A stretch of 64,000 nt of DNA from Eledone cirrhosa. Taxonomy: Eukaryota. The DNA is taken from contig OZ024745.1 of assembly GCA_964016885.1 (NCBI GenBank), positions 36,270,001 through 36,334,000 on the forward strand. Reading direction: 5' to 3'. Shown piece by piece: positions 1 through 64,000 of the stretch. A model generated the notes under the pieces. It ran no database searches and had not been told where the DNA came from. It saw nothing but the letters and a program-made list of their open reading frames with translations. The position numbers were made by a program, and so were the translations under genes. Numbering within the stretch: the first letter of the stretch is position 1; each line of letters starts with the position of its first letter.

Positions 1-203
1 CTTTATATTTAATAATCTCCCAATTGGTTGAGATTAAATTTGGCGATATATGGCTGCGCTTTCTAGCAGCAAGCCTACCCGCCATAAGCAACCAATCACA
101 CGCTTTCTCTCTGGCTGGTACACAGCTACATAGCGATCTTAGCCATTTTTGAATCTTAATTTGGCGCGGTCGGTTTGAGAAAATAAATGTCTGATTCTGA
201 GTT

Positions 204-283
204 TATCCACTGATGAAACCTAACTCAGGATATTTCCATATTATTTGGATGTCCTAAATAAGGAAGAAACCATGGTAGGGATA
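204..283 (+). ncRNA. Type I hammerhead ribozyme motif in a PLE pseudo-LTR-like element
   Basis: tatcca-CTGATGA (210-216), long stem II (aggatat...atgtcct), GAAAC-catg-GTA-gggata. Stem III is the palindrome ACCATGGT; there is one mismatch at the base of stem I. Confidence 0.65.
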
Positions 284-565
284 TAATTACGGTATGTGCG
301 CATTTCTTCTAGGTTTAATTTTACTACTAATTATATGCGGTTGACGGTATATTTGATCGGATTCTGCATGCTGCCGAAATGTTTGATAAATAGTGGAACG
401 GAGCTGCTGCGAAGAGGCTACGATCAATTGTTTGTCGGGGATTTCCCCGTAAGAAAATTTATTCTTAAAGCTTGCTAGATTTGATTTTGTATATGGTTAA
501 TTATGCTGATTAGAGGAAGAAATAGTATATATCTTAATATCTGATTGATTCTATAGACATGTTTT

Positions 566-856
<291 letters not shown>

Positions 857-1685
857 CTAAAATTTCACTCCAACTAATTAGTTTCTGAAAGGGAATAAAC
901 ATGGTTTCCGAATGGAAAGCATGGAGAAACCTTTCGTCATCAGGAAGTCTGTTCTCAGCTAAGTTACCAGGCGATGCGTGGACACAGGGAACTTATACAA
1001 AAATAATTCAGTGGATGGAAAAAAGCAAGCGTGGACTAAATTCCAAGACATTGGAAAAATCACTGCCTACTTGGTCGGTGGCAAATTCAAAAGAATCAAT
1101 CACGTGACATCGAGGTTAATCAGTGAGGAGTGGGGTGTTAAAAAGACAGTGGCCGAGCCATTACTATGAACTATAGTAGCAGTGTTTGCAAATTTTTGCT
1201 CAACAAAATAATTTGGAGTTAATTATAAAGAATTAGTATATCTACCAACATATATATACAGATGCATACCTATGCTAGCAAATATATAGGTTTTGTCTTA
1301 GTAACTTTGTGGTTCAATGCAAGGGGATGAAGAACAATTATATGAAAGACGTAAAATAATAAAATTATAAAAATTAACTTACTTACTAAAATTTATAGGT
1401 TTTATTCCCTTTCAGAAACTAATTATTTGGAGTGAAATTTTAGTAAGTAAGTTTATTTTTGTGCACAATATACAAACCGGTTTAGCTGTGACAGATCTTT
1501 TACATACTACAATTAGCAATCTTATATCTGTAGAGTTACCATTACGTAATCCCTCACTAATAAGTCTCTAAACAAATCACATTGATCCTACTTGTGCTTC
1601 TACCTTTTGTTAACCATAGTAACTCTTGGTATATAAAACGCCATAAATCTTACATTTAGACTTACCAGAGAAATATCATGTAGTT
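857..1685. mobile_element. Fold-back element between (TA)n tracts carrying a partial HHR
   Basis: 857-900 is inverted at about 1399-1445. The minus strand at 897-948 reads acttc-CTGATGA-cgaa...ttcg-GAAACcatg, with stem I broken at the junction. Confidence 0.55.
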
Positions 1686-1697
1686 TATATATACATC

Positions 1698-1873
<176 letters not shown>

Positions 1874-1896
1874 ATATATATGTATATATATATATA

Positions 1897-1931
<35 letters not shown>

Positions 1932-1959
1932 GTTATGTTGGTACCACAACATCCAATCC

Positions 1960-2226
1960 GAAACAAATGAGGTCGTGTAGGTGTCACGACAAAAAAACAC
2001 ACAGTCCACGCTGTAATGTGGCTGTGTAGGTAATTCGGTAAATACCTCAAGTCCACACTGTAAACGTGGTTGATGTTAGGAAGGGCATCCAGTCGTAGAA
2101 AACCCGCCAGACAGTCATATGCGAGCGAGACAACCACTCTTGCCTCAAGTGGGAAAACTCCCGTCCAAACTCATGCAAGCGTGGAAGATGGACGTTAAAC
2201 GATGATGATGATGAAGATGATGATGA
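1960..2226 (+). mobile_element. SINE/LINE-derived 3' portion with (GAT)n tail
   Basis: ttaggaagggcatccagtcgtagaaaa and catgcaagcgtggaagatggacgttaaacgatgatgatg resemble a common cephalopod retroposon tail (recalled, not searched). Confidence 0.65.
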
Positions 2227-2749
2227 TATATATATATATTGCACTGCTTGTGCTTTGATGCATCTATGCTTTGATTTGTCTTATATTTTGTGGGGGTGTC
2301 CGGGTTTTTTGTTCCTTTATTGTTTTGTATTTTTACATTTATTTCTTTTCTTATCCTTGTATTTTTGTACTTTTTTATTAATTTCTTTATCATTTTCTTA
2401 TTGTTTCTGATCATGCTGAGTAATACCGTCACTCATATCTTGCTACCCTCTCCCAAACTCTTTATCATCTATTGCACCATTTAAGTGATACATTTTTGGT
2501 GTAATTTTTAATTTTTTAATTTTTAAGACATTTTATGACATCATGTATTCTGTCTTTTTCCAAATAGCGGTGGCCTCGGCACTCTCTTGCTGGACCTTTA
2601 ACCTTGTTCGGGTGACGAACCTCGATGGGGTCTGCAACTATTGATATACACATGTTTATAGGGTCTGATGATTCCTGCCATGTGTGTATGGATCAAACAC
2701 TGTTAACTAATAAAACAATGTATTTCTAAGAACTTTTTGGTTATTCCTA

Positions 2750-2829
<80 letters not shown>

Positions 2830-2984
2830 TTTCTTTATTTATTTATTTATTTATTAAAATATATATATATATATTAAAATATATATATATATTTATTAAA
2901 ATATCGAGCCCTCTTTGGATTTTAGTCTCCAAATTTATTATTATTAATATATATATATATATAATTATATAACGGCGATGAATT

Positions 2985-3480
2985 AGTTTTGCGAGGTTTT
3001 TTATATGAAATCGTGTGTCGAAACAAATATTGTTATACTTGGGGAGGGTCATATTTGTGTAATATTGCCAGAATTAATAACAGAACACACTCACTGTTTG
3101 GTTGGTTTTCGCTTTTCGCTTCTGTGTCTTTTATATCGGTAATCTAATTTAATCGGTCCTCAATGTTGCCATTGACTGATCGACGGTCAAAAATAATACA
3201 GATACAATATAGACACAAACACATATATATAGTTCATCAAAGTTCTTTCGTTGCACATCTGCAACATCGTCAGTGGTGCTATTGTTTCCTCCCGTTACAT
3301 TGTATGTCTACGCCATTTTTATTTAGTCTGTCTATATATTTATTTATTTATTTGTTTGTTTGTTTATTTTATTTTGTCTTCTTTGCTCATGCGTTTGCGT
3401 GTGTGTATAGTGTTTTGTTTGATGTGTGTTCGTGATTGGGTGACTAGTGTGTGTTTATATGTGTTTGTTGTTATTGTGCT
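2985..3480 (-). mobile_element. PLE pseudo-LTR family F copy with HHR at 3235-3278
   Basis: Inverted homolog at about 34770-35235. The minus strand reads cacca-CTGACGA-t-gttgca-gatg-tgcaac-GAAAG-aa-CTT-tgatg. Confidence 0.7.
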
Positions 3481-4083
3481 TGTGTATGTATTTATTTATT
3501 CATTTATCTGGCCTCCTCCTCACACTTTCACCCACTCACTCTCTGCCACTCTCCCTCTCTCACTTCCTCCTGTTTGACCTGTGTGAAATCATTTTCTCGC
3601 TCACATCTCACCCAGGTCAGATGGTCTGTATCTCTCGTCTATGATTTCACCGAACTTAAGTTCATAGATATCACGGACTTGTTTCCCCTCTTCCTATCTT
3701 TCCGTTACATTACCATCTCTGTTTTTTTACATGACTCGCTCGTTTCACCCTATTTTACGTGTCCCAATAACTTTCTTTAGTTATTGCTCGCACCAACCAG
3801 AGGTATATGATCTTTAATGCGAAGAAATACCAATGGCGGTTGAAAGATCACTGCTGAAGGACTAATTTTATTCATATATACCCATTTGCAACAACGGAAC
3901 GCGCCATTTTTCATATATATATATCACATAAGAAACGCAGAATCAGAATTGCGAAGAATAAAATAAATTTCATTCGTCGCAACACTGATTCTCAGTTTCT
4001 TATGTGATATCATACTCTGTTCTGTAAGAGCATCGAGTGTTCAAACGGCCTACCGCTTACGGACGCTTTAAGCATCCAACACC

Positions 4084-4173
<90 letters not shown>

Positions 4174-4523
4174 GGGTGTGTGTGTGATAAATGTATTTGA
4201 GTGTTGAACTGCAGACACTAATGTTTCTGGGTATCACCCTTCATCTGTGCAGTTCACTGATCACCTGCCAACTCTCAGAGCTAGTGAGACTATATGATAT
4301 TTTCTAAAATCTACAGTGACTGATCGGCCAGATCACCCAAATCTTCATATTAGCAGATCCACTGATCAACCAGATTTGCATATAAGCAGACAGTTCAGTC
4401 AGTTTCTTGTATGCGATCGATTAATGGCTGGCTTTGCCATATTCAAATAAATATTTTTTTATATTTGTGTATATATATATATACATATATAAAAAAGAAA
4501 AAATATATATATATAGAGAGAGG

Positions 4524-4626
<103 letters not shown>

Positions 4627-6263
4627 GTATATATATATATATATAAATATATGATGGGGAAGGGTGAGAAAAAGAAGGTAAGGTTCTGTTCATGCTGTGT
4701 GCGAATGCACGTAAACATTACTCTATTAGAATGTTGGAATGTATATTATTTGATCCATTGTTTAAAACGGTAACATTTACATTATGTTTAGAAAATGTAA
4801 ACCAAATGTATTGGCAGTGGAGATCGTGATTCTATGCCTTTTATTTAAGAATTTATGTGATTATGATTGTTGTGTGATGGCATTTTAAACAATTATATAC
4901 TAGAATTGAGATTATTTAGCCGCATGTATAATATATAATCATTGTCGCCAATAAATGAAATAATTATTCTCATTAACACTTACTGGGATGATTGTTCCTG
5001 TGTTGGGGTTATAGATATGAATTGTTTCCCTGTTTAACACCACATCTAAGACTTGCCGCCTATAGTAGAAGAGACTGTGTTACACATATTCTTCCCAAGT
5101 CTTCATTTTGAATGTAACTCTCTCATCACCCACACCAGTCATAGTGTCACTGAAAAGTATAATATACTCTCCTTGATCCTAACATTAAATCGTGTCAAAG
5201 AATATTATTGATGTATATTATGATTTAATATATCATTCTAATATAATTGGAAAACATTTATAATATATAATCTCAAATATATATATATATGATCTGAATA
5301 TGCTATAGATATCACTATAACAGATATTATCTAATTAAAATGTAGCTATCACTAATATAGATAATGTTAACACATATATCTTTCATCAGAAAGAAATATA
5401 AAATATTGCAATTAATCTGACTAGGTCTATATTTTCAAGGAATTTTCTCAGAGAATTAGTACCTTTATTTAGGTTCCACGGAAAATTCGATAGTTTGTCA
5501 CTAGGTATAACAAACACAAGCCAGCAGGCAAGGGAAAAAGTAGTGTAGCATGCACAAAAAAACGTCTATTTACTGTCAGAGTGATTAGTTAACTATTTCA
5601 CATACCATATGTGTTTTCTATTGCAAAAGGGTAACTTAGCTACATATAAACTACGTTAAAACTATATACATGTATCTCATATGCAGGAGATTGAGCATCT
5701 AACTAAGAGAGCAAGCAACCGATTAACTTATCGTCAGTATTTTAGTGTTACTTATGTTATCGACACAGAAAGAAATCAAACACAATGCTAGTTTGAATTC
5801 AAAACAAAACATGGTCTACAAAATATTGATTCAGGCAATCCAAAGTTTCTTTCGTTATAGTAATATAAAGTAAAGTTATCTTTGAAATAGCTTCAATCTA
5901 AAATGTTGTACACGACGAATATTGAGATGGTAAATTGGTGTCAAAAGTTTGAATATCTAATTATCCTACCATATTGCCGTTTATAAATAATATATGAACA
6001 AAAGAATAACTTCCTTTTGCTCTGCAGAATACTCTTAAATAACTTTATATATTTGTACTGTGTTTTCATATCAAATACAGTCATGGTGTTACTTTGTATT
6101 GCAGTAATCATAGAGTACGTGAAAGGTGCTGTACTTATATATAGATATATATACATTCATAGATGCACACACACACACACACACACATACACACACACAC
6201 ATACACACACACATACATGCACATGCACACGCATAATCACTCAGACACACACACGCACGCACG

Positions 6264-6368
<105 letters not shown>

Positions 6369-6601
6369 TAACGGAGGTATAAAGTTAATCTATCTGGGAT
6401 TTATTTCGTAAATTCTTAGACCACGCTAGACAATTACGTTTCCTTTATAGACATTATGCTCGTTATCCCGTTTTTTTTTATTTATTTGCTTTGATATCCA
6501 GTAAACGTGAAAATTCAATAAACGTGAATATTATTATAATATCTCGCGTTGCTCTATGTGCTGAAGATCAAAACAAACATTAGGATTTTTTATTTCCATC
6601 G

Positions 6602-6648
<47 letters not shown>

Positions 6649-7493
6649 GTAATGTCTGAACTTCATATATGTATTCGTAACTTACCAGGTATAAAAATAA
6701 GAATGAAGCAACACTGAAATGTTGTTTCTATTTGTTGGCAATATAAAACTACTAAGTAGATTATTTCTATGTGATCTTTATATGGAAATCTGAAAATATT
6801 TCGATGTGCTTTGGTAATTCTATCTATTTATTGGCATCAGCATTTTCTGATTTACTCATGGGTTCCGTTATTGAATTTTCTTTAGTATATCTTGAAATTT
6901 CTTATATGAGATATTTATTTTATTTTATGTTGATCTGATACAATTATGAATTGAGCTATAAGATATGATAACCTATGAGAAAGGAAACCTATAAGGTTTG
7001 ATAATTTATTAAAAAAATAGAAACAATGAGTACGCAATAAAGTGATAAAACTAAAGAAAATGTTTTAAAATTCGTGTATTCGGCATTTATAGATTCTTTA
7101 ATTCAACTTCTATACTCCGATTTCAGTCATATACTTTGTCTTATGATAAATCACCTTCAAATGAAAGCCAGCATGCAAAATGGCCATCAGTTTCAGTGTC
7201 CAAACGAAAGATAAGTATTTTCTATTACTTTGAAGTTAGAATTGGGAGCTGGCATGCAAACTCACATTTCGCTATGAGATGAATGCTATAGGAATATCAG
7301 CTGAGTTACATAGTTAATGCTGTAGGGAAAACGTATCAACAGTACAAACCTGTATATGTTATGCTTATATCAAGTCTTTAATCACCCATTCACAGAAACG
7401 TCTAATTATAACACGCAGATGACTTGTCACGATCATTTCACATCTTACGCAGAGGATCAGGGAAATTCTATTTACAACTAGTATAGAGTTGAC

Positions 7494-7556
<63 letters not shown>

Positions 7557-8833
7557 GGACAATGTAGGAATCCCACACGCAGAAAATAACTGTAATCACA
7601 GTCAATTGCTATGTATAATAGCCAAGAAAATCGCGTAAATTAACCTAGAGACAGATAAAAGTTAACAACTACCGCCACGGAGAATCGAGCTACTTATCCC
7701 ACGAATTCCTGTTGTGTGTTCGAATCAATGGGCTAAAAGACACATGAGGGCCAAAACAGGTACTACTTTTCTCCGCATTTTAGTTTTTCGGTCATCTGTG
7801 TGACACTAAACCTATTTGGCATTTGCTAACCTGAATGTATGTGTTACACTAAAAAAGTTGAGCAGAAACACCGTTCTTTCAACTTCGCTTTAGATTATTT
7901 ATGTGCTCAATCCTCGTATTGACATGTCTTTAAATGCCAGATTGGCATGTTTTCCTTCGTATATTACAATATGCAGGAACCTCCTCACATCTTGTTGCTA
8001 GTATACCAATATATTTGATATTACCTTTCATCTTATAAGATTGATTCCTACATTACACACTCCCACATGTAATTTGCCATAAGTACAGATTTTATGCCGT
8101 TTTTCACCACTTATCCTAACAAGATGGCCAGCACATCTTATTTGAGACTATATCTAGAGAAGCTCTACGAATTGCAAATCACATTTAGGAAACATATATT
8201 CATTTGGGACTTTGTCCTGCCACGTGAAATCACAGATATTTATAAAGCAACTCTTCTAGAAATTAACTAGCTGTATGATAGGTTTTCTACATTGTGTCCA
8301 CTATTTGGATTCTTATAGCAATACATATACTATTTCCTTGATTAAATATATGAGACAAAGGGCAATGTTGTCTTAGATGAGTGCCTCCTAGTTCATGATT
8401 ATCATGGGTTTGCACTTGGAAAGTTCCTCTTCAAAGACCAAATTAATGGGTGACAAGAAATCGATCATGTCTCTTAATATCCTCCCTACATGCTAATGTT
8501 ATTTTTGATGAACACCTGCCTCCTGTTACGTGAACTGTAGCTTCAAACATATCATGTTCAAGAACACAACACGCCAACCCGTCTGGTGATCGAAATCAAG
8601 ACGTTGTATTCATGGTAATGTAATGCTGATTACTAAACCCGACGCACCATAACATTGTCTGTATGGTACCATAACACGTGATAGAATTGTACGGCACCGT
8701 ATTGACATACGGTGTTTCCTGGGAATTTTAAGTCTGCTGGAGCCCATACGTCTCCAGGGCCTAGTGCAGAAGATTTCTTATAGAGAAAGATAGAAAGTGA
8801 AAGAGAGAAAATGGGAAAGAGATATAGAGGAAG

Positions 8834-8990
8834 AATCGACCCCAGTACTAGACTAGTACTTTTTTTCGAGCTCAAAAGGATGAAAGGCAAAGTTGACCTC
8901 GGCCAGATTTGAGCTCTAAGACTAGAGAACCGGAACGAATAACACAAAGCACCCTATCCGACGTTTTAACAACTCTGCCAATTTGCTGCC
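8834..8990 (-). mobile_element. tRNA-derived Octopus-type SINE, decayed
   Basis: Minus strand ggcagcaaattggcagagttgttaaaacgtcgg...gagctcaaatctggccgaggtcaactttgcctttcatcc...tactggggtcgat matches a remembered Octopus SINE consensus. Confidence 0.75.
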
Positions 8991-9250
8991 ATGGCATAGC
9001 TTTGCATGACTTTACAAGAAGATGATAGTGTGGGTCGGAAGTATTGTAATCATTGATTTACTCAACCCCGTTTGATTAAGAGTTAACAAAGAATATAGTG
9101 TTTTCATACAACAGAAGGATGAAGTGTAGAACGTCATGTAATAAATGACCTGAACACCTTTCTTTGTTTCTACTGGAATTGTCGAACAACATTAGAAGGT
9201 CATCTATATAATACGTCTTCAATGAAATTAAGTTTTTGAAAGAAGAGATT

Positions 9251-9547
9251 TCACTGATTATATATCCCCCCAAACAACAATAGTGCACGGGAGAGGTTTA
9301 TTTTATAGTTGGATAATATTTCATTCGGAGAGATACCTAAACTGCTTTCGAGGCGAGTCTGTTTTGCATCAACGTCAAATAAAATGGGAATTTTAGACTT
9401 TTGCAACCAAAATAGTAAGCCAGACTGCTTGATTCTAGCATTTAAATCAATGTTTTGTAGATTAAACGAATAACTTGATTGATTTATATTTTCTTGCATA
9501 CAACAAGAGACTTCTAGGTTGTGAACTTCTTCATTTTCCACAATAAT
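9251..9547 (-). CDS. Possible terminal host exon, unknown product
   Basis: About 98 stop-free codons of complex sequence (IIVENEEVHNLEVSCC...GGIYNQ*), in frame after a ttacag acceptor. The pyrimidine tract is weak and no domain is recognised. Confidence 0.22.
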   Translation of the reverse strand: MIVENEEVHNLEVSCCMQENINQSSYSFNLQNIDLNARIKQSGLLFWLQKSKIPILFDVDAKQTRLESSLGISPNEILSNYKINLSRALLLFGGIYNQ

Positions 9548-12409
9548 CTGTAACTTTTAACAGTCAAACTGTGCAACTTAAATATATGATTTATACTTAT
9601 ATTCACATATCTCAAAATTTCTTTTGTTGATATGGACATACAAATATATACACAAACACACACAGTCATGCACATATACTGACGCTCACACATGATCATT
9701 TATACACACATATGTACATGTATATGCATACAAATATATGAGTGTGCGTATGGGTGCATATATGTTTATATATATACAAACATATATTCATGTACACACA
9801 TACAAACACGCACACACCCACATATATATATATACATACATATATATATTCAAACATATTCAAGTACATGTATATTTATAAATTCATACATAATGTATGC
9901 AATCGGGCATACATGCATGCACACATATATGAAAGTACATACGTATGTACACACGCAGGTACATACATGTAATTCATATTTCATATATATATAAGCAAGT
10001 TTCAGTTTATGATCATAAGCTGGACAATGTGCGTATTGTTGTACCGATACAATACAATTACGTTTAATCTCCCTAATCTCGTTTGCTATTTCAGAGAATG
10101 AAGAAAGTTTCTTGAATATGTCTCTCTATTTAACAATTTTAAACTCATGAAAGCTTTTATAAAACATCCTATTCGTAATACAATGTTGCTAAATTATAAT
10201 ATTTCTCTGTGTAATTTTTATCATTTCTTTCTACGAAACAGCGGATTACATTTTTTGCGGAGGTTCATTCGACAAAAATGAACTCAATATTTTAATATTA
10301 TCCCTTTTATTTTCTTTAGAGTGGATTTCATTTGACAGCAACTTTCAAATATATTGCTTTACTAAAATAAGGGCAAAGGCGCATTGCTTATTATTGAAGG
10401 TATCGGGCTCGCGAGTATATGGTGATGCACTTGTGACTTTGAGCAAGTCATTTAGTTACAAGTTGCCCCAGTACACTCAGCTGAATACCAACAGCGACCA
10501 CTGGGCGTTAACACTGTTAAGCTTGTACACACATTCAATTTAAATTTACTACTCCGAGATAGTCTCTGCGTTTTGTTCATCGATGCACTTGAAAAGCCTA
10601 CTTGAAACGATAATTCTAATTGGCCTTAAAATGAGAGCATTAATAGTGCATCGCTCATAAAAATGTCGAAACACATCCGTGATTATCTTCCATACTTTCC
10701 GGAAATAAAGAAATGAATATTAGTTAGTGTCGAATATTAACTTCTCCATACCGCATAACCGTTTGTAGATGTTTAGCTTTTTTAATTTCCCCTGCTATAT
10801 ACGAGTATAAACTAATGTTACCTTAAAGAATGTATAGTAATTTTGTCTTTGCTTTTATCTTGGTAGTCCTGAGTAAATATTAATTTAAATTATGACACAT
10901 TTGCTATTTTAAATTCATTCCTGGATTTTAAGATGTAGTTTGTGTGTTCACTTTCATGTCTATGAATAATTATACATTTGTGTACGGGTGACAATCTTAA
11001 AGATTTATTCTTTTCATTCAAGAAAGCCATAATTGAAAAGAACGGTATGGATCTAAAATGAATTTTAATGAAACATCATCGGTGGTAGTGTAAATTGAAA
11101 GTTTAATGTAATTATATTTTTTGGCTATTAAAAACGATATTCCTCCAATTGTTATCAATTATATAGTTTTATTTTATTTTATGTTGGCATGAAATAAACT
11201 TACATGCATAGATACGATCCTTAAATTGTATTTCTAATTATGAAAACTATCTCTATCATATTGAAGTATATTTGCTAATTATACAGTATGTGTATTTTTG
11301 ATTCTTCATTCTTACAAAATATAGGTTAAGTGAATTGAAGAACAGATTAATTGTCGAAAATGCAACGCTATAATATTACAGTTCCAGTTCCAGAAGTCAT
11401 AAGTAGTTCGATCGGAAACAAATTGGTAAAGGCTACCAATAATTCTCTTCAACATTCGTTTTAATTATATCAGTTGTCAATTTCTTTCAATTTGCTGCTT
11501 CAGAAATTATATTTATTGCGATTTCTGAATCTCATACACGATTGTACTTTTAATTTTACTGAACAGTATCTCGTTATCGTTTTAAATTATCTTCCAGAAA
11601 TTAAGCACTGAGTATATTTTAAATATAACACTTATTAATCATTCAGTTCAGAGTAAAATTTAGTATTTTGCCAACAGGAATGAAAATGTGGTAATTTAAA
11701 ACCTCACACAATTAGTTATATAAATCAAACATTATTTTCTTACTTTCTTTTAGGTTTCAGATATAAAAAACTTGTGTGCATGCGGAGCTATGTGTAACTT
11801 TAGTGTATATACGTGGTAGCAAAGAATCGTGTGTGTCTGCTTTTGTGTTCGGATAAATGGGAATATTATTGGTGTAAAGATATCGAGATAACGGAAGCAT
11901 TATGCAGTCAAGAGGAGGAAAATTAATTACCTTGTGATTTCATTAACCTGTATGGAATAACAATATTCTAAGAAAGTTGAATATACGGTAGAAGGCTACT
12001 TTTTGGAATCGACGAACGTAATTTCTGCTACTCTTGTTTGAGGCATCGGATAGATGAAAGACAATGATTTTGTTGAAGTTGCTATTGCTGTTGTAGTTAC
12101 TATTGCTGATGCTGTTGTTGTTGTTACTACTGTAGTTACTTCTTTTGTTGTTGCTGCACCTGCTGCTTTAGTTGGTGTCGTGATAGTAGTTTTATTATAT
12201 TCGTTTATTTTCTTCCTCATAGTGAAATGTCTCTCTGACACGTCACACATACTATATAATTTCCTCTTTCTTACATATTTCTCCTAGGAAGTATCCTGTG
12301 TCAGAAATCTACTTGCTTATGTACAATTTGAAAATATTGTTTGTTTCACTATATTTTGTTAGTTTAGAAGTTATGTTAGGAGTGGAACCTGATTATAAGC
12401 CTTTTCGAT

Positions 12410-12513
<104 letters not shown>

Positions 12514-12811
12514 TAATGGAGCACCTTCGATTATTTCATTAGCAATACTGAATCTTATTGTTGGAGAAATGTCACATAATTATGTAATTATGTAGAATGC
12601 AATCTCCATTCCATATCTAATATTTTCCTGAAATGAGCTCAAAATATAAATGTTTTGTTTGCTATTTTTTACTTCATTTTATAAATTACTGAGATTGAAT
12701 ATAATGACTAATAAATATTAATATATGACAAGATGTTTAATCCAGCACACTACAATGTCAAACCACTATTGGATTGCCACACACATTAGACATTGAAATT
12801 TTGAAATATCT

Positions 12812-13220
12812 TGGCCGCAGACGTGGCTGTTTTGTTAGGGGTTTAGCTTCGCCACTAGATTGTATTGGGTTTAGTTCCTTGGTCAAGTGTTTCCCTTCGA
12901 CTATAGCCTAGAGTTGTGGGAGATTTGTTAGACAGATTCTGTGCGGAGATCTATCATATACATATATGGGTGTACAAGTGTGGATGTGAGTGTGCGTGTG
13001 TATGTGTATGTATGTGTGTATGTGTGTATTTGTGCGTGTTTTTTTATATGATCTCGATGTTTATCTCCCATATTTAGCGAGGCGATAAAATGGGATCGAT
13101 AAGATAATTGTACCAAAGCAGTAAAGAGTAATTAGGTCGCTATGATCGACTTAATTCCTTCATGTGATGCTCCAGCATACCCAACGTCTAATTTATTAAA
13201 CCAATTAAAGAATAAAAGAA
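12812..13220 (+). mobile_element. Octopus-type tRNA-derived SINE with internal (TG)n, decayed
   Basis: Head ggccgcagacgtggctg...ccttggtcaagtgt...ctatagcc...gatttgttagacag; tail gatcgacttaa...taaagaataaaagaa. Confidence 0.65.
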
Positions 13221-14167
13221 TATTATTACACTGCTTTCGATTACCTTGGCATTTCTCTTCTCCGTAGATAGAATATTATAAGAAATGTCATCACCTGGCG
13301 CAATTCATTTCATGATAATCGTTTTTTACATATTTCTGTAAATAAAATTAACATAAAATATGATTTGGGGATAGACAAGAATCGTTGATTTGTTATAATT
13401 TACATGCAAATAACATTCTGTTTCGTTAGTAGAATAGTCATAAATAAGAAATAATTTAGTATCCCTTAGTTTCCATAACAATAAGATTTGGAAAAAGCTC
13501 GCCTATGCAAAATTACACTTTTGTGATTTTGTCATTTGTTGTCCAGTGTTAAATAGAAGTAAATGATTAATTAAATCTGCCAGTTTCGTAGGAGACTTCT
13601 TTTGTAAAAGTATTATCATTATCTAAAAATGTTAACTTAACGTGTGCCATACCAAATTGATAGAAAATTATATAATTAAAATAAATTAAACAAGTAGATA
13701 ATAAAAAAAAAAAATGAAAATGTAAATCAATAATCGACAATAAAGAGAAATATTTATGAGAAAGCAAATTGATTTCCCCCATGTTTCTTAGTTTGAAAGT
13801 TAAATAAGTAAAGTGTCTAATGATTTATCTGAAGATCTTGCTCGATGCATATTCAAAATAAATCTACTTTCTCTGATGTCAACTGTTTTACAATGAACAT
13901 CTTGTTGAAATTATGGAAAAACTGATTTCTCAATAATAAATAAAATTTCACTTGATAAATAAAGAACAAGGATATTAGTTGAGTTGAGATTATATAATGT
14001 ACACGGACAGGTCAGGTCGATGTTGAAATATTAAAACCACTTTTTTTCCTGTATAGCAACAGGCCAGTTAATATCCTAGTTCTATATTTATCAAGTGAAA
14101 TTATATTTATTATTGAGAAATCAGTATTTCCATATATATATGTATGTGTGTGTGTGTGTTGTATTTG

Positions 14168-14264
<97 letters not shown>

Positions 14265-14310
14265 CGTTCAATCGCGGGTACCAACAGTAAGTAAGAAACT
14301 AAATATATTA

Positions 14311-14370
<60 letters not shown>

Positions 14371-15584
14371 ATATACATATTGTGTTAGACTAAATATCAT
14401 AAGGCATATTTGATATTGGTGATTAGTTTGGGGGAGTTTGTAGTTGAAATAATTCAGGTGAAGGTGGAACACGGCATTTTAGGTAATGGAGCTGCTGAAG
14501 ATATAAATAGTTTTTGTATACAGAAACTACGGAATATGACTACTGTGACTAGATAACGTGTCTTCCCCATTTGGTGTCTGGTGAGTTCCATGGCTGTTTT
14601 GCGATTCGAGAATGTAGGAGAGGGGTTGGTTTAGCCAGAGATATGAGTGCAGGACAGGGGTTGATATATCGTGATTTCTGAGTATCTTATTTATGAAATA
14701 ATGTGGCCAACGTTCTTGCTTTCATATATATACTTCATTTGCTGCCAAGAAAAAGGAGTTCTGAATAGAACTAGGGTAAAGTATATGCTGAAGATCAATA
14801 AATTCCCATATCCTCAATTTCCTTGAGTTATTGCAGGATTTCATCCATTCTAAGACAAAATTCCTTTCAAGCAATAAATCAAACTAAACCCAAATATCTT
14901 TCAAAATCTCACCTATACTGCATATGATACCAACCTCCAATTCCCTCGTTTCTGATTTTATGGGAACTAGAATGATTAGAATTTTACAAATTTAATTATA
15001 GTCCTTTGATCGTATAATTATCTATAATAGAGATACATTTAGAATGAAAGAAATTATGAGAAATACAAACAACAATTTTTATTCTGATTGTTATTGTGTT
15101 TTGTTTTATTTTGCACTGATTATCTCAGGTAAAATCAAATGATAAAAGATCTCCGAAATATTCGATGAGATAGCAGCAACTGGGAATGGATCGAAGAACA
15201 AATGTATTCGCTATCCAGCTACAATCATACGCAAACAATTCATAATAAACTCCAAATACCTGACCAAATTCTTTTCCACAAATTCTATTGCATTTTGTGT
15301 AACTGTAGGCTTGGAGGTGTTTAATTGTAGGAACAGCCAATTAACTAACATCATCTGGAAGCGGCGACCAAAAGAACATTAGAAAGAAACTTTAGTTTAG
15401 ATTATGTAATTCTGTTTACCTTATAAGAATACATATATGAGACCTATCAGGTTTGCCATACAGAAGAGTCAGCAAATTTATTTTTCTGCTGGACGTTTCA
15501 ACTGCATGTATGTATTTATTGCTGCTAAATGCTAAATGGTGAACACTAATAGCTTCATCTTGTTTCTCTCTCCATCTTTCTCTC

Positions 15585-15680
<96 letters not shown>

Positions 15681-16034
15681 GAGAGATGGAGAGAGAGATT
15701 AATATATAGATGGGTATATGTATATATATATATATATATATACACACACAATAGATAAATAGTTTGACACCAGGTGAACATAGTGCTATATAATCAAGAT
15801 AGTGACAGTAACATCTTAATGATTATAAGATATCTGAACAAACACACACACGCACCTGATAACATACATCCATAACTAAATAAATTGTTAGTTTGCTACA
15901 GAGATCGATATATTGATTGACAGACACTGACACACACACACACACATATGTATATGTGTGCAATTTGACAGCTAGATGGTTACTAGGGTTCATTGCAGTG
16001 TTCTCCCACACAATATCTGTGTGTGTGTGTGCCG

Positions 16035-16071
<37 letters not shown>

Positions 16072-16084
16072 TATATAGATATAT

Positions 16085-16188
<104 letters not shown>

Positions 16189-16281
16189 ATATATATATTT
16201 ATATAGTAATAATAATAAATTTGAAGACTAAAATCCAAAGAGGGCTCGGTAAGGAGAAATATATATCAAATATATTATATA

Positions 16282-16367
<86 letters not shown>

Positions 16368-16895
16368 ATATATATGTATATATATATATACATGTGTATG
16401 TATAATGCTCGAGAGAGACAGAGATAGAGAGAAAGGGATAGAAAGACAAAGGGGGTAGGCGTGGATGGAGAGCTAGAGAACAATATCATTCGTTGGCTGC
16501 CTTCGTGATAGCAAGGAATAATAAGACCGCAACGACGAATGAAGGTAATGTGGAAATATACTTGCTTAATTTACACAATCAATAGACAATCTTTAGTTGG
16601 ACTAACGCAACGTAATTGCATTCTCAATACTAGTTTCTACAAAATAAACAGTAGAAGAAAACAGCAATTAGGGCAGAGAATGAAAGTATAGTGTGTAAAG
16701 GTCTTCTTTGAACAATGGCTGTATAACGCGAAGGGAAGAGAGACTAAGTCTATTTATTATGAAACCACTTTAAAATATAAGATCCTGAATGGGAACCAAT
16801 TTTCGTCTCGTTGTGTGGCTCTTTGTGTGTTTACTTCCGTTATTATGTGATGAATAAACTGTAATATGTATAGCTACGTACAGTTACACACGCAC

Positions 16896-17001
<106 letters not shown>

Positions 17002-17018
17002 ATACATGCCATAGAATA

Positions 17019-17059
<41 letters not shown>

Positions 17060-17154
17060 CACAAACAACCCTATATATATATATATATATATATTGTATC
17101 GATGTATATCACAAACACACAACGATATGTATATAACACACACACACACGCACT

Positions 17155-17230
<76 letters not shown>

Positions 17231-17640
17231 CGTGTGTGTACACATATGTAATCATACATACGCATAAATATATATCCTTGTTTGTATAGGTGTATGTGGA
17301 TATTCATATTGATCAGCAACCATCTCATCTATAAGGGCTGTATGAATTGTCCATATGAATTTACTTGTGTGTATGTGGTATGTATGCATGTAGGTATGCT
17401 TCACTGTATATATGTATCAGTGTATATACATGTTTGCATGGGTGGCGGAAAAGATAAGCCTATTAAATCTTTTTACACACCTTTCTCTTTATAGACTTTC
17501 TAATTTCCTTCAGTCTTCTTTTTAAATGCATCATTACTATTACTTGAATTTGTGAGTACCTTTGCTTGCTCGTAACTGCGTTCGACTCTGTACACATATT
17601 TATATACGGGTAAGTAGCCATTTGGTATACGTACACGTAA

Positions 17641-17690
<50 letters not shown>

Positions 17691-17692
<2 letters not shown>

Positions 17693-17862
17693 CGAAGGAA
17701 ATGTGGCAAGGAACCAGGTGGACCATAACGCACCAAACTACTCAATACTTAGGGTAGTAGAGTGGGTAATAGGAACAAGTAGGACCCCGACGGCTGAGCA
17801 AAAGCCGTTTCGACGGCTAATTCTGCCGTCGAAACAGCTTGAGCTCAGCCGTCGGGGTCCTA

Positions 17863-17866
<4 letters not shown>
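17691..17866. mobile_element. Family E fold-back element (3' half of an HHR, mirrored)
   Basis: Arms 17778-17817/17825-17864, flanked by (TA)n on both sides. Homologs at 21625, 21726, 34465 and 62746. Confidence 0.8.
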
Positions 17867-17948
<82 letters not shown>

Positions 17949-17973
17949 TATGCAAATTTAAATATATTTTCAT

Positions 17974-18038
<65 letters not shown>

Positions 18039-18995
18039 AATTTATTTTCTTAAATATACATTACACTGTATTTGCACTAAACCAACCATGCACATATTCA
18101 TGCTTTGTTCTATATGAACATGTGTTTAATTCAACATATATATTGATGTATGTACATACTTATTGATATATGGGTTTCTGTCGGTGGATATGTATGGGTG
18201 CATGTGTACACACATACACACGTTTGTGCATATCTACATTGCCATATACAACGTTTTACATAAACACACATACACGCACAGGGGAACACAGACGTATATA
18301 TGAATACATATGAATATGTATGTATATTTACGAATACATACATATTGTTTATGTATGTATATTTACATATACAATATATATGTATTCGTGTGTTGTGTTT
18401 TTGTGTGAACGTGGGTATGTGTGTGTATGTGTGTGAGTCTGAGTGTGTGTGTTTCGATAAATAGACCTTTAGCGATTTAACAATCAATAAATTGCTGCCA
18501 ATCCCGTAATTTCTGCTGATTAATTCAAGTAAAAAATACGTCCTGCATAAATGAAGTGTTTCCAGATGAAGTATGATCTGCTAAAATGCTTTACATACTC
18601 TCAGCTATATATCTACAAATTATTTGCTCTTTTCCATTATTATATAATAAGTGGAACACTTTCATAGAAGCTACGTACTTATCAGTATATTTCACCCTAT
18701 GCATTTAGCAAATGATATCTTGCAAATTACTAGAGTTCTAATTCGATAATTCGTATAAACTATTCAATATTTTCGATGGTGTAGATGGGATTACCGTCAC
18801 AACAAACGAATGATTAATTATGCGGCTGCATCTCATAGTCTCAGACATGGCCGTGCAGTCAAGAATGGTGCTTATATATATAGAGCATAAATACATATAT
18901 CATAAATAATATATATATATATGTGTGTGTGTGTGTTAGGTAATTCTGAAGGAAAAGCAAAGGAAAAAAGAGTGCTCTATGTATAGAACAGAGCT

Positions 18996-19359
<364 letters not shown>

Positions 19360-20390
19360 CGAATTTTCAGGCTCATTCAGTTGACAGAATGTGACAAGAT
19401 TCGCCCTTCGAATTATAGGTACAACATATTTTGCCAGCTAAGTTTCCAGGAGCAAGAACACGACGTGGCGCCAGGGATTGACCTCATAACCTTATGATTA
19501 TGAGCTAAATGCCCAAAACTTTAAACCACGTTCCTTCATACCTACATACAAACAATTGCAAAATCGATATGTCAAAATTTTACAATTACACTTTTAACAC
19601 TATTTTGTTATATTTTTTCATATAAGCCGTGTTTTATTAAGTATTACTGGGGAATGGTGCGTTTTTACCTCGCGTGTAGAAAGTAGATTTTCTTACAATT
19701 CAGTGAGGTTTCTCTCCGCAACCTGGAAATAGTTTTCACATGGAATCACATGTTAGTTGGTAACTAGGGGATAATATATCTATTACAAACGGCTTCACTT
19801 TTCATGGTCTAATTGCTCGTCCATATTCTCAGTCAGAGAATCAATTCACAACCATATTAATGAGTTAATCAAAGGAATATGTATTCTGATTCATGACAGT
19901 TGAAATCCCAACTGAAAATGCTGACAAAATAAAAGTATTTCTATTAATGTGTAGCCTGACATTATCTTGGAAATTCTAATAGAATATAAAGATTATGACG
20001 AGGCGACAGTGTTTGTGGCTGTTAAATTTGAGTAGTATTCAGAGAAGACTGTGGACCCTAATTGTTTAATTTCACTTGTATTATGTCTACTAATTAATAA
20101 TAATTAATTGAGATTAATAAAGTTCAGAAATTGTGTACTGATTCTAACATAACTTTGAAATTGTATTACACAGCATATGTAAAAATCTTAGATAATTGTT
20201 CTGAAAGTTAATGTGGTCATACAATCTGCTGCAAATAGCAGTCAATTCTCCTTCAGTTTATACCCTATCATCTCATCTAATAAATGACGTGAGAGTGTAA
20301 TGTAATCTTAGATCCTAATACTTAACACCTTTCGTAACTGTGCTCCTTGTTGTTGTTATTTATTTTTCCAATATATATATATATATATAT

Positions 20391-20672
20391 ATTAGAAATT
20401 AGAAATTATAAGCTTTCACCGTATTTTAGACTAAAGAAATTTCTAGCCTGATAGTGGGGTTTATACCCCTCGGAGAAATGGAAAAAGATGAGTGTCTGCA
20501 TGTACGGCAACACTCATCTTTTCCATTTCTCCGAGGGTTATAAACCCCACTATCAGGCTAGAAATTTCTTTAGTCTAAAATACGGTGAAAGCTTATAATT
20601 TCTAATTTCTAATTTTCAAACTCGCGCACCGTTTCAAAAACATACATACATGTTTACATTTATAATTTGCTT
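20391..20672. mobile_element. Family G fold-back element
   Basis: Near-perfect arms 20391-20495/20510-20613 between (TA)n tracts. Confidence 0.8.
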
Positions 20673-20673
20673 G

Positions 20674-20705
<32 letters not shown>

Positions 20706-21372
20706 AGCGCGTGTGTGTGGGGGGGGGCGTGTTCGGCTGAAATGTTCATAAGCTGATTGTGAAGGATTGATGCTAGAGCTGTGAAATCTTGCATGCATTA
20801 ATTTCAAATCTTTTTATTAGTAACCGCATTGTTTCTTTCCTGGGACTATGTTGAAAATTAAACCTCATTTGATCATATAATGAGACTATCTTGGGCAGTA
20901 TTTGAAGTTTTAAAATGTGTCTATTATGTATATCTACGTCTACATCTTCTTGAGCCATCCCCCTTTTTCGATGGTGAAGCATTTATTTTACTTTTTCTAA
21001 AGGCTAGAATATAGAAGTTTGGCCACACCTGCTTACTCGTAGATATCCCCGCTAACTGGAGCAGTTGTGCCAACCCATTGTCATATTAATAGTCCATCAT
21101 CTGTGAAGCCACTGGTGTTTATGACGGCGTGTTCATCTAATTAAACTAATGGTCGTCGTATGAGCTATAACTTACTATAAGACAAGCAAGATTTTTATCG
21201 ATCTGTTCTGGTATTTTTATCGATCTATCTGCTATGATAGCTATATCAAAATCAGCTCGTGTAAGATGTGGCTTTTCACCACGCAGGTCGGTGTTGGAAA
21301 TGTGAAGACTAGGTGCTTTCACATATATGTTTGTGTGTGTGTATTTATATATATACATATATATATATATAT

Positions 21373-21610
21373 ATTAGGAAAAAGAATAGCTTTCACCGTA
21401 TTTTTGACTAAAGGAATTTTACCCTGATAATGGGGTTTAGAAAAAGATGAGTATTGACGTACATGTACGTCAATACTCATCTTTTTCCATTTATATGAGG
21501 GTTCTAAACCCCATTACCAGGGTAAAATTCCTTTAGTCAAAAATACGGGGAAAGTTATTCTACTTCCTAATTTCAAACCTGCTCACTGTTTCAAAATATA
21601 TTTACTTGAT
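21373..21610. mobile_element. Family G fold-back element, second diverged copy
   Basis: Symmetry axis gacgtaca|tgtacgtc at 21463/21464; homologous to 20391-20672. Confidence 0.8.
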
Positions 21611-21817
21611 ATATATATATATATAACAAAGAGTGTGTGGTAACGTACCAGGTGAACCATGACGCACCAGAGTACTCAATACAGATCTATCTGTCGAAAC
21701 AGCTTTTCTTATATATATATATATAACGAAGGAGATATGGTAAGGAACCAGATGGCCCATAACGCACCAGAGTACTAAATATTTAGGGTAGTAGAGTGGG
21801 TAATAGCAAAATGTTTA

Positions 21818-21913
21818 ACCCCGACGGCAGAGCTCAAGGCGTTTCGACGGCTATTTCTGGACTAAATTAGAATTTCTAGCGTGGTAAATAAATAGCCGAA
21901 CTTTTCAAGGGGC
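21818..21913 (-). ncRNA. Decayed full HHR of family E
   Basis: gcccc-TTGAAAA (from CTGAAGA), ggctattt...aaatagcc stem II, gtc-GAAAC-gccttgagctctgcc-GTC-ggggt. Confidence 0.5.
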
Positions 21914-21929
21914 AATTCCTTATATGGGA

Positions 21930-22042
<113 letters not shown>

Positions 22043-22626
22043 TGAGTACATCAAAGAATGAGTTTTACAGTAGATAGGAAGCACTCTACAAATGATATTT
22101 TCCAGAGTTATATTAATTCAAATATTAACAAAATAGATATTCTTGTGATCAATTGTCACAAAGGTAATCTTTAACAAACTTATATCTCTATATATAGTTT
22201 GTAGAAGTATATATATATAGTGTAAAATAACATAATCATAATTAGAGTTCGGTCTTCCCTAGAAGGTAGAACTAATATAATTACTTAATATAATATATGA
22301 ACAAATAATAAATTATAGTCCTGATATTATGATCAATACACGCATATATATATATATATATATATAGCTGAAAACTCTGACTTTTTTAGGTTTAAGACCT
22401 GCTAACACTTTAGGCACTATAACTATTTAACAATAAATTTCTTAATAGTTATAACTGTAAATATCTCATAAATTATATTATAGAAAAGGTTGTAAGTGTT
22501 ACAAGTAATTTTGTTAAAGATTACCTTTGTGAGAATATTGAACATTATATTTTATTTCTTTCGCGGGCTTCGTAAATCCTTTAAATTTGTTTTCATAAAA
22601 ATTTGAATTTTAGAAATTTAACATAA

Positions 22627-23540
22627 TCTATATATATAAAACTGTGGTTGTCTGTCTGTCTATCGATTTTTGGCACACATCTCCTCTTAGAATCTCTCAC
22701 GGAATTGCACTGAAATTGCTATACTTGTACATTGAGCCCTAGCGAAGACATCGGAAAAAGAAAATTTCAAATTGACCCACCCTATGTGACGGAATCGAAT
22801 ATAATGTATCGATTTTTGAGCGTAAGTTATCAGTTATTTCCCTTTGTTCTGTTTACATTGAGCGTCTTACGTAAAAAATTACGCTGGCTTTCTCAGCGTT
22901 TAAAATGACATTAACACAATACACGAAGCTTCCCTTTTGCTTCATTTCCATTTAAAAGCATTTTAAAACAATATTTTTACTTGAAAACAAGTCTATTTAA
23001 AGACTACGTAAAACAAGCAAATATTTCGTCGTTAGGCGTGCAGACAGACAGTCGTGCAGAGAGGTGATATACGCGTGCAGACAGACAGTCGTGCAGAGAG
23101 GTGATATAGGCGTGCAGACAGACAGTCGTGCAGAGAGGTGATATAGGCGTGCAGACAGACAGTCGTGCAGAGAGGTGATATAGGCGTGCAGACAGACAGT
23201 CGTGCAGAGAGGTGATATAGGCGTGCAGACAGACATAACTGATAATTTGGTTACGCTAATGTTTTTCTCTGCGTTGCAGTGTTTACATTTTCGATCTTTG
23301 TTAATAAATAACCAGTGCAGTTTCTATCCCCAGCATCCTCTTTTGTTATAACATTCGGGTTATCGTTATGTTTTCTTAACTTCATAAGGCATATTGTTGG
23401 TTGAGGGAATATTAATCAAAAACACCACATGCAAGTCTGCACAGTAGACACTACAGTTTTTAAGCCAAGAAAGAAACTTAACATTGTAACTTTAACACAG
23501 CTACTGAGCGACCCCGAGCAACGCCGGGCTTTACTGCTAG
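22627..23540 (+). mobile_element. Non-autonomous Helitron
   Basis: 5' TCTATATATATAAAA preceded by A, (GTCT)n near the 5' end, subterminal hairpin cccgagcaacgccggg (23513-23528), and 3' CTAG followed by T. Confidence 0.85.
23034..23235 (+). repeat. 37-bp minisatellite, about 5.4 copies, inside the Helitron
   Basis: Unit aggcgtgcagacagacagtcgtgcagagaggtgatat, head to tail with no spacers. Confidence 0.95.
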
Positions 23541-23993
23541 TTATACTATAAAATTAATACAAATAACCATCAACTGTTAAAACCTAAAACTTTGATTCTT
23601 TACCCTGAAACAACATAAATTAAGTATTTTGAAATTTAACCGCCAAAGCTATGTATGTTTATACGTGTCTAATGAAATTTGAGCATAAATTACTCCCCTT
23701 TGTCTCTCCCTCTCTTTAATTATCTGTCATTTGTGTTCTCAAGCTAAATACTAAATAAATTATAACTCCAGATACGTCTTCCTCTATAGTTCTATAGAAG
23801 TATTTCAAATTTTAAAAACTCTGTAACTGGTGCATTAAGTCAATGTCTTTTGTTACTCACACTCTGATGATGCTATTACGTTTTCTCATGTTCTCAATAT
23901 TAGGGTGTAAATATTGAGTGTTCTCATAAGTTAATCACTACCTTGATTAAATCTTAACCAGCTACCATGTCAGGGTACGTCATGTATCATTTT

Positions 23994-24058
23994 ATTTTAT
24001 CTGATGAGGACGTACTGTTGAACTTGATTCAGTAACTCTGAAATATGTATAATAAAAT
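23994..24058 (+). ncRNA. Type I HHR related to family C
   Basis: attttat-CTGATGA-gga.cg.tactg...cagta.ac.tct-GAAAT-atgt-ATA-ataaaat. Confidence 0.7.
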
Positions 24059-24098
24059 TTAATTGATCACAAGAATATCTATTTTGTTAATATTTGAA

Positions 24099-24136
<38 letters not shown>

Positions 24137-25189
24137 AAACAGACGGGAACAAAACAGAGAGGGAGTACAAACAAAGGTTTATTAGTTTCATGGTCTTGAG
24201 AGGGGGGGGGGACGTTTTGGGCACAAGCCCTTCTTCGGGAGAAAGGTGGGTTAGAAGAGAGTTCCGAGGGTCTGTGGGGGAGTGGCGGAGAGACATTTAG
24301 AAAAAAGGGGGGAAGAAAAGGGAGGAAAAACGGTGGAAGGGGTACAAATAAAAATAAACATAATGATAAACAAGTGGTGGAAGAGTGTGGGTCGTGTAGG
24401 GGTGGTGGCGGGTGGAGTAGGGAGAGGGAGGCGGGGGTTCCGAGGGGGGGAGGGCTGAAGGTGGTGTTTTTGTATGTGTGTAGGTGTACTACGTGTGTGT
24501 GTGTGTGTGTGTATGTGAATGTGAGAGTTTGGGGAAGAATGACGTTCCATGTTTAGGAAAAGGTGTGTGTGTGGGAGTGGGGTGTAGGTCGGTGTATGCG
24601 TGCATGTGGATAGGGAGGGATCAGATGGGGTGGGGGGGGGGGAGGATTCCGGAGGCTGAGTGTGTATATGTGGGTACGCACGTGTGTGTGGGTGTTTATA
24701 CGTGGTCTGGATGTAGGTGGCGTGGTTCGAAAAAAGAATTGTGAGTGTATGTCCGTGGGTAAGTTCCTATGGTAGTTCCGTGAAGTATGCGATGGGATGC
24801 TGGATATATTTCAGGTTATGGAGTAGATAGCAGGAACGATGACCGGTGAGGTGTAATCCGTTGGTTGTGGTGGTCGGAAATATGGAGATGTGGGGTGCAC
24901 GCGCAAAAGGAAATGGTCAGAGGTTGAAGGCAGTAGAGGAGAATGACAGGTGTAGAAAGTCAGTGTATGGTGAGGACTGTGTCTGTGTGTGCGGAGGTGC
25001 GGTAGACAGGGGAGAGGATGGATAGGTGTGAAAGGTGGAGTGGGGAGTGGGGTCGTGTGGGGGGAGGGGGTGTATTAGTAGAGGTGTTTGTGGGATGTGT
25101 GTAAATGGGTGTGGGTGGATCGGGGTGAGGGAGATGGAGAGAAAATAAATGTGTAGTGGAAGATGGAGGGAGTGTAGTGTACTGACACA

Positions 25190-25283
25190 ATTTTGACATA
25201 ACCAAGGAGAATATACCTTAACGGTTCAAGTTATCCGGATAACTTGAACCGTTAAGGTATATTCTCCTTGGTTATGTCAAAAT
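25190..25283. repeat. Perfect 94-bp palindrome at the 5' end of a family C element
   Basis: Axis ttatcc|ggataa at 25236/25237, with no loop and no mismatches. Confidence 0.95.
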
Positions 25284-25300
25284 ATATAAAACACACTTCT

Positions 25301-25361
25301 TATTTTATCTGATGATAGCGTACCAAAATGTAGGTATCCTTGAAATATATATAATAGAATA
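25301..25361 (+). ncRNA. Type I HHR, family C
   Basis: tattttat-CTGATGA-tagcg.tacc...ggta.tcctt-GAAAT-atat-ATA-atagaata. Confidence 0.7.
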
Positions 25362-25573
25362 AATATGGTTTTATAAATATAGTTTCCATTTATTTAATAT
25401 CATTGTATATATATATATATATATTGTTATACTTTGGGAGGGTCATGTTGCCAATAAGAAACACACGCACCAGTGCTTTCACTTCAATTTATTATAATAA
25501 ATTTATAAATTTAGGAATTTATAAATTTCCGGTTGGTTGGTTGGTTCCACAACCAGATGGTTGTTTATATATT

Positions 25574-25616
25574 GTTAAAGTTCTTTCGTCACACATTATG
25601 TGACCTCTTCAGTGAC
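25574..25616 (-). ncRNA. HHR motif in the 3' pseudo-LTR of a PLE fragment
   Basis: gtca-CTGAAGA-g-gtcaca-taatg-tgtgac-GAAAG-aa-CTT-taac; homolog at 56054-56096. Confidence 0.65.
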
Positions 25617-25829
25617 TGGGGATTCTTTTCTTTGTTTTTGTGCCTCTCCTTTGTTCTGTCCTACGCCATTTTGTTTCTGTGTGTGTGTTGTGTGCTCAGT
25701 CTGCGCATGCGCCACATCCGGGTGTCTGTGTGTGTTTATATTCGTTTATGTATTTGTTTATTTACATGTTACAGGTTGGTTGTTTGTTTTATGTGCGTGT
25801 GTGTTTTCATTTTGTCCTTAATTGTAAGT

Positions 25830-26460
25830 TGTGATTTTGCTGTTCCACTCATGTTTTCTATTTAATTTAATTTTGGTTGTAATTCTTTTATGTTTATTGC
25901 CTCTGTGATTTGTTTAAACATTGCGTCTTTTCTGTGTGTAGATTCTATTTTTATTTCTATGTTCTCTAATTTACCCTTATGTTCTATTTTAGCATGTTGA
26001 TAGAGTACAGATGATTCTTTACTATCTTGAAGGTCTCACCAGTGTTCATTTATCCGTTCCCCTACACTACGAGCTGTCTCACCTATGTACACTATATTTT
26101 TGTCTCTACATTGTCCTTCAGTACATCTTATGCTATATACTACATTTCTAGTTTTACAGTTAATATGGGGGCTTAATTTACAGGTTATACATTTCTTATC
26201 TATACACGGGAAGGGGGGGTCTTTGAAAAGGGTATGTCTTGCTAATAAGTTTTTTTACGGAGGTACCTGGTCTTTCTACTATCTTAATTAATATTGAGTT
26301 TATGTTTATCTAGGGCCCTTCTAAATTTGTAAGCTAATTCACCTCTAGGGGTTGTATCGATGAACATTACACTCTGGTATTTATTGCTATCATACCATGA
26401 GTTTATTCTATTAGCCTTATTCCTAGTTCTTTCTATTCTATTCCAAAATTTGCTCCCCAG
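25830..26460 (-). pseudogene. PLE C-terminal linker plus GIY-YIG endonuclease fragment (possibly Nematis-like)
   Basis: Manual translation: VMFIDTTPRGELA...KIVERPGTSVKKL...CIDKKCITC...CKTRNVVYSIRCTEGQC...VYIGETARSVGERINEH...LN..RKHEW, with a frameshift and stops. Missed by the ORF track. Confidence 0.85.
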
Positions 26461-26817
26461 GCTAGTCAGTAAAACCTGATAAACAGAAACTGATGAGAGG
26501 TCTTTTATTCGAAATAATGTATGAAAGAGGTAAATCTAGATGTATTCGCAATACTGTCCTCTGGGATCATCAATCAACAACAAAATTAAAGGTGATAATG
26601 AAATATCTAAATAGAATACTTGAAATGTTAAAACATATACTGCTAGTCATGCATGCGAAACAAAAGGATATGAATAAAGATACAGTTTATTTAGAATCTT
26701 AAATAAAATATATAAAATTGGACCATCATTGTGTTCAAAATAAAAACTTAATACACATGCACCCTCAATCAACAGCACATTCAGTGCTCTCTCGCCCTTT
26801 CTCTCTCTATGTATATA

Positions 26818-26854
<37 letters not shown>

Positions 26855-27425
26855 GTATGTATGTATGTATGTGTACCCCCAAACGTATAGCTAGATATAA
26901 ATAGATACATAAGCATATGGGTGTGAAATTCTATGCGTGTGCTTGTGTGTTTCTACGTATAATATATCGATTATCTCACGCAAATCTGTATAAGTGAATT
27001 CCTTGAATTATTTTTTTGAGAGGCATATATATTAAAGTCTATTAATACGTGATTAGCCCTATGGAATTCAGTTGAATGCATAGCACTGAGAAGCGCTTAC
27101 ACCTTGTATTAAACATACCTTACCATCTATCAATCTATCTAACCCTGTCTCCCATTCTCTCTACATACATATATATTTACATATATATATATTTATATAT
27201 ATATATATATATATATATACAAACATATATGTATTCATATATACTTATATATACTTAGATATATATACTCACATATATATATATATATATATATTAGTAT
27301 AGATTATTCCTGTTTTCTCCTTATGCGTTCCTATAGTATATATATATATATATATATTAGTATAGATCATCCCTGTTTTCTCCTTATGCGTTCCTATAGT
27401 AGATATATATTATATATATACACAT

Positions 27426-27465
<40 letters not shown>

Positions 27466-27517
27466 GTGTATATATATATATATATATAATATATATAGAT
27501 ATATACTATAGGAACCC

Positions 27518-27602
<85 letters not shown>

Positions 27603-30059
27603 TATATATATGTATGCATATATATATATGCAAAAATATATATATATATATGTGTATACACACATATATATATATATATGTGTATACATATATATATGCA
27701 TATATATATGTATATATATATATATATATATATGTGTGTATACATATATATATATGTATATGTGTATATATATATATATATAATATATATATATACTATA
27801 TGAACGCATAAGAAGAAAACACAAATGATCTATACTAATATATACATGCAAAGGTTTCTTTAAAAAATTCATTGGTATCACTCAAGTATACCAGTTTCTA
27901 TGCCTGAAGTAATTTTATCATCCCTCTATGCAATGATCCAATGGTTTTATTCAGAGAAATTCAAAATACAATGCACGTTCACTGTAAGACATCCAAGAAT
28001 TACACATAAAGCCATACACAGATAAATAACCTATAATTATTCTTAGACATATCACTATTATAACTATTGCGAACAATATATCTTGCCACATGTATACATA
28101 CACATTTCTCTATATAATTTAGCTTAGAATACAGAATATCACGTAAGACAAACTAATTAATTGTTACTTTTAATATAATTAATATTATTATTTGGTAATC
28201 CTTTTGATATATTTTCACATATTCATTTCTGTAGAAGGATTTACGCATCTCAGCTAAGGTATGTGCTGCAACACATCCTTTAGAGATGAATGAACCGCAA
28301 GCAGGTTTGCACAGTTACAGATCTCGCTTAACTATTATGTGCTTCCGTGTTCGATCGCACAATGCGGTATGACAGATCGAACAAGTGTCTTTTCAAGCAT
28401 AGTCTTTTGTCAGGTGATAACGTATGAGGGGAATTCGATGGGACCAAATTAAGTTAACGTCAGTCTCTCCAACGATAGCTGTGATACAATCACAGATATA
28501 ACCACTCGTATCTTTATTATACATAGAAATAACCTATAGGATTCCATATACACTGCTATTATGCTATTATTAATTAGACTACTTTTATGCTGCTGTTAAT
28601 ATATATACATATGAAACGTTGCTCTTAATAACAAATAAACGGGAAAACGAGGAAATGTTAAAAGAAATATTAAAAAGATTAAAAACCTTAAGATATAGAA
28701 AATGTATGCGTTTAATATGCTTTGTTAGATATTTTTCTAGTGCTGGCTGGATTAATATATAGCAATAAGCGTATTGGAATATTATACTGACTATAATAGA
28801 GTAAAATAAATTGTATTTTATAAAAATAATTAATTGAGATTTTCTCTGTGTAAACTGCGTAAACAAATAAGATAACATTTTTGGTTAGAAAATAGATTTC
28901 ATAATCTAAGAGTGAACTCAATTTTAACACGTTAAATCATTAAATTGTGGAGAAGACCTATTAAAGTGAATCTTGGTATAAAAGCATTTATCTTTCCTTT
29001 CAACATATTGATTTCTTAATTAAGTTACAAAACTTCCAGGTCTATAAAAGTGTTTCTGTAACAATTAGTTTTTAGTTCTATCTCCTTTCAGCGACTTCAG
29101 CAACGAGAATTGTTTGAAATCAGAAAACCACGCCCGCTCTTCCCAATGATACTCAGTTTATATTACATGGCCCCCAATCAACCAAGATTCACTAGACATA
29201 ATAAAAAACGTCTAACTGAGATAAACTCGTCTTTTCTTCAGACAGAAAATGTTGGACTGCAGAACATGATATGATCTTCCTTGTTGTAAAAACTGATTCC
29301 AATTCATTGAGTTTTGGCTACTATGCCTTACAGCTGTAAGCACACTGTAGATACTCCCCTCTCTACTCAACATTCTAATTACACTTGAAGAAGGAACCTC
29401 GTGATGTGGAAGGCTGAGATATGCCATCGAGCCAAGAGTGTGGAATTTTTTCCATTTTTCCATTTCCCTTGTTTCTCCATTTATTTATTTGTGGACGAAT
29501 TATTTTTTTATACAGATTTCCTTATGTACACGTCATTATTCATGTCAATCAAGTAATCAACGGAAGGATTTGTTTAAGAAAGAAACACCAAGAATCAGAA
29601 ATATTCAGTTATATTACGAATAGTGTACAATTGAGGGTAATCTGTGCAGTTTCAATAAGTTTATATCTATCCGTCTGATACATATATTGCATTGATTAAG
29701 TCATAACTATTGAAAAGTATCTAGCTATCATAAATCAATAGTTGCGCTATGAAAGAGAGAATCACTCGATCTATGATTACGGTTTACATAATGATTATCT
29801 TCAAATCTGCCAAGTTTGTATAAAATGGTTATTTAAAAATATTTATCAATTTCTAAAGTAATATGCACAAATATGTCTGTGTCAGTTTGCGAGTGTGTAC
29901 TTGTACATATATGTATGTGTGTACGTATATATTTATTTATACATATATATATACATAACTACATAATCACGCACACACACAGATATATATATATATATAT
30001 AATTATATATGTTTGTGTATATATATATATGTATATATATATATGTATATATATATATA

Positions 30060-30119
<60 letters not shown>

Positions 30120-30125
30120 TATATA

Positions 30126-30225
<100 letters not shown>

Positions 30226-30232
30226 TGTATAA

Positions 30233-30378
<146 letters not shown>

Positions 30379-30939
30379 ATATATATATAAATTCATACAT
30401 ACATATATAGTGAGTGAAGAGTGGAAAATAACACTTAAACCGAAAACATGACATATTACCAGATACTGGTTTAACGGTCATAATGTGAAAATAACAATAA
30501 TATCATTTCAGTTTACTAATTCCAGTAGTTTGTAGAGCGTATACGAAACAGATTATTGGAAAACACGAAAGCTAAATATCGTTGATGAGACATTTTATAT
30601 TTGATTGTGTTGCCTGTGAGTATATGTTTGCCTAGAAGTCGTTGGAAAGAAATGGCATTTGTGACCAAATTGCTACATTATGGGGAGGTAGGTCGAACCA
30701 TTTGTACCGCGAACATGCTGCTAGGTTTTTTTGCATGCGTGTAACTTTTAGTGGGCTTAGAGGGCGTGTGGCTGCATGTTAGGAGGTGTGGAAAACAGAA
30801 AATGATATATTCTGCACCTTTTAATCCACATTAGTTCGATCCCCGTGATGGAGTGGGATCCCAACAGATTAAAGATGTTAGTTGGATGTACAGGTGGCCG
30901 AAGGTGACGCAAAATATCAATATTTTTATCAAGGGTAAT

Positions 30940-31330
30940 CATCATTACCATCCCGGTTATCACCACCATCATCATCATCATCATAATATGCTAATCCCCA
31001 CTATCACAATCAGCACCAGTATCATCAAAAGCATTACCAACATCATCACCCCTCTTATTATCACAATCCTCATCATCAGTATCGACATCGTCATTTTTAC
31101 CTCGACCATTATTATTATCATCATAATTATCAACGTCACCATCATCCTCATTAACTTTCCCCATCGACATCATCAGTATCAACATCGCTATTATCACAAC
31201 CATTATAAATATAATATTCGTCATAGACGTCATCATCCCGATATCCAACTTCATCATTATCATCACTGCCATCATCATCACCATCATCATCTTCATCATC
31301 ATCGTCTTCGTCGTCTCCGTCTCCACCAAC
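30940..31330. repeat. Degenerate (CAT)n low-complexity tract
   Basis: Imperfect cat/tat/cac runs; source of the His-, Ile- and Met-rich ORFs. Confidence 0.85.
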
Positions 31331-32303
31331 GCCCCGTCTCTATCTTCATAATCAACGTTGTAACCATCACTATCTGTATCCCCACTTTCATATTAAGAAC
31401 ATAGTCATCATACTATTCAAAGGTGTGTGATCTCTTTGAAAAACATGCCTCAATTGAGAATCTGAGATTATTCAAATTCATAATTTGTATTCTGTTTCAT
31501 GACAAATAATTAGTGGTTCATCTTAATACTCTATTGATAATAAACTTAATGTTTCCTTCAAGCGTACAAGCGAAGAACGATTATATAATGTATTTTATCG
31601 ATGAAAAGAATCGTATGAAAGATTTCTAGTATTAAAAATAGTGTGATGAAATTCTATAGTGGCAATATGAGCTAGAACATAACAGCATTAAATAATTGAC
31701 GAAAGGTAAAAAAATATGTGGGTTACATTGAAAATAACTTGAAAGACAGAGAAAAAAACATGAGCAAAAGCGGACATAAAAATCTGAATTTTAAATATAT
31801 GAATATCTTTCGGAAAATGCAAGATGAAAACGTATATATAAACACGGAACAAACATTGATACAAATACTTAGACAACACTCTATCCTTTTCTCTCTACCT
31901 ATTTATAAGGACTCCAACATTTGGGTTTTTTTTTCTTTTTACCGTGTACCCAGTGAAATACTTTCATATTTCTACTACCATCAACCGCAGAAAAACACAT
32001 AAAGCATACATCGACCTGCGTTAGTTATAATCCGTCAATTTTCATTGATTTGTTCTCTCTTTTATTTCTACTCAACACAATATTATGACAGATTTGTCAA
32101 CGATATTGCATCAATGTTCCTTCATACATTAACAATATTTTTACAAATGTGTATCAATCCTCCAACATAATATACATTTACAGTAAAGGTATAGCATAAG
32201 GAAATAAATATAACTTATACCCACTATATCGACGATTCATTAGAAAGTATGACCTGCATCAGCTCAATATAAGATTATAGAAAATTGTGTCCTGTTGTGA
32301 ATT

Positions 32304-32356
<53 letters not shown>

Positions 32357-32403
32357 CACACACACACACACACACACACGCACGCACACACACACGCACA
32401 CAT

Positions 32404-32461
<58 letters not shown>

Positions 32462-32847
32462 GGAGCTGACTATAAAAGAGTGATGCTAGAATTGTGTAAT
32501 CTTGCATAGATTTATGTCAAAGCTTTTTTATTAATAACTGTAGGACTTTTTCTTTCTAGGTAAGCTGATATCTGACTGTTCAAAGAAGATTTAAAAAGTA
32601 ACAAGTAGCGACTAATTTTGAAGATGGCCAAATGTGGCAGCACGCTGTTATTACGTCTCTGCAGAAAAAGAACATTCAGAAGCGTCCCCACACACATGCA
32701 CACACAAAAAACCTAAAACCTCAATGGTTATACGCACACATATCAGTGTGCACAGACCAACTACATAAGACTCTGAGATATCCACGTGTCCACAGCCACT
32801 CACACACACAGACTGAAGCCACGCACATCTACCGCTTTCCTCCCTTC

Positions 32848-32955
32848 GGCACAGACTATGACACACCTGTATCCTCCACTTTGGCACAGACTATGACACA
32901 CCTGTATCCTCCACTTTGGCACAGACTATGACACACCTGTATCCTCCACTTTGGC
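32848..32955 (+). repeat. 35-bp tandem repeat, three copies
   Basis: Unit ggcacagactatgacacacctgtatcctccacttt. Confidence 0.95.
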
Positions 32956-33182
32956 CCTCCATGCCAGACCTTTCACCTACCTGCCCCCATCTACCTTCTC
33001 CCAACCCCATTTTCCTAACTTCCTTTTCGAACTCTCCAACGCTACCCATGCATCTACCGTATCCAATATTTTCTGATGGACTTCTGTCCGAAACGTTGAA
33101 CCCTCCTCCTCTTCCTTCAAGTACGAACCTAATATAACTGCAATTTTGCATTCCTGTGTTTCTTTTGTTCTGTTTCATTTGT

Positions 33183-33268
<86 letters not shown>

Positions 33269-33364
33269 GAACGATCGACTTTCGTCAAATCGGACCGTGG
33301 AAACAATGTTTCCGTTGGTCTTTCCAATTGCTAATACTATCTATCGGTCGCAACTCCAGGTAGT

Positions 33365-33642
33365 TATATGAAAAGAAATAGGATTTCGCTTCAAGCATAG
33401 CTTTATACAAATATGTATCGAAATTTCGTATTTTTAAAGAAAAAGGGTTTTAGGAAGCCGTAGCTATGCAAACACCGGCGCTAACGCCCTCTGGTGGTGT
33501 TGGTGTCCAGCAGATGCAAGGGGTCAAACGTCTATGCATTTTGGCTTGACTGGCCTTTGTCAGGACTGTCCCTCCCACCGCTTGCAACTGGTGGACTTGA
33601 AAACAGTCGAGAATATGTAGTTTTCTCGTCTGTGTATATGAG

Positions 33643-33647
<5 letters not shown>
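33365..33647 (-). mobile_element. Older family B copy with a decayed HHR
   Basis: Homologous to 52803-53570; the core reads CTGACAA...AAAATGCATA. Confidence 0.75.
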
Positions 33648-33689
<42 letters not shown>

Positions 33690-33842
33690 GTATATATATA
33701 TGTATATATATGTAAATGAGGTGATATATATATATGTATATATATATATCACCTCATTTACATATATATATAATAAATATATATATGTATATATATATAT
33801 CACCTCATTTACATATATATATAATAAATATATATATGTATA

Positions 33843-33919
<77 letters not shown>

Positions 33920-34423
33920 ATGTATTGTGTGCTTATTCGATTTGTGCTATCTATGCAATTTTTTGAATGATATACACATACTGAATTCATTTGCCAAAAT
34001 ATGGGAAATTTCCACTTGTGACCTACGCATGTCCCTTTACTAAGCTCGTTACAGAGCAATATTACCTGTTGATAACGTGTTATTCCTTGTTCGATCTTTA
34101 TGCTGAAATCTTATAGTTTTAAGCAGATATTATTATTGATTTAGGTGTCATAGAAACCTTGCATTTGGATTTTACCACCAATTCCATTTGGGTCCAGGTT
34201 TTTATCATTTATTTTGTTTGACCTGTTTAGCTTGATTTGTTTTTTGGCTGAGGTGGTTAATGCCTTCTTAACCACTTTTTCAGTTTGTATGGCCTTTTAA
34301 CATATTGTTTAGGTCTAGTTTTTTTAACTATTGAGCGCTTGCCAGCATTTCTACGATTTTGCGTTTCGTTTCGCTTTTCTACCAGCCGAAATACGATTCT
34401 CGCTGTATTTTATTTGTATATAT

Positions 34424-34457
<34 letters not shown>

Positions 34458-34464
34458 TATATAT

Positions 34465-35346
<882 letters not shown>

Positions 35347-35347
35347 G

Positions 35348-35381
<34 letters not shown>

Positions 35382-36190
35382 CAGAGAGTCAGGAGAGAGA
35401 GATTCATATGTACATACGTACATATAGATATGTGTGCAATTGTGTGTCTGTGTCTGTGTCTGTGTGTTCGAGAGGGTGTGTGGGCGGTTATCGATATATC
35501 CATTAACTAATTAATAGGCTATCCCAAAACAACTTAATTTCTTGAAGGTGGCGACTTAACATTGCCACATTCCAATGACTGAAACTATTACGAGTAGAAG
35601 TATATTTGATATATAACACCACGCAGTCGCTATATGTACATTTCTGTGTGTTTCCTTGGGTTCCGCAACAGCAGTAATCGAAATTACCTTCTCTTAATTC
35701 AAACTTATACTTCAAATGTAATGTATAAAATTACATAATTTTATTTCCTAATTTAATACATATCCAATTCACCTTCGTTTAAATTAATGTAAATGAGTAT
35801 TCAAACCACATTTGAATTTCAAATTTGTATTAGTCTTTTCCAATTTATTGTATGTTATTCATGTATCCAGGACATTATGTTTGATTACAATTTGTCAGTC
35901 ATAAAATTCTAATGACGTTTAACGTATAGTTGAGTGAAAGAAATTCTTACATTCGAAAGCTTCATTCAAAAGAAGTGAAACTAACCTGGAAAGTTACTAA
36001 ATATTTATAGTCTATTTTAATCAATTAATGTTGACCAATATATCTGGTTTGGAGACAGGATATTTGTTTCAATGTCGCATGTGTTTCGTTGCCTGCATCG
36101 GTGGATAGGCCTGCTAGCACTCCTGTGCCTTTGGCAGATAATGTAACTACTTGATGGGACGTCAACTCTTGCTCTCTGACATGAACTAAC

Positions 36191-36222
<32 letters not shown>

Positions 36223-36763
36223 TTATGTGTGTACGGAAGCAGGTATGTATGTGTGTAGGTATATATGCACGTATGCATGTATGTGTTTGTATATAGTAAG
36301 TAAATTCATGTTATATAAGAGTGGAACACTCTAGTCATTTATCAATTTCATATTCAAGAAATATATGAATGATCAGCGTTGTTCAGACGTAACATTTGTT
36401 ATTTATACTAGAAGAGAGATGTGTAATTCATCGAAATGTAGAAATAATGGTGTAATACATGTATTTATTATCACTATTATAAGATCTTTGTAGCTCCTAA
36501 ATATTCAATTGTCCCTAGCTAGCAACCTCTAATAGCACTGCTTCATATTAAAGGCGTTGTAACCGCGGCAGTATTTTTAGAATGTTATCGCAATGCTGAG
36601 TTCTTATATAGATATAAGACCACAAATGGGGAAAGATGGAGCATGATTGATTACTTCTATCTCAATTCTTTAGTGGCTCTTTATCTTACTGAATTGAAAA
36701 TATGAAAAGCAACATTTTGAGGTTCACTTGCTTAGAATACTTATTTTATTCACCCTTTTTACC

Positions 36764-36822
<59 letters not shown>

Positions 36823-38624
36823 ATGCATACTATTTCCAAATAATGTTGAATATCAAGAATTTAGGGGGATGAAGATGTTTGGAGGATAAATTAACAAATC
36901 TTATGATATAAGAATATATTGGAAGATTATTAGATAAATGTATACAATTAAAAAAAGGGTTTTGTACATTAGAAGCAGAGGTAGTTTCATGCAGCTCAGT
37001 ATCAAAATGTTAATGTAACATTTAATTCTAATTGACTAATAATAATACCTTCTCCTATTTTCTGAGCGCTAAATATTTACTGTTATTCCAATTTCAATGT
37101 GTAACTAATCCTTACCAATAATCGACAGATACGCATTTCATGAACATTGGATCTTGTTGGTATCTGTATACTCAATATAGACAAAAATCTTGTCCATCAT
37201 ATTTATTCTGTCCTTCACAAGCCTCACCTTATATATATGCATTGAATAAATTCTAATCCTAAAATATGAATAAACAAACCATAGAAATGTGAACAATAAA
37301 AACACTTGAAAATAACAATTAATATGAAATCGTACCAATAAATGAAAGAACTCATGTGTTTAAAGGATGTTTCTTTTGTATAATACGGATATTCAAAACA
37401 AACAGTAAAATAGTGCTTTTATACATCAGATTGTCTTTAGATTTCGATAAAATTATCTTTTAAAAAACATAAATAGGAAGTTTATAAATACTGAAAATGT
37501 GAAAGCATGTTATTTAGAAAGTTTAATACGCGAAAACAGTTATTCATCAATCAAATGTTTTTAAATCTGTTTTTCGGAGCTATTCTGGTCGTTTCGAGTT
37601 TGAAAATTCCATTGTAATTTAAAAACCTTTGTATTAAGTTTATTTATGTAATTTGAAATCAATATGAAAATATACTATTCATTGTATTAGAAAGAAAACT
37701 TCAGATTTATGATCACTTCATTTGTAATATATATTTTTTCATCTAATCAGAGATCTTCCCAGTTAGCCAAGTTGATACGCTATCAGTCTTTAGGAGGAAA
37801 ACATTTCGGTTCAAATCACACTATTATTAGATCACTAAATTTATTGGAAGATACATTCCGAGTGGTCCAGTATGTCGTACTATACACACATACAAATCGT
37901 CGCTAATTAGTGATCCTCTAATATACTGAAATTGATTTATCCTGAACTATTAAGATGTATTTATGCCAGTTCAAATCACAGGCCCAATCTGCTTAGCTAC
38001 ATATAGAAATGATATTAAAGTACATATTCCCTTTAGACACAACATTCAGTGTCAATGATAGCGAACTTAAATCCCAGCATGTGAAATCAAGAAAATCATG
38101 TTTGTCTAGTTCTCTTTCTTTCAGTTTATAAATTTACAATACTTAATTGAATTATAAGAACCGAATGTGTGTTAATACATTACTGTACTTTATAAATGCT
38201 TTATGATCCAAAACTACTTACCGTCTTTCATATAGGATTTTCAGGGAATCTCATTTTACGTTAATCCCATTTTCACTAAACAGAAAGAAATTAGCTATAA
38301 AGATCTCATTTTGTATGCAGGAATATTATATTGTGAATAATATTATGTTTCTAAAATCTTCATTCTTAATATTTGAATCAGTTAAGTGAAAATAAAATTC
38401 ACTTTTCACGACAGCTTTTTTTAATGCTCATTTAATCGCCAAAGTTTAAATAGTCTACAATTTACCACATAAACCAGGAAAGTCCCATTAGCGAAAAACC
38501 CTTTTATATAAAAATGTTAAATCAATTTAGTCGGACTTTAAATACGTTTGATAAGTTTTGATCAACATAAATATAACACGCCACCTTTATCAATCACACT
38601 TAAAGATGTATAGATTGTAATTCT

Positions 38625-38810
38625 TCGTAACATTAGTAGAAGCCCAACAATTTGGGGTAAGGGAAATCTTCATTGGCACTTTATTCTATCGACCCAGATG
38701 GATGAAAAGGAAGAGTGTGCGGCGGGATTTGCACGCAGAATGTAAGGGACCATAACTACATGCTGCAATGCATTTTGTGTGCCATTCTAACGGATCTGCC
38801 AGTGCACCAA
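38625..38810 (-). mobile_element. Octopus-type SINE, decayed
   Basis: Same family as 8834-8990 (atcgacccagatggatgaaaagg...gatttgcacgcagaatgtaag...ctaacggatctgccag). Confidence 0.6.
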
Positions 38811-39110
38811 CTTTGTTTAAAATGTAATTGAAGATGAATAATCAGACTATCATTTCTATTAAGTGTTTTCGAAATTATCAAGCTTTTTATACTCGATATT
38901 CTGAGTCAATACTGGCCTTCAGATAATCAATCCATACGTTACTCCTTCACAATTATTCGTGTCGTTCCTACATCATGTCCTCGAACACCTCATTCAAGGG
39001 ATACGGAGTTTGGATTTGTAGTGGGTCAAAGTGTTCTGTCCTTTAAGGTACTTTACTCGATTTTCTGTAGGTATTCTTTTATAGTGATTGTGTATTTGTG
39101 GATTTCAACC

Positions 39111-39251
<141 letters not shown>

Positions 39252-39339
39252 GAAGTTGTATTTAATTTGTTGGAATTCCGATAAAGATAAATGTTTATAA
39301 CTGATTTAGAGCACTCAACAGTTACTGGAGTAAATATTC

Positions 39340-39664
39340 AATGATATTAAATCAAGTTAGTAGGACTTTACATAAATGGAAACTATATTTATAGAACCAT
39401 ATTTATTTTATTATATATATTTCAAGGGCAACATATTCATTTGCATATTCATACATAACTTTGAATATTCCCTAATATGTTTCCACTATCCAGTGAATTC
39501 CCGACAGAAAAAGGTTGAATCTTCATGGGTCCGTCTATATTTATAAAACAAACTTTGTATTTTATCTGATGAAAGCGGACCAAGATGGCTTGGTTGCCCT
39601 TGAAATATATATAATAAAATAAATATGGTTCTATAAATATAGTTTCCATTTATTTAATATCATG
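39340..39664. mobile_element. Family C element with inverted 5' arm and an intact HHR at 39558-39621 (+)
   Basis: tattttat-CTGATGA-aagcg.gaccaag.atgg.cttggtt.gccctt-GAAAT-atat-ATA-ataaaata; 39372-39432 is its inverted copy. Confidence 0.8.
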
Positions 39665-39930
39665 GTATATATATATATATATATATTTAAGAAATGTTTC
39701 TTGTATTCTCTGAGCATTTTGAATACATATGAATTTTCTGTCAAAATCTCTTCTTATATATATGTTCCTTATTTAGGCGCGAGGGTGTACGTAGAAGTGG
39801 CGTTCAATATGTCAAGATTCAATTCAATTTACATGGTTAAAAATATAAAATGTTCTTACTATTCATAATAATTGTCCAGATGCCATTTTTTATGTATATA
39901 TATATATATATATATGTATGTGTTTGTGTG

Positions 39931-39968
<38 letters not shown>

Positions 39969-40032
39969 AGGGTTTTTTTACAAAATGAAAAATAACCGAG
40001 GTGTCCTACACGAGTGAAAGTATAAAGAAAAA

Positions 40033-40245
40033 AAGATGAAATCGAAAATGCAACTGCAGTCTTATTTTAAAAAAAATATATATATTTATTTGGTTCCTTT
40101 TCTGACATCTGTGAGAATAACCACAGACCCTCCATCTCAACTCTACTTTTGAAAAGCAGAAGAATTGCGAAACCGGTAAAGGAACCAAATAATTATGTAT
40201 ATATTTGTTTAAATAAGACTCCAGTCGCACTTTCGATTTCATCTT

Positions 40246-40250
<5 letters not shown>
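40033..40250. mobile_element. Fold-back element with a decayed HHR at 40146-40181 (+)
   Basis: Arms about 40033-40100/40178-40247; ctt-TTGAAAA-gca...tgc-GAAAC-cg-GTA-aag. Confidence 0.6.
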
Positions 40251-40315
<65 letters not shown>

Positions 40316-42810
40316 AATAATGGAGCTGCGGCGTTGCAAATGGGTTACATATGAAAAAGTTTGTCCTTCATCAGTGGCCTTCCAACCGTCGTAGGCATTA
40401 TACCTCAGGTTGGTGCGAGCAACGGCTAAAAAATGTCGTTGGGACACGTAAATAAAGGGGACGCTAGAGTAAACAAACAAAATGGTTTAAGCAACAGAAA
40501 GTGATGAAGAAGAAAGAAACAAGTTCCAGATTTCTATGAATATAAATTCGGTGGAATCGTGAACGAGAGAATATATATATGCTTGGGACAATATATATAT
40601 GCTTGGGACAATATATATATGCTTGGGAATATATATATGTTTGGGACAACGCTGATATTTTGGGAATGAACCTATTGTTTTTAAATGCAAGGAGTACACT
40701 TTATTTCTGGACTTTGTACTCTGCATAAAATCTGTTTTATAAATATATATATATATAGAGAGAGATGCTCTTTTGATTATCACTATTATATTTATTTTTG
40801 TCCGCTTTCCCAGCATGGTACACTACTGAACAATCAAACAATATTCTCTTAAATTATTTCCCTTTCAATTTTCCCTTCTCTTTTCCTTTTCTGTCTCTAC
40901 CAAGGAGCCACCTTGTGAAAAGTTACAATGTTTGTTTCACTTAGCCCCACAAAGTTAACTACAGTAAGTGTTCATTTTATCCGGTTTTTTTTTCGTTGTA
41001 GTTCGTTTTGTGTAGTTTTTGTTTTTGTCCAGCTTGACTAATATTTAACCGAATTTCATCTTGCCAATTTGTCCGTAACGGAATATCACTGCATATTAAA
41101 ATCTTGATAATATATTGAGAATAAATATCATGAATATAATTTGACAATATCTATGTAGATATTTTCCTTGGATAATTGAATTCGCAGAACTATTGGTAGA
41201 ACTATATCAATGATACGATAACTAGAAGATGCTTCGAATTTTCTTTAATTTTTAACTATTCGAAGTTTATTTTCCCCAACGCATTACGTCTTATGTTATT
41301 TGCTTTGAAGTTTATCGTTTGTCAGTGCATTTGATATTGCTAAATACCTTTTGATTACATATTTTCAAACATTACTGATTTCAAATCAAATAGTGATTTA
41401 TTAGGTGATTAGCTACAAATATATAATTAAACCATTGGATAAATATCTTATCAAGCCTGTTAAGTAAGTGAATATAATTAGTGTGGTCATACTAATGTGT
41501 TGTAATGTAAATAGCAAGATAATTGCGTTGAGGTATATCCTACGCATCTGTAAATTTAAAATTCAAAAGCTAACATATATTTCTGATATTATGACATTTA
41601 TACAATTTTCTTTTAACATGATTATATTGCAGTTAAGGTGGGTGTGTTGGTGATTATGTTATCTGATTGACGATCATATGTTCGATACCCGGTGGTTCGT
41701 CATAAACCTGAAACAGTCAAAATATTTCATGTTTTCCCATTTCTCTCAGCTAGAAAAAATGAGTTTTATATATAATTCAAAGGACCGTCCTTGTTGCACT
41801 CTCTATCACGTTGAATTACCCACGAGAACTACGTTAGGGCACACGTGTCTTTAGAATTCTCAACCGCTTGAGGGTATACTTTAGCAGCATATTGGTCCGA
41901 ATCAATTGAAACATTTGTGGTGAAAACCAACGCAAGTTCAACAACAATGACATAGTTAATTCATATAAACTCTACGCTTTCCGGCGAAGAATCGGCAAAG
42001 ACGTATAGCATTTAGAAATCACAGGCGATATATACAGATTTAATAAATTATGTAAAAATCGGTTTAATGTTGATAACTTTATCTGTTTTATCCGTTATAG
42101 TAGATCCTTGATTATATACATATTGATGTTTATTACATAATAAAATTAAAACGGTTCGTCTCATGTAGAAGCACATAAGTTATTTTGCACTGTTTGGCTA
42201 GCAAGAATAATTCTATTTGGGGCAAATATACCCCAAATATTGTAGTAATAGTTATAAACTCAATGATATGTATTTATAACAACGGCATATCTTCTTCGAA
42301 AGCAATTTCTCCCTTTTGCATCAAAATCAGGGGAGCGAATAATGTAATACCTTTTCTTATTCAGTTACACTCCTTTAGATTTTCAATTCAAACCTCTAGC
42401 AGAGATCTAATTTGCATTGTCAATTACTGGGAACGACGTAATTGACTGTGCCTTCTGAAAGAATTGTGGATGCATGCTTCTGTAGAAATACTTCTAATTT
42501 ATACTTCTAAACAATCGCCGTTCTGCACTAGAATTTCTGCTATTACATATAATTTCAAAGACTATTTAAAAGGTGATAGGTTTTCTAACCTAGGTTAAAG
42601 TCATTTTACGGAACATATATATAAAAATGTGGCATGGGCGATGATATTCTGGGATTACTTTAGAAATCAAAAGCAAAGTGGTTTAAACTCATTATCATTA
42701 CGACCAAAGAGAACATGCATATATATACTAGCAGAGGTACACGGTATAACTCTCAATGGAGTAGTCGTTCAAATGAACCGAAAGACTTCCGTTAAACACG
42801 ACTATAGAAA

Positions 42811-43093
42811 TAACAATTTATAGGTGTTGGCCCTAAAGTGGACCTTTGAACGTTCACTTTGAAATATCTCTGCGGCGGTGCTGCCAGCAAAGATGAATCC
42901 AGCGATAACAATTTATAGTTGGTGGCCCCGAAGAGGACCTTTCAACGTTCACTTTGAAATATCTCAGCGGTGGTGCTGCCAGCAAAGATGAACCCGATGG
43001 TAACAATTTAAACTTGGTGGCCCTGAAGACGGCCTTGGATCGTTCACTGTTAAAAGTTCCAGCGGCAGAGCTGTCAGCAAAGACGAATTCCGA
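42811..43093 (+). repeat. 95-bp tandem repeat, three diverged copies
   Basis: taacaattta recurs at 42811, 42906 and 43001. Confidence 0.9.
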
Positions 43094-43473
43094 TTAGAAG
43101 GTCCTTCACACCACTTTGGTGTCTCATATTTGCTTTGCTTGTTATTTGAGATTGTAACCTAGCAAAGCATGTAACAGTCGGTGGCCAAAGAAACGGCCTT
43201 GGCAAGATCACGCTGGAATGTCAAAACAATATGTCAATAAGATGTAGGGAAAAGTAGATTAATTAGGTTAAAACTACGGAACATCGATAGCAATGCGTAA
43301 TAGCAACGTATAAATGCAGAAAACGGAGACATTCAACATTTATAACGTATAGCAAAAGCAACCTCAGAGACGTACGTGGTATTGTCAAAAGGACAAAAAT
43401 AGCACACGGATACAGCAAATGTAAGCACTCACACAAAAAAAAAACGACGGTTACTTGTTGGTGGATGGGGTGC

Positions 43474-44095
43474 CTACAAAACTTCCTTAGAGACTATAGT
43501 TGGGGTTTTCTTGCGAGTTGCAAAAGCAAATAGGTTATGTCGGCTCCCCACTCGAGAGCAGCCAACATATAGTTAACCATGGGAGAAGCACGGTTCTTCT
43601 AAACTAAGCCCTACGACCGTTAGCGTCTGGTGCTGTTATTTGTTAATCGACATGGCGAAACTGAGCCGGAGAGCGAATTGCAGCCTCCTGAATGTGAACG
43701 GAATGTCTTTACTGGATGGAATGAGAGGTATCCTTGGTATGAAGACAGTATCCCCCTTACCACATCCTGTAAGTATTGTTGCCTGAATAACATGAGGCAT
43801 CGCCTTTTGGACGACCAGAGGAGTGCTGTTGGAAAGCCTTCGGGGTTCCAAATTACTGAGGAGCATGACAGGGGCACCTTTCTTAACTCACAGTAAGTGT
43901 GGTGGCAATCCGGTTGGGTCTAGGGAGATACGAAATTCTGTGGGGTAATCATTAACTTCGTCCGGATCAGCCATAGAGTCAAGGGACTTGTAGGCGTGCA
44001 GGTTTCCAGGCAAGCACAACGTAGTCGGAGGAGGGTCGTAGTTAAAGGCCTTCAACAACCATCGTGAGTTGCAAGTCCCAGAATTGCCACGTAAC
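43474..44095 (-). pseudogene. Helitron RepHel PIF1-like helicase C-terminus
   Basis: YPTEF..SLDPTGLPPHLL*VKKGAPVMLLSNL...VFIPRIPL...FRRLQFALRLSFAMSINK*QHQTL..VGL...CFSHG*LYVGCSRV...IVSKEVL*, with three in-frame stops. Confidence 0.92.
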
Positions 44096-44372
44096 GATAA
44101 TCGCCGCTGTTCACTTTGCTGAAGTCGACCACGTCGTTGCTCTATGATTTCAATATTTCGTGCAGCAGCAGTGACAGCGGCGTCCCTACTTCGTCAAACG
44201 GCGCGTCGTCCTTCATCCACTTGAGCGCGAGCAGAGGCTGTTGCAGTGGCGTCCCTGCTTCGTCGAACAGCCGTCGTCCTTCATCCGCTTGAGCGCAAGC
44301 AGCGGCTGTTGCAGTGGCGTCCCATTAAGCTATTATTTCTTGGTTATGTCAATATTTATAAAACAAACTTTG

Positions 44373-44433
44373 TATTTTATCTGATGAGAGCGTACCAACA
44401 TTTTGGTACCCTTGAAATATATATAATAGAATA
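44373..44433 (+). ncRNA. Type I HHR, family C
   Basis: tattttat-CTGATGA-gagcg.tacca.acattt.tggta.ccctt-GAAAT-atat-ATA-atagaata. An internally deleted minus-strand copy lies at 45198-45250. Confidence 0.75.
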
Positions 44434-44960
44434 AATATGGTTTTATAAATATAGTTTCCATTTATTTAATATCATCGTATATATATATATATATATATAG
44501 TAATAATAATAAAATTGAAGACTAAAATCCAAAGAGGACTCGATAAGGAAAATATACATCAAATATATAAGAACCGTAGAGCAAATATTTATTAAAATAA
44601 CAGATTAAAGTTTAAGCAAAGAATCGCTGCTTTCACCCTTAACGGGATCTTCTGAAACTAACAAAGTCAATCTGTAAACGCAGAACTGGATATTTCAAAA
44701 AATGTTGCAACCGGAGGAAGACAGGAAGACGATACTTTGGTACGTGGTAACATTCGCTGGCAAAGAACGGGAAAAAACGAATAATACGTCATTAATAGGA
44801 GCGGTGAAAAACAATTACGCGCAAAGACAAAACCACGTTTATATATATATATTCATAAAAGGAATTCCAACTTTGTCTGATTTACTCGTTTTATTTACAA
44901 TCCTTTAAAATGTATAATGCTATTAGAATGAAATAGTATGGTAGAATGTTAAGTGTTAAT

Positions 44961-44999
44961 TGAACAAGTACTTTCATGCTTTCGCAATCTTCAGGTTCA
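44961..44999 (-). ncRNA. Minimal 39-nt type I HHR in the spacer of an inverted repeat
   Basis: tgaac-CTGAAGA-t.tgc.gaaa.gca.t-GAAAG-ta-CTT-gttca; inverted-repeat arms about 44853-44910/45027-45083. Confidence 0.75.
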
Positions 45000-45258
45000 T
45001 AATGTGTGGTGACAGTCAAGTTTGCAATTTTAAAGGATTGTAAATAAAACGAGTAAATCAGACAGAGTTGGAATTCCTTTTATTAATATAATCTTCTATA
45101 CACAATCATACACACCCGTGTATATTTATCTATCTATATCTATCAATGATATTAAATAAATGGAAAGTATATTTATAAAACCATATTTATTTATTTATTC
45201 TATTATATATATATTTCAAAACGTTGGTACGCACTCATCAGGTAAAATACATATAGGT

Positions 45259-45297
<39 letters not shown>

Positions 45298-45989
45298 CTC
45301 CTTGGTTATTTTCCTTTTCATCATGTTAAATCTTTAATATTTTTACTCGCTTCACATTTCATTTCTCCACAACTAATTTCCTTAATTATATTATTTTCAT
45401 TAACCTCATTAGTATCTTATTGATTATCATTTCATTTCTCTATATTTAGAAGTTTATAACTCACTCTTTAAATATTTTTGTGTCTAGTATATCTATTGTT
45501 CATCTTGCTGAATTTAATAAGGTTCTTGCTTACGGTGTGTTTTAGTTTCAAGGAAGCTTACGATGAAATTATTCCATTTGTAACAAGCCTATATAATTGA
45601 ATGTGTAATGCTTTTAAGTCAGTGTGAAATGTACCTGATGTTTCTAGCATATCGGTCAACCGCTTAGTATTGCCCTCGTTTTCTGGTAATTAGTGAGATT
45701 GTTATATATTGAATTACCATGTTGTTGTTAAATATGTCTCGCCGCGTTCTATATATATATATATACACACACACACAGGCATGCGCACAGGCCCTTGCTT
45801 ATAAATCTGTGCACATGCGTACGTGTGCACGAGCTTCTTTTACTAACTGTATTTAACAAAATGTATTCAAATTATAAGTGTTAACTTAGCCAATCAGGTG
45901 AATATCGAACGATTTGTTAGGTACCAAATTAAAATAAATGTTGAGACCACTATGTTTGTGGGTAATTCTTCGGGGAATCTGCACTAGCG

Positions 45990-46265
45990 TTTTATAATAA
46001 TAATGAAATGTTTTGTGTACAGTGCTCAGGTGTACTACAACTCATCAAAGGTGCATGTATAGCACATAGAGTAATATACTAATGTCAGGAAAATGAACAG
46101 GTAAATGTCTTCGTGTGTATGGGAGGGGGAATATCAGGTGTAGTGTTGGCAAATTTCAAGAAGCATGGAAGTTTTAAAGGATGCAGTGTCTCGGCAGTTA
46201 ACAACTGATGCAGGTAGCTTGTTCCATGCTTCAGCAACTCTGAGCGTAAAAAATGTTTTGAAACC
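45990..46265 (-). mobile_element. CR1/L2-group LINE 3' end
   Basis: F.TLRVAEAWNKLPASVVNCRDTASFKTSM...* followed by a 3' UTR and (ATT)n tail. Confidence 0.8.
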
Positions 46266-47930
46266 ATCTTTGATATTTATTGATTCTTATAGTATTTGAA
46301 AAAACCTATCCCTGCTTTATGCTCTTCAGTTTTGTCTTTATAATGGTTCTGTTCTTTCTCCTGATGCTGCTGCTACTATTTTTGTTGTTTTTGTTATTGC
46401 TGCTGCTGATGATCTGAATGATTTCATGTTATGATTCCAGAGTTGCAGAATCGGTATTCGATCTGGATCTTTACATACTGAGGTTAAATTCTGCCAGTCA
46501 AATTTATCTTTCATACTTTGCAGGTAAATAAAACCTGCCTTCAATCAAATCGACTAAGAACCCCCACCTCCCGGACAGAAAATTACTGGCTCCGAGTGTA
46601 AATTGAAAACGATTGTCTATTTTCTTATTTTCCACAGTTATATCCGAATGCCTATTTCCCCTCTTCACAATTCGCAAAAAGCAAAATTAAACAATGCTTT
46701 GTATAATTAATATGAAAACAATACCAAAAGAAGGTTTTTGGCATCAATTTTCCCCATCTATAAAGAAAACATTTTTCACACACATTTCTCTATTGATGCC
46801 ATGTTGCAGTTATTTTTGGTTTGTGTTTTACATTTTAGGCAGCAGTGGGATATGTAGTGTTACCTTAAGATTTGTAAGGGCCTCACCTATTTATGGGAGT
46901 TATGGAAGCATGTACCTTCAAACTAGACACCTGGGCCGAATGCTTGGAACACACTCTACTCTATTACTGCCATTCGAAAACCATGTGCTGTTGTTAAATT
47001 TAACAAGTTAATCAGCCTCCCAAACAAATAGACCTCTGCAGGATTTATTCTTGGAAACAATTAGCCGGAATGAAGACCACAAAGATGATTGGAAATTACC
47101 ACCAATCTATCGCTTTGGAGCGTTTTAATTTTATTTTTTTCCAAAGACGAAAATAAATCTTGAAATCGTCAGGAATGACACGCTCAGACAACTACTGCCA
47201 GCAATTTTGCCATACACAAACGAATCAACTAATTCGCTGCGTTTCTTTTAATATAAATCCTTGCAGTTATTGTTGTTTACATTGATTTTACTGTGCAATC
47301 CTACGTTCTAAAAGGACATTAGCCAATTTGGCCCTCCCGATTTCTAAAGGTATAGTGTAATTTAGTTGTATATATTAATTTAGTTAGAATTTTCAACTTC
47401 TACCTCAAGCAGGATATAGCTCTTTTGTTATTCTATTGGGGTTGCTGGGATTCAATTCTTACAGACTTAAATAATAACCACAGTATTGCTGCTAAAACTG
47501 CTACTCATTTCTATTCGTAAAAGAGGTTTATGTCACCTCGTTATTTCAACGCTGCTACACCTTTCTCCTTATTAGTTCGGTGTTATGTACTAGTTTATAT
47601 ATTTACGTTGTTATCTAGTTATATATATATATATATATATATATATCTTTTATTGTCAGTTAAAAAGAAAGTATGAATGCCATTCTCTATCATGCTATGC
47701 TACTAATTAGAACCATGTAATCCATAGAAGTTGAGTTAAAACGGTGCGTTTCTTACGAACAATGGGTACATGTTGAAATTGTCTTGCCTGGTTCAAACAA
47801 ATTTTTTCTCATTACATTTTCTGAACACTTTGAATATCAGCATTGGTCTGTAATGCAAACGAAAGCTTGAATTAATCTTCTGAGAGAGAGAAAGTGGTGT
47901 GTGTGTATGTGTGTGTGTATGTGTGTGTGT

Positions 47931-47973
<43 letters not shown>

Positions 47974-48239
47974 GCGTGCGTGCGTAAAACATAATAGTAT
48001 GAAGATATGCGTCCGGTAAAGGGTTGAATTGGAGCGAAAATTATAATGAAGGGAATTTGTTGGGCAGAGAAAAATGTTGAAAAACAAGGGAAGAAATATA
48101 CATAGATATCGAGTGGAAAAAAATCATATATATTTTCTTTTTAAGTGACAATAAAAGATATATATATATATATATATATATAATACATGTGTGTGTGTGT
48201 GTGCGTATATAAGTGTGTGTATATATATACACACACATT

Positions 48240-48366
<127 letters not shown>

Positions 48367-49992
48367 TTGTGCGTGTGTTTGTGTGAGTATTGAGATACAA
48401 ATATATATGATAATTCGTTACATAAAAATAAAAGTACGTGGGTAAAGTGCAATATATATTAATTGTTACGAGTTTTAGCGAATATTTCTAAAGCGTTATT
48501 CAGTATCTCATGAACACCTCATTAATGAACTAATTAATTAGGCAATCATCAGCCAATAACTTGTAGTAATATCTGTAGATAATCCTGTTGTGTACATAAA
48601 AATCAACAGGATAGGTTGCACAACTCATAAATCCACGTATGCATAGTCTTATATAACTTGTAAGAAATATAACAGTCAAGTACATGGTTTCAGAGAAATA
48701 GAGATAAATAAAAAGACAAATAAAAACGAAGAAATTAATCAAAATATAAAGATGAGAAAGGAACAAAAAAAGGAGCCATGTTGCGGGGATGGCAATTAAA
48801 AGAGAGACATTAGTATTGTAGGAGATCAAGGCAGCAGTATATATGTAATTAATTCACTCTATCGACCCCGAAAGTAAGATGCTTGCATACATACATCCGT
48901 TTATTGATATTACGTTGTATGGTCCATTCGGGAATATGAGAGAGAAAACGCACACGTTACCTTGTATGATATGAGGAGCAGATAAATATGAAGATGAGGT
49001 TTAAGCGTTTTCCTAATACATAATATTATGAAGATTATGTGCATATGTTTTCTCAACTCTATGAATTACATCTTAATATATAAAATAAAGTACCAGTAAT
49101 GCACTGGTTAATCGCTGGCCTTGTGCCTAACGTAGAAACAATTAAATCGCATCTTATAAATTACATCTTATAAATTACATCTTATAAATTACATCCTATT
49201 TATTCCCATTCTCATAAGTCCTGTTTTTCCCAAATATCTTCTTATAATTGATATCAGTAACATATTCCGTCCGACATTAGATGTATTTAGAAAATGTGGT
49301 AACACAGAAGTACAATTGATGTAGGGTTGTATGAATATATTTCCATATTTTTTAAGTAGTGTTTCTTTAATAGCTTATGGTTTGGTTTGATGGCTGGAAC
49401 TACAATGCCATGTATTCCTGCTTGGTTAGCACTAATAAACTAATGATTGAGTCAGTAATGAAACATTACATGGCTGAGATACAACTGAAGTAAAAATATT
49501 TTCTAACGTTCTACATTATATTATTCATTTTATTCAGGTTTTCAATAAAGTTTCAGTAATACCCCAGCCTACACATCTTTGGTTCAATAACTGCCACCTA
49601 CTGCCATTTATTTCTATTTACCGCCAGTAACCAAAACAATATCAAACAATTGTTACATGATTGAAACAAAGACGATAATCAAAATTACAATGATAAACTT
49701 TTTTAAAAAGTAATAAATTGCAAATCATAATTCTTTCTTTTTTCATTCTTTTCGATCTTTTGTACCATAAAAGTGACATTTACCATAGTTATCACCTCTT
49801 CATTTTATTTTCACATAAAACACGTATATGCATATGTTTATAAGAAAAAAATTTTAAACATTTTCATATAATACATTTTATTCAGAATTTATATATACAT
49901 TTGGACAATTATTTATCAGAAGAGAAATAAAGATACCAGAGTACAGGGTCCCCCCTCTCTTTCACTCACTTTCTCTCATACACACATACAGG

Positions 49993-50025
<33 letters not shown>

Positions 50026-50079
50026 GTATAATGATACACACACACGCACATACACACACATATATATATACATATATAC

Positions 50080-50140
<61 letters not shown>

Positions 50141-50512
50141 TCATATATTTTATAAATATATGTCTGTGATTCTGTAATTCTGTGTCTGCATATAATGATA
50201 CGTAGGAATCATATTCTAGTGACCTTACATACATATATCCGAGATGAATATGAATGGGGTTTAACAGATAAAGAATACAGGTCAAAATATATATTATATA
50301 ATATATATTATATCGTATAGAATGAAGAATCAATTAATTATCTAGATTCGGAATTCAATCTTATTTCATATATTTTCAATTTTTTTAATTTTCGTTAATA
50401 AAAATTATTCGATGGTATTATTTTCAAATTTCAACAATAGTCCTAATGAATACGACTCTGTATTCAATGTATACGACTCTGTATCTTATTATTTAGCATA
50501 AATAAAACATAA

Positions 50513-50570
<58 letters not shown>

Positions 50571-50575
<5 letters not shown>

Positions 50576-51156
50576 TTGAAATATATTGAAAACGAAATTT
50601 CATTTCTCACTCTTAGAACGGCACTTACTTAAATGTAAGTATGTGTGTATACGTACATATATATATGTATACAGACGTACAGTAGCATGCATATATATAT
50701 ATATATATATAGATAGATATATACATACAGGTACACATACATATATGCACGTATCAGTTCAGCGGACGCTTATTATAACGCCGCTTTGTTCGTTTGTAAA
50801 CAAACTGAACAGCCTGAATTTTATGCCGTACGGTGTTAAGGCAACCACGTCACCTTTTTGTTCAACACTGACACAGGAACGATGTACTAGTTTCAAGCTT
50901 GTTAGCTATCATCATCACCGTATACCCTTCTGCTAGATAGTTGAACGTTCGAAAGTATATACTTTCCTTATGAAAATTAATGGCTGAGCAGCCTAATTTG
51001 CATATCGAGTGAGTTAAGTCGGTCAGGCATACCGAAAACGATAAGTTGAAATAAAATGAAAACGAAATTTCATTTCTCACTCTTAGTACGGCACTTACTT
51101 AAATGTAAGTATGTGTGTATACGTACATACATATATGTATACAGACGTACAGTAGC

Positions 51157-51211
<55 letters not shown>

Positions 51212-51664
51212 CATACAGGTACACATACATATATGCACGTATCAGTTTAGCGGACGCTTATTATAACGCCGCTTTGTTCGTTTGTAAACAAACTGAACAG
51301 CCTGAATTTTATGCCGTACGGTGTTAAGGCAACCACGTCACCTTTTTGTTAAACACTGACACCGACTTAACTCACTCGATATGCAAATTAGGCTGCTCAG
51401 CCGTTAATTTTCATAAGGAAAGTACATACTTTCGAACGTTCAACAATCTAGCAGAAGGGTATACGGTGCTGATGATAGCTAACAAGCTTGAAACTAGTAC
51501 ATCGTTCCTGTGTCAGTGTTGAACAAAAAGGTGACGTGGTTGCCTTAACACCGTACGGCATAAAATTCAGGCTGTTCAGTTTGTTTACAAACGAACAAAG
51601 CGGCGTTATAATAAGCGTCCGCTAAACTGATACGTGCATATATGTATGTGTACCTGTATATATT

Positions 51665-51697
<33 letters not shown>

Positions 51698-51752
51698 GCA
51701 TGCTACTGTACGTCTGTATACATATATGTATGTACGTATACACACATACTTA
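50571..51752. mobile_element. Family A: 470-bp tandem monomers plus an inverted arm, between (TA)n tracts
   Basis: ataagttgaa at 50571 and 51041; inversion junction at about 51360. Confidence 0.9.
51463..51505 (+). ncRNA. Minimal type I HHR, family A
   Basis: acggtg-CTGATGA-t.agc.taacaa.gct.t-GAAAC-ta-GTA-catcgt. The minus-strand copy at 50879-50921 has a C3-to-A change. Confidence 0.8.
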
Positions 51753-52807
<1,055 letters not shown>

Positions 52808-52911
52808 AAGTATTTCGTATCTCCAAGAAAATACGGTTTTAGGAAGCCGTAGCTATGCAAACACCGGGGGGCTAACGCCCTCTGGTGATGTCCAACAGAA
52901 GCAAGGGGGAC

Positions 52912-52957
52912 AACCGTCTATGCATTTCAGGCTTAACTGGCCTTCGTCAGGACGGTC
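52912..52957 (-). ncRNA. Minimal type I HHR, family B
   Basis: Exact reverse complement of 53370-53415. Confidence 0.85.
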
Positions 52958-53369
52958 CCTCCCATCGCTTGCGACTGCTGGACTAGAAGACAGCCGAGAA
53001 AATATACTTTTCTCGACTGTGTAAATGAGGTGATTAATCTCATTTGCATATGAAGCTGCATAAGTTGGCTCAACTTATAAGAAAAAAGAATGCATAGACG
53101 GTTGTCCCCCTTGCTTCTGTTGGACATCACCAGAGGGCGTTAGCCCCCGCCCCCCGTGTTCCTAAAACCGTATTTCCTTGGAGATACGAAATATTTATAC
53201 ATATTGTATAAAGCTATGCTTGAAACGAAATCCTATTTATTTTTTATTATAAGTTCAGCCAACTTATGCAGCTTCATATGAAAATGAGATTAATTACCTC
53301 ATTTACACAGTCGAGAAAAGTATATTTTCTCGGCTGTCTTCTAGTCCAGTAGTCGCAAGCGGTGCGAGG

Positions 53370-53415
53370 GACCGTCCTGACGAAGGCCAGTTAAGCCTGA
53401 AATGCATAGACGGTT
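53370..53415 (+). ncRNA. Minimal type I HHR, family B (fully canonical core)
   Basis: gaccgtc-CTGACGA-aggc.cagttaa.gcct-GAAAT-gc-ATA-gacggtt. Confidence 0.88.
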
Positions 53416-53584
53416 GTCCCTCTTGCTTCTGTTGGACATCACCAGAGGGCGTTAGCCCCCCCGGTGTTTGCATAGCTACGGCTTCCTAAAACCGTATTTC
53501 CTTGGAGATACAAAATATTTATACATATTGTATGAAGCTATGCTTGATGCGAAATCCTATTTCTTTTTTTATATATATATATAT

Positions 53585-53642
<58 letters not shown>

Positions 53643-54200
53643 CATATATACTTATGTTTATGTGTGTATGTATGCAACAGTTTATATATCCTTCTCACTT
53701 TGGTTTCAAACAGAAATCAATTGATTTTATAGTTAATGCTTAAATATATCTGCTAGATTGCTTTTAAAAACTGCGTCGGCATGTGTTGTGATATGTGAAG
53801 AGAACGTTTCCGGTAGTATTCCAGCAAATATTTACTCCAATATATTGGTTTTAAAATCATACTTAATAACAACATGTCTTATCGAAACTTTCGAAACAAA
53901 CAGAACATTCCTGGAACATTGAAGACGTGATGTTAATATTTCACGATTTTATTACGCTTGCATATGGTGACAGTGAATTATTATTCAATCAATTGAATTA
54001 CATGAGATCGGAAAGATAAATATATATTATTAAGAAGAAGCATGTCAAGAATTCGCAAGACATGGAGATAAAACATATTTCGGGTATTTATGGAAAATAA
54101 CAATAAGATTTTGTAATTAATTATTTGTACTGACGAGAATATATCATCCTAACATCAATTGATATCTCTGAAAATTCTGGAGGTTATCCATACATCAATG

Positions 54201-54251
<51 letters not shown>

Positions 54252-54262
54252 TCTCTCTCCCT

Positions 54263-54304
<42 letters not shown>

Positions 54305-54395
54305 ATTTCTCTCTCTCTCTCTCTCTATTTCTATCTCTCTCTATCTATCTATCTATCTCCCTCTCTATCTCTTTATATATATATATATATATTTA

Positions 54396-55727
<1,332 letters not shown>

Positions 55728-56189
55728 TTTAAGATGTTAGTATGGTCGAAACAAGAGAAGAAAAGAAATCCTTCATCAGCTGTAAAACCGAGATCAAGAT
55801 GTTTCGGCGCTTAATACAGGATATCTAAAAGCGATCAGCGGCGCGCCCAAGTCCTTTTCTCAATCAAAAGGCCAGGAGGGAAACAAAAGAAAAAAGAAGA
55901 AAAAAAGGGGAATGTAGTGAGGAGAGAGGAAGAAAGTGAAAAAAAACCAGGTAAACAGACCAGATAGTGAGTGTGGACACAGGTCAATGGAACATTCAAG
56001 GAGAAAAAAAATGTATATATATATTTAGCTAATCGGATGGTTGTTTCTATATTGTCAAAGTGTTTTCGTCATACATTCTGTGACCTCCTCAGTAAGTATG
56101 TTTTTATTTTGAGTCTCTTCTTTGTTTTGCTCCTACACCATTTTGTTTGCTCTTGTTGTTACAGCCGTTGTCTTGTCGTCGGTGTTTTC

Positions 56190-57995
56190 GTCGCTTGATG
56201 AACGATAGAAACCTGCCACCAATGCCAGAAACTACTGAGCTCCACAACACACCATCGAGGAGGTTTCTTCTCCCATGTTGCTTTGAGTATTGTGTTGACT
56301 GGCTGGCAATGCCTGTCTGACCATCAGCCGTTCCGATCATCAGACAAGCACATACACACATACATATATACACACTCACCATAGATGGACCAGACATACT
56401 ACACTTTTGCATGTCGCTTGAGCGCTCCTGCTGATTTACATTCTCTGCCACATGCTTGGCAAGCATGATGAGTAGCATCTCCACAGCAGCCTGGTAGTCA
56501 ACCACTGGTCTTACTTTATGACTGCGAAGATGACTTTTTAGTCCAGCTTTGCTTAGGCAGAGTCTCGCACAGACGCTGCATGTCAGCACCATAGGAGGAC
56601 CCTCGCCGTCTGGAAGTGCAACAGCAATTCCCTTCCTCACATCCCGCTTTACTTTCTCGTATGCGATTCGAGATGCCTCAAAGGCAACTTTTACCTCATA
56701 TACAGTCTTTCTCCATTTATTACGATCAGAGCAATATTTTCCCATGTATCAGCATAGATGTTAGCGTCTTTCAAAGAGGCTTTCAAGGAATCCTTATACC
56801 TCTTTTTTGGTTTATGTGGCGGTCGTTTTCCTTTAACCAACTCCCCATAAAAGAGTTGTTTTGGTATTCTAGAATCCTTCATCCTGGCAAGGTGACCACT
56901 CCAACGGAGTCGTTGCTTAAGCAAAGAGCTTCTATACTGTCACACATAGAGCTTTCCAAAATCTCGACATCACTGATGTGGTCCCTCCAGTGAACGCCAT
57001 GGATCCGTCTGAGACACATCTGATGGAAACGCTCCAATTGCTTAAGGTGGTGTCGATATGTGACTCAGGTCTCGCAGGCATAAAGAAGACAAGAGAGTAC
57101 ACATGCCTTGTACACCTTTACCTTTGTCCTCCTGCATATGTCTCGCCGACCCCAGAGTCGCCTTTCTAGCTTTTTCCGAAAGCATCACTTGCTTTCCTAA
57201 TCCTAAGCGAGATTTCACTGTCGAGGTTGCTGTATCGATTGACAGTGCTTCCCAGGTAGACAAACTGATCAACCACTCTAAGTCGTTTACCATACACATA
57301 GATATTTGGTTCAGTGTACTGCTTACCAGGGGCAGGTTGGTTCATGACGACGGTTTTTGTGTGACTGACAGTCAATCCTAGGGCAGTGCAAGCGTCAGAT
57401 AATGCATTGAAAATGTGCTGCATATCACTCTCTGTGTGCCCTACAAGATCGCAATCATCTGCATACAAGAGGTCTCTTATGATTGACGTAAATACTTTTG
57501 TCTTTGCAGCAAAGCGCCTTATGTTAAATGTGCTGCTTGAGGTTCGATATCGGATGTAAACTTAATGTTCGCAATTCCTGAATGCAATACAGAAAACATT
57601 GCAAAGTATATGGCAAACAGGGTCGGTGCTCGAATATCCCCCTGTTTCACTCCATTTTAGACACACATTGCAGATTGTGTTCTTCCTGAAAGTCAATCTG
57701 GTTTTCATGCTGGACGTGGCACTACTGATATGATCTTCTCAGCTAGACTGCTCTAGGAGAAGTGCATGGAACGAGTTTGGATCTGTATCAAGTTTTTGTC
57801 GATCTTACAAAAGCTTTCGATACTGTTAACAAAGATGCATTATAGAAGGGACTATAGAAACTTGGTTGCCCTGATAAGTTCCTTACTTTAGTTAGGTCTT
57901 TCCATGACGACATGAAGGCTTGGGTTAATGTCGGAGGTAAAATGTCGGGCCCTATCTCAGTAAAAAATGGAGTGAAACAGGGGGATATTCCAGCA
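56190..57995 (-). mobile_element. RTE-clade LINE, 5'-truncated with an inverted 5' segment
   Basis: Minus strand: GVKQGD, LLYADDCDL, FVYLGS, RLRWSGHLARM, RIPKQLFYGEL, C2H2 CSVCARLCLSKAGLKSHLRSH. Plus strand 57660-57995: QSGFHAGRGTTDMIF, FVDLTKAFDTVN, GVKQGD. Frameshifted; the 3' boundary is approximate. Confidence 0.9.
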
Positions 57996-58281
57996 TACAT
58001 ACATACATACATACAAACATACATACATACATACATACAGACAGACACATATAATATATTTATATATATATATGTGTGTGTGTAAATAGGGAGAAACAAA
58101 CGAATATTAGGAAGAAAAATATTTTTTTTTCCTTTAATTTTTTTCTCTTTTTTCTGGGTTACAAAATGTTTAAAACAAAATATTTTACTTTGTGCGAAGT
58201 ATTAAGGTATCAGTTAAATTGTTTATTAATTAACAATAGCATTGATTTATTTATTTATTAATTTATTTATTTAAAAATTGT

Positions 58282-58319
58282 CAATTACCGGTTTCAGCAT
58301 TTTATGCATTGTCAAATTA
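58282..58319 (-). ncRNA. Decayed minimal HHR in the 3' pseudo-LTR of the Neptune element
   Basis: taat-TTGACAA (from CTGACGA)-tgca.taaaa.tgct-GAAAC-cg-GTA-attg. Confidence 0.6.
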
Positions 58320-58809
58320 TGTGAGTGGGAGAGAAAAAAAGGGGGGAATTTGTATTGGTATGTAATGTAGGAGAGAAGATAAGGTGATGTTGAACGTGCT
58401 ATGGAAATGAGAAAGAAGGAATAATATTATTTACAAAGAAGGTTTTTGAAGTAAAAAAAAAAGGCGTGATGATAAGTAAAGGGAAAGAAAGAATATTATT
58501 TGCAGGCATAGTTCTTGAGGATAAGCAGTTCAAAAACTGTTATGAGGATAAGCAGTTCAAAAACAGGAGCGCTTAGAGGAGTTGATTCATGAGAGGGGGG
58601 GGGGGGCAAGTGGAGTCTGGGATTGGATATGTTTTCGCTTTTTAGAGAGTTAATATGCAGGGGGAAGTAATTCAGGGTGGTAGGGTAGGAGAAAGAGGAG
58701 AGAGGGGGTAATTCATTTATATAAGAAAAGGGATTAGGTAGGGTGTTAGGGAGGTAACTCTTTAGAGAACGTAGGAATTTTGGGCTATGGTTCATTGTTC
58801 GTTCCAGTT

Positions 58810-59230
58810 TTATTTTAATCCGAAGTTTAGTCCATTAAGTAGAGGTTGGAATTTGTTAATGAAGTACGTTTCCTTATTGGTACGATGGATGAAAGAAGCG
58901 TTGTCTATGAAATTGTAAATGGGGTAAACTTTAAAGCTTGGTTGTTGGTTAGGTGCACAATTGGCGATATGTTCACTAAAAGCAATCTTTCTGTATTCCT
59001 GTATTTTGATTTGTGATCTATGGACGGTTATACGTTGTCGGAGGCTGTTTTTTATCTGTCCTATGAGGTGCTCTCGACAATCTGAGCACGTCAAAACATA
59101 GATTAGGTTTTCAGATGCACATTTAAAGTTGTGGTTAACTGTGAAATGTTGTCCTTGTTTAAAGTGTAATGTTGAACCTTCTATTAGATTTATGCATATA
59201 CCACAGTTGGGCCATCCGCAACTTTTACTG
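58810..59230 (-). pseudogene. PLE Cys-rich linker plus GIY-YIG endonuclease
   Basis: SKSCGWPNCGICINL...FKCASENLIYVLTCSDCREHLIGQIKNSLRQRITVHRSQI...EH...E.YFINKFQPLLN. Confidence 0.9.
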
Positions 59231-59532
59231 TAGGGTTTATTGTGAGGGTTGGTTGGATTTTGGATTGTGTGAGGATGTTTTTTTATGGATTTAGATTGCC
59301 TTTTGCTCTTTTTGATGTTTGTGTGCTTGGAGGATTTTGTTCATTCTTGGGTCTCTTTTTAGTAAAGGAATGTTCTGGGGGATGGTGTCGAATGCCTCAT
59401 TGTTGAGGAGGTTGTCTGTGGAGATGGATGGTAGAGTTTTCTGTTTCTGTTCATTCCTCGGTTTGGGGTGTCTGATTTCCTGGATGTTGAGTTTTAGGCA
59501 CCTTGGAATCCATTGTCGATTAGGGATGGTGG

Positions 59533-61065
59533 CTAGTTTCTGCTGATAAGTGTTATTTTTAATTCTTCTAGTCTTGTGTAGCATGTGTATATATCTGAAA
59601 CTATTGTGCAGATCCTTCTGGCTACGTTATAAGGAATTGCCATTTTGGTATGGCCAGGGTGAAACAAAAATGGAAGATATTGTTTGGAGTCTGTGGGTTT
59701 GTAGTATATGTCTGTTTCTATTTTGTTGTTTCTTTTCTTGATGAGGATGTCAAGGAAAGGGAGTTGTTCTTGGCTGTATTCCATTGTAAATTGTATATTT
59801 GTGTTGAGTCCATTTAGAATTGTTTTAAACTCAATCAGTGTTTCTATTCGTTCATGCCAGAGGATGAAGCAGTCGTCCAGATATCTCTTCCAGGTTTTTT
59901 CTATGTGTAGGTAGAAGTGGTTTCCGTATTTGTCTAGAGCTTTACGGTAGAGAGCAGTTTCGAAATATCCTAAGACATGGTTGGCGTATGAGGGGTTTAC
60001 TTTCGTGTCCATGGCAGTCCCAGATTTCTGTCTGTAGTATTTGGCATCGAATTTGAAGAAGTTATTTTCCAAGATGAATTTAAGGCCCTCCATCACAAAT
60101 TCTTCAGAGATGCGCTGTGGAAGTTCATTGGGGAAATTTTTAAGCCAGAATTGTATTGCCTCTATACCTAGGTTGTGTGGGATATTGGACAATAGATTGA
60201 TTACATCAAAGCTTACTAGTAGGGTATGTTTATTATTAAGTGTTGTTGGGAGGTGGTTGAGCATGTCAAGGTCGTCCCTTTTTATGTGTTTTAGGAAAGG
60301 TTTAAGCAGAATATCTAGGAAATTGCTTAGGCGGTGCGTTTCACATGTGGTACCTGCTATTATGGGTCTTAATTTGATGTCATCAGGAGGGGGATATTGA
60401 TGTAAATGTCTGTATCTTCCTTGCAGGCCCTGCCTATTAATTCGCTTTTGTGTGTCTTTGGGATACCGTAAAAAAGGCTGGTTCTGCTTTTGAAATTGGT
60501 GATGTAAGTTGTATTCCTTGTCGGTAAGGCCTTCTTTGCAAAGAGTTGTTAGGGATTTTAGGTTTCTCATTATTTTCTCTTGTGTGTAGTGTTGGGCCTT
60601 TTCGTAATATGTTTGGTTTTCAAGAGTTGAGAGTACTAGAGTCGTGTAGTAATTTGTCTTCATAAGGATTACTCCACTCCCTTTATCCGCCTCTTTCATT
60701 GTCAGGGTTTTGTCGTTCTTTAGACTGTTAAGACCATTCCATTCCTTTTTGCTTAGGTTTGGTTTTTGTTATGTCTGTGTAGGTGGTGGTATGGGTAATT
60801 AATAATGTGTTCGCATAATTGATCGAGGAATTTGTTCTTGCCTTTTGGTGGGGTGTAGTTGATTCTATTTCTGGCTATTGAGTCATCCTCATTGTATTTG
60901 TCGTGTAGTTGTTCGCTGAGTCTTAGTTTTCTACAGAATTCTGCAATGTCTTCCTTCATTTCGGGGTAGTTTGGACGTTGGGGAGTTAGTGTAAATGTCA
61001 GACCTTTGGAGAGTATGTTGATTTTGTCTGTTGTTAATTCTTTAGGCATTAAATTAACGGTTTTT
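59533..61065 (-). pseudogene. PLE reverse transcriptase (frameshifted)
   Basis: ORFs 59533-60699 and 60753-61049 carry the PLE RT motifs, including YLDD; out-of-frame stretch near 60400-60500. Confidence 0.93.
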
Positions 61066-62745
61066 ATTTCATTTGGTGTCTCCTGTGTGTTATGTGTTAT
61101 CTCGTTAACCTGTGTCTGTGTGCTGTTTCTAAAAAATTATTACGGAAGTTATGGTGGTTGTTGAAGTTTGGATGTCCCTTGTGGTTCTATTGGCCCCTGC
61201 TGTTGTTGTTAGAGGGTGTGTAGTTGTGGTGGTTGTTGAATATAGGTTGTATAGTAGGGTTGTATTGAGCCCTACTGTTGTTGTAGCGTGTGTAGATTTT
61301 ATGGACGTTGTTATAGGGTGTGTAGTTGTGGTGGTTGTTGAAGTTAGGTTCTATCGTATGGTTATATTGAGCCCTGCTTTTGTTGTTGTAGGGTGTGTAG
61401 ACTTGGTGGTAGCTGTAGTAGGGTTGCATTGTGTGGTTATATTGAGTCCTGCTGTTGTTGTTGTATGGTGTGTAGTTATGGTGGTTGTAGTGGTTAGGGT
61501 GTCTCGTGGGGTTGTATTGTCCCCTGCTGGTGTTATTGTGGGATGTGGTTAGTGGAGGGGGGTAGATTAGGGTTTCCTTATAGTTGGTGTGTAGTTGTGA
61601 CCCTATGTGGCATGTGTGGTAGTTGTGTATTTTGGGTTCTATGTTGAAAGTAATGATGGTTGTGGGTTTGTTGTGTGGGGATGTTAGGGGGGTTGTAAAG
61701 GTTGGCGTTTCTATGGTTTCTGCTGGTGGGAGAGAAGTTGTAGTGTCTATCTTGTAGCTGATGTTTCTCTATTACTATATTTGTTGCAGCGGAATCCGTG
61801 TGGTAGCTATGTGGTGGGTGTAGGAGGTAGGGGTGAGGTGAAGCCTTCTTTTTTTTTTGCTATGTGGGGAGGTATTTTTTTGTTGTTGTTGTTGGTTGTT
61901 GTGTGGTGTTTGGGTGGTGATTAGGTTTTCTTACTATTGTGGTTTTAATGAAGGGGTTCTTGGATGTGTGTTCTTTTTGGAAAAGTGTTTCATAGTTAGA
62001 AAACGTTTATTTCCTAACGCTGAAGGGATTTTAATTCTTCCTTATTACAGTCCTCTAGCCATAGTTTTGAAATATTTTGTAGGGTGGTGTCTTTGGTTTT
62101 ATTAATAATTGCTTGATTAATTTCATCGTCGATTGATTTGATCCTATCTTCATTTGCTTGGGCTCTCAATTTTCGGTTTTCATGTTATCAAGTGCCATTC
62201 TTTCTCTGAGGCGTCTTTGTGTCTGGGGTTCGTTTGAGATGGATTTAATTTGTAGTTTGCGGGGAAGGATTAATGGGGATAAGTTAATCAATTTTTCATA
62301 GATCTCTGCTTTGTTATTATTTTGTATCATCTCCCAAAAGGAGAATTTCTTGTTTTTAAGAGATGTGTACGATTGTCGTATTAATTTGTTTTTTATTTCG
62401 TAAGTTGTGACTGTATTAGTGTCATGTGTTTTCTCGTTTGCTTAAATAGGATTTGTGTTGTTATTCAGGTGTGTTTTTATTGTCTCACATAAGTTGTTGA
62501 TATTGTCGTTGGTTTCAGTGGATGTGTATTTTGGGATTGTTTCTTCACTTGTAGAATTAAATTTGTTGGTGAGTATTGACAAATTAGAGTTTATTTTTTG
62601 TAGTTATTGGAGTATCTCTTGATTGATGTTAATGAAAGTGGAGTCTGTTTTGGTTTTAGTTGGCATTTTCTGTATCTCGTGTGGGAGTAAATAATAATTA
62701 TAAAATGTGGAGAAGGCGCACACGAGTTGGAATATATATATATGT

Positions 62746-62935
62746 AAATAGGAAAAGGTATGACCCCGACGGCAGAGCTCAAGCCGTTTCGACGGCTATT
62801 TCTGGACTCGAAACGGCTTGAGCTCTGCCGTCAGGGTCATACTTTTTTCCTATTTCGCACTCTACTGCCCTAAGTATTGAGTACTTTGTTGCGTTATGGT
62901 CCATCTGGATCCTTACCACAATTCCTTCGTTATAT
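62746..62935. mobile_element. Family E fold-back element between two PLE copies
   Basis: Arms 62746-62792/62808-62855, continuing to ccttcgtta(ta). Confidence 0.8.
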
Positions 62936-62959
62936 ATGTAATAATGGAGAAAAAAACGA

Positions 62960-64000
62960 TTATATCCCACACAACCTACGTATATATGCAATACAATTGT
63001 GGCTAAAAAATTCCCCAATGAACTTCCACAGCGCATCCCTAAAGAATTTGTGATGGACGGCCTAAAATTCATCTTGGAAAATAACTTCTTTGAATTCGAT
63101 GCGCCAACCTTATCATAGGATATTTGAAAACTACTCTCTACCGTAAAGTTCTAGACAAATACGGAAACCACTTCTACCTACACATTGAAAAACACTGGAA
63201 GAGATATCTGGACGATAACTTCATCCTCTGGCATGAAAGTATAGAAAGACTGATGAGTTTAAAACAATTCTAAATGGACTCAACACAAACATACAATTTA
63301 CAATGGAATACAGCCAAGATCAACACCCTTTCCTTGATATCGACACCAAGAAAACAAACGAACAAAATAGAAACAGACATATACTACAAACCCACAGACT
63401 CCAAACAATATCTTCCAATTATCACGTGCCACCCTGGCCATACCAAAATGGAATTTCATTATAACGTAGCCAGAATAATCTGCACAATAGCTTCAGATAA
63501 ATACACATGCTACACACGACGAGATCAAGTAAAGAAAACACTTATCAGCAGAAACTACCCACCATCCCTAATCAACAATGTATTCCAACTTAACGTAAAA
63601 CTCAACATCCAGGAACTCAGACACCCCAGACCCAGGAATGAACAGAAACAGAAAACTCGACCATACTTCTTCACAGACAACCTCCTCAACAATGAGGAAT
63701 TGGACACCATCCTCCAGAACATTACTTTACTAAAAAGAGACTCAAGAATGAACAAAATCCTCCAAACACACAAACATCAAAAAGAGCAAAAGACAACCTA
63801 AATCCATAAAAAACATCCTCACACAATCCAAAATCCAACCAAACCTCATAATGAAGCCTACAGTAAATATTGCGGAAGGCCCAACTGTGGTATATGCATA
63901 AATCTAATAGAAGGTTCAACATTCCACTTTAAACAAGGACAATATTTCACAGTTAAATACAACTTTACATGTGCATCTGAAAACCTAATCTATGTTTTGA
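62960..64000 (+). pseudogene. Second, 5'-truncated Neptune PLE copy (RT 3' half to the start of GIY-YIG; runs off the window)
   Basis: Diverged reverse complement of about 60185-59092; RYLDD, YYKPTDSKQYL, CGRPNCGIC, CASENLIYVL; internal deletion near 63100. Confidence 0.92.

What the first reader, a model, noticed from the sequence alone, without database searches (positions are those of the whole stretch)
52803..53570. Best-preserved candidate: monomer of about 320 nt with a canonical HHR, tandem starting at stem III
Two identical intact HHRs lie in opposite orientation. The plus-strand tandem begins at aatgcata|gacgg (53089), essentially at the cleavage site, and wraps round through the HHR again. 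Its size and one-HHR-per-unit layout match metazoan non-LTR retrozymes that give circular RNAs. An older copy at 33365 shows repeated activity.
Basis: partly seen in the sequence, partly recalled or inferred. Interest (0 to 1): 0.75.

Follow-up and report, generated by a model that had tools for sequence, protein, structure and literature searches.

The report
Hammerhead retrozyme with Penelope insertion footprint
This is one of many scattered copies of a roughly 325-base, protein-free jumping repeat carrying a hammerhead motif predicted to cut its own RNA; its back-to-back layout and two fixed end points indicate it was likely pasted in by a Penelope-type enzyme, possibly from a small RNA circle, as already proposed for animal 'retrozymes'.

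Summary
The two hammerheads are real and identical (plus 53370-53415, minus 52912-52957), with helices supported by covariation across older subfamilies. But the locus is not a two-ribozyme tandem. It is one insertion in (TA)n: a 0.9-unit minus arm and a 1.5-unit plus arm, joined head to head, each with one complete ribozyme. The family unit is 323-332 nt (312 here). The genome holds 890 exact core 16-mers, dispersed; no array beyond two cores was found. Arms end at two fixed points, about +119 and +160 after the cut site, and paired arms take one each (32 of 34). This matches the Penelope 'tail' and inverted-copy signature. Reverse transcription runs through the cut site without extra stops (89 of 94 arms), and the repeats of one insertion mostly share alleles. 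That favours a circular or re-used monomer template but does not prove it. The start at stem III is an ordinary truncation point, though folding predicts it allows a 6-bp helix III that would cut after 53096. No RNA data were listed and no autonomous partner was found. Verdict: a new family of a known kind (non-LTR retrozyme, non-autonomous Penelope-like element).

The parts
51657..52803 (.). (TA)n tract, left flank and likely target
   Evidence: 76 of 105 family arm ends in the two end classes have (TA)4 within 30 nt
52803..53090 (-). Inverted arm: unit positions about +155..323, then +1..+119; ends at the short 3' end, without tail
   Evidence: L001
52912..52957 (-). Type I hammerhead, complete; predicted cut after 52919 (AUA)
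53089..53090 (.). Head-to-head junction of the two 5'-truncated arms, 2-nt overlap (AA)
   Evidence: sequence
53089..53096 (+). Orphan helix III half and cut triplet (AATGCATA) without its own core; predicted to pair with 53402-53407 into a 6-bp helix III
   Evidence: free MFE from 53089 equals this fold
53097..53408 (+). One cut-to-cut unit, 312 nt (12-nt deletion near 53149-53160); its two ends pair into a long interrupted stem that closes a multibranch of hairpins
   Evidence: circular MFE -87.0, z -4.9
53370..53415 (+). Type I hammerhead, complete: stem I GACCGUC/GACGGUU, core CUGACGA, stem II AGGC/GCCU with loop CAGUUAA, GAAA, 1-bp helix III with UGCA loop; predicted cut after 53408
53409..53528 (+). 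Second, partial unit up to the short end point (+119, apex of a TTTATAC/GTATAAA hairpin in intact copies)
53529..53570 (+). About 40-nt 'tail' (+120 to about +160), present on this arm's end only
53570..53650 (.). (TA)n tract, right flank
33365..33647 (-). Older single-arm copy of the same family, 83% identical, ribozyme core broken

Best explanation
The locus is one insertion of a dispersed, non-coding, roughly 325-nt repeat with a type I hammerhead motif in each unit, likely a non-autonomous Penelope-like element (non-LTR retrozyme) that was likely written into a (TA)n tract by a borrowed Penelope reverse transcriptase-endonuclease. Shown from the genome: the copy number, two fixed 3' ends (+119, +160), one end type per arm in paired insertions, random 5' truncation, no excess stop at the cut site, and mostly one haplotype per insertion. 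Inferred steps: (1) copies holding two cut sites are transcribed and cut through a 6-bp palindromic helix III formed between successive units; (2) the monomer, whose ends are held together by a long stem, is ligated to a circle, where helix III shrinks to 1 bp and re-cutting would be slow; (3) a Penelope enzyme nicks both strands of AT-rich DNA and primes each nick at one of two internal sites of the RNA, helped by ATACATAT or TTATA pairing with the microsatellite; (4) both cDNAs run round through the ribozyme, stop at random, and are joined head to head by short microhomology. Odds: non-autonomous Penelope-type element about 0.9; given that, circular template about 0.55, uncut multimer about 0.3, template jumping on a linear monomer about 0.15. 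This copy is probably an ageing daughter, but it may still cut out a 312-nt unit.
For: Copies: 249 exact 44-mers, 890 core 16-mers, 1030 tail 21-mers; extrapolated 2,000-3,000 ribozyme copies (about a third carry U at 10.1). Ends: of 120 arms in 73 loci, 62 end at +143-171, 43 at +110-126, 15 elsewhere. Of 46 head-to-head pairs, 32 are long/short, 2 long/long, 0 short/short, and 12 have an unclassed end (P about 3e-8). In a tail-selected sample of 82 loci (13 shared), 42 of 44 classed pairs are long/short, out of 58 pairs. PMC8557442 (passages) describes partial tandems, an inverted 5'-truncated copy, a 30-40 bp tail often at one end only, and microsatellite targets as Penelope-like features. 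PMC11167929 (parts 1-2 of 4) shows two internal start sites bounding the tail and extension of both DNA strands in vitro. Read-through: 45 of 48 and 44 of 46 arms pass the cut site, and 7 pass a second; the longest arm is 765 nt. The 25 two-core hits show no third same-strand core within 1.5 kb. Haplotypes: successive units of one arm share 76 of 89 common minor alleles (20% expected) and 54 of 539 rare ones (2.5% expected). Here C24T and T92C are in all three copies of those sites. Structure: circular MFE z -4.9 to -6.4 in 5 natural units, and 0 of 60 shuffles as low in the 4 for which this was counted. Across 22 copies, 85.8% of cells pair and 34 cells change on both sides, 0 of 500 shuffles; slid controls pair 29-47%. 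Penelope-type RT and endonuclease ORFs are abundant (150 of 14,666 candidates scored; RVT_1).
Against: No expression, cleavage or circle is shown. No autonomous element sharing this ribozyme or tail was found in 38 Penelope loci (two hits, both family insertions nearby) or in about 170 family and related loci, so the driver is unidentified. Allele sharing is incomplete. Of alleles shared by both arms at the same unit, 36 rows also occur in the other unit and 13 do not (rows not independent); for rare alleles it is 9 allele-locus cases yes and 10 no. Rare sharing is also higher between arms at the same unit (104 of 646) than between successive units (54 of 539). This is what an uncut multimer, arm-to-arm conversion or recurrent CpG change would give. 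PMC11167929 found unprocessed RNA to be the dominant substrate of an autonomous Poseidon in vitro, and no strand difference in start site. In the preprint 10.64898/2026.07.22.740005 only 1 of 9 frog dimers cleaved. Covariation counts include relatedness, and core letters were fixed by the search pattern in most rows. Long arrays could be collapsed in the assembly or missed by exact patterns.
Confidence: 0.85

Rival explanations
1. Same element and enzyme, but the template is an uncut, read-through multimeric RNA from a few long source copies. The hammerhead is incidental to insertion and no circle is needed.
For: PMC11167929 (parts 1-2): ribozyme mutants insert equally well in vitro and unprocessed RNA dominates. 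Helix III is weak. Rare alleles shared by both arms are missing from the other unit in 10 of 19 allele-locus cases. No stop at the cut site is predicted by this model too.
Against: No source with more than two cores was found, though arms reach 2.4 units. At least five marker haplotypes occur 6 or more times, and each is mostly uniform across its units, which needs repeated re-duplication of a single unit. The unit's ends pair into a closed fold kept across 70-95% identical subfamilies.
Confidence: 0.27
2. The template is a cut linear monomer, and the reverse transcriptase jumps from its 5' end to its 3' end, which the terminal stem holds close.
For: It explains haplotype uniformity without ligation. 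One locus (L166) joins +186 to +1, as a misplaced jump would.
Against: Jumping would have to be about 95% efficient and exact: 89 of 94 arms pass the site with no excess stops.
Confidence: 0.13
3. These are only the pseudo-LTR ends of 5'-truncated, full-length Penelope elements; no independent small element exists.
For: Penelope elements are very common here and most insertions are 5'-truncated.
Against: Going upstream from the ribozyme, copies run back into the tail of the same unit, not into an ORF. Only 2 of 137 family loci have a Penelope protein hit within 1.5 kb, neither continuous with the unit. Older subfamilies keep the same 325-340 nt loop.
Confidence: 0.04
4. The 768-nt insert is a fold-back or MITE-type DNA transposon with long inverted termini, inserted at TA.
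For: Inverted ends 95% alike and TA flanks.
Against: The two termini differ by the 40-nt tail. The central junction falls at a different place in nearly every locus, many loci have one arm only, and the fold covaries as RNA.
Confidence: 0.02

Closest known systems
Metazoan non-LTR retrozymes (Cervera and de la Pena 2020, PMC7229834; passages and sections 15, 17 read)
   Same: Non-coding 150-450 bp unit, GC below 50%, one type I hammerhead per unit, self-paired fold with the ribozyme free to form. The 1-bp helix III with palindromic tetraloop is as in axolotl HHR_Amex1 (331-nt unit, works as a dimer). A U-U mismatch at the base of stem II, as in HHR_Amex2, marks about a third of copies here.
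   Different: Here copies are dispersed, at most two cores per arm, with no long arrays found. Inverted partner arms and two fixed 3' ends are the rule. That paper says invertebrate ribozymes typically have a longer helix III. Expression and circles are shown there, not here.
Retrozymes as non-autonomous Penelope-like elements (Li, Clavereau and Pollet, bioRxiv 10.64898/2026.07.22.740005; parts 1-3 of 5 read, supplements closed)
   Same: Same conclusion about origin and mobilisation; monomers and dimers dispersed.
   Different: Their evidence is co-occurrence and pLTR homology, mainly in vertebrates. Here it is the insertion footprint, and no pLTR homologue was found. By their rule (two consecutive complete ribozymes) this locus is not an 'active' retrozyme.
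EN+ Penelope-like elements (Craig et al. 2021, PMC8557442, passages; Frangieh et al. 2024, PMC11167929, parts 1-2 of 4)
   Same: Partial tandem, inverted 5'-truncated copy, 30-40 bp tail at one end, microsatellite targets, two internal start sites downstream of the ribozyme, one of them in a hairpin loop.
   Different: No ORF. In Poseidon in vitro the two DNA strands showed no difference in start site; here paired arms use one site each in 32 of 34 cases. PMC8557442 also mentions non-autonomous Chlamys elements with pLTRs, in algae.

Membership tests
Type I hammerhead ribozyme | CUGANGA, GAAA and NUH with helices I, II, III | tested here: met
   AUA triplet; helix III 1 bp alone, 6 bp between two sites
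Type I hammerhead ribozyme | Helices supported by covariation | tested here: met
   3 of 4 stem II pairs and 4 of 11 pairs of stem I and its extension change on both sides; relatedness not removed
Type I hammerhead ribozyme | Loop 1-loop 2 tertiary contact (U1.7 with last A of loop 2) | tested here: inconclusive
   U1.7 is invariant in 22 of 22 rows while its partner pairs in 11 of 21; loop 2 ends in A here. Contact described in PMC11875169 (passages); not shown here
Type I hammerhead ribozyme | Match to an Rfam hammerhead model | tested here: not met
   a database match is not itself definitional
Type I hammerhead ribozyme | Self-cleavage | not testable with these tools
   needs in vitro assay
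Non-LTR retrozyme | Non-coding 150-450 nt unit, low GC, one type I ribozyme per unit | tested here: met
   323-332 nt, GC 0.44; no unit-spanning ORF of 120 aa
Non-LTR retrozyme | Tandem copies with two or more complete ribozymes | tested here: inconclusive
   Met by the family (20 + 5 hits), not by this locus; no multimer beyond two found
Non-LTR retrozyme | Expressed as linear and circular monomer RNA | not testable with these tools
   no RNA holder listed
Penelope-like insertion | Partial tandem plus inverted 5'-truncated copy | tested here: met
   46 head-to-head pairs in 73 loci; 58 in 82
Penelope-like insertion | 30-40 bp tail on one end | tested here: met
   ends at about +119 and +155-160; 32 of 34 classed pairs take one each
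Penelope-like insertion | Microsatellite target, no clear target duplication | tested here: met
   76 of 105 ends next to (TA)n, several next to (CA)n
Autonomous Penelope-like element | ORF with RT and GIY-YIG endonuclease | tested here: not met
   none within the unit or continuous with it
Non-autonomous Penelope-like element | Homology to the pLTR of an autonomous partner | tested here: inconclusive
   none in 38 loci found with one endonuclease query; other Penelope families not surveyed
tRNA-derived SINE | tRNA head | tested here: not met
   no tRNA in the window; no Rfam hit

The most novel reading that the evidence does not exclude
The family is a genomic record of rolling-circle reverse transcription. 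A Penelope enzyme, probably a dimer, primes the two strands of one DNA break at two different fixed sites of a single ribozyme-made RNA circle and copies round it from both. The palindromic helix III acts as a switch, on in the multimer and off in the circle. At this locus the 8 nt kept before the first cut site would be enough to rebuild an active ribozyme from the two ends of the unit.
Probability: 0.45. Interest if true: 0.65.

Novelty: new member of a known kind. Interest (0 to 1): 0.4.

Why it matters
That animal retrozymes are copied from circles by Penelope enzymes is proposed (PMC7229834 Discussion; 2026 preprint) but, in what I read, not shown. This family gives a countable footprint: two start sites used one per arm, no stop at the cut site, and one haplotype per insertion. 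It names exact constructs and predictions for testing the route. As a class it is known, and earlier notes of this scan describe the same footprint in this genome, so this locus adds numbers and one structural prediction rather than a new system.

Tried and rejected
Rfam: nothing at gathering score in the window; four chance hits at E 1-5, no hammerhead. Expression: no RNA holder listed, which is no evidence either way. Three runs of unknown kind, one sample, were laid as contigs: about 4,100 contigs each, as many genomic copies would give, and silent on circles. Metagenome scan for the core: 0. Autonomous partner: endonuclease query from the window, 30 loci plus 8 longer stretches compared with the unit, and 28 loci of diverged ribozymes with the same helix III, 20 of them at 7 kb: none found. 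Pfam on the window's own decayed Penelope ORFs: 0 families; better copies gave RVT_1 and a weak GIY-YIG. Long arrays: two gapped patterns gave 20 and 5 hits, none adjacent; mixed or diverged arrays would be missed. The idea that arms start at the cut site looked plausible in the first 30 loci, but those were ranked by a query that begins there; the tail-selected sample showed no excess. Folding from 53085 instead of 53089 gave the local stem at the second site as MFE, so the end-to-end fold is favoured only among constrained active folds (-108.0 against -101.5 kcal/mol ensemble) and for the start at 53089. (unit interior) added nothing. Rows dropped: 7 duplicate loci; 18 duplicates and the 30 Penelope loci; 6 duplicates; L067 and L076 (second motif not exact); homopolymer and TA-rich columns in the allele counts. 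The organism was not identified; 'octopus' and 'cephalopod' were a guess from the look of the DNA. Five paper searches listed no paper on this family or on one-site-per-arm usage in retrozymes; most hits were seen only as listings, and the preprint's supplements could not be seen.

Full report
Observation. The stretch 52803-53570 sits between two (TA)n tracts. Self-comparison resolves it into a minus arm (52803-53090) and a plus arm (53089-53570), joined head to head over a 2-nt overlap. Each arm holds one complete type I hammerhead with identical cores: stem I GACCGUC/GACGGUU, CUGACGA, stem II AGGC/GCCU, GAAA, a single A-U pair for helix III capped by UGCA, and an AUA triplet ending at 53408 (plus) or 52919 (minus). 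The plus arm begins 8 nt before a cut site, but that first site has no core of its own. The cut-to-cut distance is 312 nt; six natural two-core copies give 323-332 nt. The copy at 33371-33647 is 83% identical and has lost G8 and G12. Rfam does not report the motif.

Family size and spread. The genome (3.0 Gb, animal by its look, not identified) has 249 exact 44-mers, 890 exact core 16-mers and 1030 exact tail 21-mers, with 0 for reversed controls. The ratio of the first two gives about 4.5% divergence and about 1,800 copies with A at position 10.1; 25 of 76 tail-selected segments carry U there instead. So 2,000-3,000 ribozyme copies is a fair extrapolation. A looser pattern found 462 further motifs with the same helix III, among them older subfamilies 70-90% identical with the same loop of parts. 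Two same-strand cores one unit apart occur 20 times with A and 5 times with U; none has a third within 1.5 kb.

Structure. Five natural units folded as circles give z -4.9 to -6.4 against 60 shuffles each. The two ends of the unit pair into a long interrupted stem that continues stem I and closes several hairpins. The same stem also forms locally round a single ribozyme, so it does not by itself imply a circle. On 22 aligned copies from young and old subfamilies, 85.8% of 621 cells pair, 34 change on both sides, and 0 of 500 shuffles reach this; slid controls pair 29-47%. Relatedness is not removed, and the core letters were fixed by the search pattern. U1.7 is invariant although its partner varies, in line with the loop-loop contact described in PMC11875169 (passages). 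The 1-bp palindromic helix III is the amphibian type, which PMC7229834 (section 15) reports to cut poorly alone and well as a dimer. For RNA starting at 53089 the free minimum-energy fold pairs the orphan AUGCAU (53090-53095) with 53402-53407 into a 6-bp helix III, placing the one core on the first site (-103.0 kcal/mol, against -95.8 for the fold at the second site). Starting at 53085 the local stem wins. This is a prediction only.

Insertion footprint. In 73 distinct loci, 105 of 120 arms end at one of two points, about +119 or +155-160 after the cut site; alignments run a few bases into the TA flank. Of 46 head-to-head pairs, 32 are long/short, 2 long/long, 0 short/short, and 12 have an unclassed end. 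In 82 loci chosen by the tail motif (13 loci shared with the first set), 42 of 58 pairs are long/short, 1 long/long, 1 short/short, and 14 unclassed; that selection favours long ends. This locus is short on the left and long on the right. 76 of 105 classed ends have (TA)4 within 30 nt; several others abut (CA)n and end at TATACA, which suggests priming by microhomology (inference). PMC8557442 (passages) lists partial tandems, an inverted 5'-truncated copy, a 30-40 bp tail often at one end only, and microsatellite targets as Penelope-like features. PMC11167929 (parts 1-2 of 4) shows two internal start sites bounding the tail and extension of both strands. Penelope-type ORFs are plentiful (14,666 candidates, 150 scored; RVT_1), and one lies at 58810-61136 in the window. 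None examined shares the unit's ribozyme or tail as part of its own ends.

What was the template? The start sites lie downstream of the cut site, so cDNA longer than 160 nt must cross it. 45 of 48 long-ended and 44 of 46 short-ended arms that reach +12 do cross, a loss no higher than in neighbouring 23-nt windows, and 7 cross a second site. So the template is continuous there: a circle, an uncut multimer, or a very efficient jump. In 137 loci (462 segments), successive units of an arm share 76 of 89 common minor alleles (20% expected) and 54 of 539 rare ones (2.5% expected); opposite arms at the same unit share 122 of 137 and 104 of 646. At least five marker haplotypes are common. At this locus two minor alleles are in all three copies of their sites and three are in both copies of theirs. 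Uniform units within many haplotypes, with no long source array found, need repeated re-use of one unit, which a circle supplies. Against this, rare alleles shared by both arms are absent from the other unit in 10 of 19 allele-locus cases. Several are CpG sites or near the junction, but I did not test that explanation. PMC11167929 found uncut RNA to be the main substrate for an autonomous element. I put the circle at about 0.55 within the Penelope-type reading.

Expression. No RNA run was listed. Three runs of unknown kind gave only contigs. Nothing follows about expression.

Comparison and novelty. It works like, and on sequence features belongs with, animal non-LTR retrozymes (PMC7229834: passages, sections 15 and 17), which a 2026 preprint (parts 1-3 of 5; supplements closed) already calls non-autonomous Penelope derivatives. 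Circle formation and cleavage, which define the class experimentally, are untested here, and this locus fails the preprint's two-ribozyme rule although its family meets it. Five searches listed no paper on this family. Earlier notes of this scan (e1-9869133, e1-8673873, same genome) reach the same reading; mine was stated before I saw them, and they are not independent support. Verdict: a new family of a known kind, useful as a test case; interest 0.4.

Noticed in passing
window +24001, +25309, +39566, +44381, -45241: A second hammerhead-like family, TATTTTAT-CTGATGA...GAAA-TATATATAAT, also beside Penelope ORFs in L135, L136, L244.
   Followed up: no
window -25612, -56092, -3273: A third and fourth motif type (CTGARGAGGTCACA...GACGAAA; CTGACGATGTTGCAGATGTGCAACGAAA) followed by GAACTTTGA or ACACTTTGA; wiring not worked out. 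Earlier notes describe re-ordered hammerheads in this genome.
   Followed up: no
window 58810-61136 (-) and 62779-64000 (+): Decayed Penelope-like element with RT, a CxxC linker and an endonuclease (Neptune type by recalled motifs), with an inverted partial copy next to it; a 664-aa open frame of the same family is in L241:2669-4660.
   Followed up: partly
window 56104-57900 (-): Fragment of a LINE-type reverse transcriptase gene (RTE-like by recalled motifs) downstream of the Penelope element.
   Followed up: no
L204, L211, L232-L237: A family with no BLAST match to this unit uses the same GAAATGCATA helix III, with different stems I and II.
   Followed up: partly
tail-selected loci, unit positions 277-302: 10 of 45 long-ended arms that pass the cut site stop 21-46 nt upstream of it, in or just 5' of the ribozyme stems; possible pausing at structure.
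   Followed up: no
L116:2914-2949: A tail-only 36-nt piece (+119..+154, 100% identical) between another repeat and (TA)n.
   Followed up: no
L166:1202-1435 and L203 upstream of 1501 (-): L166 joins unit position 186 directly to +1; L203 has an extra helix III/cut-site piece inside the unit. Both look like template switches at the cut site.
   Followed up: no
G000:C1:143348606-143796103: Seven same-strand core matches, mostly about 58-60 kb apart, suggesting a large segmental tandem duplication.
   Followed up: no
L245:1-1455 (-): 485-aa open frame of a different Penelope-like family with RVT_1 and a weak GIY-YIG match; not checked as a driver beyond BLAST against the unit.
   Followed up: partly
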